From Candidatus Yanofskybacteria bacterium (GTDB taxonomy: Bacteria > Patescibacteriota > Minisyncoccia > 2-02-FULL-40-12 > GWA2-44-9), in the NCBI GenBank assembly GCA_020847715.1, contig JADLBM010000021.1, positions 800 through 64,799 of the forward strand: 64,000 nucleotides of DNA, given 5' to 3'. Below, piece by piece: positions 1 through 64,000 of this stretch. The translations under genes and the position numbers were made by a program. The notes beneath the pieces were generated by a model. It was not told the origin of the DNA and searched no databases. It saw nothing but the letters and a program-made list of their open reading frames with translations. Every line of letters starts with the position of its first letter. Position 1 is the stretch's first letter.

Positions 1-520
1 CCATGCCCTCCCAGCTCGCGAACAACCGTAAACCCGTCGCGCTCGATGCGCGCCTGGATGGCGTGCCCAATGTCTCCCAGCGTGTTGCCCGGACGGCACT
101 GCGCGATACCGGCATCGAGCGCCTCCCGCGTCACCTGTATGAGCTTCCGCTTTCGCTCGTGCTCGGGCGCCGCCGGATTGCTCGCGACCAGCACGGTCAC
201 CGCCGAGTCCGACTGCCACCCGTCTTTGACCACGCCAAAGTCGAGCTTGAGGAGGTCCCCGTCGCGAAGTGCGTAGTCCGAGCCCGGCGTGTGAACCGCC
301 TGCGCATTCACGGAGAGACAAATCACATCGGGATAGTTATTGTAGTGCAAGAACGATGCCTCAACGCCATGCGCGCGAATGAGCGCGGCCGCGCGCGCGG
401 AAATCTCGCCCGTTGTCACGCCAACCTTCGGCATCGCCGAAAGCTCGCGCAATATCGCGGCGAGAATCGCGCCGCTCTGCCGCATTATTTCAACCTGTTG
501 AGGACTCTTCAGTGTAATCA
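1..520 (-). CDS. map: methionine aminopeptidase type I, N-terminal 173 aa (3' end runs off window)
   Basis: Reverse-complement translation starts MITLKSPQQVEIMRQSGAILAAIL with GHGIG-type continuation; ORF open to window edge; antisense of listed + ORF 3..830. Confidence 0.8.
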
Positions 521-638
521 TGTCCGAAAACTATACATCAAAAATCTTATTCTAGCCAGGCCAAGCTCTCTCCCCTCCCCACTTCCGCAGACGCTACTTC
601 ACAAAAAAGCCGCCACCTTTCTTGGTGGCGGTCATGCG

Positions 639-944
639 TCACTGACTGCGCCCTTCCCGTATGCGGCTCATCTCGAATGGAGAAACATCGAACATGGCGC
701 CGCAGTTCTTGCAGTAGATATTCCCGGTGATTTGTCCGCCGCATCCGCTCGAGGCTTCATGTATCTCGTCGGACCCGCAGTCGGGACATGCGAGCAACTT
801 CTTGAACGTGGCAAACTCTGCCGCAGATAGCGTACCGCAGGTGCGCGGCTCTCGCGCCAATGGCGGCACAGTCGCTTTGCTCCGCACAACAACCGCAGGA
901 TTCTCCGCCCGGACCCTGAACAACGACCGCAACCACCCAAGCAT
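639..944 (-). CDS. hypothetical small zinc-ribbon protein (CPDC...CKNC)
   Basis: ORF 101 aa with CxxC-x21-CxxC; sits between adk and map; start codon uncertain; could be a spurious high-GC ORF. Confidence 0.35.
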   Translation of the reverse strand: MLGWLRSLFRVRAENPAVVVRSKATVPPLAREPRTCGTLSAAEFATFKKLLACPDCGSDEIHEASSGCGGQITGNIYCKNCGAMFDVSPFEMSRIREGRSQ

Positions 945-1070
945 CGGTCACCTCCAGCCATGGCTAATATGTCTTTCGGCTTACAATAAGTCAATGGGAA
1001 TGGTGTTCTGCGGAGGTTCAGCCTCCACAGAAAAAAGAAAACCCGGCGGGGAGGCCGGGGGTTGAGGGGG

Positions 1071-1772
1071 CTACTGCCGCGGTGCGGGAGTGGTGCGCCG
1101 CTCCAGCGCGCCGACAACTTCCTGATGAATGGCCTGAATGCTCTGGCTAGCATCGATGGCAAAGATGGGGACACCGTTGGCGCGGAACGTGTTGAGTGTT
1201 GGCTCAGTGAGTTTTCGATACTCAGAAAACCGAGTACCCGTCTTGCTCGGATCGTCGAGCTCCCGCACATACAACTCACTGCCGTCTTTCGGACAGGTTG
1301 TGAGACTCGCAAACTCTGGCGTTGCCGGAATCGGATGGTTATGCGCACGACATAGGCGTCTCGTCGCGATACGACTGCTCGCGACCTCATCGGGAATGAC
1401 CAGATTAATAACCAGCACGCTGTCCGCGCCATACACCTTCACCATCTCCGGCACCTCGATTTCCGCTTCAAACACGGTGCGAGGAGAGCCGGAAAAGATG
1501 AGTCCCTTCCCCTGTGCAGCGACCGGTCGCACGAACTCCATCATGATTTCGGCAACGAACGGACCGGAGTTCAACTCTCCCGTGTCGAACTTCCGCTTCT
1601 CCTCACGAATGACGGGGTCGTCCGGATTTGCAGCGAACTTCGCAAGAATGAGCTTCGAGCTCGGAACCTGAATGAAACCAAACTCCTCGATGAGAAGTCC
1701 TGCTTGAGTGTCTTTCCCTGAGCCCGGCGCCCCGACGAAGAAGACTGCTTGTGGCCGTAGAGTTGCCTCCAT
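1071..1772 (-). CDS. adk: adenylate kinase
   Basis: VFFVGAPGSGKDTQA P-loop, LID region; ATG at 1772 chosen over the upstream TTG. Confidence 0.85.
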   Translation of the reverse strand: MEATLRPQAVFFVGAPGSGKDTQAGLLIEEFGFIQVPSSKLILAKFAANPDDPVIREEKRKFDTGELNSGPFVAEIMMEFVRPVAAQGKGLIFSGSPRTVFEAEIEVPEMVKVYGADSVLVINLVIPDEVASSRIATRRLCRAHNHPIPATPEFASLTTCPKDGSELYVRELDDPSKTGTRFSEYRKLTEPTLNTFRANGVPIFAIDASQSIQAIHQEVVGALERRTTPAPRQ

Positions 1773-1855
1773 GCCTTCATAGTACCAAACGGGAAGGACT
1801 GGCAAATGTTGACGAACGGCCGCTCCTCTTCTGTGGATGTAACTCAGAACCGCTT

Positions 1856-1886
1856 AAGCGACGACGTCAAACAAAATAAAGAGGGA
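1856..1886 (-). terminator. rho-independent terminator after the Lys-rich protein gene
   Basis: minus-strand GGGAGTC-TAC-GGACTCCC followed by TCTTTATTTTGTTTG. Confidence 0.6.
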
Positions 1887-2021
1887 GTCCGTAGACTCCC
1901 TCGTAAGGGTGGTGGGCCGGTGGCCCTTCCTTATTCTCCATCACGGGCGCCCCTCTGCGCCCTATCGTGTCTTCAATCCATTCTCCTCCTTCTTTGGCTG
2001 TGGGGGAGCGTCGGCGCTAGG

Positions 2022-2645
2022 CTACTTCTTCTTGCCCTTGCCGCCGCCCTTCTGCTTGTCCCCGCCCTTCTTGTTCTTCTTCTTGCCCCTGCCCTCCTCG
2101 GGCTTGGGGGCGCGGTGCTTGAGCGCCGCGGCCTCGCGCTGCTGGCGCCGCGAGAGCTTCTTGTGGTGGCGGCGCTCACGGTGGCCCTCGGCGAGGATCG
2201 CGTTGATGCCGCGGTCCTGGTTCGCGATGGCGAGCCCCAGCGAGCGCTGAGACCGGAACTGCTCGTCCCGAGTCTTGTTCTCCTGGACCCAGCGCTCCAT
2301 CAGGGCGATGGTGCCCTCGGTCCGGAAGGTCCTGAACCCCATCCGCTGCCCGCAGCGGCGGCAGAGCTCGGCCTTCAGGATCTCCTCGCGGGTGAGCGGC
2401 TTCGCCTTCATCTTCCTGCGAAGGTCCTCCCAGCTGAGCTGGTCCGCTCCTGCGAAGTCCGCGGGACGAGCCTGCTGGTAGAGCTTCTTGAGCTCGGGCA
2501 CGAAGCCCTCCCCCTGCCCGAACGACCAGCCACACCCCGTGCGGGAGCACTTCGCCATCTCGGCGACGCTCTCGGTGGAGGTGGAGGTCTGCGGAGCGCT
2601 GGTGGGCGCGACCGCGGGCGTGGAGATCGGGATGATGGTCGTCAT
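2022..2645 (-). CDS. hypothetical zinc-binding protein with lysine-rich histone-like C-terminal tail
   Basis: CSRTGCGW...CRRCGQ cysteine pairs; C-terminus KKKNKKGGDKQKGGGKGKKK; SD AGGGAGGAG 5 nt before ATG at 2645. Confidence 0.6.
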   Translation of the reverse strand: MTTIIPISTPAVAPTSAPQTSTSTESVAEMAKCSRTGCGWSFGQGEGFVPELKKLYQQARPADFAGADQLSWEDLRRKMKAKPLTREEILKAELCRRCGQRMGFRTFRTEGTIALMERWVQENKTRDEQFRSQRSLGLAIANQDRGINAILAEGHRERRHHKKLSRRQQREAAALKHRAPKPEEGRGKKKNKKGGDKQKGGGKGKKK

Positions 2646-2705
2646 GGTCTCCTCCCTCATTTTTCAACCGATTGCCGCCCCAAGCGGCTATCGTAGCGTG
2701 AGTTA

Positions 2706-2734
2706 ATAATAGCATATTCAAGTTGTTTTGTCAA
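2706..2734 (-). promoter_or_regulatory. sigma70-like promoter (TTGACA-17-TATTAT) for the 2022..2645 gene
   Basis: minus-strand reading TTGACAaaacaacttgaatatgcTATTAT about 45 nt upstream of the ATG. Confidence 0.55.
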
Positions 2735-2807
2735 ATTGCCCGTTCTGATACAATCCTACGGCCTGCTGGCCTCAGGATTGTTGCGCGACGGGTACGCGCA
2801 ACAAAAA

Positions 2808-2831
2808 GGCGGGGAGTGCTTCCCCCGCCTT
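2808..2831 (-). terminator. rho-independent terminator after the 143-aa paralog gene
   Basis: GGCGGGG-AGTGCTT-CCCCGCC then T-run on minus strand. Confidence 0.6.
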
Positions 2832-2835
2832 GTGT

Positions 2836-3267
2836 TCAGCACCCGCCGGCCGTGAGGTCCGGCTCCGTGCTGACCGGCTCCCAGCGTGAGCCGACCTTCT
2901 TCCCAGGCACGGGCTTGCCCAGCTCGTAGGCCTCGATGGCTCGCAGGACCATCCCCAGCCGATTGTCGAGATCACCCCACTCCCTCGAGTCCGAAAAGCC
3001 CAGTACCGCAAGCGCCTCCAAGGTAGCCGCTTGTGCGTATCCTAATGGGTTGCTCTCGGAGAGCATGGCCTCCGGCCACGGCCGATGGAACAGGCCAATG
3101 AGTTGCCCGGCTGGACCTTCGAGGCAACCGCCGCCGGCGATGTGGAGGCGCACCATACCGGTTGGCAGGGTCTCGCAACGGCCAATTTCGTACCATCCGC
3201 AGTCCGCGTTCTCCGACACCATGTCGCCGCGACGAACGTCTCGAAATGCGATTGCCTTCACAAACAT
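2836..3267 (-). CDS. hypothetical protein, paralog of 3343..3681 (shared MxKAIxxxxVRxGD N-terminus and A(I/E)(D/A)YELGK C-terminus)
   Basis: 143 aa; SD GGAGGTG 4 nt before ATG; own promoter-like TGTGATATAG motif and own terminator. Confidence 0.6.
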   Translation of the reverse strand: MFVKAIAFRDVRRGDMVSENADCGWYEIGRCETLPTGMVRLHIAGGGCLEGPAGQLIGLFHRPWPEAMLSESNPLGYAQAATLEALAVLGFSDSREWGDLDNRLGMVLRAIEAYELGKPVPGKKVGSRWEPVSTEPDLTAGGC

Positions 3268-3310
3268 CGTCCACCTCCACCGCTGCTATATCACAATTTC
3301 AGAATAAGAA

Positions 3311-3330
3311 AAGGCGGCCCGTACGGGTCG
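3311..3330 (-). terminator. rho-independent terminator after the 112-aa paralog gene
   Basis: GGCGRCCCG-TA-CGGGYCGCC hairpin then TTTTCTTATT on minus strand. Confidence 0.55.
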
Positions 3331-3342
3331 CCTGCGGGCGGA

Positions 3343-3681
3343 TTACATGCCCTTTCCCAACTCGTATTCGTCGATAGCCGTTCGCAGATGCTCAATGTGG
3401 TTATTGAACTCCGCTTGGCTCAGAGCGCCGATGGACATGGTAGTCCGAGCGAGAAGCTCTATTCGCTTCCTGCACTCATCCGCGGTCCTCCATTCCGGCA
3501 AGGGCCGGCGTCCGAGCCCGACGATGTCGTACTCCTTGAGGCGAAGCTTGCGACCATCGGTCGTCTTGAGCGTGACCTCAGTCCCGCACAGCTCGACCCA
3601 CTCCACCTCAGCACGCGCCCCGCCAGAGATCAAAACAGAGTCCCCGGCACGCACATGCTTTGCGAAAATCGCCTTCAGCAT
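3343..3681 (-). CDS. hypothetical protein, paralog of 2836..3267
   Basis: 112 aa, MLKAIFAKHVRAGD ... IDEYELGKGM; TGTGGTATAGAA promoter-like motif about 70 nt upstream. Confidence 0.6.
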   Translation of the reverse strand: MLKAIFAKHVRAGDSVLISGGARAEVEWVELCGTEVTLKTTDGRKLRLKEYDIVGLGRRPLPEWRTADECRKRIELLARTTMSIGALSQAEFNNHIEHLRTAIDEYELGKGM

Positions 3682-3930
3682 CTCTCACCTCTCGAGAGCC
3701 AACGCGGCCCGAGATCCCGAGGCAGTACGCCGAGGGATACATTTCTATACCACAATCGGTATGTTTGTCGAGTCACACGGATTGAGGGGTTTCACCCAAG
3801 GCCGAGGCGTAAGCGAGCACCGGAGCGAGCCGTACTGAAGGGTACGGAGAGCGAGGAGCAGAGCGACAACGATGGGATTGGGTGAAATAACCAATCCAGA
3901 GCAAAGCAAAAGCCGCACCGAGGATTGTTG

Positions 3931-3957
3931 TGCGGCTCTTGCGGAGCGACGAACACT
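3931..3957 (-). terminator. terminator after secY
   Basis: AGCCGCAC-loop-GTGCGGCT hairpin followed by T-rich tract on minus strand. Confidence 0.55.
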
Positions 3958-3964
3958 CACGGAA

Positions 3965-5224
3965 CTAGTACTCGTACAACGACAGCTGCGCCTGCACCTG
4001 CTTCATGATTTCGAGGGCGACCGACACCACAATCAGAATGGAGGTGCCACCAACGGTGAATGCGGTGATGCCTGTGAAGCCCTGCACGATGTTCGGAAGC
4101 ACTGCAATCGTCCCGAGGAACAACGCACCAACCAGTGTGACACGATTCAGGAGATGGTTCAGAAAACTTGCGGTCTGCTGGCCGGGACGAATGCCCGGAA
4201 TGTAGCCGCCCTGCTTCTGGATGTTCTCGCTGATACTCTTCGGATCGAAAGTAATAGCCGTGTAGAAGTAGGTGAAGAGCGCGACGAGTGTGAAATATAG
4301 AATGCCGTAGAACAGCTGGTTCTGGAGCGCATTACTCACCATGGTTGCCACACGAGCGACCGTCTGAACATGCGATGCGACGAAGAAGTTCGCGATGATG
4401 CCCGGGAACAAAAGGAGCGACAGCGCAAAGATAATGGGAATGACTCCGGCATTGTTCACGCGCATCGGAAGGTAGGTGCTCACGCCGCCGTACTGCCGCG
4501 CACCTCGCACGCGCCGCGCATAGTTGATGGGAATGTTGCGTTGCGCCTCGCTGATATAGACCACACCGGCGATGACTGCGAGTCCGACCACCACAAACGC
4601 GACGTAGGTGAACAGCTGATCAGCCGAGTAGGTGAAAATAGCCTGCTGGATTTGCTGTGGCACGCTCGCAACGATGCCCGTCAAGATAAGCAACGACGTG
4701 CCGTTGCCAAGATTCTTCTCAGAAATAAGCTCGCCCAGCCACATCAGGAACACCGAACCCGCGGCGATGATAGAGAGTGTGCCAAGCATCTGCATGCCAC
4801 CCATCGGGGCGAGGATATCCTGTCGCGTAAGAAGGACAAGGAAGCTGTACCCCTGCAGGAATGCCAACGGCACCGTCAGGAGGCGGCTATACTGGTTGAA
4901 CTTTGCGCGACCCTGCTCCCCTTCGTGCTTGTACATTTGCTCAAGCGACGGGAAAATCATGGTCAACAGCTGCATGATAATACTGCCCGTGATGTAGGGC
5001 CCGAGTCCGAGCATCGCAATAGAGAGCGTCGACAGCGAGCCGCCTGTGAAGGTGCTCACCAAACCGAACAGCGTGTTTTGGCTCAAGAAATCGCGGAGGC
5101 GTGATGCATCAACGGCCGGAATAGGCACATTGTGCAGCACCTGAGCGATAGCGGTCATCGCGAGGATGAAGAGGACCTTCGAGCGAAGCTCTTTGCGACG
5201 GAATATCTGGGTGATGTAATTCAT
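3965..5224 (-). CDS. secY: preprotein translocase subunit SecY
   Basis: 10 TM, MNYITQIFRRKELRSKVLFIL... SecY signature; start trimmed to the ATG after rplO stop. Confidence 0.92.
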   Translation of the reverse strand: MNYITQIFRRKELRSKVLFILAMTAIAQVLHNVPIPAVDASRLRDFLSQNTLFGLVSTFTGGSLSTLSIAMLGLGPYITGSIIMQLLTMIFPSLEQMYKHEGEQGRAKFNQYSRLLTVPLAFLQGYSFLVLLTRQDILAPMGGMQMLGTLSIIAAGSVFLMWLGELISEKNLGNGTSLLILTGIVASVPQQIQQAIFTYSADQLFTYVAFVVVGLAVIAGVVYISEAQRNIPINYARRVRGARQYGGVSTYLPMRVNNAGVIPIIFALSLLLFPGIIANFFVASHVQTVARVATMVSNALQNQLFYGILYFTLVALFTYFYTAITFDPKSISENIQKQGGYIPGIRPGQQTASFLNHLLNRVTLVGALFLGTIAVLPNIVQGFTGITAFTVGGTSILIVVSVALEIMKQVQAQLSLYEY

Positions 5225-5264
5225 AGAACCTCTTCTGTATATCACACAACCTCCGCACTGCACA

Positions 5265-5741
5265 CTACAGGCCAACCGTACCGCCTGCGTCCTCGATCTT
5301 CTTCTTGGCTGCAGCAGACAGCATAACCCCGCTGGTCATAAGCTTCCGCTTAATGTCACCAGTCGAGAGAATCTTCACACGAGTCGTCCCCTGCGGAGCG
5401 AGCCCCTTTTCGATGAGCGTTGCGAGCGAGACCGTCTCACCATCCTTGAACACATCCAGTGCGCGCAGCTTGAGTTCGAACGCCGTTGTGTTCTTCACCG
5501 AGAAGAAACGATGCTTCTTGTGCGGGCTCTTGTTGCCATGCTTCTTCGTGGCTCCGCGCTGCTTCGGGAACAACTGCCAGATGCGATTGTCGCCGCCACG
5601 AAAGCCCGGGCGCACGCTTGCGCCGGCGCGAGACTTCTGTCCCTTCGTCCCCGAGCCGCTCGTTGTGCCGCGCTTACCGCCACGGCCAATGCGCTTATGC
5701 TTCTTTCGGGGAGTCTTTGATTTGAGCGAGGAAAGGTCCAT
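5265..5741 (-). CDS. rplO: 50S ribosomal protein L15
   Basis: KHKRIGRGGKRGTTSGSGTKGQKSRAG L15 N-terminus. Confidence 0.93.
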   Translation of the reverse strand: MDLSSLKSKTPRKKHKRIGRGGKRGTTSGSGTKGQKSRAGASVRPGFRGGDNRIWQLFPKQRGATKKHGNKSPHKKHRFFSVKNTTAFELKLRALDVFKDGETVSLATLIEKGLAPQGTTRVKILSTGDIKRKLMTSGVMLSAAAKKKIEDAGGTVGL

Positions 5742-5748
5742 GACGAAA

Positions 5749-6366
5749 TTATTTCTTCACCGCTCCTGCGCGGATCTTGGCGAGCGCCGAGATCGTCGCG
5801 CGTGCGATGTTGATCTTGTTGTTGGTGCGGCCAGTGAGCTTTCCGGTCAGTCCGGCGATACCAGCCATCTGTGCGACGACGCGGACCGCGCCGCCCGCCT
5901 TAATACCCGACTTCGACGGCTTCAGAATAACCGTCGCGCTCGAGTACTTTCCCTCTACCTGATACGGGATGGTGCCGTCTTTGATCACCAGCGTGAGGAG
6001 GTTCTTCTTCGCCTGATGGTAGGCCTTCTGGATGGACTGCTGAACATCGCGCCCCTTTGCAAGGCCGACGCCAACGCGGCCCTTCCCATTTCCGGCGACC
6101 ACCGTCGCGCGGAACGAGAACCGCTTACCACCCTTCGTCACACGCGCAACGCGAGCGATATCAAGTGTGCGCTGATCGTACTCCGGCTTCTCCATCGGAC
6201 GATCGCGACGCGGGCCACGGCCTCCCGGGCGTCCCGGGCCGTTGCGACCGCCGCGCGTGCCGAACCGACCGCCGCGCATCGGGCGCATAGGTTCCTGTCG
6301 CTCAGCGACCGGCGCTGCCGGAGGAGTCGTTACAGGTGCTGGATTGTTCGTAGTGTTCTCGTCCAT
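5749..6366 (-). CDS. rpsE: 30S ribosomal protein S5 with Arg/Gly-rich N-terminal extension
   Basis: RVTKGGKRFSFRATVVAGNGKGRVGVGLAK S5 core; start trimmed to ATG just after the rplR stop; no L30 gene follows. Confidence 0.9.
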   Translation of the reverse strand: MDENTTNNPAPVTTPPAAPVAERQEPMRPMRGGRFGTRGGRNGPGRPGGRGPRRDRPMEKPEYDQRTLDIARVARVTKGGKRFSFRATVVAGNGKGRVGVGLAKGRDVQQSIQKAYHQAKKNLLTLVIKDGTIPYQVEGKYSSATVILKPSKSGIKAGGAVRVVAQMAGIAGLTGKLTGRTNNKINIARATISALAKIRAGAVKK

Positions 6367-6370
6367 ATGA

Positions 6371-6727
6371 TTAGAGCGTGATGCCTGCCGCACGGAGCGC
6401 CTCAGCGACTGCCTTGATGCGCCCGTGGTACTTGAATCCGGCTTTGTCGAATACAACCGTCGTCACACCCTTGACCTTGAGCAACTCCGCGAGCTTCTCT
6501 CCCGCCGTGGTCGCACGTACGGACTTTGCTCCCTTCACCTTGAGGTGTGCATCATTCACGGCCGCCACGGTTGTTCCGGAGACGTCGTCAATCGCCTGCA
6601 CATACACAGAGGTGTTGCTCTTGAATACGGTCACACGAGGCCGCTCGGCGGTGCCGGAAATCTTCGCGCGCCCACGCACCTGACGGCGGATACGATTGAC
6701 TCTCTTTGTGATATTGATGTCGGTCAT
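6371..6727 (-). CDS. rplR: 50S ribosomal protein L18
   Basis: MTDINITKRVNRIRRQVRGRAKISGTAERPRVTVFKSN. Confidence 0.93.
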   Translation of the reverse strand: MTDINITKRVNRIRRQVRGRAKISGTAERPRVTVFKSNTSVYVQAIDDVSGTTVAAVNDAHLKVKGAKSVRATTAGEKLAELLKVKGVTTVVFDKAGFKYHGRIKAVAEALRAAGITL

Positions 6728-6742
6728 GTTCGAGTATCAGCG

Positions 6743-7291
6743 TTACGCTGCGGTTGCGGCTTTCTTGCCAGCCTTCTTCTTGATGACCTCGTCCGCGTAA
6801 CGAATACCGCTCCCCTTGTACGGCTCGGGCTGACGGTAGGTGCGAATCTTCGATGCCACATGTCCCACCAGCTCCTTGTCGATACCTTCGACACGGATGG
6901 AAGTCTTGTCAGTGACAAAGGTGATACCCTCCGGTGCCGGAACCATGATGGTATGACTGTAGCCCAGCGAAAGTTCGAGGTCGCGGCCCTTCAGATTTGC
7001 CTTGTACCCGACTCCCTGGAACTCGAGCGACTCGGTCCAGCCGGTGCTGACGCCAATGATCATATTGTTCACAAGCGCACGCCACAGGCCCCACTGCGCG
7101 CGTTCGGCGCGGCTCGGGTTCTCGCGCGCAGGCGAGACGACGACCGTGTCGCCTTCAACGGATACTGCGATGTCCGCAGGAATGGTGCGGGTCAGGGTTC
7201 CCTTGGAACCTTTGACCGTCGCCAGCGTACCGCTCACGGTAACCGTGACGCCGCTCGGGATATGAATTGGCTTTTTTCCGATCTTAGACAT
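6743..7291 (-). CDS. rplF: 50S ribosomal protein L6
   Basis: MSKIGKKPIHIPSGVTVTV L6 N-terminus. Confidence 0.92.
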   Translation of the reverse strand: MSKIGKKPIHIPSGVTVTVSGTLATVKGSKGTLTRTIPADIAVSVEGDTVVVSPARENPSRAERAQWGLWRALVNNMIIGVSTGWTESLEFQGVGYKANLKGRDLELSLGYSHTIMVPAPEGITFVTDKTSIRVEGIDKELVGHVASKIRTYRQPEPYKGSGIRYADEVIKKKAGKKAATAA

Positions 7292-7302
7292 AGTGTTCAG
7301 TG

Positions 7303-7701
7303 CTACCAAATCTCAAACATAACCTCTCCGCCCAATCCGGTCTTCTTCGCCTCCTGCGACGTCATGATGCCCTTCGATGTCGAGACGATCGCCATGCCGT
7401 ACCCGGAACGCACCGGCCTGATCTCAGCTGCCTTAATGTAGATATGGCGACTCGGGCGGCTGATGATGCGAAGACCGGAGATGGCTCCCGCCCCGTCAGC
7501 ATACCGGAGTGCCACGTCGAGGTATTCAATCTCGCTCTTCTTTGCCTTTCGCTTGCGGCGCTCAACGTCGCCGACATACCCGGCCGACTTCAAGAGCTGC
7601 AGAATCTGCAGTCTCACATTCGAGAACGGAACCTCAACGCGCTCGTGGCCAACGGCCTGAGCATTCGTGATCCGAGTAAGCATGTCAGTGATAGGGTCCA
7701 T
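7303..7701 (-). CDS. rpsH: 30S ribosomal protein S8
   Basis: MDPITDMLTRITNAQAVGHERVEVP. Confidence 0.93.
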   Translation of the reverse strand: MDPITDMLTRITNAQAVGHERVEVPFSNVRLQILQLLKSAGYVGDVERRKRKAKKSEIEYLDVALRYADGAGAISGLRIISRPSRHIYIKAAEIRPVRSGYGMAIVSTSKGIMTSQEAKKTGLGGEVMFEIW

Positions 7702-7712
7702 AGGGGAAGAAA

Positions 7713-7898
7713 TTACCAGGACGACTTACGGATACCCGGCAGCAGTCCTTGGTTGGCCAACTCGCGGAAACAGATACGGCACAGCTGAACCTTTCCGATG
7801 TAGTACCGTGCACGGCCGCACTTGAAACACCGATTCACCTTTCGGCTGCTGAACTTCGGCTTCTTATTGCTGCGTGCAATCGTAGAGGTCTTTGCCAT
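7713..7898 (-). CDS. rpsN: 30S ribosomal protein S14, zinc-binding type Z (61 aa)
   Basis: [20 protein letters not shown] zinc ribbon. Confidence 0.92.
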
Positions 7899-7907
7899 GA
7901 TGGTGTT

Positions 7908-8447
7908 CTATTTCTTCAACGGGAAACCGAGCAGCGTCAGCAAGGCAATGCCCTGCTCGCGGTTCTTCGCCGTTGTCGTGATGGTCACCTGCATACTGAA
8001 AATATCTTTCACATTCTCCACATTCACTTCCGGGAAAATGCTGTGCTCCTTGATGCCGACATTCAAGTTTCCTTCGCGATCGAAGTTCTTGGGATCGATA
8101 CCGCGGAAGTCCTTGGAAAGCGGGAGGGAAATCGTGATGAAACGCTCCAAAAAATCCCACATCCGCTTGCCGCGCAGCGTCACCGCAACGCCGACCGGAG
8201 TGCCCTGGCGCAGCTTGAAGCTCGCAATGGACTGCTTGGCCAACCGGCGCGAAGGCTTCTGCCCCGTGAGCACCGCGAGGTCGCGCTCGACGCGCTCGAT
8301 CGCTCCGGCATCCTTCGCCATGCGGCCGACGCCAACGTTCACCGTGATCTTGGTGATGCGCGGAACCGCCATGACATTGGCGATACCAAACTCCTTCCGC
8401 AGCGCGGGGAGGACCTTGGTCGTGTAGTTGTCGTGGAGACGTGACAT
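7908..8447 (-). CDS. rplE: 50S ribosomal protein L5
   Basis: MSRLHDNYTTKVLPALRKEFGIANVMAVPRITKITVNVGVG. Confidence 0.93.
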   Translation of the reverse strand: MSRLHDNYTTKVLPALRKEFGIANVMAVPRITKITVNVGVGRMAKDAGAIERVERDLAVLTGQKPSRRLAKQSIASFKLRQGTPVGVAVTLRGKRMWDFLERFITISLPLSKDFRGIDPKNFDREGNLNVGIKEHSIFPEVNVENVKDIFSMQVTITTTAKNREQGIALLTLLGFPLKK

Positions 8448-8491
8448 GGAATGCTTAGTATACTTACTTTTTATCTTCTGTAAAGTTCTCG

Positions 8492-8803
8492 CTAGATCTG
8501 AATCTTCGTTTTGCGATCGATACGGACCTTTGTTTTGCCGTCCGCACCCAGCTGCCAGCCAACGCGAGCCGCCTTGCCGGTATCCTTGCTAGCGACCGCC
8601 ACCGCAGACGCGCTGACCCACCGCTCAACGGAAACGATCTGCCCTTTCGAGCCCGCCTTCCGAGGACGCAGGTGGCGCTTCACCATGTTCAGCCCTTCCA
8701 CAATGACCTTGTGTGCCTTCGGGTCCGTGCGAAGAACCTTTCCGGTCTTTGCCCGGTCCTTTCCGCTCAACATGATAACAGTGTCGCCTTTCTTGATCTT
8801 CAT
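8492..8803 (-). CDS. rplX: 50S ribosomal protein L24
   Basis: MKIKKGDTVIMLSGKDRAKTGKVL; listed ORF is over-extended at its 5' end. Confidence 0.9.
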   Translation of the reverse strand: MKIKKGDTVIMLSGKDRAKTGKVLRTDPKAHKVIVEGLNMVKRHLRPRKAGSKGQIVSVERWVSASAVAVASKDTGKAARVGWQLGADGKTKVRIDRKTKIQI

Positions 8804-8813
8804 GGTCTGGTGG

Positions 8814-9179
8814 TTAGACAAGTTCCTGCGCCAACGACGCAATGGTCTGGAATCCCTTCTCCTTGATCTCGCGCGGGATTGGACCGAAAATACGACCGCC
8901 CTTCGGCTCCTTGCCGTCAACGATGACGACCGCATTGTCATCGAACCGTACGATGGTCCCGTCGGCGCGGCGCCACGGAGCCTTCTGACGAACAACGACC
9001 GCTTTCAAAATATCCTTCTTCTTGACCGCCTTGCGTGGTTCAGCGGACTTCACCGAGACCACCACGATATCCCCGATTTGGGCATACCGACGGCGGGACC
9101 CGCCGAGCACCTTGAACACGCCTACGCGTTTGGCGCCGGTGTTATCTGCAACAGTGACAATGGATCGAAGCTGTAACAT
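8814..9179 (-). CDS. rplN: 50S ribosomal protein L14
   Basis: MLQLRSIVTVADNTGAKRVGVFKVLGG. Confidence 0.94.
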   Translation of the reverse strand: MLQLRSIVTVADNTGAKRVGVFKVLGGSRRRYAQIGDIVVVSVKSAEPRKAVKKKDILKAVVVRQKAPWRRADGTIVRFDDNAVVIVDGKEPKGGRIFGPIPREIKEKGFQTIASLAQELV

Positions 9180-9189
9180 GGTGGAACAA

Positions 9190-9453
9190 TTACGCCGTCA
9201 CTACCTTCTCGATAACAACCCATCGCTTCGTCTTCGACAGCGGGCGGGTTTCCTGAATGAGAACCGTATCACCGACATGGTACTCACCCTTCTCGTCGTG
9301 CGCCTGATAGCGCGCGCTGACCTTGTAGAACTTCTTATACTTCTCATTCTTCTTCAGGCGCAGCACTTCAACGACGACCGTCTTGGTCATTTTATCGCTC
9401 ACAACAATGCCCTTGAGCGTGCGTCCTTTGGATTGTACGGTTTCGGTAGTCAT
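9190..9453 (-). CDS. rpsQ: 30S ribosomal protein S17
   Basis: [21 protein letters not shown]. Confidence 0.92.
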
Positions 9454-9460
9454 GGTGATG

Positions 9461-9646
9461 TTATGCGGAACGCTTCAGCGCAGTCAGAATGCGTGCGATG
9501 AGGCGGCGCGTTTCCCGAAGATCGCTCGTCTTCTTGAGCTTCTTGTCGGCAAGATCGAAGCGCATCTGTGCGACCTTCGCCTGAGACTCCCGGAGGAGCG
9601 TCTCAAGTTCAGCTGCATTCTTGGATGTGAGGTCGTGCTTTTTCAT
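9461..9646 (-). CDS. rpmC: 50S ribosomal protein L29
   Basis: [30 protein letters not shown]. Confidence 0.9.
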
Positions 9647-9649
9647 GGT

Positions 9650-10060
9650 CTACGATGTGCGCTTCACAAACCGCGTCTTAATCGGAAGCTTGTGCGCCGC
9701 GAGACGAAGCGCCTCACGAGCAACCTGCTCGGTAACGCCGTCGACTTCGAACAACACGCGTCCTGCTTCAACGACCGCAACGAAGTGACTCAGTCCTCCG
9801 CGACCGCCTCCCATACCAACCTCAGCTGATTTGGCAGTACGAGGCTTGTCGGGGAACACGCGGGTCCAAATCTTGCCACCACGCGCGAACATGCGAGACA
9901 TGGCGCGGCGAGCGGACTCGAGCTGGTTGGCCTTCAACCACGAAGACTCTTCCGCCTTCAGCCCGAAGCTTCCAAAAGAAAGCGTCGTGCCACGGAACGC
10001 CTTCGCTTTGAGGCGACCCTTGTGGACTTTCGTTCGTTTGACGCGGCTTGGTTGCAACAT
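9650..10060 (-). CDS. rplP: 50S ribosomal protein L16
   Basis: MLQPSRVKRTKVHKGRLKAKAFRGTTLSFGSFGLKA. Confidence 0.93.
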   Translation of the reverse strand: MLQPSRVKRTKVHKGRLKAKAFRGTTLSFGSFGLKAEESSWLKANQLESARRAMSRMFARGGKIWTRVFPDKPRTAKSAEVGMGGGRGGLSHFVAVVEAGRVLFEVDGVTEQVAREALRLAAHKLPIKTRFVKRTS

Positions 10061-10082
10061 GGTCGAAAAGTTTCAGCGTTCG

Positions 10083-10733
10083 TTATGCGTTCTTCTCTGC
10101 TTCAAAGACTTCACCCTTGTAGACCCACACCTTGATACCGACGGTACCGTAGGTGGTGTGTGCGGTCGCGCGGACGAAATCCACATCGGCACGGAGCGTC
10201 TGGAGCGGGAGCGAGCCCTCTTCCATATGCTCAACGCGTGCGATCTCGGCGCCGTCCAAGCGACCCGACAACTGCAACTTCACACCCTTCACGGCGCGAC
10301 TCGCCATCACCTTCTGGATGGTCATCTTCATGATGCGGCGGTACGGCGTGCGGCGTTCGATCTGGTCCACAATGTGCTCGGCAATAACCGCAGCAGAACC
10401 GTCCGGATTCTTCACTTCCTGCACTTCGAGCTGCAACGGCACCTTGAACTTGAGCAGCTTGCCAAGTTTCTGGTTAAGCTCCTGAATGCCTGCACCGCCG
10501 CGGCCGATAATGAGACCCGGGCGAGCGGAGTTGATGGTCACGCGGATGGCGTTATTGCCACGCTCGATGAGAATGGAATCAACGCCCATGTTCTTCAGGC
10601 GCTTGCCCAAGAACTCGCGAATGGCAAGATCATCCTTCAAGAACTGCGGATACTTGGCGCCGCCAAACCAGCGAGACGACCAGTCCCTGTTGATGCCCAA
10701 CCTCATTGATACCGGTGATGCTTTCTGTCCCAT
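10083..10733 (-). CDS. rpsC: 30S ribosomal protein S3
   Basis: MGQKASPVSMRLGINRDWSSRWFG, KH domain. Confidence 0.93.
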   Translation of the reverse strand: MGQKASPVSMRLGINRDWSSRWFGGAKYPQFLKDDLAIREFLGKRLKNMGVDSILIERGNNAIRVTINSARPGLIIGRGGAGIQELNQKLGKLLKFKVPLQLEVQEVKNPDGSAAVIAEHIVDQIERRTPYRRIMKMTIQKVMASRAVKGVKLQLSGRLDGAEIARVEHMEEGSLPLQTLRADVDFVRATAHTTYGTVGIKVWVYKGEVFEAEKNA

Positions 10734-10742
10734 GGTTGAAGT

Positions 10743-11147
10743 TTAGAGGTTCGAATCAGTTGCCGCCTTCTCGCTTGCCTTCTTCTTGGTGGTCGCCTTC
10801 TTCGGCTTTGCCTCGCCGCCTTCCAGCACGACGCATACGCGGCTCGTTTTCTTCTCGATTGGATTTGCGCGGCCGAAGCCCTTCGGTACGAACCGCTTGA
10901 GCTTCATGCCCTCATCCACCCACATATCCTTGATGACCAAGGTCTCGGGGTCGAGCTTGAAAGTGTTTTCCGCGTTCGCAACCGCTGAGCGCAAGAGCTT
11001 CACGAGGTGCTCGCTGGAACGCTTCGGCGCATGGGTAAGCTGATCGAGCGCGACCTGCACGTTCTTGCGCTTGATGAGGTCGACCAGCAGCCGCACCTTG
11101 CGAGGCGCGATGCGGAGTCCGTTCAGTTGTGCCTTCACCTGGGTCAT
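10743..11147 (-). CDS. rplV: 50S ribosomal protein L22
   Basis: MTQVKAQLNGLRIAPRKVRLLVDLIKRKNVQVALDQL. Confidence 0.92.
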   Translation of the reverse strand: MTQVKAQLNGLRIAPRKVRLLVDLIKRKNVQVALDQLTHAPKRSSEHLVKLLRSAVANAENTFKLDPETLVIKDMWVDEGMKLKRFVPKGFGRANPIEKKTSRVCVVLEGGEAKPKKATTKKKASEKAATDSNL

Positions 11148-11155
11148 GCGATTGA

Positions 11156-11506
11156 TTATTTCTTAGCGGGCGCAGCGGCGGCAGGCTCTTTCGCGGCCTT
11201 GGCTGCATCGATCTCCTTCTGCTTCTGAGCGGCTTCCTGCTCCTTCTGCATGCGGCCTCCGTGGCGTGCGAACTTCTTCGTATGCGCGAATTCGCCCAAC
11301 TTATGACCGACCATATCCTCAGTGACCAACACAGGGATGTGCACCCTACCATTGTGAACACCGAAGGTAAAGCCAATCATTTCCGGAATAATGGTGCTGG
11401 CGCGGGCCCACGTCTTGATAATCTTCTTCTCGCCCGCCTTCAAGGCAGACACCTTCTTCAGGAGCTTCGCATCCACATACGGGCCTTTTTTGAGTGATCG
11501 CGACAT
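11156..11506 (-). CDS. rpsS: 30S ribosomal protein S19
   Basis: [19 protein letters not shown]...[27 protein letters not shown]. Confidence 0.94.
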
Positions 11507-11512
11507 GGTGGA

Positions 11513-12340
11513 TTATTTGATGCGGCGGCGCACGATGAACTTCGCCGATTTCTTCTTCGGATTGCGCGTCTTGTGTCCGCCGGTCGTCTTGCCGTGCATC
11601 GTCTTCGGGCGGCGCGTACCACGACCCTGGCGGCCTTCTCCTCCACCGTACGGGTGGTCAACCGGGTTCTTGGCGGTACCGCGAACCTTCGGGCGACGAC
11701 CGAGCCAGCGGGAGCGTCCGGCTTTTCCAAGGGCGATGGTCATGTGTTCGGCATTGGACAGCTGCCCAATGGATGCATAGCACTCACCGAGCACGAGGCG
11801 CATCTCGGACGACGGAAGCTGAACCTGCGTAAGCGCGCCGTCATGGGCGAGCACCATCGCACCGGTCCCTGCGGAGCGGACGATGAGTCCTCCCTGTCCG
11901 GGACGGAGCTCGATGTTGTGCACCAGCGTACCCTGCGGTACATTGCGCAGCTTCATACGATTGCCAGGGCGGACCGGAGTCTTCTCCGCGGTCACCACGG
12001 TATCGCCAACATTCAATTCCTGCGGCGCAAGGATGTAGCGCTTCTCCCCATCGCGGTAGTTCAGCAAGGCGATGCGCGAAGTGCGGTTCGGGTCGTACTC
12101 GATAGCGGCGACCTTCGCCGGAATGTCGAATTTGTTCTGCTTGAAATCGATCCAGCGGTAGAGACGCTTCACGCCGCCTCCGCGATGCATCGAGGTGACA
12201 CGGCCCTGATTATTGCGACCAACCTTGCGGTGGCGGCCACCCGTGAGGGATTTCAGCGGCTTGGCAGACTTCGTCAGATTGCTGAAGTCGTATCCCTGTG
12301 CGTGCCGACGCGACGGAGTTGTAGGCTTGTAGTCTTTCAT
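11513..12340 (-). CDS. rplB: 50S ribosomal protein L2
   Basis: GRNNQGRVTSMHRGGGVKRLYR...GTAKNPVDHPYGGGEG. Confidence 0.95.
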   Translation of the reverse strand: MKDYKPTTPSRRHAQGYDFSNLTKSAKPLKSLTGGRHRKVGRNNQGRVTSMHRGGGVKRLYRWIDFKQNKFDIPAKVAAIEYDPNRTSRIALLNYRDGEKRYILAPQELNVGDTVVTAEKTPVRPGNRMKLRNVPQGTLVHNIELRPGQGGLIVRSAGTGAMVLAHDGALTQVQLPSSEMRLVLGECYASIGQLSNAEHMTIALGKAGRSRWLGRRPKVRGTAKNPVDHPYGGGEGRQGRGTRRPKTMHGKTTGGHKTRNPKKKSAKFIVRRRIK

Positions 12341-12343
12341 GGA

Positions 12344-12727
12344 TTACGGCTGTGCTTGCGCGATAGACTGACCGCTCTTGAGCGTGACAATCGCCTTCTT
12401 GATACCGCCCTTGGTGCCACGATGGCGACCAAGCGTGATGCTCTTCTTCGGCAAGCGAACCATGTTCACGGACACGACATCAACCTTGTACCCGCGCTCG
12501 ACCGCGTCGCGCACCTCGGTCTTTGTGGCACGACGGTCAACTTCGAATGTGTACTGGTTCATGGCAAATCCGCGAGCACTCTTTTCGCTCACGAAATACC
12601 GCTTGAGCACGGAGCCCACCGGAGCGGTGATCGTGGGGGTCGCAATCTCCTTCACCTCAGTGACCTGAGATTCGGATACCGGAGCCTTCGACTGCTTCTT
12701 TGATTTTCCAAAAAGGTTGAGCGCCAT
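12344..12727 (-). CDS. rplW: 50S ribosomal protein L23
   Basis: VLKRYFVSEKSARGFAMNQYTFEVDRRATKTEVRDAVERGYKVDVVSVN. Confidence 0.9.
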   Translation of the reverse strand: MALNLFGKSKKQSKAPVSESQVTEVKEIATPTITAPVGSVLKRYFVSEKSARGFAMNQYTFEVDRRATKTEVRDAVERGYKVDVVSVNMVRLPKKSITLGRHRGTKGGIKKAIVTLKSGQSIAQAQP

Positions 12728-12731
12728 GGTG

Positions 12732-13391
12732 TTAGCTCTTCAATGAAAAGGTCTTCTCTGCGGCCGCAAGCGCTCCGGCGGTCGTAAGCACGAACGGGAA
12801 CGCCAGCACCGTCAACGCATTCAGGTCCTGTGCACGGATGGTGGTAACTTCCGGAAGGTTCGCGAACGCGCGCACCGTCGGTGCGTCATCCGAGCCGCCC
12901 GGCAGAACAACCAACACGCGACCGCCTGCGCGGTAGCCATCGAATCCCTTGGTGTGAGACGCGATAAGCGCAGCAGCGTCCTTGGTCTTGCCCGTCGAAA
13001 CCGCAAGCGCATCAACAACACGGAGGTGTCCGTCGCGGACACGCGCGGACAGCACAACGGCAAGCGCCTTACGAGCGGCAATCTTGGTGATGGTCTTGGA
13101 AAAGTTGACGTCCTTGCTGGGTCCATGCGCCGCACCGCCACCGATCCAAATCGGAGAGCGGATAGAACCATGCCGTGCACGGCCGGTGCCCTTCTGCCGC
13201 CACGGCTTTTTGCCGCCGCCGCGAACTTCGGAGCGCGTCTTCGCATGGGCGAGCACCTGTCGCTGATTGCTCATCTGCGAGGTCGCAACCTGCCAGACGA
13301 GGTCTGCGTTCATCGGCGCGGCGAACAAACGATCGGACACGGTGGCCGTTTCGTCTGCTTTGCCCTTCGCGTTGTAGACCTTGATATCCAT
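12732..13391 (-). CDS. rplD: 50S ribosomal protein L4
   Basis: GGGKKPWRQKGTGRARHGSIRSPIWIGGGAAHGP. Confidence 0.93.
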   Translation of the reverse strand: MDIKVYNAKGKADETATVSDRLFAAPMNADLVWQVATSQMSNQRQVLAHAKTRSEVRGGGKKPWRQKGTGRARHGSIRSPIWIGGGAAHGPSKDVNFSKTITKIAARKALAVVLSARVRDGHLRVVDALAVSTGKTKDAAALIASHTKGFDGYRAGGRVLVVLPGGSDDAPTVRAFANLPEVTTIRAQDLNALTVLAFPFVLTTAGALAAAEKTFSLKS

Positions 13392-13420
13392 GAGAGTTAC
13401 GAGGTAGTGAGCCTGCCGAA

Positions 13421-14050
13421 CTAGGCGGTGATTTCAAGAATGGCGCCCTTCGCACCCGGAACCGCACCCTTCACGGCGAGCACACCGGCTTCGGCATCGA
13501 CAACGATGACCTTCAAGCCGCGCATACTGATGCGCTCCTGACCGTCGCGTCCCGGACCGCGCGTACCCTTCAGTGTGTGCTGAGGGAAGCGCTGACCGAT
13601 GGAACCGACGTGGCGAAGCACATGGTGGTGGCCATGGGATGCAGGAGCACCGTGGAATCCGTGGCGCTTCACCGCACCTGCAAATCCCTTTCCCTTCGTA
13701 AGCCCCGCGACCTTTACCACATCGCCAGGAGCAAAGATCGAGACATCGACGGAATCGCCGACGGCCAAATCCTTACCACCGACCGCAGTTGCCTTGAATT
13801 CGCGCGTCCAACGGAAGCTCCCCAACTCCTTGAAATGCCCGCGGAGACCCTTCCCGAGGTTCTTTGCCTTCTTCGTGCCCGCACCCAGCTGAACGGCCGC
13901 ATAGCCATCCTTTTCAACGGATTTGACCTGCGTGACCACATTCGGAGCGGCCTGAAGCAGGGTAACCCCAATGAGCTCGCCTTTTTCGCCATACACCTGG
14001 GTCATCCCCAGTTTAGTGGCAAGCATGAATTTTGCGGGTGTCTTTGCCAT
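13421..14050 (-). CDS. rplC: 50S ribosomal protein L3
   Basis: MLATKLGMTQVYGEKGELIGVTLL...KGKGFAGAVKRHGFHG; exact start (14050 or 14026) uncertain. Confidence 0.9.
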   Translation of the reverse strand: MAKTPAKFMLATKLGMTQVYGEKGELIGVTLLQAAPNVVTQVKSVEKDGYAAVQLGAGTKKAKNLGKGLRGHFKELGSFRWTREFKATAVGGKDLAVGDSVDVSIFAPGDVVKVAGLTKGKGFAGAVKRHGFHGAPASHGHHHVLRHVGSIGQRFPQHTLKGTRGPGRDGQERISMRGLKVIVVDAEAGVLAVKGAVPGAKGAILEITA

Positions 14051-14282
14051 AAACAACACAAATTCCGGCCTAGCCGGAACATCGGCGAAGCCACGTGCGA
14101 GGGTATCCATTGAAGGACCTGCCGCACGGTCGGGGTGTCTTAGGCCGGTTCTAACTCCTGCCGGAAACCCCTGCTGGGAAGCCGGTCGCCCGGCTCAAGT
14201 CAGCCCAACGACTATACACGAACCCCCAAAAGAATGCAAGCCCCCAACAAAAAGCCTGCGCAATGCGCAGGCTGGAGACGGT

Positions 14283-14663
14283 TCACTCCCGATAGCAGGT
14301 CGTGACCGTGTTGCAGATGCCCCGTCCGCCGACGCCGCTCGCTCCGCACCAGTAGTTCCACGCTTCCGACGAGGACCACGTCGCGGGCGTGATGCCCCCA
14401 CCCGACGTCCACCCCGAGTAGCCGACCGTGGCGCCCTGCATCCCGCCCCGCGGGTCCTCGACCGTGCAATAGCCGGTGAAGCCCTGCTCCTGCAGCAATT
14501 GCGGCCCCGCCACCGTACCGCAATGGAAGAGTCCACGCCTGCTGCAGAACTTGAGGCCCGTGTCCTGCTCGGGCGCGAGCGGGTTCAAGCAGCTCCCCGC
14601 ACCCATCAGGATGGGACTCAACACCACGACCATCAACGCGACGTATCGCTTCGCCCGCTTCAT
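14283..14663 (-). CDS. hypothetical secreted/lipoprotein-like Cys/Gly-rich small protein (8 Cys)
   Basis: N-terminal signal MKRAKRYVALMVVVLSPILMGAGSC; first gene of the island between rplC and rpsJ. Confidence 0.5.
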   Translation of the reverse strand: MKRAKRYVALMVVVLSPILMGAGSCLNPLAPEQDTGLKFCSRRGLFHCGTVAGPQLLQEQGFTGYCTVEDPRGGMQGATVGYSGWTSGGGITPATWSSSEAWNYWCGASGVGGRGICNTVTTCYRE

Positions 14664-14720
14664 TACCCCTCCTCAGCGAATATGAGAACCGACTGTACCA
14701 CTGTTCTTACTTATTGTCAA

Positions 14721-14790
14721 AACAAAAAAGGACCGGCGCGTGTGCGTCGGTCCGGAGAGCGGACTAGCGGAAACGGAGACCCCAGCGATG
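14721..14790 (-). repeat. direct repeat copy 1 (about 68 bp) carrying the gene 3' end plus a terminator hairpin GGACCG...CGGTCC plus T-run
   Basis: aaaaaaggaccggcgcgtgtgcgtcggtccggagagcggactagcggaaacggagaccccagcgatg is near-identical to 15451..15519. Confidence 0.8.
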
Positions 14791-14979
14791 CTCTCGGGGA
14801 CACCTGAAGAACTCCCGCAACACGGCCGGGAGAGCGATGGGACCGGCGAGCACGTTGAGGCACAGAGCGAGCCACTTCACGTAGCCGCCATCCTGGCAAA
14901 AGCCCACCGTGATGATGTGATTGACCCACGCCCACAGCAGGTAACCGGTCAACGGCCACAGCAGCCACCACAGATTCAT
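14764..14979 (-). CDS. small hydrophobic membrane protein, paralog of 15493..15738 (shared C-terminal HRWGLRF)
   Basis: 71 aa, 2 predicted TM; 3' end lies inside the 68-bp direct repeat. Confidence 0.5.
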   Translation of the reverse strand: MNLWWLLWPLTGYLLWAWVNHIITVGFCQDGGYVKWLALCLNVLAGPIALPAVLREFFRCPREHRWGLRFR

Positions 14980-15075
14980 GCTTCACCTCGGTTTCATAAT
15001 ATCACGGTTTCTTGATTCGTCAAATACAAAACAAAACCCCTCTCGGCCGAAGGGCATAGAGGGGTCGGGAACGGG

Positions 15076-15393
15076 TCAGTGGGTGAACGCGTAGTGCAGG
15101 AACATGACGAAGTAGACGACGAGCATGCCGCTCGCGAATCCGCCGGCTAGCGGATGCGGCGCGACCCAGTTTTCGCAGTAGGGATGCCCGGGAGACCCTC
15201 GGTCAGTCAACTCCTGCCAGCCCGCACCGAAGTTCGTGTGACTGGCGGTGAAGAACGCGATGAAGAACCCGAGGAACAGAACCCAAAATGGCAACGGGGT
15301 CTGGCGACACCACGCCTCATGGGCGGCCCGGAACCCCAGCACGAAGATGAGGCCCAAGCTGAACGCGAACCACCACAGTTTCTCAAAGGACAT
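15076..15393 (-). CDS. hypothetical membrane protein (about 105 aa, 3 TM)
   Basis: MSFEKLWWFAFSLGLIFVLGF...; hydrophobic profile. Confidence 0.45.
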   Translation of the reverse strand: MSFEKLWWFAFSLGLIFVLGFRAAHEAWCRQTPLPFWVLFLGFFIAFFTASHTNFGAGWQELTDRGSPGHPYCENWVAPHPLAGGFASGMLVVYFVMFLHYAFTH

Positions 15394-15450
15394 GGCACAA
15401 CCTCCTGATTCGATTATACTCCATTTTATTAGAAAAGTCAATGCCCATCG

Positions 15451-15519
15451 CGAAAAAAGGACCGGCGCGTGTGCGTCGGTCCGGAGAGCGGACTACCAGA
15501 AACGGAGACCCCAGCGATG
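15451..15519 (-). repeat. direct repeat copy 2 (terminator plus gene 3' end)
   Basis: matches 14721..14790 with 3 substitutions. Confidence 0.8.
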
Positions 15520-15738
15520 AGCTGCAGGAAAGTTGCGGGCTTCGGCCGCCGTGTTAAAGATGGCAATCGGCCCGGCAAGTATCCCGACCAGCAGCGCGAA
15601 AACCTTGACGTGCCGCTCCACCGCCCCACCCGCTCTGAGCGGATACACTCTGTTGAGCATGTAATTGAACCACGCCCAACCCAGAATGCCCAACACGGCC
15701 CACACGAGAACCAACCCGGACACCAGCCATGGATTCAT
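15493..15738 (-). CDS. small hydrophobic membrane protein, paralog of 14764..14979
   Basis: 81 aa ending AAHRWGLRFW. Confidence 0.5.
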   Translation of the reverse strand: MNPWLVSGLVLVWAVLGILGWAWFNYMLNRVYPLRAGGAVERHVKVFALLVGILAGPIAIFNTAAEARNFPAAHRWGLRFW

Positions 15739-15834
15739 CGAACCCTCCTAAAATAAATCATACACCTCTTATCTAGTTGTGTCAATGTCCAACAAAAACC
15801 CCTCGCGGATGCGAGGGGTCGGGAGCTTCATGTT

Positions 15835-16074
15835 CTACAGCAGAGGCACTCCGCAGTCGACGCAGCGCCCGCACTCGCTTACCGGACCATCGTGGTCGCA
15901 AGCCCACTTGCCCACCTCGTCAGCGGCGATGTACTTCGTGTCCTTACTTCCTGCAACATCCACCTTGAGGACAAGGCACCTCGTTCCCGCCCTGACAACG
16001 TACGTCGCGGGCGCTAAGCGTTTCGCTCCGCCCGTACTGGAAAGCCACCGCGTATCAACCCTCTGCTGTGCCAC
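15835..16074 (-). CDS. hypothetical small protein with C-terminal Cys cluster (CDHDGPVSECGRCVDCG)
   Basis: 79 aa; SD GGAGGT 4 nt upstream of ATG. Confidence 0.45.
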   Translation of the reverse strand: MAQQRVDTRWLSSTGGAKRLAPATYVVRAGTRCLVLKVDVAGSKDTKYIAADEVGKWACDHDGPVSECGRCVDCGVPLL

Positions 16075-16107
16075 TGTTCTACCTCCGCCAGCTGGATGAT
16101 GCGCGCA

Positions 16108-16332
16108 TCACATTAGCGAGTTCACCAAAAGAGCACCGATGAAGAGGACCAGCACCGCGAGAAGTACCTCCGCGAACATCGTGGCGCTAATCACACGGTC
16201 GCGCTCCTCCCGCCTCGCCTGCCATTCTGCGTGCATACCGTCCCAACACGCACCACAGTAGTTGCTTCGGTACCGCGCGAAGGCGTTGCACCCCTTGCGG
16301 ATGCACTTCTTCAACTGCTCACCTCTCACCAT
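16108..16332 (-). CDS. hypothetical zinc-finger plus C-terminal TM anchor protein (74 aa)
   Basis: CIRKGC-x10-CGAC then hydrophobic tail; SD GGAGGT 5 nt before ATG; probably co-transcribed with 16374..16661. Confidence 0.45.
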   Translation of the reverse strand: MVRGEQLKKCIRKGCNAFARYRSNYCGACWDGMHAEWQARREERDRVISATMFAEVLLAVLVLFIGALLVNSLM

Positions 16333-16373
16333 GCGAACCTCCGGAAAGACTCTGCCGCGCTTTCCAAGAACTT

Positions 16374-16661
16374 TCAGTGCCTCTGATTGCGGTCTCGATG
16401 CTGTGCGTAGATGGCGGGGATGAGCTCATTGAGGACTCGCTCGCGAGGCACCTCGGCAAGACTCCGAAACCCGTGCTCCGCAATCCAGAGCTGAACCTCG
16501 GGTTCGCGATTGAGCCGAGTATAGAGAGCGCCCGCGTCCTCCCGCACACCCGCGGCGAACGTCGTGAGCACGCGATGGACGCCGGTACTGATGCGATCCA
16601 CGAACTCTTCGACAACAGCAAGATCTGGGGCGACATCGTCTGGGTCTTCGCCATCCGCCAT
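16374..16661 (-). CDS. hypothetical small acidic protein (96 aa) behind conserved leader copy 1
   Basis: MADGEDPDDV...; listed ORF over-extended; conserved promoter/SD leader immediately upstream. Confidence 0.5.
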   Translation of the reverse strand: MADGEDPDDVAPDLAVVEEFVDRISTGVHRVLTTFAAGVREDAGALYTRLNREPEVQLWIAEHGFRSLAEVPRERVLNELIPAIYAQHRDRNQRH

Positions 16662-16710
16662 GTTCCACCTCCGCCGCGAGGTATACCACATGCGGCATAC
16701 CACCGCAACG
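16650..16710 (-). promoter_or_regulatory. conserved promoter/leader copy 1 (TTGCGG-17-TATACC then GGAGGTGGAACATGGCGGATG)
   Basis: about 60-nt near-identity with copy 3 (17636..17695) including the first 3 codons; core shared with copy 2. Confidence 0.65.
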
Positions 16711-16792
16711 CAGCAACGCATTGGAGCGTCCTCGCGCCCATGCGCTCGGAAACGAATGGCCGGCCATCCCCGCAGAAAACGAGCGGCCATTC

Positions 16793-16822
16793 GAAAAAAA
16801 GGCCGTCGGAGGGACGGCCGGC
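16793..16822 (-). terminator. terminator after 16823..17177 gene
   Basis: GGCCGGCCGTCCCTCCGACGGCC hairpin then TTTTTTT on minus strand. Confidence 0.6.
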
Positions 16823-17177
16823 CTATCGAACTTCCCGCACTCGCCCATCCTGGATGACCAGCTTCTCCTTCTTGAGCAGAACGGAATTCAGCATGCAGGA
16901 TTCATCCCACCCAGGACTGTCTCCCGGTCCCTGTGCGCTGTAGCGATCGCGACTCATCTTGCCGCATGCCATGCACACCCACACCTGCCCCTCCGGAGCG
17001 ATACGAGGGCCATCGCTCACCGACCCGCTTACCGGATCGGCCGATGAAAACACCGGCGCCATCCGCGCATCGGCAGCAAGCAGGCGCGCTCGCAGAACTT
17101 CCGGATGTCTCCCCGCCAGATGTGGGAATGAATTGATGAGCTCCCCGAACTCCTCCTTGCAGATGCTACACTTCATG
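16823..17177 (-). CDS. hypothetical Cys-rich zinc-ribbon-like protein (118 aa)
   Basis: MKCSICKEEFG...CMACGKMS...; preceded by leader copy 2. Confidence 0.5.
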
Positions 17178-17200
17178 CTCCACCTCCGCCGCAAGGTATA
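17165..17200 (-). promoter_or_regulatory. conserved promoter/leader copy 2 (GTGGTATACCTTGCGGCGGAGGTGGAGCATG)
   Basis: shares a 31-nt core with copies 1 and 3. Confidence 0.6.
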
Positions 17201-17217
17201 CCACGGTCTGCGTAAAA

Positions 17218-17250
17218 ACAAAACCCCTCGTGGCAACGAGGGGGTCATAT
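17218..17250 (-). terminator. terminator after 17256..17647 gene
   Basis: CCCCTCGTTGCCACGAGGGG then TTTTGTTTTT on minus strand. Confidence 0.65.
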
Positions 17251-17255
17251 AGTGT

Positions 17256-17647
17256 TCAGGTGCGGCGGTGCTCGGCGTTGATCTTGCCACAGAGCGTACA
17301 GACATCCATCGGCCGACCACACCCCACTCGATGCACATGATATTCGTCACAAAATGGCGGCTCGTTAAACTTGCCCGGACACGGCGGCGAGTAGTGCCGC
17401 GCCAGATCCGGAACCAATGCATTGGCGCTCTTGGCCCACTCATCGTCAGGATGCTGGTATGCCGCCTGCGCCAAGAGCCCAAGCGCTTCCTCCGCTGCCG
17501 TATATACGGCGTCCCAATCACAAACAAGCGCACCAACATCGATGTGGAGCAGCCCAACAAGCTTCATGAGCGTCTCGCGAGCTTGTCTGCCGAAGAACTT
17601 CTCGTCCCCGAGTTTCGCCTCAAGTCCGCCTTTGGCATCCGCCATGT
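17256..17647 (-). CDS. hypothetical protein with C-terminal Cys/His-rich zinc-binding region (130 aa)
   Basis: MADAKGGLEAK...CPGKFNEPPFCDEYHVHRVGCGRPMDVCTLCGK; preceded by leader copy 3. Confidence 0.5.
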
Positions 17648-17695
17648 TCCACCTCCGCCGCAAGGTATACCACATGCGGCATGCCACCGCAACGC
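17636..17695 (-). promoter_or_regulatory. conserved promoter/leader copy 3
   Basis: TTGCGGTGGCATGCCGCATGTGGTATACCTTGCGGCGGAGGTGGAACATGGCGGATG. Confidence 0.65.
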
Positions 17696-18017
17696 GGACG
17701 AGCGGCCATTCGTTCGAAAGAAAAAGGCGGAAGTGTTTCCACTTCCGCCTAGACCCAGCTTCGGGCCCTGCTCTACCGCCAGTGCTTGGGGTTCTGGCAG
17801 TGCCCCTCACCCTTGAACCAGCAGTTGACGAAGTCGTCCTTCACGCACTTCAGGAACGTGATGAAACGCTCGCGCACGGCTTATATCCTCCTGACAGGAT
17901 TCCACATCCCGTCTGGAACCATGGTACACTATTTTATTGAATAAGTCAATACCCCAAAAGTCAATCCCCGCCCACGGGATGATTACTACCCATTATCCAC
18001 ATTGAGGGGAGAAAAAC

Positions 18018-18356
18018 ATGCTCGTACAATCTATGCGTACCAAGTGGGCGTTGAAAACGAAAGAGAGCCGCACGCGAATGCGACTCGGGAATTCTTTCGT
18101 GAAGCGAGGATTACTGCTTCTGGGAAGACACCAGAAGAATAGCACGCCTGACACCTGCGCAAAACAAAACTGTGCACATATGGCAATAAAAACCATAAGG
18201 CAAATACGGCCTGTCCGCCCAATCAAGCCGATTGAGCGGATGCAAAATATCCAGACACTCCCCCCGATTGGGGCGAGGAAATGGATACGGGCGCATTGGC
18301 GTTACGACTACATCTCCCGAAAATGGGAGTGGGTCTTAGGCCACTGGTCACGTTAA
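18018..18356 (+). CDS. hypothetical basic protein (112 aa), only plus-strand gene in the island, within the low-GC patch
   Basis: SD GAGGGGAG before ATG at 18018; followed by a perfect 13-bp hairpin at 18368..18398. Confidence 0.4.
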   Translation: MLVQSMRTKWALKTKESRTRMRLGNSFVKRGLLLLGRHQKNSTPDTCAKQNCAHMAIKTIRQIRPVRPIKPIERMQNIQTLPPIGARKWIRAHWRYDYISRKWEWVLGHWSR

Positions 18357-18367
18357 GCCCAGACAAC

Positions 18368-18398
18368 ATCACAAACAGCTCACCGAAGTGAGCTGTTT
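18368..18398 (+). terminator. perfect 13-bp stem hairpin (ACAAACAGCTCAC / GTGAGCTGTTTGT), likely terminator
   Basis: inverted repeat directly after stop of 18018..18356; weak T-run. Confidence 0.45.
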
Positions 18399-18463
18399 GT
18401 GTGCCACTATACTAGGATATCGCTTCAATGGTGGCGGGGATGTGGCAAGAGAGGGGGTGAAAT

Positions 18464-19027
18464 CTACTGACCATCGGTAGGGGCAGCTTTTGCTTTTTCC
18501 TGCTCATCAATGTCCTTCACGTTCCAGCCCTTGGTGGTGATGATTTTGTCTCGGAGGTAGATACCAAGCACTTCAGTAACATCACTGAACTCAAGACCTT
18601 CTTTGAAAAGGTAGTCCTTGATTGCCGTCATGCGGTCGTCTGCCTCAAGCGTAGCAATGACCTTCTTTGATGCTTCCTGTACATCGTAGGATGTCTTTAC
18701 ATTCTCGCCATCAACCTTGCTCAGAAGGTCGGTGATATTATCGTCAACAAACTTCCGACCACCGCTTTCGGTAAGCACTTTCTCTCCACGTTCCGTGAGG
18801 GAGATAGGGCTTTTCTTTTTCGTGAGAGGGCCTTGATTGTCTAGCATCGTCTCACACTTTATTGTTTTGTCGCGAATTTCTTTTACTTCCTTTTGCACCC
18901 CTTCAATATCCTTTTCGGCTCGGTCAACCTTAGACTTATATTGACCGATGGTGAATACGGCTGACAACCCACCGACGATTGCGGCAAGCAGGAGGTTTAC
19001 TATGAAGAAAATCATCTCTTTATCCAT
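18464..19027 (-). CDS. hypothetical N-terminally TM-anchored coiled-coil protein (about 187 aa) in low-GC patch
   Basis: MDKEMIFFIVNLLLAAIVGGLSAVF TM then charged coiled coil; local GC about 45% versus about 60% window average. Confidence 0.5.
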   Translation of the reverse strand: MDKEMIFFIVNLLLAAIVGGLSAVFTIGQYKSKVDRAEKDIEGVQKEVKEIRDKTIKCETMLDNQGPLTKKKSPISLTERGEKVLTESGGRKFVDDNITDLLSKVDGENVKTSYDVQEASKKVIATLEADDRMTAIKDYLFKEGLEFSDVTEVLGIYLRDKIITTKGWNVKDIDEQEKAKAAPTDGQ

Positions 19028-19247
19028 GAACGTATGGTACAAGATATTTGGGGTATTTGAAAGTATCATTCCGATGTTCATGTCTTAATTGCTGCCAGGG
19101 AGTACTCACCATATTTTTTTAGTCTGAGTGAGCGCTCGATCCAGTCACCCAGCGGCCCCGCGCTTGGCCGCAGATGAGGCGATGAAATCCGGCTTCGGCC
19201 CCGACGAGGTCCGAGCGATTTCCTTTCGTGCAGGTCGAGAGCTAGCG

Positions 19248-19649
19248 CTAGAAAGTATTTTCAAACTCTCCATCCTTGCAGAGCGCATTTTCCCGCCACC
19301 AGAAAGATAATCCTCCACCGTTCAAAGGGTAAAGTTCGTCACATTTCGCATCGCTTTTTGGTTTCGGGTCGCTATACCTGATGTAGCACGTGTCGTTTCC
19401 CTCGCCATACCGCCAACCCTTCACATTGCTCCACTTGGCACCCTCAGTCTTGTAAATCGCCAAGCAATCATTTCTTCTATCAGCAGCATATTTCTTATTA
19501 GCCTCTTCGCTCTTTCTATTTTGGTACCCCTGATACGAAGCAGAGGCGACGACTACCACTAGAAGTATTGATAGCAGTATGCCGACCCTAAACCAATTGT
19601 GACCCAGCCAGCGTAATGCGCGAGAAAGTATGCGTTTCATCATACCCAT
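19248..19649 (-). CDS. hypothetical TM-anchored secreted-domain protein with 4 Cys (133 aa)
   Basis: N-terminal TM VGILLSILLVVVVASA, then Cys-containing domain; lower GC. Confidence 0.45.
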   Translation of the reverse strand: MGMMKRILSRALRWLGHNWFRVGILLSILLVVVVASASYQGYQNRKSEEANKKYAADRRNDCLAIYKTEGAKWSNVKGWRYGEGNDTCYIRYSDPKPKSDAKCDELYPLNGGGLSFWWRENALCKDGEFENTF

Positions 19650-19805
19650 ATGTTACACCTACTGCCTTTCGCTACAATAGATTCGCGAGTCCGGATGCTC
19701 CGCGATGCGCGAGCGAGAAGCGCAGTGAGCCGTACTACCGATACGGCGAGCGCGCATCGCAGCGGCAACGAAGCGGGGCGCCGGAATCGCGAATCCCCCA
19801 GCAAA

Positions 19806-19835
19806 AGCAAAAGACCCCAAACGGGGTCTTTTGCT
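19806..19835. terminator. bidirectional rho-independent terminator (GACCCC-AAAC-GGGGTC flanked by T/A runs)
   Basis: terminates tuf-rpsJ transcript on minus strand; U-run present on both sides. Confidence 0.7.
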
Positions 19836-19892
19836 TTGCCATGAGTACTCGGTAACCCTTCGACTTCGCTCAGGGTAATTCGCCCTAGCGAA

Positions 19893-20219
19893 TTACATTT
19901 TGATTTCGATGTCGACGCCCGCAGGAAGTGCCAGATTGGTCAACGACTCGATAATCTTCGGAGTCGGACCGTGGATGTCGATGAGGCGCTTGTGGATGCG
20001 CATCTCGAACTGCTCACGGGAGTGCTTGTCGATGAACGACGCGCGGTTGACCGTGAACTTCGAGATTTCGGTCGGAAGGGGCACCGGACCTACCGGCTTG
20101 CCACCGTACCGCTCGATGGTATCCGCGATTTGCCGCGCCGACTTGTCGATGATTTTGTTGTCGTATGCGCGGAGCTTGATGCGGATGCGCTGCTCCTGTT
20201 TTTCGGTTTTCTTGGCCAT
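19893..20219 (-). CDS. rpsJ: 30S ribosomal protein S10
   Basis: [40 protein letters not shown]; its stop overlaps a 20-bp palindrome TAATTCGCCCTAGCGAATTA. Confidence 0.94.
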
Positions 20220-20242
20220 GGCAAAGAACGAATGAGGTGTGA

Positions 20243-21439
20243 TTACTTGATGATCTTCGTAACCGCACCGGCGCCGACCGTCTTACCGCCTTCGCGGATA
20301 GCGAAGCGAAGCTTCTCATCCATAGCGACAGGGGCGATCAGCGTTACCTTCACGGTCACCGTATCACCAGGCATGACCATCTCGGCACCCTCCGGGAGGA
20401 ACACCTCGCCGGTCACGTCAGTGGTGCGGAAGTAGAACTGCGGCTTGTAGCCCTTGAAGAACGGCGTGTGGCGTCCACCCTCTTCCTTCGTGAGCACGTA
20501 GATTTCTGCCTCGAACTCGGTGTGCGGGGTGATCGAACCCGGCTTCGCAAGCACCTGTCCGCGCTCGACATCCTCTTTCTTCAGACCGCGGATAAGGATA
20601 CCGGCGTTGTCGCCCGCCATACCTTCGTTGAGCGACTTGTTGAACATCTCGATGCCCGTGATGACGGTCTTCTGCGTCGGGCGGAGACCGACGACCTCGA
20701 CTTCATCGTTCACCTTGCACATACCGCGCTCGATGCGTCCCGTGACGACCGTGCCGCGACCTTCAATGGTGAAGATGTCTTCCACCGGCATGAGGAACGG
20801 CTTGTCGGTTTCGCGCTTCGGCTCGGCGATGTAGCTGTCGCAGGTGTCGATGAGCGTCTTGACTGCCTTCACGTACTCGTCGTCCTTCGACTTGCCCTCG
20901 AGCGCCTTCAGACCGGAACCGCGGATAATCGGGGAATCGGTGAAGCCATACTTGGCAAGAAGGTCCTTCAGCTCAGCCTCAACGAGGTCGAGCATTTCCT
21001 TGTCATCAACCATATCAACCTTGTTCAGGAAGACGATGATGTACGGAACACCAACCTGCTTGGCGAGCAGGATGTGCTCGCGGGTCTGCGGCATTGCGCC
21101 ATCGGTGGCGGCAACGACCAGGATTGCGCCGTCCATCTGGGCGGCACCCGTGATCATGTTCTTGATGTAGTCAGCGTGTCCCGGAGCGTCGATGTGTGCG
21201 TAGTGGCGGTTCGGGGTCCAGTACTCCGAGTGGTGGAGCTGGATGGTGATACCGCGAGCCTTTTCCTCCGGAGCCTTGTCGATGGAGTCGATGGCCTCAA
21301 CGCGAGAACCATAGCCCTCATCCTTATACATATCCAGCACGTGCAGGATGCCTGCCGTGAGGGTGGTCTTGCCGTGGTCAACATGGCCGATGGTGCCGAT
21401 GTTAACGTGTGGCTTTGTACGATCGAATGCGTCTGCCAT
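20243..21439 (-). CDS. tuf: elongation factor Tu
   Basis: [30 protein letters not shown]. Confidence 0.97.
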
Positions 21440-21454
21440 AGGGTTTAGTACGTG

Positions 21455-21545
21455 CGATGCGCCGTTGGTTCACCAGACCAGTGTCGCCGTGGTGTGCGCC
21501 AGTGGTCTAGCGGCATCGCACAATTAGTGTTCTTCATTTTATACG
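21455..21545 (-). other. structured element in tuf 5' leader (nested inverted repeats GTGCGATGC...GCATCGCAC and AGACCA...TGGTCT)
   Basis: about 80 nt, multi-stem, between small ORF 21565..21849 and tuf start. Confidence 0.35.
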
Positions 21546-21564
21546 GAATGCTTCACGAAGTCAA

Positions 21565-21849
21565 CTATCGCTGTCCCTCCCCTTGCGCCTCCTCCTGGGC
21601 TATCTGCTCTCGCAATGCCAGGATCTCTTTATTCAATCGCTCGAGCACCGCATCCTGCGCTTGCGCCGCGGGCCGGCTTTTCGGCCACCGAGCGGCGATG
21701 GGCACCTCCTCCGACGCTTCGGTCGGAGCCCCGACCGCTTCGCGTCGGGGTTGCCCCAATTCCCGTACGACGAGCGGTAAGTGCCCCTCCTCGACCAGCA
21801 CCACCGAGCCGTACTCCTTCACCAATTGTCGCACCTGCTTAATATCCAT
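21565..21849 (-). CDS. hypothetical 94-aa protein inserted between fusA and tuf
   Basis: MDIKQVRQLVKEYGSVVLVEEGHLPLVV... then charged helical tail; ATG 2 nt after fusA stop (possible translational coupling). Confidence 0.4.
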   Translation of the reverse strand: MDIKQVRQLVKEYGSVVLVEEGHLPLVVRELGQPRREAVGAPTEASEEVPIAARWPKSRPAAQAQDAVLERLNKEILALREQIAQEEAQGEGQR

Positions 21850-21852
21850 GGA

Positions 21853-23961
<2,109 letters not shown>

Positions 23962-23972
23962 CGATCTGCTCT

Positions 23973-24449
23973 CTATTTATTCCCCCACGCGAAGTGCGCG
24001 AAGGCGCGGTTCGCATCCGCCATGCGGTGCGTGTCCGCCTTCTTCTTCACCGCATTGCCGGTATTGTTGAATGCGCTAATGAATTCGTCAGCGAGTTTCA
24101 CTTCCATATCGCGACCCTTCCCACTGCGAGCAGAGTCGATCATCCAGCGGAGCGCGAGCTGAACACGGCGCTCGGGACGAACCTCGATAGGAACCTGGTA
24201 GTTCGCGCCACCGACACGGCGGCTCTTGAGCTCCATGGTCGGACCGGCGTTGGCGATAGCGGCATCCAAGACCTCCATCGGAGTCTTCTTGGTGCTCTCA
24301 GCAGCGCGATCGAGCGCCGAGTAGACGATGCGGGTCGCAAGCGACTTCTTTCCAGACTTCATGATCTGGTTGATGAGCTTCGACACCAGAATACTGGAGT
24401 ACTTCTGGTCCGGCTGGAGAACGTTTCGTTTTGAGATTGGACGACGCAT
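23973..24449 (-). CDS. rpsG: 30S ribosomal protein S7
   Basis: PDQKYSSILVSKLINQIMKSGKKSLATRIVY. Confidence 0.94.
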   Translation of the reverse strand: MRRPISKRNVLQPDQKYSSILVSKLINQIMKSGKKSLATRIVYSALDRAAESTKKTPMEVLDAAIANAGPTMELKSRRVGGANYQVPIEVRPERRVQLALRWMIDSARSGKGRDMEVKLADEFISAFNNTGNAVKKKADTHRMADANRAFAHFAWGNK

Positions 24450-24467
24450 TGATGAAATGGATAACGA

Positions 24468-24890
24468 CTATTTCGCAGGGGTCTTCGGTCGCTTCACGCC
24501 ATACTTCGAGCGCTCCTGACGACGGCCTTCAACGCCAGCGGCATCAAGCATACCGCGAACGATGTGGTAGCGGACGCCCGGCAAGTCTTTCACGCGACCA
24601 CCACGAATCATGACCACCGAGTGCTCCTGCAAATTATGGCCAATACCCGGGATGTACGCAGTGACCTCCATGCCGTTGCTCAAGCGAACGCGGGCGATCT
24701 TGCGAAGCGCCGAGTTCGGCTTCTTCGGGGTCGTAGTCGTAACCTTTACGCATACGCCGCGCTTGAACGGAGCCGGATAGTAGATGGGACGGTTCTTCAG
24801 TGTATTGAAACCCAGCGCCATCGCAGGCGATTTGGTCTTGGTCTTTGCGGTCCGCCGTGGGCGGCGCATCATCTGATTGAAGGTCGGCAT
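24468..24890 (-). CDS. rpsL: 30S ribosomal protein S12
   Basis: [13 protein letters not shown]...[38 protein letters not shown]. Confidence 0.95.
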
Positions 24891-24990
24891 GGTCTTGAAA
24901 GCTCTTGAAAGTCACTGCAAGTCAGAATTGCCATAGCCCTTTGGGCCGCAATTCTGACTGTTTGGACTCTGTCTCTACAAAGTCCAAACA
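24891..24990. promoter_or_regulatory. rpsL upstream region: tandem TCTTGAAAG x2 plus two palindromes (AGTCAGAATTGC/GCAATTCTGACT 12-bp stem; GTTTGGACT/AGTCCAAAC 9-bp stem)
   Basis: direct reading; no U-run placement consistent with simple terminators. Confidence 0.4.
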
Positions 24991-25035
24991 AAAAACCCTC
25001 TCACTGGACACGAAATTGTTGCAGGGACAAGTGTA

Positions 25036-25659
25036 TCAGAAGAGCCGAGCGCCTGTCAACAGTCCGAAGAGATGCATGAGAACGGGCGATATGAGCGGGA
25101 ATATCACAAAGACAACCACAGCAAGGAAGAACCACTGGTGCCGATAGAGTGCTAGCTTGAGAGCGTTGAACCGCGCCGGAAGCACCGACATGAGGAACCA
25201 GTGGCCGTCCAGCGGCGGCACCGGAATAAGGTTGAACACCGCGAGCACGAGGTTAATCCATACAATGTAGAGCACCAGAGAAACGGCCAGCGGCGAGAAG
25301 AAGCCGCCGAATAGGCGCACTGCAAGAGCGGCAAGCAGGGCGAGAAGAATGTTGGCCATTGGTCCGGCAACGCCGACCTTGCTTGGACCGTAGATGCGGT
25401 CGCGGAGCGCGCTCGGATCGTAGGGAACGGGCTTTGCATATCCAAACAGGAACGGCGATCCGGAAAGCACCAAAAACGCCGGCAGGAGAACGGAACCGAA
25501 CATATCAATGTGCTTCAGCGGATTGAGCGTGAGGCGCCCTAAGCGCTCGGCCGTACGGTCACCCAGCGAGCGAGCCATGAGGCCATGCGAAACTTCGTGG
25601 ATAACCACGGAGAAGATAAGGGCGACGACACGAAAAACAGTGATACCGATGGATTCCAT
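25036..25659 (-). CDS. site-2 protease family zinc metalloprotease (peptidase M50)
   Basis: HEVSHG HExxH motif in a TM helix, multi-TM; start moved to ATG (MESIGITVF); TGGTATAGG -10-like motif upstream. Confidence 0.75.
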   Translation of the reverse strand: MESIGITVFRVVALIFSVVIHEVSHGLMARSLGDRTAERLGRLTLNPLKHIDMFGSVLLPAFLVLSGSPFLFGYAKPVPYDPSALRDRIYGPSKVGVAGPMANILLALLAALAVRLFGGFFSPLAVSLVLYIVWINLVLAVFNLIPVPPLDGHWFLMSVLPARFNALKLALYRHQWFFLAVVVFVIFPLISPVLMHLFGLLTGARLF

Positions 25660-25736
25660 GGGGTCTCTTGCCAAAATACCACTTTTCCTATACCATAGCC
25701 AGACATCGGAAGAGTTAGCTGTAAACCCTCACTTCT

Positions 25737-25922
25737 ATGGCCGTCAAATGCCCAAAGTGCCGTAAAGGTTCCCGCATGGTCACCAGCCGTGTCCTTTTGC
25801 GCGGCAACTACAACCCGACCGGGAAGAGCCGCAAGAAGCCCAACCTCCAGTGGGCCCGCGTCGATGGCAAGCGCATCAAGCTTTGCACCGACTGCATCAA
25901 AACTCTCGCAAAGACCGCGTAA
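25737..25922 (+). CDS. rpmB: probable 50S ribosomal protein L28, zinc-ribbon form
   Basis: 61 aa, CPKC...PNLQWARV...CTDC; resembles short L28 (NLQ motif). Confidence 0.55.
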   Translation: MAVKCPKCRKGSRMVTSRVLLRGNYNPTGKSRKKPNLQWARVDGKRIKLCTDCIKTLAKTA

Positions 25923-25945
25923 CTCTGCCTCTCCCCCCACAACAA

Positions 25946-25968
25946 AACCGCCCCGAGGGGCGGTTTTG
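25946..25968. terminator. bidirectional terminator AAACCGCCCC-GAG-GGGCGGTTTT
   Basis: serves rpmB (+) and the Gly-rich gene (-). Confidence 0.7.
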
Positions 25969-25985
25969 GCATCCAAGCGGCAGAC

Positions 25986-27230
25986 CTACTGACCTATGCA
26001 GACCCCGCGGAATAGATATACGTCATCAATAGCTTCAGTGCATTCATACCGACAAACGTAATCATCCACATTGCCGTCAAACGCGGCTCTGCAAACCATG
26101 CTTCTTCCCGTACACTGCGTCGGCGGCTGGTACGGGTAATTATATTTCATCGCTTGAGGGGAATTCAACCCGTAGAGGCAGAACGAGCTGGGGCCTACTC
26201 TTGCCGGATAAACACTTTCGCTCACCGTCAAGTCTTCGCCAAAAACTGCCACGACACGACCGCTTCCCCCCACATGATTCGGATATGACACTGCGGGACC
26301 CCCGATACCGCCGTACCCCGTGTATGGGGGATAGTAACCGGCAGAATAATCAACATCCGCCGTCCTCACCGGACTCCGCCCAGAAGCGGGAAAGGCCTGA
26401 AACACAACATCGTCTCGATATGACGGATTCACATATGCTGTGCCACCGCCTCCTCCACCTCCCATGCCATTCACATAGTTCGGATATCCGGAACCGAGCG
26501 ATCCGCCGCCTCCGCCGCCACCATACCCTTTTCCGCCACTACCGGCCAAATAGTACCCCAAATTTCCGCCGGTAAAGGAAAAGTTCGAACCACCTGCTTG
26601 ACCGGGCGATGTCCCAGACCCGCCTGCGCCACCAGCGTTCAGAGCGGCGCCAATACCACCGCCAGCGGTTTGCCCGCCTGCAACGCCATTCCTTCCATTA
26701 CCTCCCCCGGCAAAAGCACCACCTTCGCCACCGTGTCCAAGCTGAGTAAATCCTGCAACCGCACCTGCTCCACCTCCGCCGCCGGGAGCAACAACCATGT
26801 ACTGATTATGCCCATCGCTCCAGACATAGGAATAATGGCCTCCCCCACCGACGCTATACTGCTGCCCTCCGGCAAGAAGTCTGAGGGTCTCTCCGGGAGT
26901 AACGTTCAGCTCTGCGATAACATGTCCGCCTCCTCCACCATTAGCAGAATCTACAATGCCTACCAAACCGCTACCGACAGGAAAGTAGGTATTTCCACCG
27001 TCTCCCCACGCCTTAATCTTAATCTTTGTGCATCCTGCAGGAACCGTCACATCTATCCATGAGTGGCTTCCGTTATCATTCGGCACACCATTAATACTGT
27101 GCCGTGATACGGAGCACCCATCCGCCTTCACCACATCTGACGTGAATGCACCCAGCTGGAATGCCACGACACCGGCGATGAGAACGCCTAAACCAAGAAC
27201 ATACAGACCTTTTCGTACAAACAGTTTCAT
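25986..27230 (-). CDS. hypothetical glycine-rich secreted/cell-surface protein with Cys-rich C-terminal domain
   Basis: N-terminal TM/signal, long GGGGG/GxG low-complexity core, 8 Cys in last 70 aa. Confidence 0.6.
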   Translation of the reverse strand: MKLFVRKGLYVLGLGVLIAGVVAFQLGAFTSDVVKADGCSVSRHSINGVPNDNGSHSWIDVTVPAGCTKIKIKAWGDGGNTYFPVGSGLVGIVDSANGGGGGHVIAELNVTPGETLRLLAGGQQYSVGGGGHYSYVWSDGHNQYMVVAPGGGGGAGAVAGFTQLGHGGEGGAFAGGGNGRNGVAGGQTAGGGIGAALNAGGAGGSGTSPGQAGGSNFSFTGGNLGYYLAGSGGKGYGGGGGGGSLGSGYPNYVNGMGGGGGGGTAYVNPSYRDDVVFQAFPASGRSPVRTADVDYSAGYYPPYTGYGGIGGPAVSYPNHVGGSGRVVAVFGEDLTVSESVYPARVGPSSFCLYGLNSPQAMKYNYPYQPPTQCTGRSMVCRAAFDGNVDDYVCRYECTEAIDDVYLFRGVCIGQ

Positions 27231-27343
27231 AAAAAATACAACGCCTCCAAAGAGGCGCAAATAAAGTTACCTTTCATATGTATCGACCATTGCGACCATT
27301 ATACGCCCGATGATACGAGGGAAGTTGATAAGTCAAAAACGCC

Positions 27344-27365
27344 CCCGGAACATGCCGGGGGCCTG
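27344..27365 (-). terminator. terminator CGCCCCCGG-AACATG-CCGGGGGC plus TTTTTG
   Basis: directly after stop of 27367..27654. Confidence 0.6.
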
Positions 27366-27366
27366 C

Positions 27367-27654
27367 CTACTTCGCCGTCCTTTCTGCGAGACGCGCGAGC
27401 GCAGCAATGTGACTGTACAGCTTCTGAGCTCGGCCGCGCAGCTTACTCGTTTTGCCAGAAAGCATAGCCTTAAGCACATCGTGAGCCGGCCGATTCTTGG
27501 TCATCCGCAGAAGAGAACGCCGCTCATGCCTCCCGAACCAGTCCAGGTGGCCCGCCCGCACAAGCCGCGCGACAGTAAACAATACCGACACGTCTCGCGC
27601 CGCATCGAAGTGGTCGAAGGCGACCTTCTTTCGCCGCCGTAACGCGTGTCCCAT
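27367..27654 (-). CDS. hypothetical basic 95-aa protein
   Basis: GGAGG 8 nt before ATG (MGHALRRRKKVAFDHF...). Confidence 0.45.
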   Translation of the reverse strand: MGHALRRRKKVAFDHFDAARDVSVLFTVARLVRAGHLDWFGRHERRSLLRMTKNRPAHDVLKAMLSGKTSKLRGRAQKLYSHIAALARLAERTAK

Positions 27655-27741
27655 AACGAACCTCCGAGGAGAGTATGCCATGCCGTGCAAGAAAGACAAC
27701 AAACAAGAACGTGCCACTTGGCACGTTCTTGTTTGTGATTG

Positions 27742-27793
27742 TCGGGCTGCCGGGAATCGAACCTGCCTACCGGCAGGCAGGCCCGGTCTACAT
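27742..27793 (-). pseudogene. tRNA-Pro 3' fragment (positions about 41-73) carrying a 20-nt hairpin-forming insertion (27764..27783) between T-stem and T-loop
   Basis: identical to the intact tRNA from ATGTAGACCGGG to CAGCCCGA except for inserted GGCCTGCCTGCCGGTAGGCA. Confidence 0.7.
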
Positions 27794-27828
27794 TCGCTCC
27801 GCGACCTGGGAATCAGTCATCACCAATG

Positions 27829-27899
27829 TCGGGCTGCCGGGAATCGAACCCGGTCTACATGCACCCCATGCATGCGTACTACCGGTATACGACAGCCCG
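27829..27899 (-). tRNA. tRNA-Pro (anticodon GGG)
   Basis: hand-folded cloverleaf: acceptor CGGGCUG/CAGCCCG, D-stem GUAU/GUAC, anticodon stem CAUGC/GCAUG, loop AUGGGGU, T-arm CCGGG-TTCGATT-CCCGG, discriminator A. Confidence 0.8.
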
Positions 27900-27936
27900 A
27901 CATTAGTGACGACCGCTTTTCAATGCTCTGATTCCC

Positions 27937-27962
27937 GTTCGAGTGAAACCGTTCACTCGAAC
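27937..27962 (-). other. perfect 11-bp hairpin GTTCGAGTGAA-CGGT-TTCACTCGAAC abutting the 5' tRNA fragment
   Basis: begins at the nucleotide where the fragment diverges from the intact tRNA (position 38). Confidence 0.6.
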
Positions 27963-27998
27963 CCCCATGCATGCGTACTACCGGTATACGACAGCCCG
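27963..27998 (-). pseudogene. tRNA-Pro 5' fragment (positions 1-37, through the anticodon)
   Basis: 37/37 identity to the intact tRNA 5' half, then diverges. Confidence 0.75.
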
Positions 27999-28114
27999 AG
28001 TATCTGTTTTGCCGCGTCAGCATACCCTAGAATACGGTGAGAGTCCAGGAGCGCCCCTTTCTTTTTCCAGGCACCCGTGGCATCATGCGCCTGCTATTTC
28101 ACAAAGGAGAGATC

Positions 28115-29047
28115 ATGTCGGCACAGAAGGTTCGCACCTTTCAGTCTGTGAATGAGCTCATCGAGAGGATGTGGCCGGAGCGGCCACCCGCGGGGCACTC
28201 GCACCGTGCTTTCTACGATACGGCAACAACAACGCTCCGCGAGCTTGAGCGCCTCGTCTGCCAGGCGATCGGCGCGCCCGTGCTCGTTGTGCATCGTCAC
28301 GAGAGCTTTCAGGGATGCGTCGGGTTCGGCTACACGCCGCGCGACGAAGACTACACCGTCAGCAAGACCTGCCTTCTCGGTATCGTCCGACAGCCCGGCC
28401 TCTTGCTCACGAGGCGTGATGGTGACCTGTTCCCACGCGTCGAGATTACCGTCGACAGGCACGTGTGGGCAGGTGACGCGATGATGAATCGCAGCGTCCA
28501 CGTTGCTACCGGGAACATCTGCGGCAATGCCCATGCGAGCCCAGTCACCGGCTGGGAAGGGCTCAACATCCCTCTGCGTGCCCGGAATCCTTGGAACGCA
28601 CTCAATAAGCCGTTGTGCACCGAAGTCATTGTCGGGGACGAGGCTGTGTGCGCTTGGGCGAAGAAGCATCATCACGAATTGTTCCTGCGCGATGCATTCC
28701 GACAGCTCGGCTACGCGATCGCATCGCCTGCCATCGACGAACGCGTTACCACGGAGCGTGTACGGCACGCCAATGCGCTCGAGCCCTTGTGGCTCAAACG
28801 GAGGATGCTCCACAATCGGATTGAGGCGCTAACCAGCTGCATTCTCAACGGCGAACATCCGATCTGGGAAGGCGAAGCGGACGCGCGCATCGCCACGCAC
28901 AAAGACCGCGAGGAGCTTGCGAACGTTGAGCGCCAGCTGCGCGAGCACATGTCGAAGCTCGCGGAGTACGGCGTGGGCGATGCGACGCCGAACATTCACC
29001 TTATCCGACACATCGCGGAACAGCTCGGCATTCAGCTCACGAAATAA
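28115..29047 (+). CDS. hypothetical protein (310 aa), no recognisable motif
   Basis: AAAGGAGAG SD 5 nt before ATG; strong terminator follows; adjacent to the tRNA-Pro fragment cluster. Confidence 0.55.
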   Translation: MSAQKVRTFQSVNELIERMWPERPPAGHSHRAFYDTATTTLRELERLVCQAIGAPVLVVHRHESFQGCVGFGYTPRDEDYTVSKTCLLGIVRQPGLLLTRRDGDLFPRVEITVDRHVWAGDAMMNRSVHVATGNICGNAHASPVTGWEGLNIPLRARNPWNALNKPLCTEVIVGDEAVCAWAKKHHHELFLRDAFRQLGYAIASPAIDERVTTERVRHANALEPLWLKRRMLHNRIEALTSCILNGEHPIWEGEADARIATHKDREELANVERQLREHMSKLAEYGVGDATPNIHLIRHIAEQLGIQLTK

Positions 29048-29050
29048 CGC

Positions 29051-29082
29051 GCAGCCCCTTCCCCACGGAAGGGGCTTTTTTG
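29051..29082 (+). terminator. rho-independent terminator GCCCCTTCC-CCAC-GGAAGGGGC-TTTTTTG
   Basis: direct reading. Confidence 0.8.
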
Positions 29083-29132
29083 TACCCGTGAAGGGCGTAC
29101 ACTGAAGAGGTACTATCTATACCACTCACACG

Positions 29133-29519
29133 ATGAACGGATACACAACAAACATCGAACAGGCGACGATCGAGAACACAAACTTCAGGAAGGTATTGTA
29201 CACGGGCAAGAACTCACAGCTGGTACTGATGTCGATTCCGCCCGGTGAAGAGATTGGGGAAGAGACGCATCACCTCGACCAGTTCCTGCGACTCGAGCAA
29301 GGCACAGCGAAAGCCATCCTCGACGGCGTCGAACACAATATCGAAGACGCGTGGGCCGTTGTTGTGCCTGCAGGCACGAAGCACAACTTCATCAACACGG
29401 GAGATGTGGACCTGAAACTCTACAGCATCTACTCCCCGCCCGAACATAAAGACGGCACCGTGCATCCCACGAAGGCCGATGTGGTCGAGGAGCACTTCGA
29501 CGGCGTGACAACTGAGTAA
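29133..29519 (+). CDS. cupin domain protein
   Basis: EETHHLDQF...GTAKAILDGVEH...VVVPAGTKHNFINTG cupin motifs 1 and 2. Confidence 0.7.
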   Translation: MNGYTTNIEQATIENTNFRKVLYTGKNSQLVLMSIPPGEEIGEETHHLDQFLRLEQGTAKAILDGVEHNIEDAWAVVVPAGTKHNFINTGDVDLKLYSIYSPPEHKDGTVHPTKADVVEEHFDGVTTE

Positions 29520-29523
29520 GGCC

Positions 29524-29560
29524 AGCCATCAATACACCCCCAGAATGGGGGTGTATTGAT
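29524..29560 (+). terminator. 16-bp perfect hairpin CCATCAATACACCCCC-AGAAT-GGGGGTGTATTGATGG
   Basis: immediately after cupin stop; no clear U-run. Confidence 0.5.
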
Positions 29561-29756
29561 GGCTCGAGCAATGCCCGCATAAGCAACTCAGCATTGTATG
29601 CGAGTGGGTGACCGCACCCCCGACACAGCAAGGCATCGGGGCTGATATGAGTCTCCCTGAGTCAATGAGTTGTCCTAAGGCTTATGCAGATACTGACTCG
29701 AGCTACTCCAATTGTACTCCCCGCATATCGCCCCGCAAGCAATGACCAGAACCGCG

Positions 29757-30245
29757 TTAGTTGAGCTCGTCCGCGGCGTAGAAGTAGTCCGCATCCGGAC
29801 GCTCCCACGAGATGATCTCCGCAGATTTGAAGAAGATTGCCAACTCCCGCTTTGCCGCCTTCGCATCCGACGATGAATGCACAACGGTGGTCGAGCGAGA
29901 CATGCTGTAATCTCCACGAATTGTGCCCGCCGGAGCATTCTTCCCATCCGTAGGACCACACATGGCACGCACCACACGCGCCGCCTCAAGTCCCTCAAGC
30001 GCCAGCGCAACGACCGGAAGCTTCCGCATGAACGCTTTGAGCTTCGGCAAGAACGGCTTCCCCTTGTGCTCTGCGTAGTGCCGATCCAAAATAGCGTCCG
30101 ACAGCTTCATGAACTTCATACCGACAAGCTTGATTCCCTTCTGCTCAAAGCGGTCGATAATCTCCCCGACGATACCGCGCTGAACAGCGTCAGGCTTCAG
30201 GAGCACCAGAGTTCGTTCCTTCGGATTCGGTTTACTCGTAGTCAT
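29757..30245 (-). CDS. ndk: nucleoside diphosphate kinase
   Basis: ERTLVLLKPDAVQRGIVGEIIDRFEQKGIKLVGMKF. Confidence 0.88.
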   Translation of the reverse strand: MTTSKPNPKERTLVLLKPDAVQRGIVGEIIDRFEQKGIKLVGMKFMKLSDAILDRHYAEHKGKPFLPKLKAFMRKLPVVALALEGLEAARVVRAMCGPTDGKNAPAGTIRGDYSMSRSTTVVHSSSDAKAAKRELAIFFKSAEIISWERPDADYFYAADELN

Positions 30246-30256
30246 AGAAAGACGGC

Positions 30257-31798
30257 TCACGCCGTTGATGATGGTACGCGCCTACGATACACGGCCACGA
30301 GCCCTACGGCAAGGCTTGCATACAGGGCCCCCGCGAGCGTCGCACTGATGTGGACCTCGAGCGCCGCATACGGCAACGCCGAGAACCACCGGATGACGGA
30401 AAGCTGGTACGCCGCGACCAGCCACGCACTCTGCCCAATGAGCTGTCCTGCCACCGGAACGAGCAGACCCGTTACTGCCGTCGCGAGTCCGAGCGCCATG
30501 GCGAGCGGAACGAGCGGGAGGACGAGAATGTTCGCCGGAAGGGTATACACCGCGAGCGTTCCAAAATCGTACAAGAGGAGTGGTAGCACCATCACCTGTG
30601 CCGCGGTCGTCGTCGCAATGAGGGCGGCGAGCGGCTCCCACCGAACAACGCGGACAATGCATGGACGAACGAGCGGCTCGACATACACAATGCCGAGGAC
30701 CGCGAGAAATGAAAGTTGGAACCCGACATCCCACCGCAAGAGCATCGGATTCACGGCACACATCACCGCCGCAGACGCGATGAGCGCGCTCCCTGCAGAT
30801 TGGGCGCGCCCGACCTGCTGAGCGCTCAGTGCGAGGAGTCCCATAATGGCCGCGCGTACGACTGACGCACCCGCACCGACGAGCACTACGAAAACTCCAA
30901 TACCGAAGACCGCACCAAGGTACGCCCTACGCCGACCAAGCGGGCGCAACATCCGAACAACAATGGCGGCAATGATGGTGATGTTGTAGCCCGAAATGGC
31001 AAGAATGTGGCTTGTCCCCGTGCGAGCGAACGCATCCTTCAGGTCCTGCGCTACAAGACCCTTCGCGCCCACGAGGATACCCGCAAGATATGATGCCATT
31101 GGCTGTGGCACCGCTCGTCCGATGCTTTCAGCAATGCGCGCACGCACCGCCGCGAGAGCCTGCTCGACACCCACTCGCCATCGGAACGACCGCGACAGCG
31201 CACCATCGTCGGGAGCGCCGTACTCCGGATAGTACATCCGCGCATGAACCCCCTCTTTTGCCAAATACGCGACATAGTCGAACTCATCACCGATATTCAT
31301 CGGACGCTGGAGCGTCCCAGATATCGAGAATATCTGCCCCTGTCGTGGGCGTATCCATTCCGGTCCGAGCACGAGCACACGGTCATCGACACGAACTCGT
31401 CCGGTATCGCCCTCCACAGTAAACACTCGGAAGAAATATCGGCCTCCATTCGCGGTCGGTTCGAAATCCGTCGTGGCATATCCGGTCAGCGTCACCTTTG
31501 GTTTGTCACCAGCGAGATCCCACAGCACCGACGGCTTCGCGAGAACGGTGGATGCCCGCCACATGCCCAGCGCACCGCCAAGGATAAGCGCCCCGAACAG
31601 GACGCACCGCGGCTTCCGAATGCCGATGCACACCGCGCCAATGAGCAGGAGAAGCCACCCCCACATCGGACCAATCACAGCATATGAAGCGAGCGCAATG
31701 CCGCCGATAAACCCACCGAGAACAGCCACAACATAGCTTGACCGATGCACATTCGGCCTCCTAGCTTCAGCACTTCCTCGTTCAACACTCGATTGCAT
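30257..31798 (-). CDS. comEC: ComEC/Rec2 family DNA-uptake channel protein (no beta-lactamase domain)
   Basis: N-terminal DUF4131-like OB region then competence-domain TGTSHILAISGYNITIIAAIV and multiple TM. Confidence 0.7.
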   Translation of the reverse strand: MQSSVERGSAEARRPNVHRSSYVVAVLGGFIGGIALASYAVIGPMWGWLLLLIGAVCIGIRKPRCVLFGALILGGALGMWRASTVLAKPSVLWDLAGDKPKVTLTGYATTDFEPTANGGRYFFRVFTVEGDTGRVRVDDRVLVLGPEWIRPRQGQIFSISGTLQRPMNIGDEFDYVAYLAKEGVHARMYYPEYGAPDDGALSRSFRWRVGVEQALAAVRARIAESIGRAVPQPMASYLAGILVGAKGLVAQDLKDAFARTGTSHILAISGYNITIIAAIVVRMLRPLGRRRAYLGAVFGIGVFVVLVGAGASVVRAAIMGLLALSAQQVGRAQSAGSALIASAAVMCAVNPMLLRWDVGFQLSFLAVLGIVYVEPLVRPCIVRVVRWEPLAALIATTTAAQVMVLPLLLYDFGTLAVYTLPANILVLPLVPLAMALGLATAVTGLLVPVAGQLIGQSAWLVAAYQLSVIRWFSALPYAALEVHISATLAGALYASLAVGLVAVYRRRVPSSTA

Positions 31799-31844
31799 GC
31801 GCGCACCCTAGCGCGTCGCAGTCGGCTGCGCAAATAAAAAGGCC

Positions 31845-32228
31845 TCACGAGGAGGCCGGTGCCGAACGGAAATAGATGTAGCACGCCCACAGGCTATGGA
31901 CGAGAAAGAGCACTCCGGCAACTGGCACGAACTGCCCAGCCGACACAGCGACATCCCAACTGATAACACCGAAGACCGTGCTCCCAATCGCAACAATCAG
32001 GAACCATATCCGCGGCAGGCACGATGGACCGACAACGAGACCCCAGAGCCCCAGAACACCGAACAGAATGCCAATGACGAGGCCCGTAACCACGGACCCG
32101 CCGTCTGGGGCGCCGTTCCACACATACCGCATCTGAAACGATGCGGCGAGAAAGAGCACGGGAGTCACGAGTGTGAGGAAACCGAAGAACATGACACGCA
32201 CAACTGCGCCAATCACATCCCGCATCAT
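31845..32228 (-). CDS. hypothetical membrane protein (4 TM)
   Basis: GGAGGTG 4 nt before ATGATG; hydrophobic profile. Confidence 0.45.
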   Translation of the reverse strand: MMRDVIGAVVRVMFFGFLTLVTPVLFLAASFQMRYVWNGAPDGGSVVTGLVIGILFGVLGLWGLVVGPSCLPRIWFLIVAIGSTVFGVISWDVAVSAGQFVPVAGVLFLVHSLWACYIYFRSAPASS

Positions 32229-32314
32229 GCGGCACCTCCGTACCGACTGTGCCATTTCCAAACAAAAACGCAACAGAAGACCGCCTCTTCGGCGGTCTTC
32301 CCTACATCAGGAAC

Positions 32315-35161
32315 CTAGTTACACACTCCTGTCGTCGCGAAGCAATTAGGACACGAGTAGCACGACCCGGCCTTGAACATGAGCGTACCGCACTGACAGA
32401 CCGGCGCGTCAGCATTCGTTGCCGTCAGCGCGGCTGGGCGCATCGCGGCTCCAACGGCTGCAGGAGCGGTAAACTCCTGCCCGGTCGCTTGTGGCCGAGC
32501 GAATGACACGACCTCCACCTGCGGCGCAAGTGCTGCATCATCATGAGCCGGCCCAAATAATTCTTCGCGATCCTCACGATCGAGGAAGCGCATCCCGAGG
32601 TAGCGGAACACATAGTCGGTAATGCTCTTCGCAACCGGCACATCCGGCGTGTTCGTGAAGCCGGCAGGTGCGAAACTCGTATCCTTAAACTTTCGCACCA
32701 GCGTTTTCAGTGGCATCCCCGATTGCAGACACATGCTCACCAGCGTTGCAATGGTATCGAGTAAACCGCTAATGGTACTTCCCTCCTTCGCCGCGATGAG
32801 GAACAGTTCGCCAGGCTTCTTGGTGTCCGGGTAGAGACCAACAGTCATGTACCCTTCGTACCCGCCGACGGAAAACTTGTGCGTGAGTGCCGGACGCTCA
32901 TCAGGAAGATGGATGCGAGTGTAGCCGTTCACCTTCTCCACAAGACTCTGATCCGATGCCGCACCCGCTTCGGTCTTCTCGTCTTTCTTTGTATTGAGCG
33001 GCTGAACACCCTTCGAGCCGTCGCGGTAGATTGCAACCGCTTTCAGTCCGAGCTTCCATCCCTGCATGTACGCATCGTACACATCCTCAACGGTCGCGTC
33101 GTGCGGCATGTTAATGGTCTTCGAGATGGCTCCGGAAATAAACGGCTGAGCCGCACTCATCATGCGCAGGTGCCCCATGTGACTAATGCTCCGCGAGCCG
33201 TTCGCCGGCTTGAACGAACAATCGAAGACCGGAAGATGCTCGTCCTTCAGGAACGGCGCGCCTTCGATGGTTTCGCGCTCCATCAGGTGATCGGTAATGG
33301 CTCCAACCTCCTGTTCGGTGTAACCGAGATTGGCGAGCGCTTGCGGTACCTGGGTATTTACCAACTTCAGCACGCCGCCACCAACAAGTTTCTTGTATTT
33401 GATAAGCGCAAGTTCGGGTTCAATGCCGGTCGTCGCGCAGTCCATCATGAATGCGATGGTGCCTGTCGGCGCAAGTACCGACACCTGTGAATTGCGGACA
33501 CCGTACTCGCGGGCAAGCTCCAGCGCCTCATGCCACACCACACGGGATGCGGCCTGCAATCCACGATCGCCGACACCCGCCTGCACGGCTCGCTCGTAGA
33601 GTGCGTCCGCATGCGAGCGGTGCATGTCGATGACCTTCAACTGCGGCTCTGTATTCGCCGCGTACCCGGCATAGGGGCCCTTCACATCAGCAATCTGCGC
33701 GCTCATGCGATACGCCTGACCGCTCATCAGCGATGTAATCTGCCCCGCCATGAGCTGGCCCTGCTCGCTGTCATAGGGCAACCCCATCGCCATGAGGAGC
33801 GCGCCCAGATTGGCATACCCAAGACCAAGCTCGCGGAAGTCGTTGGCGTTCTTCGCAATCTTTTCCGTCGGGTAACTGGAGTATCCCACGATAATCTCCT
33901 GCCCGAGAATCATGGTGTCCACCGCATGACGGAACAGGTGCGTATCGAAGGTGCCGTCTGAACGCAGGAATTTAAGCACATTCAACGAAGCGAGGTTGCA
34001 CGCGCTGTTGTCGAGGTGCATGTACTCCGAGCACGGGTTCGATGCGTTGATACGGCCCGTGTTCGCAGCGGTATTCCATGCGTTGATAGTCGTGTCGTAC
34101 TGCATCCCCGGATCAGCGGAGTGCCATGCGGCATCAGCGATCCACTGCATGACCTCCCGCGCCCGGACGCGCTCAAGCGTTTTTCCGGTCGTGACCGCCT
34201 TGAACTCCCACATCTCATCGTTCTCGACGGCGCGCATGAACTCGTCCGTAACCCGCACAGAGTTGTTCGCGTTCTGGTACGGCAACAGGGTGTACGGGGA
34301 GAAAAGGTCGCCATCGAGGGAGTTCGCGATGCCGCTTGCAACCAGCGCCTTGCTGTACTCCTCAATAACACGCTTGCTCTCGATGAAGTCCTTGAGATCC
34401 GGATGGTCGACATTCATCACCACCATCTTTGCGGCGCGCCGTGTCGTCCCGCCGGAACGGATGGTGTTCGCCACGCCGTCGGCCCCCTTCATGAATGACA
34501 CCGGACCGGAACTGAACCCGCCCTTCGAAAGCGGCTCCTTACTCGACCGAAGATGAGAGACATTCACGCCAGCACCGGAGCCACCCTTGAAGATGATGCC
34601 CTCATCGCGGTACCACTCGAGGATGCTCTGCATCGTGTCATCAACGGATAAGATGAAACACGCGGAGCACTGCGGCTTGTCGTAGACTCCGACGTTGAAC
34701 CAGACGGGCGAATTGAAGGACACATGCTGATTCACCAGAAGCCATGTGAGGTCTTCGGTGTACCGTTCCGCATCATCAGGAGAAGCGAAGTAGCCTCCCT
34801 TCACGCCCCAGAAACCGATGGTCTTCGCAACGCGATCGATCATTTGCCGAACGCTCGATTCGCGCTCGGGAGTACCGAGCTGTCCGCGAAAGTATTTACT
34901 TGCGACGATGTCGGTCGCGGTCTGACTCCAGAACGCCGGAGACTCGATTCCCAGCTGCTCGAACACCGCCGTGCCGTCAGACTTCGTAATGCGTGCGTCG
35001 CGACGCTCCCATTGAATCTCTTCATACGGGTGCACGCCGGTACCGAACCGGCGCTCCCACGTGAACCCGGTCGTGGCACCGGAGCGTTCGGGAGTCTGCT
35101 CCCGATTCCGATCATTGGTACGCGAACGCACTGACCTGACTGACGGCGGTGTGATATCCAT
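32315..35161 (-). CDS. nrdJ: ribonucleotide reductase class II (adenosylcobalamin-dependent), with C-terminal zinc ribbon
   Basis: SACFILSVDDTMQSILEWYRDEGIIFKGGSGAGVNVSHLR, NPCSEYMHLDNSACNL, C-terminal CQCG...CYSCPNC. Confidence 0.88.
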   Translation of the reverse strand: MDITPPSVRSVRSRTNDRNREQTPERSGATTGFTWERRFGTGVHPYEEIQWERRDARITKSDGTAVFEQLGIESPAFWSQTATDIVASKYFRGQLGTPERESSVRQMIDRVAKTIGFWGVKGGYFASPDDAERYTEDLTWLLVNQHVSFNSPVWFNVGVYDKPQCSACFILSVDDTMQSILEWYRDEGIIFKGGSGAGVNVSHLRSSKEPLSKGGFSSGPVSFMKGADGVANTIRSGGTTRRAAKMVVMNVDHPDLKDFIESKRVIEEYSKALVASGIANSLDGDLFSPYTLLPYQNANNSVRVTDEFMRAVENDEMWEFKAVTTGKTLERVRAREVMQWIADAAWHSADPGMQYDTTINAWNTAANTGRINASNPCSEYMHLDNSACNLASLNVLKFLRSDGTFDTHLFRHAVDTMILGQEIIVGYSSYPTEKIAKNANDFRELGLGYANLGALLMAMGLPYDSEQGQLMAGQITSLMSGQAYRMSAQIADVKGPYAGYAANTEPQLKVIDMHRSHADALYERAVQAGVGDRGLQAASRVVWHEALELAREYGVRNSQVSVLAPTGTIAFMMDCATTGIEPELALIKYKKLVGGGVLKLVNTQVPQALANLGYTEQEVGAITDHLMERETIEGAPFLKDEHLPVFDCSFKPANGSRSISHMGHLRMMSAAQPFISGAISKTINMPHDATVEDVYDAYMQGWKLGLKAVAIYRDGSKGVQPLNTKKDEKTEAGAASDQSLVEKVNGYTRIHLPDERPALTHKFSVGGYEGYMTVGLYPDTKKPGELFLIAAKEGSTISGLLDTIATLVSMCLQSGMPLKTLVRKFKDTSFAPAGFTNTPDVPVAKSITDYVFRYLGMRFLDREDREELFGPAHDDAALAPQVEVVSFARPQATGQEFTAPAAVGAAMRPAALTATNADAPVCQCGTLMFKAGSCYSCPNCFATTGVCN

Positions 35162-35202
35162 GCGGCGGTGGATCGAACACCTCACGGGGACCAGCGACCA
35201 CA

Positions 35203-35262
35203 CCCAAGGGTGTGGTCGAACCGCGAGGACGTTCTGTGAAGGTCCTTCCTACAGGAAGGTTT
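35203..35262 (-). promoter_or_regulatory. nrdJ 5' region: palindrome CCACACCCAAGGGTGTGG plus nested hairpin GGAGGTCCAAACCTTCCTGTAGGAAGGACCTTC
   Basis: 42-100 nt upstream of nrdJ ATG; candidate operator / RNA structure. Confidence 0.3.
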
Positions 35263-35374
35263 GGACCTCCATTGTAGGCCCTTCCGACAACCAGGCAAAT
35301 GTGGATAATTTTGTGCCAATTTTCCCGTACAAAAGACGCTATTTGACATTCGCCATAAATGTGTGGTATACAAC

Positions 35375-35617
35375 ATGAACTCGGAGGTGCCCGTGAAGGT
35401 AAAGATCTTTTCAACCCGCAAAGATCGAGAAACACTCAACGAGGCAGTAATGGACCTCGAATCACAGCTCGACTACTGGGAGAGCAAGCGCGAGGAGGAT
35501 GGCTTCCCAATCCGAATCACTGGAGCAAGCACTTCGATTGCCTACCATCCGATAAGCCTCAACCATCCCCGAGCGCACGTCATGGCGACCCTCACCGTCA
35601 CGTACGAGCTCAAGTAG
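35375..35617 (+). CDS. hypothetical small protein (73-81 aa)
   Basis: TGTGGTATACAAC -10-like motif then GGAGG; alternative GTG start at 35393; followed by terminator. Confidence 0.4.
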   Translation: MNSEVPVKVKIFSTRKDRETLNEAVMDLESQLDYWESKREEDGFPIRITGASTSIAYHPISLNHPRAHVMATLTVTYELK

Positions 35618-35619
35618 CC

Positions 35620-35660
35620 AGCACCCCGCACTCACCAGAGCGCGGGGGCTTTTTCAAATA
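35620..35660. terminator. terminator CCCCGC...GCGGGGGC-TTTTTC between the small ORF and ftsZ
   Basis: direct reading. Confidence 0.55.
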
Positions 35661-35678
35661 GGAACTCCCTGCAACCGC

Positions 35679-36878
35679 TTATTTCATCTTCCGCCGGATG
35701 AAGGCGGGAATGTCGAGATCGTAGTCTTCGGCAACGGACGGATCGGTGATGGTCTCCCGCGTCATCACGGGTGCGGCCTGCTGTGGCGCCGGATATGCGG
35801 GCTGTTCCGGGCGATGCGTTGGCTCCTGCCGTACCGATTCACCTCCAAAGAAACTCATGTCCGCAGCGGATGCTCGGGGCGATTGGTTCACCAGCGACGG
35901 ACGCGCAGGCTGGAATCCGCCCGAGAACCCGGTGGCGATGACTGTCACCTTGACCTCGCCTTTTTTGAGCTCGCCTTCGACATCGTAGCCGAGCCCGAAA
36001 ATGATGTTCGCATCGCGATCCACGTGTTGCGTGATGATACTGGCAGCCTCTGCGACTTCCGCCATGGCCAAGTCTTCACCGCCACGCATGTTCAGGAGAA
36101 CACCTTTGGCCCCCTCGATGGACACATCGAGGAGCGGCGAATTGATGGCAAGCTTGGCGGCCTCAATGGCACGGTCGTCACCGGCGGCGACACCGATACC
36201 CATCAGCGCCGAACCGGAGTTCGCCATAACCTTCTTCACATCATTGAAATCTGCGTTGATGAGGTCGTGCCGCGTGATGAGGTCGGAAACCCCCTGCACG
36301 CCCTGCCGGAGCACATCGTCGACGATTTGGAACGCCTCGCGAGCGGGAGTCTTCCGATCGATGATGCTCAGGATGCGGTCGTTCGGAATAACGATAATGG
36401 AATCAACCTTCTCGCGGAGCGTGGTGAGCCCCTCTTCGGCAATGCGCATACGAGCGTTGCCCTCGAACATGAACGGCTTCGTCACCACCGCGACCGTCAG
36501 CGCACCCATCTCGCGAGCGATGTCTGCGATGACTGGAGCGGCGCCGGTGCCGGTGCCGCCGCCAAGCCCACAGGCCACGAAGACCATATCCGCGCCGCGC
36601 AACGCGGCTTGGATCTCTTCTTTCGTATCAACCGCCGCTTGGCGACCGATTTCAGGATTCATACCGGCACCCAATCCCCGCGTGAGAGACTTCCCGACAT
36701 GCACCTTGATTGCCGCAGGGCTGTTGTGGAGCGCCTGCGCATCGGTATTCACCGCAATGAACTCGACGCCGTGGATGCGAGACTCGATCATGCGCGAGAG
36801 CGCATTGCATCCGGAACCGCCGACACCAACGACCTTCAACCGCGCGAACGTTTCAAATTGTGGTTTTACCTGTGGCAT
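35679..36878 (-). CDS. ftsZ: cell division GTPase FtsZ
   Basis: VVGVGGSGCNALSRMI...GLGGGTGTGAAPVIA tubulin signature. Confidence 0.95.
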   Translation of the reverse strand: MPQVKPQFETFARLKVVGVGGSGCNALSRMIESRIHGVEFIAVNTDAQALHNSPAAIKVHVGKSLTRGLGAGMNPEIGRQAAVDTKEEIQAALRGADMVFVACGLGGGTGTGAAPVIADIAREMGALTVAVVTKPFMFEGNARMRIAEEGLTTLREKVDSIIVIPNDRILSIIDRKTPAREAFQIVDDVLRQGVQGVSDLITRHDLINADFNDVKKVMANSGSALMGIGVAAGDDRAIEAAKLAINSPLLDVSIEGAKGVLLNMRGGEDLAMAEVAEAASIITQHVDRDANIIFGLGYDVEGELKKGEVKVTVIATGFSGGFQPARPSLVNQSPRASAADMSFFGGESVRQEPTHRPEQPAYPAPQQAAPVMTRETITDPSVAEDYDLDIPAFIRRKMK

Positions 36879-36960
36879 GTGCGTCTTGGTCCTATCACAA
36901 ATGAAAAAGGGGCGCAAACAGCGCTCCCTCCCCTGTGTACAACCCTGTTGATAAGTTACC

Positions 36961-38202
36961 CTACGGCAAGAAGTTCTTCAACCATGCCACGGCTTCCTTT
37001 ACCCAGCCGCCAACCGCCGACGATTCGGTGGGACGGTACCCCTCACCGACCTCGCGCGCGAACCCCCACGCCACCAACCCGACCGCAACAGCAAACGACG
37101 GGTCCATTGCGGCATCAAACGCCTCAACTCCCACGGGCTTGGCGATTCGCACCGGAAGACTCAGGGTATCGCGCACCAACGCGGCGAATCCGGGAAGCTT
37201 CGAGCCGCCACCGGATACGACGATGCCCGCAGGAAGGAGGCCGTCCTTTCCGGCCTTCTTGAGCTCATCCTGAACCATATCCAGCAACTCTCGCGTTCTC
37301 GCTTCGATTGCTCCCATGAGGTCTCTCCGCTGCACCGTGAAGGGCTCCTCCATGTAGGCACTGAGGTCAACGAGCTCCGGCTTCTTCCGGCGATCCCACC
37401 GCTCATTGACGATGCCAAGCTGGAGCTTAATCTGCTCCGCCGTTTCAAGCGAGGTCTTCAGGAGAATCGCGAGGTCGTTGGTGATGTGCCGACTCCCCAC
37501 GCGCATGATGGCGCTGTGCACCATGTCCGCTTGGTCCCACACCGTCAACGACGCAGTGCCACCTCCGAAATCAAGGTGTGCAACGCCGAACTCTTTCTGG
37601 TGCTTATCGAGAACCGACATCGACGCGGCCAGCGGAGCGAACACGTACCCTGCGACCTCGACTCCGCACTCATTTGCGCACTTTGCGATATTCTTCAGGT
37701 GACGCGAAAGGCCATGCACGATGAGCACATCGGCTTCCAGTCGTACGCCCTTCATGCCGAGCGGGTCGCGAACGTGTTCCGTTCCGTCGATGATGAACTC
37801 CCGCGGGATAACATGAATAATCTCTCGGTTCGGTGGCAACGACACCACCTGTGCGGTTGAGATAACGCGCTCGATGTCGCCGGCCGTAATTTCCCCGTCG
37901 GCGCGACCGACTGCAATCGTCCCCTTCGATACCTGCGTCCCGATGTGAAGCCCATTGACCGCAAGGTATGCACGGCGCACAGGAACGCCCGCCATGGCCG
38001 ACGCATGCTGGATTGCCAATCGCGTCGCATCCGTAGCTTCCTTCATATCGACTACCTCTCCCGCCCGAAGTGCGGATGTTGAGGCAACCGAACCGACGCC
38101 AACGACTTCTGGTTGCGTCGCCCCCGGTTCGACTCGAGCGATGACCGCCTTGATGGCGGTGTTGCCGATATCGATACCGCAGATGGTGTAGGGGTGGGAC
38201 AC
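36961..38202 (-). CDS. ftsA: cell division protein FtsA
   Basis: ICGIDIGNTAIKAVIA actin-like fold, position upstream of ftsZ. Confidence 0.9.
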   Translation of the reverse strand: MSHPYTICGIDIGNTAIKAVIARVEPGATQPEVVGVGSVASTSALRAGEVVDMKEATDATRLAIQHASAMAGVPVRRAYLAVNGLHIGTQVSKGTIAVGRADGEITAGDIERVISTAQVVSLPPNREIIHVIPREFIIDGTEHVRDPLGMKGVRLEADVLIVHGLSRHLKNIAKCANECGVEVAGYVFAPLAASMSVLDKHQKEFGVAHLDFGGGTASLTVWDQADMVHSAIMRVGSRHITNDLAILLKTSLETAEQIKLQLGIVNERWDRRKKPELVDLSAYMEEPFTVQRRDLMGAIEARTRELLDMVQDELKKAGKDGLLPAGIVVSGGGSKLPGFAALVRDTLSLPVRIAKPVGVEAFDAAMDPSFAVAVGLVAWGFAREVGEGYRPTESSAVGGWVKEAVAWLKNFLP

Positions 38203-38217
38203 AGGAATAACGGATAC

Positions 38218-38673
38218 CTAGGATTGAACGTCGAGGCTATTGAGGATTTGCTGCTCGAGGGAGAACATTCTTCTCGCCGCCGCAGCGCTCTTCTCGTGGT
38301 CATGCCCCGCCAGATGAAGGAGGCCGTGAATGGCGGTCCACTCCATCTGATGCCGCACTGACCTTCCCGACGCCTTCGCATGGACGCGCACAATGTCGGG
38401 ACACACGAAAAGATCACCTAATAATAGTGCAGTATAGCCTGAAATGGGCTTCATGTGGAGTGGAAAAGACAGCACGTCGGTCGGCGCGTCTACGCCACGA
38501 CGCGTCCGATTCAGTTTCCGCATGGCACGCGGCCCGATAAGCGTAATGCCAACTTCTGCACGATGCCTCTTGGGAATCTTCAGGTGCGGCTCTGCGCTCG
38601 CAGCGACGCGCGAAAAGAACGCACGACCGAACGTGCGGAGCGTGGTGCGATTGTGAAGCACCAGGTCAATCAT
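38218..38673 (-). CDS. ybeY: rRNA maturation endoribonuclease YbeY
   Basis: HGLLHLAGHDH zinc motif. Confidence 0.85.
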   Translation of the reverse strand: MIDLVLHNRTTLRTFGRAFFSRVAASAEPHLKIPKRHRAEVGITLIGPRAMRKLNRTRRGVDAPTDVLSFPLHMKPISGYTALLLGDLFVCPDIVRVHAKASGRSVRHQMEWTAIHGLLHLAGHDHEKSAAAARRMFSLEQQILNSLDVQS

Positions 38674-38677
38674 CGGG

Positions 38678-39172
38678 CTACCCCAACATCTCCTTTACGA
38701 GTTGATTCACCTTGCCGCCATCGAACCGACCCTTGGTCTTTGGCGTGACTGCGCCCATAACGCGACCCATATCGCTCGCGCCAGAAGCGCCAGTCGTAGC
38801 AATCGCCTCGGTGATGAGTGCGCGTACGGCCTCCTCGGTAAGCTGCTCTGGGAGATATTTTGCCAGCACCGCCGCTTCAGCCGACTCACCCGCAGCAAGT
38901 TCGGGGCGGCCCGCCGCTTCATACTGAGCAACGGCATCACGGCGCTTTTTGAGCTCGCTCGTAATGGCCTCAAGCGTTTCCTCGTCAGTGAGAACCGACT
39001 TCTCCGCGACATCAGCCTCGGTCGTCGCGCCGGCCTTCATTAGCTTTGCTCGCTTGTCCAGCTCGCGATTCTGGATCGTCGACAGCAGCATCGAAAGCGT
39101 GCTCCGCGCGACCGAATCTCCCGCCTTGAACGCCGTCTTCATATCGTCCTTGATCGTTTCTTTGAGTGACAT
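38678..39172 (-). CDS. yqeY: GatB/YqeY domain protein
   Basis: MSLKETIKDDMKTAFKAGD...GRVMGAVTPKTKGRFDGGKVNQLVKEML. Confidence 0.8.
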   Translation of the reverse strand: MSLKETIKDDMKTAFKAGDSVARSTLSMLLSTIQNRELDKRAKLMKAGATTEADVAEKSVLTDEETLEAITSELKKRRDAVAQYEAAGRPELAAGESAEAAVLAKYLPEQLTEEAVRALITEAIATTGASGASDMGRVMGAVTPKTKGRFDGGKVNQLVKEMLG

Positions 39173-39255
39173 CTTCGGATTGAGGAGCGAATCGCGAGTA
39201 GCGAGAAGAAGTTCTGCTTCTCGCTACTGACTATCCGCTCATCGCTATTCACTGA

Positions 39256-39522
39256 TTACAGTTCGATTTCCTGCTTCAACCGGCGCTTGGCTTCATCGAA
39301 GGCATCCTCGTTATACTTGCCGAGCTTCTCGAGGTTCTGGCGCAACTTGCGCAGGTGCATGCCCATGATGGCTTTGTTCTTTTCCTGTCGCTCCGTGAGC
39401 TTCTTCGGGCGATACTTCAAGCTCTTCTTACGAATGAGCACACCCGACTGCTGTACGAAACGCGAAAATCGGCGCAGGAGGCTGCCCATTGATTCGTTCG
39501 GCTTTCGTTTTACTTCTACCAT
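39256..39522 (-). CDS. rpsU: 30S ribosomal protein S21
   Basis: MVEVKRKPNESMGSLLRRFSRFVQQSGVL; AAAGGAGG SD; listed ORF over-extended. Confidence 0.88.
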   Translation of the reverse strand: MVEVKRKPNESMGSLLRRFSRFVQQSGVLIRKKSLKYRPKKLTERQEKNKAIMGMHLRKLRQNLEKLGKYNEDAFDEAKRRLKQEIEL

Positions 39523-39604
39523 GTCATACCTCCTTTCATGTGCTAAGCGAATAGTGCCTAGCGAGCAACGAACGGTACCGGCTCCATTCGCTCCTCGCTC
39601 TTTG

Positions 39605-39952
39605 CTATTCGGCAACAATCTTCGGCCCCAATGCTTTCCCTCCAAGCAGATGCACGTGCAAGTGTGGCACCAACTTTCCGCCATGCTCCCCTTCATTGAT
39701 GATGAGTCGGTATCCCTTCACAAGGCCCTGCGCCGCCGCAACCCGATGCGCGGTCGCAACGAGCTTCCCCAGCAAATGCCCATCATGCTCCGCAAGCTCC
39801 TCGATACCCGCAACGTGCTTCACTGGCATAACCAGCAAATGCACCGGTGCTTGCGGATGAATGTCCTTGATAACGACGACCTCGTCGTCTCGATAGACCT
39901 CCTCCCCCGGTATTTCGCCGGCGATAATCTTGCAGAATACGTCCTCAATCAT
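39605..39952 (-). CDS. HIT family hydrolase
   Basis: HLHVHLLGG histidine triad. Confidence 0.88.
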   Translation of the reverse strand: MIEDVFCKIIAGEIPGEEVYRDDEVVVIKDIHPQAPVHLLVMPVKHVAGIEELAEHDGHLLGKLVATAHRVAAAQGLVKGYRLIINEGEHGGKLVPHLHVHLLGGKALGPKIVAE

Positions 39953-39963
39953 ACGGTGACCTC

Positions 39964-41265
39964 CTATTTACTCTTCAACCTCTTCTTCAATTCATCGATA
40001 ATCTTCTCCAGCGGGATGGTCTCCTGAATGCCGGTGTCCATCTCCCGCACGATTACCGTCCCCTCAAGTGCCTCCTTCTGCCCAAAGATGAGCGCGAAGC
40101 GAACCCCGTACCGCGCAGCGATGCGCAGCTGACCCTTGATGGTATCGCGCGAGAGCGAGTAGCGAACCTCGATACCAGACTTCCGGATTTCCTCGAAGAG
40201 CATCAGCGAGCGCTTCTTTGCCGCCTCGCCCAACTGGCTCAGGAACACCTTTGGACGCGCGCCGACTTCTGGAATGGAAACGTTCTTCGCCTTCATTCGG
40301 GTTACGATCTGGTCGATATCGAGCGCCCATCCGGCCGCCGGCGTGCGAGGCCCGCCGAGAAGCTCGGAGAGGCGGTCCATCCGGCCACCACGGAGTACCG
40401 TCTGCCCGACGATAGCTTGCCCCTGCTCATCGGTTGTCGCATCCAGCACGAACTCCCACACCGTGTGCGAGGCATACTCGTCGACCGTCACAAGCGTGTG
40501 GTCGATAACGTACGGGACCTGTCCCTCATCGAGGAACTCAAGCAAGTGCTTGAAGTGAGCACGCGCCTCTTCGCTCAGGTAGTCCACGGACTGCGGCGCT
40601 TCCCGCGCAAGCTCTGAATTCTCCACTCCGAGCAATCGAAGCCCTTGGAACGGGTGCTCCTTTGCAGCCGCAGCAACTTTCGCGCTCACCTTCCGCCCGT
40701 TCGTGCGGAAGAAATCACGAAGCGCGCGGAGGTATGACTGCCGGCCCGCCACATCACCAATCGTATTCAGGCGTACCGTGAACGAACCGAGACCAAGAGC
40801 TTCAATGATACGGCACCCGAGGAACAGCAGCTCCGCATCGACTGCTTCCGAATCGTCGCCGACCGTCTGAACCCCCAACTGCCAATGCATCTCATGCCCG
40901 CGTTCCACCGGCACAAGGATCGGCGAGTTCGCGAACAATTTCACCGGATGCGGCAATGCATGCATGCCGTACTGAAGGTAGGCTCGCATGAGCGAGGGGG
41001 CGAGGGATGCGCGAAGGGCAAGATGCATGCCATGGCTCTTTCCGGTCGCAAGGCGCTTCACGAGATCCGGATCGCTCCCCGCAACCGGCCGCGTGAATGT
41101 CTCAACCTGCTCGACAGGCGCGAGATCGATACGCGTAAAGCTGTAGTCAGCAAGAAGACCATTCGCCCGACGCCACACGTGGTGCCAAAAACGCTGCTCA
41201 TCAGGGGTGATATCGAAAAAGCCCTCGGGCAGTGTCGGAATATTGGTTTTCTTTTTTGTAGCCAT
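39964..41265 (-). CDS. hisS: histidine--tRNA ligase
   Basis: class II aaRS core plus C-terminal anticodon-binding domain ALIFGQKEALEGTVIVREMDTG. Confidence 0.8.
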   Translation of the reverse strand: MATKKKTNIPTLPEGFFDITPDEQRFWHHVWRRANGLLADYSFTRIDLAPVEQVETFTRPVAGSDPDLVKRLATGKSHGMHLALRASLAPSLMRAYLQYGMHALPHPVKLFANSPILVPVERGHEMHWQLGVQTVGDDSEAVDAELLFLGCRIIEALGLGSFTVRLNTIGDVAGRQSYLRALRDFFRTNGRKVSAKVAAAAKEHPFQGLRLLGVENSELAREAPQSVDYLSEEARAHFKHLLEFLDEGQVPYVIDHTLVTVDEYASHTVWEFVLDATTDEQGQAIVGQTVLRGGRMDRLSELLGGPRTPAAGWALDIDQIVTRMKAKNVSIPEVGARPKVFLSQLGEAAKKRSLMLFEEIRKSGIEVRYSLSRDTIKGQLRIAARYGVRFALIFGQKEALEGTVIVREMDTGIQETIPLEKIIDELKKRLKSK

Positions 41266-41275
41266 GAGGCTGGAT

Positions 41276-41944
41276 TTACTGGATGACCTGCGGATACTCG
41301 GTGCGAGGAATAAAGCTGATCTTCGTGAACGGCCACAACCGCAGCCACGCCAGACCGGCAAAATACGAACGGTCGACGGGCCCAAAGAACCGGCTGTCAC
41401 TGGAGTGCTCACGATTATCACCCATAACAAAGTAGTGGTTCGCCTCGAGCTTCACCTTCGAACCGCACCATGTCGAAGTAGAAAGACAATACGTAGGATT
41501 CTCTTTCGGCAGGTAGCCGGCCTCGGCAACCTTAAACCCGTTCGGGTAGCGTTCGTTGAATACGGTCACCGTGTTATCGTTCCCGACGAGAACCGATTCT
41601 CCCGGCAATCCGATGATGCGCTTGATGAAATACTCCTTCGGATTTCCCGGATAGCGGAAGATGATGACATCGCCACGCTCGGGCTGTCCGAGACGATACG
41701 TCCACTTGTCGACGAGGATATACTCCTTGTCGTGAAAGTTCGGAACCATCGAGCTTCCCTTCACAAAGAACGGCTGGATGAGATAGTAACGAACCGGAAG
41801 AATGATGACCAGCGAGATAAGCACGACGCGAACCGTCTCCCATACGAACTCGAACAGCTCGCCGAAAAAGGTGGAACCGGCGCCCTCCAAGGGCTTTGCG
41901 GGCCGCGGGGTCGCGGGCTGCTGCGGGGTCATTGGTTGGTCCAT
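41276..41944 (-). CDS. lepB: signal peptidase I
   Basis: GSSMVPNF (box B) and GDNREHSSDSR (box E). Confidence 0.88.
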   Translation of the reverse strand: MDQPMTPQQPATPRPAKPLEGAGSTFFGELFEFVWETVRVVLISLVIILPVRYYLIQPFFVKGSSMVPNFHDKEYILVDKWTYRLGQPERGDVIIFRYPGNPKEYFIKRIIGLPGESVLVGNDNTVTVFNERYPNGFKVAEAGYLPKENPTYCLSTSTWCGSKVKLEANHYFVMGDNREHSSDSRFFGPVDRSYFAGLAWLRLWPFTKISFIPRTEYPQVIQ

Positions 41945-42061
41945 ACGAAGGGCAAATATGAGCTGACGGCGCAGAATACCATATATTTTGGCTCGGTTCA
42001 AGCGCGCTGAGCGGGTCGTCGTATTTGTCATTTTCACCGCATCGTCTATCATGCGTCTCAT

Positions 42062-42628
42062 ATGAAGCTCATCGTTGGCATCGGCAATCCGGATCCGGAA
42101 TACCTCGAGACTCGCCACAATGTGGGGTGGCAGTTTTTGGACTGGCTGAATAAGAAATACAAAGGTGAGAAATTCTCAGAGAACACGAAAGTCCTCGGCC
42201 ATGTCGCAAAGATAGATATAGAAGGCATCAAGAGCTGGCTCCTCAAACCGACCACCTTTGTAAACAAGTCGGGCGACGCCGTGCGCAAAGCAAAACCGTG
42301 GGCCAAGGCAACAAACGACGATATCGTTATTGTCCACGACGACCTCGACATCCCCTTCGGCATGTGCAAATTCTCCTTTGAGAAAAACTCCGGAGGTCAC
42401 CGCGGCGTACAGAATGTCATCGATGCACTGAAGACGAATAAATTTTACCGCATCCGCATTGGTACTGGCGTGCGCGCACTCGAAAAGGCGCGCGACGAAT
42501 CTGACAAGAAGCGCGACGAATTCGTGAAGGAATTCGTGCTCAAAAAATTCACTCCCGCCCAACACGACGAGCTCACAGCAATCTTTAAAGACTGCGAGGT
42601 ACGCCTCCTCCAAGCACTCAAACGATAA
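42062..42628 (+). CDS. pth: peptidyl-tRNA hydrolase
   Basis: MKLIVGIGNPDPEYLETRHNVGWQFLD. Confidence 0.93.
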   Translation: MKLIVGIGNPDPEYLETRHNVGWQFLDWLNKKYKGEKFSENTKVLGHVAKIDIEGIKSWLLKPTTFVNKSGDAVRKAKPWAKATNDDIVIVHDDLDIPFGMCKFSFEKNSGGHRGVQNVIDALKTNKFYRIRIGTGVRALEKARDESDKKRDEFVKEFVLKKFTPAQHDELTAIFKDCEVRLLQALKR

Positions 42629-42632
42629 AGAA

Positions 42633-42660
42633 AAGGCCCGAGGGAGTATCCCTCGGGCCT
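42633..42660. terminator. bidirectional terminator GGCCCGAGGGA-GTA-TCCCTCGGGCC
   Basis: between convergent pth and 42676..44001. Confidence 0.7.
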
Positions 42661-42675
42661 GCCCGTCAGCTGACG

Positions 42676-44001
42676 TTACGACGCTTTCAGCATCGCCTTG
42701 GCGATGCGCTCTTTTGCGCGCCGCTCGCGCGCTCGTGCGCGGGGTTCGACACCCTGCTCTGCGAACGCCCTCGAGAGCCCCTCCCGCACGATGTCCACGA
42801 TACGCCCCAGCGACAGACGCGTGACCGGCGTGTTGGGCGCGGTCAGCGTGCCGTTGTGGCACCCGTAGAATCCGAACCACTCGGGCACTCGCTTGAGCGT
42901 CCCCGGCTGGCGCAGAACATCCAGGTTGATCGGCTCGCCGGGGTCGGCCTTCGCGCGCCGCTCTTCTTCCCGAAGGCGAGCGAGGACGTACTCCATGGGG
43001 AGTCGCTGGTGCAGATCGAAGATGTTGATGCTCCCGCTCGACCGGACCTGAATGAGCACATCGACATCGGTGTCGGCGGAGCGAACCGCGTGCTTCATCT
43101 CCGAGTTGTCCGTCTTTACGACGATGATCTTGTACGGACAGCCCTCTACGAGCTTCGCCTCGGCGGCGTAGGCGGCGCGAGCCGCCATGTACTGGGTCTG
43201 CTGGTGATGCTTTGCGGTCAGAAACGCAAAGACGATGGAGCGGACACGCTCGGAGGGCACCTTGGCGGCCACGAGCGCCTCCCAGATGCTTTCGAGATCG
43301 AACGGCCGCTTCGTGGAGAGTTTCCCCTCACGAAGTGCGAACTCCAAGATCTGCGCCATGCCCAGATCGCCGACGACACCGAACGCTTCCGCGGCGTCCA
43401 ACACCGAACGGAACTCCGACGGAGCGGAGGAACCGAACCGCAAGACGACCCAGTCGGCCATGAGCCGCTGGAACGCACCATCAGGGATCGGCGCTGTCGC
43501 TTCTCCCGAATCGAGCCGGAAGTAGGCGTCGAAGATGATGGCGTCCATGCCGACGACATCGGCGAGCTCCATCTCCGCGCCCCAGCACGCCTTGATGAGC
43601 GAAGCGAGCTCGAAGGGCGAGTCATGCGCGTCGCGGTCGGCACCCAGGGAGTACGCCAGCATCCGCTGAAGTCCCGCGAACTCGGCAACACCGAGGTAGC
43701 GAGCCATCTTCGTTGCCGCGTTGTCGCGGGCGCTGTCGCCGAACACCTCCTCATGCTCGTCGAACGGCCCGCCGAGCACGCCCACACAGGCGGTCCTCTC
43801 GTGGATGAGGTAGTCCCACCCATTCCAGCGCCGCTTGGAGTGCAGCCCGGCATCCACCAACCCGATGAGAGCATCGGCGAATCCGGGCAGGAGGATCGTT
43901 CCCCAGCGCCTGCCAATGGCGATGGCGCGGAGCTCGTCCTCGTGCGGCGCGACATGTGTCACGATCAGTTCGACTGGGTATCGCTGCTTGACCCGACCCA
44001 T
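42676..44001 (-). CDS. hypothetical protein (441 aa); weak resemblance of N-terminus (THVAPHEDEL) to MYG1/UPF0160-type metal-dependent hydrolases
   Basis: long ORF with codon usage like neighbours; family assignment speculative. Confidence 0.45.
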   Translation of the reverse strand: MGRVKQRYPVELIVTHVAPHEDELRAIAIGRRWGTILLPGFADALIGLVDAGLHSKRRWNGWDYLIHERTACVGVLGGPFDEHEEVFGDSARDNAATKMARYLGVAEFAGLQRMLAYSLGADRDAHDSPFELASLIKACWGAEMELADVVGMDAIIFDAYFRLDSGEATAPIPDGAFQRLMADWVVLRFGSSAPSEFRSVLDAAEAFGVVGDLGMAQILEFALREGKLSTKRPFDLESIWEALVAAKVPSERVRSIVFAFLTAKHHQQTQYMAARAAYAAEAKLVEGCPYKIIVVKTDNSEMKHAVRSADTDVDVLIQVRSSGSINIFDLHQRLPMEYVLARLREEERRAKADPGEPINLDVLRQPGTLKRVPEWFGFYGCHNGTLTAPNTPVTRLSLGRIVDIVREGLSRAFAEQGVEPRARARERRAKERIAKAMLKAS

Positions 44002-44121
44002 ACGACCTCCTTACCCCTCTCTCGGTGGGGCATCTGTGTTCGCTGTCGATACTGTGAACGAGCGAAAGAGGCCCAATGCCTCATGGACCTATTATACCAC
44101 TTTATTGAGATATGAGTCAAC

Positions 44122-44826
44122 CTACCCGCTCTTCTGCACGATACGGATGATGAGCGCGGTCGCCGCGACAAGACCGGCTGCGAACATCGCAATAGCGACA
44201 TACTTCCAGATGAGCGGACGGCGGCGGCTCACGAGCAGGAATTCCTGCTCCACCTTCTGTACCGCTTCCTCAACTTCGGTCCCCGACTTGGTCGGAAACT
44301 CCTTGAACGGATCGGTTCCCGGATTCACCTGCTGAACAACGCGCTGAAGGTAGGTTTCGTTGAAGAACTTGATGACATCGTACCGGCTTAGTACCCCGAC
44401 AAGCTTGCCCTGCTCATCGACAACGCAGAGCGGGTTCACCTTGTGGTAGTCGGCAAAAATTTTCGCAGCCTCTTCGAGTGTCGCGTCCTGGCGGACCGAT
44501 ACCACCTTCGGGTTCATGATGCTCGTCGCCTTGATGTCCTTCAGCTTCCCGAAATATGCATCGAGCATGCGTCGGTCGCCCTTCTCTCGCCCAATCTGCT
44601 CCATGAGCTTGATGAGCGTGGGAATGTGCACATCGGACGACTGCACCACCATGTCGTACGCCGTAATGATACCGAGCAGTGTATGCTGCTGGTCAACGAC
44701 GGGCATACCGTCGTAGTCGTACTTCTCGAACAGGCCCGCAATGACATCGAGCGTGTCGTTGGCATCAATAGCCAACACGTCTTTTGTCATCACATCGCCC
44801 ACCCGAATCTGCGGAGCGTCTGCCAT
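44122..44826 (-). CDS. CBS-domain pair protein with C-terminal TM anchor
   Basis: two CBS repeats (GMPVVD...LLGIIT; NPLCVVDEQGKLVGVLS) plus hydrophobic C-terminus. Confidence 0.75.
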   Translation of the reverse strand: MADAPQIRVGDVMTKDVLAIDANDTLDVIAGLFEKYDYDGMPVVDQQHTLLGIITAYDMVVQSSDVHIPTLIKLMEQIGREKGDRRMLDAYFGKLKDIKATSIMNPKVVSVRQDATLEEAAKIFADYHKVNPLCVVDEQGKLVGVLSRYDVIKFFNETYLQRVVQQVNPGTDPFKEFPTKSGTEVEEAVQKVEQEFLLVSRRRPLIWKYVAIAMFAAGLVAATALIIRIVQKSG

Positions 44827-44890
44827 ATGCCGCTAGTATACCACACCGCCCATGCGGGCGGTGTGGGAGTGAACGCGGTCAATGCCGCCC

Positions 44891-46927
44891 CTAGAGAAAC
44901 AGTGCGACCAGCGCGAGTGTCAGCGTCGACAGTAGCTTGATGAGCACATGGAGCGACGGGCCGGCGGTATCCTTGAACGGATCGCCCACCGTATCTCCCG
45001 TGACAGCCGCCTTGTGCGTGTCAGAGCCCTTCCCGCCGTAGTGGCCCTCCTCGATGTACTTCTTTGCATTATCCCACGCGCCGCCAGCGTTGTTCATGAG
45101 TGTCGCCATCAGGATTCCTGCGATGGTTCCGACCATCAGAAGACCTGCGGCCGCTTCCGCCTTGAACACAATGCCGACTGCGATGGGAACGATGATGGCG
45201 AGTACGCCCGGGAAGATCATCTCCTTCAGTGCGCCACGCGTAGTGATGTCCACCGCACGAGCGTAGTCCGGCTTCGAGGTCCCCTGCATGATGCCGGGAT
45301 TCTCTTTAAACTGCGCGCGAACATCGTTGATGATATAGTAGGCGGCCTTTCCAACAGCGCGAATAGCAAGCGAGCTAAAGACAAAGACGAGAGTGGCGCC
45401 AAGAAGCGCACCGATGAAGACATTCACATTTGCGAGGTTCACGACCGTCAAATGAGCCTCCTCAAGGTACGCGCTGAAGAGCAGGAACGCGGCAAGCGCA
45501 GCGGAGCCGATGGCGTATCCCTTCGTGAGCGCTTTCGTCGTGTTGCCAGCCGCATCGAGCTTGTCGGTAGTCCGGCGAACATCCTCCGATGCCTTCGACA
45601 TCTCGACGATACCGCCAGCATTGTCGGTGATGGGACCAAACACATCCATCGCGAGTACGTATGCCGCCGTCGCGAGCATACCCATCGTCGCCACAGCGGT
45701 ACCATACAGGCCACCGTGCGCGACGCCACTGTGCGAGCCCAACCAGTAGGACGAGAGGAGCGCGGCACTGATGGCAACAACGGTAGCGCCCGTGGACTCC
45801 AAGCCGACCGCGTAGCCGGAGATGATGTTCGTGCCGTGCCCGGTTGTCGAAGACTCGGCGATCTCGCGAACGGGACGGTACTGCGATTCCGTGTAGTACT
45901 GGGTCAGGTACACGAACACGATGGAAGTCGCGATGCCAACCATGCCGGCCCAGAAGAACCACAGGTTGCCCAGCATATTCTGTGTGACGAAGTAGAATGC
46001 AACCGCCGCAAGAACCGAGGTAACCCAGTAGCCACGGTTCAGGCTGTTCATGGGGTTCTCATCGGCCTTCGCTTTCGCAGAAAAGATACCGACAACCGTC
46101 GCGATCAGACCGAACGCGCGCAGAACCAACGGGAACATGATGCCTTTGATGCCGAATACCGGATAGAGCGAAACGCCCAAGATCATGGCGCCGATGTTTT
46201 CGGCCGCCGCAGACTCGAAGAGATCGGCACCACGACCAGCGCAGTCACCAACATTGTCACCTACGAGGTCGGCGACGACTGCAGGATTACGCGGATCATC
46301 CTCCGGAATGCCGGACTCAACCTTCCCGACGAGGTCAGCGCCCACATCGGCAGCCTTGGTGAAGATGCCGCCACCCAGTTGCGCGAACAGCGCGACCAAT
46401 GATGCGCCGAACCCGTATCCAACGATGAGCGACGGAATATCCTTAATATCGAATCCGAGCCACTCGTAAATCAGGAAAAGAATACTGATGCCGAGCAGCG
46501 ACATCGCCACGATGATGATGCCCGAGACGGCGCCTCCACGTAGTGCGATTTGGAGCGCCTGCGGAAGCCCCCGCTGGGCGGCACCGGCCGCGCGAATGTT
46601 TGCACGGACGGAAATCGTCATCGCAACAATACCCGCCACCGCCGATGAAACGGCACCGAAGAGGAATGCCGCGGATGTCTGCCATCCATGGCTCCAGCTA
46701 CCGGAGAGGCCGTAGGCGAGTAGGAGCACGACGGCCAGCAAGACACTAATGATACCGATGGTGCGGTACTGACGACGCATGAATGCGTTCGCGCCCTCAC
46801 GAATAACATCAGATACCGCGACCATCGCGGGAGTGCCGACGGGCTGACGGAGGACCCACCGCGCGAGAAGACCGGCAAAGACCAGCGCCGCTATCGAAAT
46901 ACCGAATGCAAGCAACGTATACTCCAT
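44891..46927 (-). CDS. hppA: membrane-bound proton/sodium-translocating pyrophosphatase
   Basis: GGGIFTKAADVGADLVGKVE, DNVGDCAGRGADLFES signatures, about 16 TM. Confidence 0.92.
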   Translation of the reverse strand: MEYTLLAFGISIAALVFAGLLARWVLRQPVGTPAMVAVSDVIREGANAFMRRQYRTIGIISVLLAVVLLLAYGLSGSWSHGWQTSAAFLFGAVSSAVAGIVAMTISVRANIRAAGAAQRGLPQALQIALRGGAVSGIIIVAMSLLGISILFLIYEWLGFDIKDIPSLIVGYGFGASLVALFAQLGGGIFTKAADVGADLVGKVESGIPEDDPRNPAVVADLVGDNVGDCAGRGADLFESAAAENIGAMILGVSLYPVFGIKGIMFPLVLRAFGLIATVVGIFSAKAKADENPMNSLNRGYWVTSVLAAVAFYFVTQNMLGNLWFFWAGMVGIATSIVFVYLTQYYTESQYRPVREIAESSTTGHGTNIISGYAVGLESTGATVVAISAALLSSYWLGSHSGVAHGGLYGTAVATMGMLATAAYVLAMDVFGPITDNAGGIVEMSKASEDVRRTTDKLDAAGNTTKALTKGYAIGSAALAAFLLFSAYLEEAHLTVVNLANVNVFIGALLGATLVFVFSSLAIRAVGKAAYYIINDVRAQFKENPGIMQGTSKPDYARAVDITTRGALKEMIFPGVLAIIVPIAVGIVFKAEAAAGLLMVGTIAGILMATLMNNAGGAWDNAKKYIEEGHYGGKGSDTHKAAVTGDTVGDPFKDTAGPSLHVLIKLLSTLTLALVALFL

Positions 46928-47000
46928 AACGAATAAAAAAGACGTGCAGACACTTAATGAGATACGTTGACCAGTGTAGAAAATCGGTACGAAGAAATCA

Positions 47001-47032
47001 ATTGACTTACCAGATTTTTGATGTATAGTCAC
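47001..47032 (+). promoter_or_regulatory. sigma70-like promoter TTGACT-16-TATAGT for 47047..47412
   Basis: followed by GGAGG 5 nt before ATG. Confidence 0.5.
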
Positions 47033-47046
47033 CAGCGGAGGCTCCC

Positions 47047-47412
47047 ATGCGAGAATTGATTTGGGTTGGCATCAATGTCGATCCGCGAGAGACCCCAGAA
47101 ACGGACGTCGTAGCGGCGCTGGAAGAAGGGCGCGCCCTACTCCGAGCGTACACTGAAGTTTCGGGCAAGCGCGCACTAGGCACAACAACGAGCTACCCGA
47201 ACGGGACTCAGGTGACCACCTACCGCGTCGACGACCACGCATTCGAGTTCATCGAAGTCACCACCCCTACCGGACAGGTCGGGTTCGGCGCCCGAGTCGC
47301 CAGCCAGCAAGAGGGAAAGGCGGCGATTCCCGCCATACGCGCATGGTTCAGGGCAAACCAAGCCGCCCTTACCATTTCCGTGACGGTCTGGTCGATCTCG
47401 ATTCCGAGCTGA
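47047..47412 (+). CDS. hypothetical protein (121 aa)
   Basis: promoter plus SD as above. Confidence 0.45.
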   Translation: MRELIWVGINVDPRETPETDVVAALEEGRALLRAYTEVSGKRALGTTTSYPNGTQVTTYRVDDHAFEFIEVTTPTGQVGFGARVASQQEGKAAIPAIRAWFRANQAALTISVTVWSISIPS

Positions 47413-47453
47413 TACACCAATCAGCTCACACCCCGCCATGGCGGGGTATTTCT

Positions 47454-48458
47454 TTATTCCAATTGCTTCGCCTCATCTGCGAGCTCGATGACCTTCTGCG
47501 TCCGCTCGACAAGGTGCCCCAGCTTTTTGTCGGAACGCTCGAATGCCGACTGCGCATCGGACAGGTGATCGCCAAGTTTCCGGAAGTCCGTCGCAAGCGT
47601 CCCCGCGTCCTTGATGACCGTCTCCAGTTTTTTCATGATGTCCCGCGTCTGCTTCTGAAGCTGCACATCTTTGAACCAGTGAATAACAGCCGAGAGCGTG
47701 ATGTAGAGCGTATTCGGCGATGCAAGGTAGACTTTGCGTTTGCGCGCATACTCGGCGATGTCGTCGCTCGTCACGTTCTGAATAACCTCATAGTAGATGC
47801 TCTCAGCGGGCATATACATGAGCGCCATATCAACGGTGCCTTCGCCGGGGAGAATGTACTTCGTCGCAATCTCATCAATGCGCTTCTTCACATCAGACAC
47901 GAACGCTTTTCGGTAGGCCTGCCGCGCCGCTTCACCCTCCGCTTCGGTCATCTTCTTGAAGTTCTCCCAGCTAAACTTGCTGTCGATAGGAAGGAGAAGG
48001 TCATTGGGAAGTTTCAGCACGGCATCAACGATCTCGCCAGACGCAAATCCATACTGCTCCTCGAAGCCGCCGTGCGGAAAGTATTCCCGAAGGATTGCAC
48101 CGAGGGTAAGCTCGCCCCACGTACCGCGCAATTTCGGCGAACGGAACATCTCTTGAAACGAGGAAACGTCCTTCACCGATTCCTGCACGCGGTGCACGGT
48201 CTCGCGCAACTCAGTCATCCCCTGCGTGAACGACTGCACCTGAGAGAACACGGAGCGGGTCGCCTGTTCGGACGCCTGCCGACTCTGCTCAAGCTGCTGT
48301 GTCACCTGCTGGTGCAGAGCATCGAGCCGCTGAGCAAGCATGAGTACCGACTGGTCCGGCTCGGACGTCCGGCGCGCCATGACCGCGCGCAACACCACAA
48401 CCAAAACTCCACCGATTGCGGTGAGGAGCACGAACATCATCAGCGTGGCGGTTTCCAT
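47454..48458 (-). CDS. rmuC: DNA recombination protein RmuC
   Basis: N-terminal TM, long coiled coil, RmuC C-terminal region. Confidence 0.75.
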   Translation of the reverse strand: METATLMMFVLLTAIGGVLVVVLRAVMARRTSEPDQSVLMLAQRLDALHQQVTQQLEQSRQASEQATRSVFSQVQSFTQGMTELRETVHRVQESVKDVSSFQEMFRSPKLRGTWGELTLGAILREYFPHGGFEEQYGFASGEIVDAVLKLPNDLLLPIDSKFSWENFKKMTEAEGEAARQAYRKAFVSDVKKRIDEIATKYILPGEGTVDMALMYMPAESIYYEVIQNVTSDDIAEYARKRKVYLASPNTLYITLSAVIHWFKDVQLQKQTRDIMKKLETVIKDAGTLATDFRKLGDHLSDAQSAFERSDKKLGHLVERTQKVIELADEAKQLE

Positions 48459-48476
48459 GAGCGAATACTAGCAGAC

Positions 48477-48893
48477 CTACTGGAAGAGAACGAGAATGAG
48501 CGACATAACCGCGAGCGAGATGAGTGATGCGGCACCGTTGAGCACCACGAGTGCGAATGGCTTCCCCTCCCAGAGCCATGCACCGGCCTGGGTCACCAGA
48601 ATGAAGCCGAGCCAAATCCAAAAGGCAAGCACAAGCGCATCGCCGATCGTCAGTACCCCCCACACGACCGAAAAATGCGCGAGAACGAACGCCATAACAA
48701 GTGCCGTCACGAACCCAATACCCATCGCCTGCCCTGCGGTAAGCGGCATTGAGCGCATCGCCTCATCGTTGAGTCCCTGCAATTTCCGCCACCGCTTCCC
48801 GAACGCTGGGCCGTACCATACCGCACCGATAATCAAATATGCCACAGCCGCCCCAAGGACCGCCCAGTAGTTGGAGATATTCATACCCTTCAT
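48477..48893 (-). CDS. DUF1761-like small membrane protein (138 aa)
   Basis: MKGMNISNYWAVLGAAVAYLIIGAVWYGPAFGKRW; the upstream 310 aa of the listed ORF are antisense to pilB and rejected. Confidence 0.55.
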   Translation of the reverse strand: MKGMNISNYWAVLGAAVAYLIIGAVWYGPAFGKRWRKLQGLNDEAMRSMPLTAGQAMGIGFVTALVMAFVLAHFSVVWGVLTIGDALVLAFWIWLGFILVTQAGAWLWEGKPFALVVLNGAASLISLAVMSLILVLFQ

Positions 48894-48956
48894 TCTATCG
48901 AATCTGTGCAGGAATGGGAACGGAGCCGTCCGCCTCCTATGATATACTAGAAGGGT

Positions 48957-50675
48957 ATGGCACCAGCGAAGGGAACTCGCATTCTTGTTATCGAAGATAA
49001 CGCCTTGATGGCGCAACTGCTCGCCGAAAAGATTGCAAATCTCGGGCTCACGCCGGTCCACGCCGACACAGGAGAATCGGGACTGACCGCACTCGCCGCA
49101 GAACCGACGGCACTGGTCGTTATTGATTTCCCGCTCGCCGGAACGCCTGACGGGTTCGCCACGATCGAGCGCATCCGCGCCGACCACCCCGCCGGCGACC
49201 TCCCCATCCTCGCACTCTTCAGCGCCGAAGATACCGATGGGATGCAAAAGGCGACGGAGCTCGGAGCGACGGAACACCTCATCAAAACCGAAACGAATGC
49301 CGATGGCATCGCCACGCGCATCGCAGAATTGGCGATGGGTAAGACGCCCGCGCGAAAGGCCGCCGAAACCGAACCCGTAAAAGAAACAACAAAGAAAAAG
49401 GAGGAGGAACAAAAGCCACAACCCGACGAAGCTGGATTCGTTGCTCGCGCCAAAAAGCTCAAAGACGAAGTGGAACGACTCCTGAAACTTCCGGAAGCTG
49501 ATGTGTCTATCATTCAGATCGTCGATGACATGATGAGCTATGCGTATATGGCCCGCACCTCGGACATCCACCTGGAGCCGTACGAGGATCGCCTCGTTGC
49601 TCGCATGCGTATCGACGGCATCCTGAACGACATCTTCGTATTCCCCAAAAGTCTCCACTCCGGCATTGTCACCCGCATCAAAGTGCTTGGCGGCATGCGT
49701 ACCGATGAGCATCAAGCGGCGCAGGATGGCCGGTTCCGGATGAGCATCGCCGATCCGGAGAAGCAATTCGATGTGCGCGTCAGTATCGTTCCTACCTACT
49801 ACGGTGAGAATGCCGTGCTCCGTCTTCTCGCAGAGCAAACCACCATTGATTCGCTCGACGACCTCGCGCTTACCGATGTGGACCGGAAAAAGATACGCCG
49901 CGCCGTTCAGACGCCCTACGGCATGATCCTTGCAACTGGCCCAACCGGTTCTGGAAAGACGACCACGCTCTACACCATCCTAAAGGAGCTCAACACCCGC
50001 GAAATTCAAATCATCACCCTAGAGGACCCGATCGAGTACTCCCTCGAAGGCGTCGACCAGATCCAAGTGAACACTCGGACCGGCCTCACATTTGCTACCG
50101 GCCTCCGCTCCATCCTCCGGCAAGACCCGAATGTCATTATGGTCGGGGAGATTCGCGATGAAGAGACCGCCTCCATCGCCGTCAACGCGGCACTGACCGG
50201 CCACAAACTCTTGGCAACGCTCCACACGAACGATGCCGCCACGACGCTTCCCCGCCTCTTGGATATGGGCGTCGAGCCATTCCTTGTCGCCTCTACGGTG
50301 AATGTCGCCATGGGACAGCGGCTCCTCCGTATGATCTGCCAGCACTGCAAGGTCGCTCGCCGCATCACCGAAGGCGAGTTCAATGCACTCAAAGAAAACA
50401 TCCCCGCGGAGCTTCTCGATGACCACCATGACTTCTTCCAGGGCAAAGGGTGCGACGTGTGCCACCACTCCGGTTATCACGGGCGCATGGGCATCTATGA
50501 GATTCTTGAAATGAACGACTTCATCCGAGAAGCGGTCATGCGCCACGCGGATGCAGGCGAGATTAAGAAGATCGCCATCAAGAGTGGCATGACCACGCTC
50601 CTTGAAGACGGATTCCGCAAGGCGGTCGCTGGCCTCACCACTATCGAAGAAATCCTTCGCGTTATTCATGAGTAA
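48957..50675 (+). CDS. pilB: type IV pilus assembly ATPase PilB/GspE with N-terminal response-regulator receiver (REC) domain
   Basis: RILVIEDNALMAQLL...VVIDFPL receiver; GPTGSGKTTTLY Walker A; tetracysteine CQHC...CDVCHH. Confidence 0.88.
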   Translation: MAPAKGTRILVIEDNALMAQLLAEKIANLGLTPVHADTGESGLTALAAEPTALVVIDFPLAGTPDGFATIERIRADHPAGDLPILALFSAEDTDGMQKATELGATEHLIKTETNADGIATRIAELAMGKTPARKAAETEPVKETTKKKEEEQKPQPDEAGFVARAKKLKDEVERLLKLPEADVSIIQIVDDMMSYAYMARTSDIHLEPYEDRLVARMRIDGILNDIFVFPKSLHSGIVTRIKVLGGMRTDEHQAAQDGRFRMSIADPEKQFDVRVSIVPTYYGENAVLRLLAEQTTIDSLDDLALTDVDRKKIRRAVQTPYGMILATGPTGSGKTTTLYTILKELNTREIQIITLEDPIEYSLEGVDQIQVNTRTGLTFATGLRSILRQDPNVIMVGEIRDEETASIAVNAALTGHKLLATLHTNDAATTLPRLLDMGVEPFLVASTVNVAMGQRLLRMICQHCKVARRITEGEFNALKENIPAELLDDHHDFFQGKGCDVCHHSGYHGRMGIYEILEMNDFIREAVMRHADAGEIKKIAIKSGMTTLLEDGFRKAVAGLTTIEEILRVIHE

Positions 50676-51744
50676 GCTCTCCGACCTCAACAACATATTC
50701 TTCCGGCTCTCGCTAAAAGATAAAATGCTGTTCGCGCGCCATATGGACATGATGACGCGATCCGGCATGCAAATCCTTGAAGCGCTCGAAATCCTCAAGC
50801 GGCAGACGAAGAGCAAGCCATTCATCCGCGTCCTCGACGGCCTCATTGCCGATGTCCGCAACGGACAATATCTCTCGGTCGGCATGGAGCACTACCGCTC
50901 CATCTTCGGCGAGTTCTTCATCAACCTCGTCCGCGTCGGCGAAACATCTGGCACTCTTTCGGAGAACTTCCGCTACCTCGCCGCCGAACTTGGGAAAAAG
51001 GGTGAGCTCCAGAAAAAGATCCGCGGAGCGATGGCGTACCCCATTATTATTCTCTTCGCGACGCTCGGCATCACCGGCATCCTCTCGTTCGTCATCTTTC
51101 CAAAAATTTTGCCCGTTCTGAAAAGTCTCAACACCGAGCTCCCGTGGACCACCCGAACATTCATCGCTACTTCGGAGTTCCTCTCCACCTACGGCGGACT
51201 CGTGTTCGGCGGAGCTGTTCTCCTCGCTATTTCGTTCTGGCTCCTGCTTCGCATCGAATCGTTCCGCAGGGCGTGGCACCGCTTCCTCCTCGCGCTCCCG
51301 CTCATCGGCCGCCTTACGACCGAAGTGAACATCGTGAACATGGCGCGGACATTGAATTTGCTTCTCCGAGGCGGCGTGAAGATCGTGCAGGCACTCGAGA
51401 TCACGGCCGATACGCTCGGCAGCCTCGTGTATCGCGATGAGGTTCGCGCAATCGCGGAAGCGGTCAAGCGTGGCGAGCCGATGAGTAAGACCATGATCGA
51501 CCACCCGCGCCTGTTCCCGCCCACGTTCTCACAAATGTCGATGGTCGGAGAGAACACCGGAAAGCTCGATGAGACGCTGGTCTTCCTCGCGGATTTCTAC
51601 GAAGGAGAGCTCGACAGCTCGACGAAGAGCCTGAGCAACGTCCTCGAACCACTCCTGCTGCTGGTCATGGGAGGCGTAGTCGCGTTTGTTGCGCTGTCCA
51701 TCATGACTCCTATCTATAAGATTACCCAAACGCTCGGCCGATGA
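50668..51744 (+). CDS. pilC: type IV pilus inner-membrane platform protein PilC/GspF
   Basis: two T2SSF repeats; ATG overlaps pilB stop (ATGAGTAA). Confidence 0.85.
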   Translation: MSKLSDLNNIFFRLSLKDKMLFARHMDMMTRSGMQILEALEILKRQTKSKPFIRVLDGLIADVRNGQYLSVGMEHYRSIFGEFFINLVRVGETSGTLSENFRYLAAELGKKGELQKKIRGAMAYPIIILFATLGITGILSFVIFPKILPVLKSLNTELPWTTRTFIATSEFLSTYGGLVFGGAVLLAISFWLLLRIESFRRAWHRFLLALPLIGRLTTEVNIVNMARTLNLLLRGGVKIVQALEITADTLGSLVYRDEVRAIAEAVKRGEPMSKTMIDHPRLFPPTFSQMSMVGENTGKLDETLVFLADFYEGELDSSTKSLSNVLEPLLLLVMGGVVAFVALSIMTPIYKITQTLGR

Positions 51745-53507
51745 CACGCCCGGTCCGCCACGCTTCTGCCGCCGGATTTACCGTCGTCGAGACGCTGATT
51801 GGCCTCGCCATACTCGCCATCGTGAGCACCGGCGTGTATTTCTCGTATGCGAATGTCCTCGAAATTGTCCAAGCGGCGCACTACAACAGCGCTGCGCTCT
51901 CGATTATCGAATCCCATGTGGAGATGGCGCGGAACATGCGGTACGAGGACATCGGCGTCCAAGGAGGCGTCCCGCAGGGAAAGCTGCAGCAGGTAGCAAC
52001 CGTCACCGTTGGCGGTATTCCTTTTGAGCTCCACACCTATGTTCGCAACATCGATGACCCGTTCGATGGAACCCTCGGAGGCTCTCCGAACGACACAGCT
52101 CCCGCCGATTACAAGATCGTGCAGTTTCAGGTGACCTGTGAGGCCTGCTCCCGATACAAGATCATCTCGATGGCGACCTACATCGCCCCAAAAAATCTCG
52201 AAAGCGCGAGCAAGAACGGCAACCTATTCATCCGCGTCTTTGATGCCGCCGGAGCTCCGGTCCCCGGAGCAACCGTCCACGTCACGAATGCATCGGTCGT
52301 GCCCGCAGTCGACCTGACCGATACGACGAACAACGATGGACTCCTCCAGCTCGTTGATATCGCCACGAGCTCGGTCGGATACCACATCACGGCACAGAAA
52401 ACCGGATACAGTAGCGACCAGACGTATCCTCCCGGCTCGCCGCCGAACCCGCTCCAGCCCGATGCGACGGTCGCCACCCAGCAACTGACCATCGCAAGCC
52501 TCGCCATCGATCGCCTCAGTACGCTGAGTGTACGGGCGCGCGATCAGGTCTGCACGCCCGCCGAAGGGTTCTCCTTCCTCATGACCGGCAATAAACTCAT
52601 CGGCACAAGTCCTGACACGCCGCGATATTCGGCAACTCACACAACATCCGCATCAGGTACAGCATCGCTGGGTGATATCGGATGGGACACCTACACGCTC
52701 CGGCCGACGGATGCTACTCGCGATATCGCAGGCGCCACCGCCTCCCTCTCTCTCGCTATTGATCCCGCAACAGCACACGCGATGACATGGCTCGTCGCGT
52801 CACGCTCCGGCGATGCGCTCCTCGTGTCGGTCACCGACAACGCCGGAAACCCGCTCAACGATGCGGTGGTGCGGGTCACGGGCACTGCATACGACCAAAC
52901 ACGAACAACGGGACGAGGATCGCTCACCCAAACACACTGGACTCCCGGCTCATATACATTCGCAAGCGACTTCCTTGATGTTTCGAATCCGGAGCAGCTC
53001 ACCCTCCTCGCAGCGAACGGCTCATACGCGAGCGCGAGTCTTGAGTGGCTCGAGTCGGGCACTATTGATCTCGGCACATCGAGCGTCACCTTCCAGGATC
53101 TCCAATGGAACCCGGGAACTCAGCCGGCCCAGACGGGAGCGGACAGCTTGAAATTCCAAGTCGCCGCAAACAACGACAACGCCACATGGACATGGGTCGG
53201 CCCTGACGGCTCCCCAACAACATTCTTCACAACATCAGGACAAGCAATCCCTGCGTTCCTCGCTTCGAACCAATATTTCCGCTACCGCGCATACTTGAGC
53301 ACCGCAAACGATCAGGTAACCCCAACTCTTGAGGATATCTCGCTCGGATTCTCGTCGGGATGCGTCCCATCAGGACAGGCGTACTTCAATGGCATGGGTG
53401 TGGGAGCCTTCACCGTCGAGATTACCCGCTCCGGATATCAGCCGCTTACAACAACGCTCTCCGTTGATGGTGCATGGACCCGTACCGTCCTATCGCTCTC
53501 TCCATGA
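51741..53507 (+). CDS. large pseudopilin / minor pilin with prepilin N-terminus and carboxypeptidase-regulatory-like beta-sandwich domains
   Basis: AAGFTVVETLIGLAILAIV class III signal; VHVTNASV / VRVTGTAY CarbopepD_reg-like repeats. Confidence 0.7.
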   Translation: MTRPVRHASAAGFTVVETLIGLAILAIVSTGVYFSYANVLEIVQAAHYNSAALSIIESHVEMARNMRYEDIGVQGGVPQGKLQQVATVTVGGIPFELHTYVRNIDDPFDGTLGGSPNDTAPADYKIVQFQVTCEACSRYKIISMATYIAPKNLESASKNGNLFIRVFDAAGAPVPGATVHVTNASVVPAVDLTDTTNNDGLLQLVDIATSSVGYHITAQKTGYSSDQTYPPGSPPNPLQPDATVATQQLTIASLAIDRLSTLSVRARDQVCTPAEGFSFLMTGNKLIGTSPDTPRYSATHTTSASGTASLGDIGWDTYTLRPTDATRDIAGATASLSLAIDPATAHAMTWLVASRSGDALLVSVTDNAGNPLNDAVVRVTGTAYDQTRTTGRGSLTQTHWTPGSYTFASDFLDVSNPEQLTLLAANGSYASASLEWLESGTIDLGTSSVTFQDLQWNPGTQPAQTGADSLKFQVAANNDNATWTWVGPDGSPTTFFTTSGQAIPAFLASNQYFRYRAYLSTANDQVTPTLEDISLGFSSGCVPSGQAYFNGMGVGAFTVEITRSGYQPLTTTLSVDGAWTRTVLSLSP

Positions 53508-54100
53508 AACAGAGCGGCTTCACATTAATCGAGCTCCTCGTCGGCATCGCGCTCATGACACTCGCGCTCGGATTCGTGACGCTTTTCGCGATGGACATTT
53601 CCGACTTCGGATCGGATCTCAATACCCGCCTGGAAACCGAACGGGAACTTGATCTCACACTGCGCACCATGATTTCAGAAATACGCTCCATGGGACCCGG
53701 CGAGAACGGAGCGTACCCGATTGCTATCGCATCTGCGAGCGCATTCACATTCTTCAGTGATATCGACGGCGACAACTCCTTCGAGCAGGTGCGCTACTTC
53801 CTCGACGGCACCACACTCAAGAAGGGGGTGACCGAACCGACGGGAACCGAGCCTGTACAGTACCCCCCTGCAAACGAGGTCGTGAGCGAGGCTGTCCATT
53901 GGCTCGTCCCGGGACCAATCTTCACCTACTATCCCGCGGGACTTCCATCCGAGACGGGACCGCTCGCCGCTCCTGTCGATGTGTCGGCAATCCGTCTTCT
54001 TGTCATTAGCGGCACCACAGATCAGGACGCCAGCCAGCCACCGCTCCCATCCACGCTTTCAATCACCGTGACCATCCGCAATCTGAGAGGCGACATATGA
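53504..54100 (+). CDS. pseudopilin (GspJ/PilW-like minor pilin)
   Basis: MKQSGFTLIELLVGIALMTLALG; start overlaps previous stop by 4 nt. Confidence 0.7.
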   Translation: MKQSGFTLIELLVGIALMTLALGFVTLFAMDISDFGSDLNTRLETERELDLTLRTMISEIRSMGPGENGAYPIAIASASAFTFFSDIDGDNSFEQVRYFLDGTTLKKGVTEPTGTEPVQYPPANEVVSEAVHWLVPGPIFTYYPAGLPSETGPLAAPVDVSAIRLLVISGTTDQDASQPPLPSTLSITVTIRNLRGDI

Positions 54101-55545
54101 CACAGCCCCACCACACCACCCGCGAATCCGGCCAGCTCTCGATGTATGTGCTGGTGTTCAGTGCGGTATCGCTCATCATGCTCTCAGCGTTCGTGCTCTG
54201 GGCAGACGCGAACATCAAAGCGGTCTTTCGCGATACCGACCGCGCCCAAGCGTTCATGTCCGCTGAAGCGGGCATCGAATACTATCGGTGGCACCTCGCC
54301 CACGCGAAAACCGACTACAAAGACGGCACGGGACAGCCCGGCCCCTACATTCACACGTTTGCTGATAAGGACGGAAACGAGGTCGGCTCATTCTCCCTCG
54401 AGATCGCCGCACCTCCGGTCGGCTCGACCGTCGTCGGCATCACCTCAACAGGAACGGTTGCAGCGAACTCGACCATCAGCAAGATCATCGAGGCAAAGAT
54501 GGCCATTCCTTCATTCGCAAAGTACTCCGCAGTAATCGGGGACTATGTGCGTTTCGGTGCGGGGACCGAGATCTACGGCCCCATCCACTCCAACCTCGGC
54601 GTCCGCGTTGACGGAGTCGCGCATAACCTCGTCACAAGTAGCGTCGCGAAGTTCAACGATCCAGACCACTCGGGCGGCGATGAGTTTGGTGTCCACACGC
54701 ACACCGCCCCCGTCGACCCCTACCCGCCATCACCCGTTCCCATCCGTTCGGATGTGTTCATGGCAGGTCGGCAGTTCCCCGTGGCCCCCATCGACTTCGT
54801 CGGACTCACTCAAGATCTTGCGAACATCAAAACCGATGCGCAGTCTGCTGGATTCTACCGCGCGTCATCAGGAGCCAGCGGCTACCACGTCGTCCTCAAA
54901 ACGAACGATACCTTCGACCTCTACAAGGTGACGAAGGTTCTTCGGGCGCCCAATGGATGCGTGAGCGTCCTTGGGCAGAAAGATTGGGGAACGTGGACCG
55001 TCGAGACGCAGACTCTTCTGGGAAACTATGCATTCCCATCGAACGGCCTCCTGTTCTTCGAAGATTCCGTCTGGGTTGATGGGACCATCAACACTGCGCG
55101 CCTCTCCATCGCTGCCGGTATTTTCCCTGAGAACTCGGCTCACTATGCGCACATCACGGTCAACAACGACCTCCGGTACACCAACTACGATGGGCAGGAC
55201 ATTCTCAGTCTCATCGCACAAGGGAACGTGTCGGCCGGCCTCCAGAGTGAAACCGATCTGCGCATCGACGCCGCACTCGTCGCTCAGAACGGGCGCATCG
55301 GGAGATACTACTACCAGGGCCCGTCCGGAAACCAGAATCGTTGCGGCCCGTACCATGTCCGGCAGACGATTACCCTCTACGGCATGATGGCATCCCGTGA
55401 ACGGTACGGCTTTGCATACACCGATGGCACCGGATACCAGAATCGCATTATCATCTACGACGCAAATTTGCTCTATGGACCTCCCCCGAGTTTCCCGCTC
55501 ACCGCGGACTACTACACCCCCATCTATTGGAACGAGAAGAAATAG
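54097..55545 (+). CDS. PilX-N-like pilus assembly/minor pilin protein
   Basis: hydrophobic N-terminus MYVLVFSAVSLIMLSAFVLWADA; 4-nt overlap with upstream gene. Confidence 0.55.
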   Translation: MTQPHHTTRESGQLSMYVLVFSAVSLIMLSAFVLWADANIKAVFRDTDRAQAFMSAEAGIEYYRWHLAHAKTDYKDGTGQPGPYIHTFADKDGNEVGSFSLEIAAPPVGSTVVGITSTGTVAANSTISKIIEAKMAIPSFAKYSAVIGDYVRFGAGTEIYGPIHSNLGVRVDGVAHNLVTSSVAKFNDPDHSGGDEFGVHTHTAPVDPYPPSPVPIRSDVFMAGRQFPVAPIDFVGLTQDLANIKTDAQSAGFYRASSGASGYHVVLKTNDTFDLYKVTKVLRAPNGCVSVLGQKDWGTWTVETQTLLGNYAFPSNGLLFFEDSVWVDGTINTARLSIAAGIFPENSAHYAHITVNNDLRYTNYDGQDILSLIAQGNVSAGLQSETDLRIDAALVAQNGRIGRYYYQGPSGNQNRCGPYHVRQTITLYGMMASRERYGFAYTDGTGYQNRIIIYDANLLYGPPPSFPLTADYYTPIYWNEKK

Positions 55546-55673
55546 CTGCAGTGTGGATAAGCAACGGCCCGATACGCGGTATACTAGAGGGGAACGGTCG
55601 ATAGCTGGGACGCTCCATGCATGGCGTCGCAGCAACAACAGTATTTAACTCTTCGTATTAACTCATACTACTT

Positions 55674-56153
55674 ATGCCCGTGAAACTTACGCCCGTGAAA
55701 CTTACGCCCGCGAAGAAATACCAGAAGGGTTTCACCCTTATCGAAATCCTCGTTGTTATCGGTATCATCGCCATCTTGGCGGCGGTCGTCATCGTTGCGT
55801 TGAACCCGGCTCGTCAGTTCGCTCAAGCCCGCAACACGCAGCGCTGGAGCAATGTGAACACGCTCCTGAACGCAGTCGGTCAGCGCATGGCAGACAACCG
55901 CGGTCTCTGGACCAGCGGCAGCGGATGCCCGTCCTCCATTCCGTCTTCGTTCACCGTTGTCGGCTCCGGCTCCGGAAACACGAACCTCGGCGGATGCTTG
56001 GTGCCGGACTACGTCTCGACCATGGTCACCGACCCGACAGCAGGCGCTTCTGTCGCCTCGACCGGATATGAGATCATGCGCGCCGCGAATGGCCGCATCA
56101 CCGTTCAGGCCCCGTATGCAGAGCTTGGAGAGACCATCTCGGTCACTCGCTAA
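55674..56153 (+). CDS. pilA: type IV major pilin (PilA-like) with unusually long repeat-containing leader
   Basis: KGFTLIEILVVIGIIAILAAVVIVAL; leader MPVKLTPVKLTPAKKYQ from tandem 15-nt repeat cccgtgaaacttacg x2. Confidence 0.8.
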   Translation: MPVKLTPVKLTPAKKYQKGFTLIEILVVIGIIAILAAVVIVALNPARQFAQARNTQRWSNVNTLLNAVGQRMADNRGLWTSGSGCPSSIPSSFTVVGSGSGNTNLGGCLVPDYVSTMVTDPTAGASVASTGYEIMRAANGRITVQAPYAELGETISVTR

Positions 56154-56166
56154 GACGCATTCCCAT

Positions 56167-56196
56167 ACAACACGCGCCCCGATGGGGCGCGTGTTG
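56167..56196 (+). terminator. terminator ACAACACGCGCCCC-GATG-GGGCGCGTGTTGT after pilin
   Basis: 13-bp stem. Confidence 0.7.
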
Positions 56197-56199
56197 TAT

Positions 56200-56214
56200 C
56201 GTGGTATACTAGTG
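56200..56214 (+). promoter_or_regulatory. TGGTATACT -10-like motif preceding surface protein gene (also at 55579..55590 before pilA)
   Basis: same motif family as TGTGGTATAC seen upstream of many genes in this window. Confidence 0.4.
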
Positions 56215-56217
56215 GCA

Positions 56218-57888
56218 ATGAAATGGCTTCTCGTGTCCATCTTCGCCGTCTTTGGATGGGTCAGTGTAGCAACTGCCGCGCCATACACGGAGTTCGCTCC
56301 CGACTATGCGCAGAGCCTCATGCTCGCCTCATCGGAAACGGCATCTGAGATATTTCTGCCCCTGAATGAATACCTCAGCGGGCTTGATGTTTGGCTGAGC
56401 AACACGAATACGGCGGGCCCCGCAACATTCTCACTCTACAACCCCGCCGGTGCGCTCGTCGCTGAGCGCACCCTCACGGTCCCCGCCCTCGCCGATGGCG
56501 ATACGGGGACCCGAATCCATGTCGCGCTCCCTGCGCAAATCGCGGTTCACGGAAATGAAGCGTACCGGATGCGCATCACCAGCACCGTTCCCACGATGCA
56601 GCTGTACTACGCAACCGCACAAAAACTCTTGGCGCATAACGGCACGCCGCTCCCCGCCTACACAAACGGCATCGCGCGCCTTGGCGACGAGGATACCGCC
56701 TTTAGCTTCCTCTACGCCCTCTACGAAAGCTCCGAAACGACTCCGCCACAGATCGCCAACGTCACCATTACACAAACGAGCCCAACACAAGTCGTCATCA
56801 GCTTCACATCAAACGAGCCGGTCGACCGTCGCGTCCAGTATGGTTCGTCTACCCTCGACTGGACGGGACAATACGCCTCGTGCCTCACCGGCGTGCAGAC
56901 CTGTACCGCAACGCTACCGGTAATCCCTGGAACGACGTACCCGTATACACTCACGGCACGGGACACTTGGGGGAATGCATCATCGACTACAGGAACCTTC
57001 ACCGTTCCCAGCACAGAGTCGTCGCCAAGCCCAACAGCGAGCGCCGTACCCGCAAGCTCTCCGCCTCCAGCGCCCAGCCCAACACCAAGTCCAACGCCTG
57101 ATACTACGGCTCCAATCATCACGAATGCCCGCACCGTTACCATCACCCCCACCAGTGCCACATTTGCATGGACAACCAATGAGATCGCGAACAGCACCGT
57201 CGTCGCACAGCTCACCCCCATCCTCATCACCATTGGCGGTAATAGCGACGCGACGCTTGAGCTGGAGCACTACATCACAGTCGGAAACCTCACGCCGGAC
57301 ACATACTTCCGCGCGACGATTACCTCGACCGACGGATCGGGGAACAGGGGTAGAACAACGGTAGACTTCCTTACGCCAAAGGAAACCACTGCAACCCCCG
57401 CGCCATCCCAGCCGTCCCCGACAGTAACAACCGTGCCCACTTCTTCACCGGCAACGGTCAGCACCACGAACACGGGAGGCTCGCCGAGTGTGAGTTGGCC
57501 GTCAGCGCCATCGGGTCAGACAACGACCGGATACCGCATCGATGTCTTCGACGCAGGCGGTACCCTCGTGAAAAGCGCAACTGTATCGCCTGAGCAGTAC
57601 CGTCTCACGCTCGACGGCCTCGCGGATGGCGAGTACCGCGTCGTCGTCTACGCAAACCATGACGGCGCATATGAAAAGGTCGCTCCGCCCGCAGCGGTCC
57701 GTGTGCGCACCCCATCGCTCCTTGAGCAAAGCGTCTCGGCGGCTCCGTACGTATTGGGCGGCATTGCGCTCATCCTCGCCGTGAGCATCGGCATTCTGAA
57801 ACTTAAGAAGCCAACAACAGCTACCGCTCCCCCCGAGCAGCCTCCGAGACAATCGGGAGCCCAGACGAACCCGACGACATTCGGATAA
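56218..57888 (+). CDS. cell-surface protein: signal peptide, two FN3/PAP-N-like domains, Pro/Ser/Thr linkers, C-terminal TM anchor
   Basis: MKWLLVSIFAVFGWVSVATAAP signal; PQIANVTITQTSPTQVVISFTSNEPVDRRVQYG and PIITNARTVTITPTSATFAWTTNE; C-terminal LGGIALILAVSIGILKLKK. Confidence 0.7.
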   Translation: MKWLLVSIFAVFGWVSVATAAPYTEFAPDYAQSLMLASSETASEIFLPLNEYLSGLDVWLSNTNTAGPATFSLYNPAGALVAERTLTVPALADGDTGTRIHVALPAQIAVHGNEAYRMRITSTVPTMQLYYATAQKLLAHNGTPLPAYTNGIARLGDEDTAFSFLYALYESSETTPPQIANVTITQTSPTQVVISFTSNEPVDRRVQYGSSTLDWTGQYASCLTGVQTCTATLPVIPGTTYPYTLTARDTWGNASSTTGTFTVPSTESSPSPTASAVPASSPPPAPSPTPSPTPDTTAPIITNARTVTITPTSATFAWTTNEIANSTVVAQLTPILITIGGNSDATLELEHYITVGNLTPDTYFRATITSTDGSGNRGRTTVDFLTPKETTATPAPSQPSPTVTTVPTSSPATVSTTNTGGSPSVSWPSAPSGQTTTGYRIDVFDAGGTLVKSATVSPEQYRLTLDGLADGEYRVVVYANHDGAYEKVAPPAAVRVRTPSLLEQSVSAAPYVLGGIALILAVSIGILKLKKPTTATAPPEQPPRQSGAQTNPTTFG

Positions 57889-58411
57889 CGATAAAGCGCC
57901 GCTTGAAGGCGGCGAGGAATGGTTCGAGCGCAATCAGCCGCCGCCCTTCGCGCTCGTCCATTTGCTCAGGATCATTGAACGCGACGAGGCCCTCGAAGAA
58001 TCCCGTTACGACGATGATGTGCCCTCCGCCACGATGAGGATCGAGTCCCGCGTACACGCTCGCGAGAACGGGACCATGCGCAAGCTCGCTGCACAGTGCG
58101 CCCCACGCCTCAGGCGCAGTCTTAGGCGATGGCCCCTTCTCCGCATGATCGACGTTACACCCCTCGTACCCGTACGCGCGCGCAAGATTCACAAGCCCCC
58201 GATGCGACCATCCAACACCCTGCACGTACGCGCCGATGGCACGCCCGCGCTCTAGGAGTTCATCAACCGCTGCGGTTCGCGACCGCGTATCGCGAAGATG
58301 CCAAAAGTCCATCACCATCTTCAAAGCAGTAATGCCGCACCCGCGAGCCCGCCATTCATGGTCGCCGAGGTCCGTATACTGCGATGAGAAGGGAACGTCG
58401 TGTGAGACCAT
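57821..58411 (-). CDS. peptidase C39-like (papain-fold) domain protein
   Basis: GCGITALKMV catalytic-Cys-like and GHIIVVTGF His motif; 3' end overlaps convergent gene by about 68 nt (boundary uncertain). Confidence 0.5.
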   Translation of the reverse strand: MVSHDVPFSSQYTDLGDHEWRARGCGITALKMVMDFWHLRDTRSRTAAVDELLERGRAIGAYVQGVGWSHRGLVNLARAYGYEGCNVDHAEKGPSPKTAPEAWGALCSELAHGPVLASVYAGLDPHRGGGHIIVVTGFFEGLVAFNDPEQMDEREGRRLIALEPFLAAFKRRFIVIRMSSGSSGLPIVSEAARGER

Positions 58412-58444
58412 AGTCTACGATACCTCGACAGATGTGGACCCAAC

Positions 58445-58518
58445 CGGATTCGAACCGGTGACCTCCTCATTGCAAATGAGGCGCTCTAGCCAGCTGAGCT
58501 ATGGGCCCAAAAACCAGA
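58445..58518 (-). tRNA. tRNA-Ala (anticodon TGC)
   Basis: GGGCCCA acceptor with G3:U70, loop TTTGCAA, T-arm ACCGG-TTCGAAT-CCGGT. Confidence 0.85.
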
Positions 58519-58573
58519 GTCTACCAGAAAAAGTTGCAGAATACCAGCTTTTGGGTTATGATTTCCCAGCTGC

Positions 58574-58645
58574 GGGCGACTAGTTCAGTGGTAGAACGCT
58601 GTCCTGATAAGACAGAGGTCGAAGGTTCGATTCCTTCGTCGCCCA
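58574..58645 (+). tRNA. tRNA-Ile (anticodon GAT)
   Basis: GGGCGAC acceptor, D-loop AGTGGTA, loop CTGATAA, T-arm GAAGG-TTCGATT-CCTTC. Confidence 0.85.
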
Positions 58646-58729
58646 CCCCAACGGAAACCGGCCAATGGCCGGTTTCCTGCAAAAAACCTTGCCAAAAACA
58701 CAACGGTATGGTAGGATTTCTGTACTGCT

Positions 58730-59284
58730 ATGACCGATACCAAGACACTTACCTCGGTCAATAAGGCCCTCAAAGAGAAGTTTAAGGGCCGGAAACTCGT
58801 GTTCGGAAAAGGCTCCGTTGGAGCGAAGGTCGTCGTCGTCAGTGAGATGCTGGGAATCCACGGCGAAAAAGACGGCACCCCGCTCGGAGGACCGCACGCA
58901 AAAATGCTGAACAAGCTGCTCCGCGATGCCGGCATTGATCGCCGGAAGGTCTACGTAACCAACGTGGTCAAATACCGCCCCGAAGAAGACAAGCTCCCGA
59001 CGCCGAAGGAGATTAAAAGCCACGCCACGTTCCTCAAGGAAGAGATCCGAACCGTAAATCCGGAAATCGTGGTCACGCTAGGAAATCTTGCCCTGAACGG
59101 CGTGGGCCTCCGCATCCCCGTCGAGAATGTCCACGGCCGCACGTTCCCGCTCGGCGGCTATCGCCTGCTTCCGACCTTCCACCCCGAACGCGCTCTTCGC
59201 GATCCGGACGCAAAGACGCTCCTCGAGGCGGACTTCGCGAAGCTCAAGGAACTCATGAAAGCCCCGAAGCCAGAAGCAAACTAA
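58730..59284 (+). CDS. uracil-DNA glycosylase superfamily (family 4-like) protein
   Basis: VVVVSEMLGIHGEKDGTPLGGP and LPTFHPE motif B. Confidence 0.7.
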   Translation: MTDTKTLTSVNKALKEKFKGRKLVFGKGSVGAKVVVVSEMLGIHGEKDGTPLGGPHAKMLNKLLRDAGIDRRKVYVTNVVKYRPEEDKLPTPKEIKSHATFLKEEIRTVNPEIVVTLGNLALNGVGLRIPVENVHGRTFPLGGYRLLPTFHPERALRDPDAKTLLEADFAKLKELMKAPKPEAN

Positions 59285-59288
59285 CACC

Positions 59289-59318
59289 CCTCCATTCCGG
59301 AGGGGTTGTTTGTATTAT
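59289..59318 (+). terminator. terminator CCCCTCC-ATT-CCGGAGGGG-TTGTTTGT
   Basis: direct reading. Confidence 0.7.
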
Positions 59319-60295
59319 CTCTTCCTTTTGAGAACACTCCGAACCGCTTCCTCGATAGCGGGAGTCGTCAGGCCGAATGCCTTCATCAGCTCCGCGGGAG
59401 ACCCAGACTCTCCGAACCGATCGCGAATACCGATGAATTCGATAGGGACCGGATACGACCGCGCGAGCACCTCGGCAACCGCAGAACCCATACCGCCGGC
59501 GATCTGATGCTCTTCGGCCGTCACGACCGCACCACACGCTTTCGCGGCGGCACAGACCGCTTTCTCATCCATCGGCTTGATGGTGTGATTATTCAGAACG
59601 GTGCATTCAATGCCATCACGGGAAAGAGCATCGGCTGCCATCAACGCCTCATACACAAGTGCTCCACACGCAATGATGGCAACATCGGAGCCCTCTCGGA
59701 GTGTCACGGCTTTTCCGATCTCGAAAGGTGCGTCTGGCGTCGTAATGACCGGCGTTTTCTCACGACCAAGCCGGAGGTACGACGGAACCCCGTTCTGGGC
59801 GATAGCAATCGTCGCCCGCCGCGCCTCATTGGCATCGCAGGGAACCACAACGGTCATGTTCGGCACCACCCGCATAAGGGCGATGTCTTCCAGCGCCTGA
59901 TGTGTTGCGCCATCAGGGCCAACGCTAATGCCCGCATGCGCCCCGACAATCTTCACGGGGACATTGTTCAGGCAGATGTTCGTTCGAATCTGCTCGTTGT
60001 TCCGCCCTGGGCTGAACGTCGCATAGCTCGCAATGAACGGAATTTTGCCTGCCGCGGCGAGTCCCGATGCGACCACCGCAAGGTTCTGCTCGGCGACACC
60101 GATCTGGATGAACCGATGGGGGAAGCGCTCGGCGAACCAGTGGCTCCGCGTGGACTCGGTGAGATCGGCACACAGCACGACAATACGCTCGTCGCGTTCG
60201 CCGGCGTCGACAATGCCCTTTCCGTATCCGTCACGCGTCGGAACCATGTCTAGCGTACCGGATCGGAAGTCGCTTGTGTTTGTGTGCGCATCCAT
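59315..60295 (-). CDS. tktB: transketolase, C-terminal (pyrimidine-binding plus C-terminal domain) subunit
   Basis: GIVDAGERDERIVVLCADL...FIQIGVAEQNLAVVASGLA...GPDGATHQALEDIALMR. Confidence 0.85.
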   Translation of the reverse strand: MDAHTNTSDFRSGTLDMVPTRDGYGKGIVDAGERDERIVVLCADLTESTRSHWFAERFPHRFIQIGVAEQNLAVVASGLAAAGKIPFIASYATFSPGRNNEQIRTNICLNNVPVKIVGAHAGISVGPDGATHQALEDIALMRVVPNMTVVVPCDANEARRATIAIAQNGVPSYLRLGREKTPVITTPDAPFEIGKAVTLREGSDVAIIACGALVYEALMAADALSRDGIECTVLNNHTIKPMDEKAVCAAAKACGAVVTAEEHQIAGGMGSAVAEVLARSYPVPIEFIGIRDRFGESGSPAELMKAFGLTTPAIEEAVRSVLKRKR

Positions 60296-60359
60296 ACAGT
60301 GAGAGAGCAACTACCCTCATGCGTCCCGCCATGACAAATGCCATCGTGGGACGGTCAGA

Positions 60360-60440
60360 CTACTTGCTCTGTCCCCAAATAATTCCAATAACTACCAACA
60401 CGGCGACACCGATAAGTCCGAACAGAAGACCGGTACTCAT
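60360..60440 (-). CDS. 26-aa hydrophobic micropeptide with strong SD
   Basis: MSTGLLFGLIGVAVLVVIGIIWGQSK; AAAGGAGGTG 8 nt upstream; not in ORF track (below size cut-off). Confidence 0.4.
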   Translation of the reverse strand: MSTGLLFGLIGVAVLVVIGIIWGQSK

Positions 60441-60491
60441 GATGCTCCCCACCTCCTTTCACGCTGCATCATCATACGATGGAATACGATA

Positions 60492-60872
60492 TCACTCGCC
60501 ACTCGGCCGACATACACCGCACACCGCTGCTTGCACATCGGAAGAAGCTCCCTGCGCAATGAGTGCACGGCAAATCGTACGTTGCCCCTCGGTAGTACAC
60601 GCATCGCCACCTATCGGACTCGCAAACGATCCCGAGAAGTCGACTCCCAGCACGCTCGGAGCAGCAGGGAAGCCGCTCATGATGCTTGCATAGAGTTGCT
60701 GTTTCTGTGTTCGCGAAACTCCGCTCTCCTCAATGGTCGTCATCATGAATGCAGTGCGCTGCTGTGACGCCTGCCTCGCCGCCCGCGCTTGGAGATACTG
60801 CCATCCGCCAAACGCGAATGAAGCTCCGGCAAAGAGGAACATGACGGCGGGAAATAGAATGCGCTTCTCCAT
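60492..60872 (-). CDS. hypothetical TM-anchored protein with Cys-containing extracellular region
   Basis: MEKRILFPAVMFLFAGASFAF TM; 5 Cys. Confidence 0.4.
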   Translation of the reverse strand: MEKRILFPAVMFLFAGASFAFGGWQYLQARAARQASQQRTAFMMTTIEESGVSRTQKQQLYASIMSGFPAAPSVLGVDFSGSFASPIGGDACTTEGQRTICRALIAQGASSDVQAAVCGVCRPSGE

Positions 60873-60873
60873 A

Positions 60874-61305
60874 TCAGCGAATGAAACACTGTACGCAGGC
60901 AGCATTGTCGATACTCATGCGAAATTGCGAAGCGTTCGCACACGCATTCCCCGGCTCCTGCTCTCGGGCGCAGAGTGCGTTCGCCTGCGCAAGCGACTGA
61001 GCAAGTGCAATGCAGCGAGTCTTGACCGTTTCGGTACATGCCTCAGCGGGCACCGGAGCGTCTGCGCTTGAGCGCGAAAGGTCAACAACCGGCGGCGGTG
61101 TTGCGAGCGAGGCGAATGCCGCATCCACGATGGTCGCCTTCGTTGCCGACCCGATATTCGCGTCTTGCACCGCGCCGAGAATGCGATACGCCTGCTCGTA
61201 GGCAAACCCGCGAGCATTCCCCGCCTCGATGTTCTTGTACACGCCGAATCCCAGCGAGAACACGGAAACGAGTACCGAGAAAATCATGGTCAAATCACGC
61301 AGCAT
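60874..61305 (-). CDS. hypothetical TM-anchored protein with Cys-containing extracellular region
   Basis: MLRDLTMIFSVLVSVFSLGFGV TM; 6 Cys; same architecture as 60492..60872. Confidence 0.4.
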   Translation of the reverse strand: MLRDLTMIFSVLVSVFSLGFGVYKNIEAGNARGFAYEQAYRILGAVQDANIGSATKATIVDAAFASLATPPPVVDLSRSSADAPVPAEACTETVKTRCIALAQSLAQANALCAREQEPGNACANASQFRMSIDNAACVQCFIR

Positions 61306-61307
61306 GG

Positions 61308-62171
61308 CTATTGGTGTTCACTCTGTATGGTACCACGAAGTGTGCGGAGCTCCGCGAGGAACCGCTTCGCTTCATCAGGCTTCGGAGGAATTCCATGCCA
61401 TGTATAATCAAATTCGATTTCCTTTACACCCTTCCCAGGAATGGTATGCGCGATGATGACGGTTGGCTTCTCAAAGATAGCCTTCGCCTGCTGAACTGCG
61501 TCAACGAATGCTTCGATGTTGTGCCCATCCACCTCGAGGACGTGCCAGTTGAACGCCTCCCACTTTGCCCGAAGCGACTCGAGCGGCATGACCTGCTCGG
61601 TCATGCCGTCGATCTGGATGTTATTGCGATCAATGATGCCCGTCAGGTTGGAAAGTCGCTCTTTCCCTGCCAACATAGCCGACTCCCAGAGGACGCCCTC
61701 GTCCTGCTCGCCGTCAGACATGAAGCAGTAGGTGCGCCAGTACGCACTGTCCATCCGTGCTGCAAGCGCCATGCCAACCGCCTGACCCAATCCAGACCCT
61801 AATGGGCCAGATGTCGTCTCAACACCGGGGAGACGCTCTCGTTCGGGGTGGCCCTGCAAGCGACTCCCAAATTTTCGGAGCGTCAGGAGCTCGTCGACGG
61901 AAAAGTACCCCGAATGCGCCATGGCCGCATACCGGACCGGAGTGATGTGGCCGTTTGAGAGCACCAGTCGGTCACGAGAGGCGAGGGCGGGATTCTTCGG
62001 GTCGTGATTCAGCACATGGAAATACATGGCCGTAAAGATATCGGCCATGCCGAGTGGACCCGCCGTGTGCCCCGAGCCTGCGGCGACCAGCATTTCAAGG
62101 ATACTCTGACGAATCTCATTCGCCTTCAGCTCGAGCTCCTGTATCTTCTTTTCAGAAATGTATTCCGACAA
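61308..62171 (-). CDS. tktA: transketolase, N-terminal (TPP-binding) subunit
   Basis: SGHTAGPLGMADIFTAMYF...GHPE...MSDGEQDEGVLWESAMLAG. Confidence 0.88.
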   Translation of the reverse strand: MSEYISEKKIQELELKANEIRQSILEMLVAAGSGHTAGPLGMADIFTAMYFHVLNHDPKNPALASRDRLVLSNGHITPVRYAAMAHSGYFSVDELLTLRKFGSRLQGHPERERLPGVETTSGPLGSGLGQAVGMALAARMDSAYWRTYCFMSDGEQDEGVLWESAMLAGKERLSNLTGIIDRNNIQIDGMTEQVMPLESLRAKWEAFNWHVLEVDGHNIEAFVDAVQQAKAIFEKPTVIIAHTIPGKGVKEIEFDYTWHGIPPKPDEAKRFLAELRTLRGTIQSEHQ

Positions 62172-62189
62172 TCTGTATTCGCTATTCGC

Positions 62190-63221
62190 CTACGAAAGAC
62201 TCCCCGCAACCTCAAGAACATGCAGCACCAATGAATTCGTATACCCGAATTCATTGTCATACCAGGAGTAGACCGCGCAGAAATCGCCGTCTACCACCTT
62301 TGTGAGAGAAAGATCGGCGATAGCAGCATGCGAATCACCGATGATATCGCTTGAGACGAGCTGGTCGCGCGTGACCGTAAAAATATCGCTCCACCGAGGA
62401 TCCTTCGCCGCGGCCTCGAGAATTGTATTGACCTCCTCGACGGTCGTCTTGCGCTTTGCCAGGAATGTCACAGACGAGATGGAGCCGGTGAGGACCGGCA
62501 CCCGCAACGAGATGCCGTCGAAGTGGCCGTCCATGCCGTCAACGACCCGAGCAACTGCAATCGCGGCCCCCGTCGTTGAAGGGGTGATGTTTGCCGCCGC
62601 CGCGCGCCCGCGCCGAAAATCAGCACCCTTCGTCGGTCCATCAATGAGCGTCTGCGTGGCGGTATAGCCGTGCACGGTGTTCAGGAACGCCTTCTTGATA
62701 CCCAAGCCCTCCTGAAGAATCTGAATAACCGGTGAAACGGAGTTCGTGGTGCAGGAGCCATTATTCGAGAGCGTGCATGTTTTGAGCTCGTCGGTATTCA
62801 GTCCGACCAGTACGGTCTTTGCGTCGGGCCCATCGTCGTCCTTCGCCGGAGCGGTCAACACGACCCGCTTCGCACCGGCGGTGATATGTACTCGAGCCTG
62901 TTCGTACGACTCAAACACACCCGTCGCCTCAACGGCAATATCGACACCGAGCTCGCCCCACGGGAGCGCAGCGGGGTCTCGCTCCTGCAGGAACAGGAAC
63001 CGACGACCACCCACCACGAGCCACGTCTTCCCATCAGCTTCTTCAACAGCCACCTCATGCTGGTATCGACCGTACGCGGAATCGAAACGAAGGAGGTATG
63101 CGAGATTCTCCGGATTCCCGAGATCATTAATGGCGACAATCTCCAGCTCCGGCTTCGTGAGCGCCAGCTTAAAGAACGCGCGACCAATGCGCCCAAAACC
63201 GTTAATCGCGACTTTTGCCAT
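62190..63221 (-). CDS. gap: glyceraldehyde-3-phosphate dehydrogenase
   Basis: MAKVAINGFGRIGR, SCTTNS active site. Confidence 0.95.
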   Translation of the reverse strand: MAKVAINGFGRIGRAFFKLALTKPELEIVAINDLGNPENLAYLLRFDSAYGRYQHEVAVEEADGKTWLVVGGRRFLFLQERDPAALPWGELGVDIAVEATGVFESYEQARVHITAGAKRVVLTAPAKDDDGPDAKTVLVGLNTDELKTCTLSNNGSCTTNSVSPVIQILQEGLGIKKAFLNTVHGYTATQTLIDGPTKGADFRRGRAAAANITPSTTGAAIAVARVVDGMDGHFDGISLRVPVLTGSISSVTFLAKRKTTVEEVNTILEAAAKDPRWSDIFTVTRDQLVSSDIIGDSHAAIADLSLTKVVDGDFCAVYSWYDNEFGYTNSLVLHVLEVAGSLS

Positions 63222-63230
63222 ACGATCATT

Positions 63231-63968
63231 TTACCATGCGGGAAAAAGAAAACGCCCCGCCCTTATGAACAGGCGGGGCGAGGTGCTCGCGATGAGCGAT
63301 CTGGGCGCGAGCCCCAGCTCATCTTTCTTCGGCTTCTGCGGCTGCTGAGGAGGCGCCGGAGACTGGGGCGAGGGCACAGGCGGGCGCCCGTTCAGGGAGG
63401 GCAGGATTTGCCCTCGCAAGAACACGAATGGTCCGCAGGCCGGCGTACGTCGCCCCTCATCCGTCTCGGCGCAAAGCTGGATGCCGGTCAGCTGATAGAG
63501 GGGAACGCACCCCTTATCTTCCTCGCACGAGATGAGGTAGGTATGCTCCCATGTCTCCCGAGGCCCGCCCTTCCGCCGATACACGACTTCAACCTCAACG
63601 CTTTCCGGAACCGGCCACGGGACACCAAAGACGCTGATGACCCTGGATGGGACGTACACAGCGGTGAAACTGAGCACGGTCACACCCTCGGCCATGAATC
63701 GGTCGTCATGGATGATGCCGTATGCGCCACGGTCGCCGCGCGCCATGTCCAGTCGATGCGGACGAATACCGAACGCAATCCACGACAGGGCCAGTGACGC
63801 CAACACCGCGCCGGCAGCGCCTATCGCGCTCAGCGCCGACCATGCGAGTCCTCTGAAAGAGAAGGAGCGGAGGAGCGCACGCGGATTCAAGATGGCCCGC
63901 ACGAGCACAATGAGGAGACACGTCCCGAGGAGAGCGATGCTCCCCAAGCCGACGAACAGGCGAACCAT
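63231..63968 (-). CDS. hypothetical membrane protein (2-3 N-terminal TM plus extracytoplasmic domain)
   Basis: ORF 245 aa; its last 15 codons run through a terminator-like hairpin (63253..63283), so the 3' end is uncertain. Confidence 0.35.
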   Translation of the reverse strand: MVRLFVGLGSIALLGTCLLIVLVRAILNPRALLRSFSFRGLAWSALSAIGAAGAVLASLALSWIAFGIRPHRLDMARGDRGAYGIIHDDRFMAEGVTVLSFTAVYVPSRVISVFGVPWPVPESVEVEVVYRRKGGPRETWEHTYLISCEEDKGCVPLYQLTGIQLCAETDEGRRTPACGPFVFLRGQILPSLNGRPPVPSPQSPAPPQQPQKPKKDELGLAPRSLIASTSPRLFIRAGRFLFPAW

Positions 63969-64000
63969 GGCAACCTCCGCGCTACATGGAAAAGAACGCC

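Follow-up and report, generated by a model that had tools for sequence, protein, structure and literature searches.

A resident tRNA-Pro gene in a metagenome-assembled Candidatus Yanofskybacteria genome is interrupted by one insertion of about 165 nt at position 37/38, the canonical intron position, and this insertion carries a whole replacement tRNA. The locus lies in a stretch of 64,000 nt that is called the window here. The nested layout is a conserved insertion that recurs in many related ultra-small bacteria, and it is not a random integrase scar. The inserted block belongs to a group of small tRNA-linked insertion elements that are common in Patescibacteria. Some of its relatives keep a GIY-YIG homing-endonuclease gene, and others keep only a replacement tRNA 3' end. 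On balance, the block is best read as a mobile, probably nuclease-driven tRNA-replacement cassette within a resident tRNA-Pro gene, from which one transcript would be made. The inner tRNA would be released from this transcript by RNases, and the helices around it would enforce its folding.

Layout of the Nested Locus

All parts of the locus are read from the minus strand, where they follow one another 5' to 3' in the order given below.

28019..28047, minus strand: promoter-like site 5' of the outer 5' half, with TGGACT (28047..28042), a 17-nt spacer and TATGCT (28024..28019)
27963..27999, minus strand: outer 5' half, base -1 and positions 1-37 of tRNA-Pro(GGG)
27937..27962, minus strand: hairpin h1, GTTCGAGTGAA-CGGT-TTCACTCGAAC, beginning directly after G37
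27928..27936, minus strand: GGGAATCAG, 5' strand of helix Pm, pairing with 27816..27808
27900..27927, minus strand: leader of the inner tRNA, of which 27912..27900 pairs with the trailer; the conserved TCGTCA lies within
27829..27899, minus strand: intact inner tRNA-Pro(GGG), found by ARAGORN and by Rfam (tRNA, 51.9 bits, full-length alignment)
27817..27828, minus strand: trailer strand, which together with A73 lengthens the inner acceptor stem by about 13 bp, 3 G·U pairs included
27808..27816, minus strand: CTGATTCCC, 3' strand of helix Pm, complement of GGGAATCAG
27791..27801, minus strand: CGGAGCGAATG, the conserved CGGA and then the degenerate 3' strand of the outer anticodon stem (GC[GA]ATG)
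27740..27790, minus strand: outer 3' half, consisting of TAGACCGGG, a 20-nt palindrome (27781..27762) and TTCGATTCCCGGCAGCCCGACA
27690..27736, minus strand: intrinsic terminator directly 3' of the outer 3' half, with a 17-bp stem and a T-rich tail

The first-pass annotation had described four minus-strand elements at this locus (a 5' half copy, a hairpin, an intact tRNA and a 3' half copy), and repeat search, ARAGORN and Rfam recovered all of them in place. The cloverleaf of the intact gene is also found by ARAGORN, and the Rfam tRNA score of 51.9 bits compares with a gathering score of 29. The inner tRNA passes as a functional bacterial tRNA-Pro, with a full cloverleaf, a GGG anticodon (NGG is required), G37, C1-G72, and A73. 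CCA is encoded by neither tRNA copy, nor is it encoded by the other two tRNAs of the window. The leader and trailer of the inner tRNA form a helix of 13 to 15 bp with three G·T wobbles, detected as an inverted repeat of 29 nt at 83%.

The outer 5' half spans the 5' strand of the acceptor stem, the D arm, the 5' strand of the anticodon stem, and the loop through G37. In the repeat search, 27999..27963 and the inner gene at 27900..27864 were identical at 37 of 37 bases. On the other side of the insertion, the repeat search showed 27763..27740 to match the tRNA 3' end exactly over 24 nt, and TAGACCGGG at 27790..27782 also matches the tRNA; the palindrome falls between the T-stem 5' strand and the T-loop of the outer copy. 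The breakpoints are located at 37/38 on the 5' side and at 38/39 on the 3' side, where positions 39-43 recur in mutated form after CGGA. Therefore, the locus is explained by a single insertion of about 165 nt rather than by two events. An insertion into a tRNA gene at the anticodon loop had already been suggested as the source of the partial copies, and this view stands, as does the placing of both breakpoints at that loop. The idea of two separate events does not, since the breakpoints mark either end of a single insertion with a complete tRNA inside. Judging from synteny with a relative (contig L251, below), the outer 5' half is most probably the 5' part of the resident gene. A simple tandem duplication was ruled out, as no resemblance to the inner leader is seen upstream of the outer copy.

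The outer copy departs from a functional tRNA in three ways, having about 165 nt inserted at 37/38, GC[GA]ATG as the 3' strand of its anticodon stem, and a palindrome in its T arm. With a broken anticodon stem and an interrupted T arm, it is not a decoding tRNA. This stem is broken differently in the window and in two loci of the same type, L054 and L092.

Folding of 27999..27740 gave a minimum free energy of -170.6 kcal/mol (z = -11.2 against shuffles). In the predicted fold, the inner cloverleaf sits on a long stalk within the anticodon arm of a second cloverleaf. This arrangement, the leader/trailer pairing and the pairing of GGGAATCAG with CTGATTCCC go beyond the first-pass annotation. h1 has an 11-bp stem without mismatch and a 4-nt loop. 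h1 and the 20-nt palindrome each occur once in the window, with 0 matches expected from shuffles.

A promoter may lie upstream of the outer 5' half. The promoter-like site there is weak, agreeing with the consensus at 8 of 12 positions and falling under the cut-off of the promoter scanner; its GTATGCTG box recurs at a similar upstream distance in L092 and L253. Nothing promoter-like was found in the GC-rich inner leader, and the only such box precedes the outer 5' half. The terminator is strong and is found only after the outer 3' half.

The neighboring genes are housekeeping genes, encoding S7, EF-G, EF-Tu, L4, ComEC, ribonucleotide reductase, HisRS, Pth, YbeY, and a proton-pumping pyrophosphatase. 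A Pfam search of 30 ORFs between 9.8 and 47 kb found no integrase, recombinase or endonuclease, which bears out the integrase absence noted at first sight, and tblastn with two GIY-YIG proteins found no GIY-YIG ORF in the window. Base composition around the locus is flat. In the Logan assemblies, contig L001 stops within the outer 5' half; assemblers break at this repeat.

Recurrence in Related Genomes

A metagenome scan with one exact pattern for the T arm and 3' end returned at least 120 tRNA-Pro loci, and the frequency of nests was estimated from these. Most of the 120 sampled loci are plain tRNA-Pro genes without a nest. Nests were found in 11 of them, or about 10% (L006, which has two, L007, L035, L037, L039, L045, L052, L054, L057, L092, and L104). 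They follow a common logic, in which an intact tRNA-Pro lies between the two complementary strands of a helix, with an outer 5' half before the first strand and an outer 3' half after the second. Minimum free energy folds reproduced the nesting in every locus tried, and L035 is a nest of three levels.

L054 and L092 have the same type of nest as the window (variant 1), which makes three loci of exactly this type among those found; L254 matches L092. The order in variant 1 is a 5' half running to ATGGGG, a perfect hairpin, GGGAAT..., a leader with TCGTCA, the tRNA, the trailer, ...ATTCCC, CGGAG..ATG, and the 3' half. This layout occurs in the separately assembled contigs L054, L092, and L254. 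h1 is homologous to the hairpins at the same site in L092 and L054, and the counterpart of CGGAGCGAATG before the outer 3' half is CGGAGCAATG in L054 and CGGAGGATG in L092. The nested tRNA-Pro family is defined here by the nest order together with the h1, GGGAAT, and CGGA modules, all of which are found in the window. Single modules also reach beyond the nests: GGGAATCAG corresponds to the GGGAATCGAA motif of tRNA-linked elements at other loci, where it comes after tRNAs, and a CGGA-type motif also follows GGGAATCGAAAGG in L114 and L119.

A second variant of the nest has a conserved GGG-TGAAGGT internal loop in place of the anticodon loop. Bulge-helix-bulge, kink-turn and loop-E readings of the TGAAGGT internal loop were tried by hand and none fits. 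Rebuilding the anticodon loop of this variant on the assumption of an insertion at 35/36 gave an 8-nt loop or the wrong anticodon.

Insertions in the outer copies are found at loops and junctions, not in stems. Hairpins of the form CCTGC...GCAGG, akin to the palindrome of the window, sit in outer-copy loops of L104, L109, and L052. Moreover, L052 and L092 have homologous hairpins at position 25/26 of their outer 5' halves. A scan of genomes recovered the 5' half in four Uhrbacteria and Doudnabacteria, once per locus and within a plain CCA-encoding tRNA-Pro. Tandem tRNA-Pro genes are common in the related genomes, and ARAGORN reports an 'intron' in L053. No nests were found in viral contigs with two pattern scans, which gave chance matches only and of which one used too loose a pattern.

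Relatedness to known RNA families was examined with Rfam, using gathering scores on the window and 18 related loci. The window region, four loci, and the L114 element were also searched with E-value limits of up to 10, 1, and 5. No family other than tRNA was found in the window, the related loci or the elements, and the remaining hits were chance microRNA-like matches. Introns of group I and of group II, known small ribozymes, and tmRNA were ruled out by these searches. For group I introns in particular, the window region and related loci gave no RF00028 hit with E-values up to 10, exon bases are absent from h1, and no P1 pairing could be drawn.

Covariation and Selection at the RNA Level

The spacer helices of variant 1 vary in sequence and keep their pairing. 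Counted on hand-defined helices (a MAFFT alignment of the three variant-1 loci left the trailer helices out of register), 5 of the 11 pairs of h1 were changed on both sides among the window, L054, and L092, with 0 of 33 cells unpaired. In helix Pm (GGGAAT/ATTCCC), 4 of 9 pairs were changed on both sides in the same loci and none was broken. Together, the two helices have 9 of 20 pairs doubly changed and 0 of 60 cells broken. Across 23 helices from all nests, 244 pairs are Watson-Crick, 8 are G·U, 1 is A·C, and 8 are other combinations. With 8 G·U to 1 A·C, the wobble bias indicates that selection acts on the tRNA-sense RNA rather than on a DNA palindrome.

A further comparison of the outer copy comes from the pair L045 and L057. 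Their flanking proteins are 53% and 68% identical and their spacers about 50%. The outer 5' part is 88% identical, and the outer 3' part, which holds about 170 nt of hairpin expansions, 92%. The inner tRNA is 100% identical, and the neighboring stand-alone tRNA-Pro only 84.5%. Within the expansion hairpins, compensatory changes from G-C to A-T were found. In this pair, the outer parts are more conserved than the neighboring real tRNA, which does not support the scar reading of the first-pass annotation. Going by this conservation, the outer copy would not be simply decaying either. For the window, where the outer halves do not differ from the inner gene, gene conversion could be a sufficient explanation of that identity.

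Empty and Alternative States at Syntenic Loci

On L251, the 310-aa gene that flanks the nest in the window is represented by P0003, a homologue of 33% identity with the same divergent placement. Beside P0003 lies a single uninterrupted tRNA-Pro(GGG), which differs by 1 base from the inner copy of the window, and neither half copies nor the hairpin are found on L251 at the syntenic locus. A single intact tRNA-Pro at this locus in a relative had been predicted at the outset. L251 is a distant relative (33% protein identity), so that the difference may in principle stem from a loss in L251 instead of a gain in the lineage of the window.

A closer comparison is offered by L092 and L253, whose flanking proteins are 71% identical. 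Their upstream regions agree at about 93%, the GTATGCTG box included. In L253, a 130-nt element comes after an intact tRNA; it starts with a similar hairpin and GGGAATCGAAGGG and ends in a tRNA 3'-end repeat bearing CCA and the terminator. L092 has a nest at the same place. Therefore, these loci change state between close relatives.

tRNA-Linked Elements and the Endonuclease Connection

The hairpin, GGGAATCGAARGG, and CGGAGCRATG modules are also found directly 3' of intact tRNAs for Pro, Arg, Gly, Ala, and Val. Such elements usually close with a direct repeat of the 3' end of their own tRNA, from the T-loop onward. In L006, a 25-nt 3'-end repeat follows tRNA-Arg, and a tRNA-Gly element likewise repeats the 3' end of its own tRNA. 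A tRNA-Val element is present in L057 and absent in its relative L045. Orphan 5' halves were found only for tRNA-Pro, in a sample that was selected for tRNA-Pro.

In L104, the insertion consists of a 36-nt spacer, an intact tRNA-Pro(GGG), and an 84-aa GIY-YIG ORF (PF01541, E = 2.7e-16). It is bounded by a 46-nt direct repeat within a hairpin-expanded tRNA-Pro-like gene, and the same 37-nt hairpin is found at two sites of this outer gene. An endonuclease ORF is thus present inside the inserted segment of L104 and absent from that of the window. In L109, L081, and L042, GIY-YIG ORFs lie within about 200 nt of tRNA-Pro.

Proposed Mechanism and Alternative Explanations

In the favored reading, the two outer halves would be the resident gene and would supply the promoter and terminator of a single transcription unit, and the inserted block would comprise h1, GGGAAT..., the leader, the tRNA, the trailer, ...ATTCCC, and CGGA. 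The primary transcript is predicted to fold into one cloverleaf that is set in the anticodon arm of another. The inner tRNA, which would be the only decoding copy, would be released by RNase P and RNase Z together with the CCA-adding enzyme, and RNase III may first cut the leader/trailer stalk of roughly 22 bp. The spacer helices may have been selected because they keep the inner tRNA from pairing wrongly with the outer halves, which have the same sequence. The nest would have originated by nuclease- or recombinase-driven insertion of a cassette, with the endonuclease gene later lost in this genome. What is shown here is the DNA architecture, its recurrence, the pairing and its covariation, and the empty site; transcription, processing and the mode of insertion are predictions.

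Several points stand against this cassette reading, including the weak promoter match, the small number of variant-1 loci (three), and the distance of L251. An endonuclease or recombinase is absent from the window, so the mechanism of mobility draws on 4 of the 120 related loci. The inner copy, being identical, should likewise be a target of a homing endonuclease. Finally, the conservation of about 170 nt between L045 and L057 exceeds what an 'insulator' would need and hints at a function of the outer RNA. A second account, the main rival, takes up such a function, treating the composite itself as a functional RNA whose outer tRNA-like frame has its own role and whose nesting is maintained by selection instead of being a by-product of insertion. 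After excision by RNase P and RNase Z, the outer frame would persist in two pieces or re-ligated. One ground for it is the same pair of loci, where the outer parts and their expansions are 88-92% identical despite diverged flanks and spacers and where the expansion hairpins carry compensatory changes. The restriction of outer-copy insertions to loops and junctions, the homologous hairpin at 25/26 in L052 and L092, and the wobble bias toward RNA-level selection agree with it. However, the outer anticodon stem decays differently in each variant-1 locus, the arrangement differs between the close relatives L092 and L253, the nest is absent from most tRNA-Pro loci, and gene conversion alone would explain the identity of outer and inner copies in the window; as a whole this account appears rather unlikely. 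An undescribed Patescibacteria class of 'tRNA-within-tRNA' genes, in which a mobile cassette carries a replacement tRNA that is cut out by the usual tRNA-end enzymes, a tRNA thus acting as its own protein-processed 'intron', and the outer frame is kept as a functional two-piece tRNA-like RNA, is put forward tentatively, as something possible but not probable.

At first, the partial copies had been proposed to be attL/attR-type scars of tyrosine-integrase elements at the anticodon loop, with either a decayed island or repeated cycles of integration and excision behind them. The 3' copy does begin at the anticodon stem, a classical crossover sublocation, a single tRNA is found at the syntenic site in L251, and related loci have true 3'-end repeats from the T-loop onward that bound small elements, the displaced copy in L253 retaining CCA and the terminator. 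The geometry is nevertheless that of something else: the 5' half is also duplicated, which integration is not known to do, and the junctions have no duplicated core sequence. The segments that would be the islands measure 63 and 36 nt, are mutually complementary, and are conserved with covariation. Instead of being spacers of a decayed island, they are structured modules common to other Patescibacteria loci, where pairing is kept via compensatory changes. An integrase domain was found neither in the 30 ORFs around the locus nor beside nests elsewhere, and the only mobility gene found with nests encodes a GIY-YIG endonuclease in place of the integrase envisaged. No instance was found in the viral contigs covered by the two pattern scans (one pattern being too loose). 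Overall, an integrase scar is improbable. Still harder to sustain is a local accident, either the decay of a tandem tRNA-Pro array in which the first gene lost its 3' half and the third its 5' half, or an artefact of assembly. Tandem tRNA-Pro genes are common in these genomes and a Logan contig (L001) breaks inside the outer 5' half, but neither the leader/trailer and Pm complementarity nor the h1, GGGAAT, and CGGAG modules would be expected from decay, the inner leader has no counterpart upstream of the outer copy, and the same layout is present in the separately assembled L054, L092, and L254. These observations make an accident very improbable. A true intron, in which the block of about 165 nt would be spliced out by a bulge-helix-bulge or self-splicing route and the outer halves joined into a second functional tRNA-Pro, has the least probability of all. 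It would suit the interruption at exactly 37/38, the complementary sequences that bring the halves together, the 'intron' called by ARAGORN in L053, and the richness of Patescibacteria in tRNA introns (PMC13011429). Nonetheless, no bulge-helix-bulge could be drawn at the junctions by manual threading of the window, L037, and L039, and no group I, group II or ribozyme family of Rfam matched even at E up to 10. Furthermore, all three variant-1 loci have mismatches in the outer anticodon stem, the T arm of the window has a 20-nt insert, and the second variant yields no NGG anticodon loop.

Significance of Nested tRNA Genes

No description of nested tRNA genes was found in the literature searched. 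To our knowledge, self-splicing introns are the only known kind of disruption in bacterial tRNA genes. Disrupted tRNA genes, whether by introns, splitting or permutation, are central to ideas on tRNA evolution. If the cassette reading is true, the nests would be a new bacterial gene architecture, present at maybe one tenth of the sampled tRNA-Pro loci in a very large phylum and passed over by standard tRNA finders. They would also represent a new way for an insertion element to neutralize its own damage. Moreover, nests would let one observe, in a natural setting, how RNase P and RNase Z deal with identical half-molecules that compete. On the practical side, the repeats break assemblies, and ARAGORN reported the inner gene only, so annotation misses the outer halves.

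Comparison With Known Systems

Tyrosine-integrase elements target tRNA genes and leave attL and attR sites behind, and their crossovers reportedly fall into anticodon-loop and T-loop sublocations. The hallmark of an att scar is duplication of a 3' segment of the tRNA alone, with the resulting direct repeat bounding the cargo; we know of no tRNA-targeting integrase that produces copies of the 5' half. The nests resemble these integrative elements in that the insertion is bounded by partial tRNA copies, a tRNA borne on the element restores function, the breakpoint is in the anticodon loop, and repeats from the T-loop to the 3' end are found at related loci. They differ in having no integrase and a length of only about 165 nt, in duplicating the 5' half, in carrying a whole tRNA, and in the conserved RNA helices of their spacers.

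Free-standing GIY-YIG homing endonucleases are found in tRNA clusters, an example being SegB of phage T4. Similarly, GIY-YIG ORFs lie by or inside tRNA-Pro nests (L104, L109, L081, and L042), and in L104 the tRNA and the endonuclease form one repeat-flanked cassette. In contrast to the SegB type, the endonuclease gene is absent from the window, and classic intronless homing is not known to leave nested half genes.

In archaea, disrupted tRNAs include those with bulge-helix-bulge introns at 37/38 and the split tRNAs of Nanoarchaeum. A bulge-helix-bulge consists of two 3-nt bulges separated by a 4-bp helix. The nests share with these genes the interruption at 37/38 and the bringing together of the halves by complementary flanks. 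Unlike them, they are bacterial, have no bulge-helix-bulge, and have a degenerate outer anticodon stem, and the intervening sequence is itself a tRNA.

Group I introns have been described in Patescibacteria genes for tRNA-Asn and for tRNA-Asp, with no mention of tRNA-Pro or of nesting (PMC13011429). The nests have in common with these introns the phylum, the kind of host gene, insertion at the anticodon loop, and being missed by standard annotation. They lack a group I core, an Rfam match, and a P1 pairing with the 5' exon.

The predicted RNA also recalls the processing stalks of rRNA operons and the engineered 'tRNA scaffolds'. It differs from both in that a tRNA is the guest and is hosted by the frame of a broken copy of itself, with processing being predicted here. 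As in the stalks, a long leader/trailer helix loops out the mature RNA, and as in the scaffolds, the anticodon arm of a tRNA frame hosts an RNA that can be processed by tRNA enzymes.

Nested tRNA Loci on Other Contigs

Some of the related loci are more elaborate than a single intact tRNA inside one broken copy. A three-level nest was found in contig L035 (946..1300), in which an intact tRNA-Pro(CGG) is innermost and lies inside two differing outer tRNA-Pro(TGG)-like frames. Each of the two outer frames has a separate leader/trailer helix, and the three-level arrangement was recovered in the minimum-free-energy fold. In L054 (656..1025), a nest of the window's own type, the 5' half together with its hairpin and its leader forms an exact tandem repeat of 100 nt with two copies, and the unit of trailer plus CGGAGCAATG is likewise doubled. 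These doubled units could reflect either a second insertion or an unequal crossing-over in which the repeated halves recombined.

Conservation was also compared between related pairs of contigs. The hairpin "expansions" of the outer 3' half (~170 nt) share 92% identity between the nests of L045 (1230..1790) and L057 (2800..3560), compared with only 84.5% for the stand-alone tRNA-Pro(GGG) beside these nests; the proteins of the two contigs are 53-68% identical. L092, another nest of the window's type, and its relative L253, which carries an intact tRNA, share ~110 nt of promoter-bearing intergenic DNA upstream (1132..1245 and 3630..3740, respectively) at ~93% identity, and their flank proteins are 71% identical. 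For non-coding DNA, the upstream region of this pair is unusually conserved.

Inserted Hairpins and Partial Copies

A 37-nt hairpin, CCGCCTGYGGCTTCGCCACGAAGCGGCAGGCC, is present twice within one tRNA-like gene of L104 (780..816 and 1299..1335), a nest with a GIY-YIG ORF inside; the two insertions are in the D-loop and in the 3' strand of the T-stem. Hairpins of the form CCTGC...GCAGG were also seen in the window (27781..27762), L109, and L052, and together with those of L104 they may constitute a small family of palindromic repeats. In two other contigs, L081 (8240..8360) and L042 (minus strand, 4860..4980), a mini-hairpin, GGGCTGTAGCCC, lies between a GIY-YIG ORF and tRNA-Pro. It consists of the acceptor stem alone, and a copy of the tRNA leader comes after it in inverted orientation.

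Structured elements were also found beside tRNAs other than tRNA-Pro. In L006 (13268..13698, minus strand), a ~170-nt structured element 3' of tRNA-Arg(TCG) is bounded by a 25-nt direct repeat comprising the 3' end of the tRNA and 8 downstream bases; a similar element is located 3' of tRNA-Gly(GCC), ~400 nt away. The tRNA-Pro of L053 (minus strand, ~1945..2080 in reverse-complement coordinates) has a first 3' half with an aberrant T-loop (AGCATTA) and, 21 nt past it, a canonical second 3' half that runs from the anticodon loop onward. ARAGORN called a tRNA here and assigned it an intron of 60 nt.

Only one other contig, L001 (Logan assembly, SRR11294031), encodes the exact 310-aa flank protein of the window, and its terminus (1..30) falls within the outer 5' half. 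Short-read assemblies appear to break at the nest repeat.

Other Features of the Window

Features elsewhere in the window
25986..27260, minus strand: 424-aa glycine-rich protein with a hydrophobic N-terminal segment, adjoining the nested locus
within 58434..58647, minus strand: tRNA-Ala(TGC)
within 58434..58647, plus strand: tRNA-Ile(GAT)

The sole match of the 424-aa protein was a weak one to Gly_rich_2. GC content falls to 0.50 at 18001..20000, compared with ~0.58 in the rest of the window, and the two ORFs of this stretch (18464-19081 and 19248-19649) had no Pfam match. The tRNA-Ala(TGC) and tRNA-Ile(GAT) genes are divergently oriented with a gap of 66 nt. No rRNA genes were found within the 64-kb window holding this pair, the usual place of which is the 16S-23S spacer.
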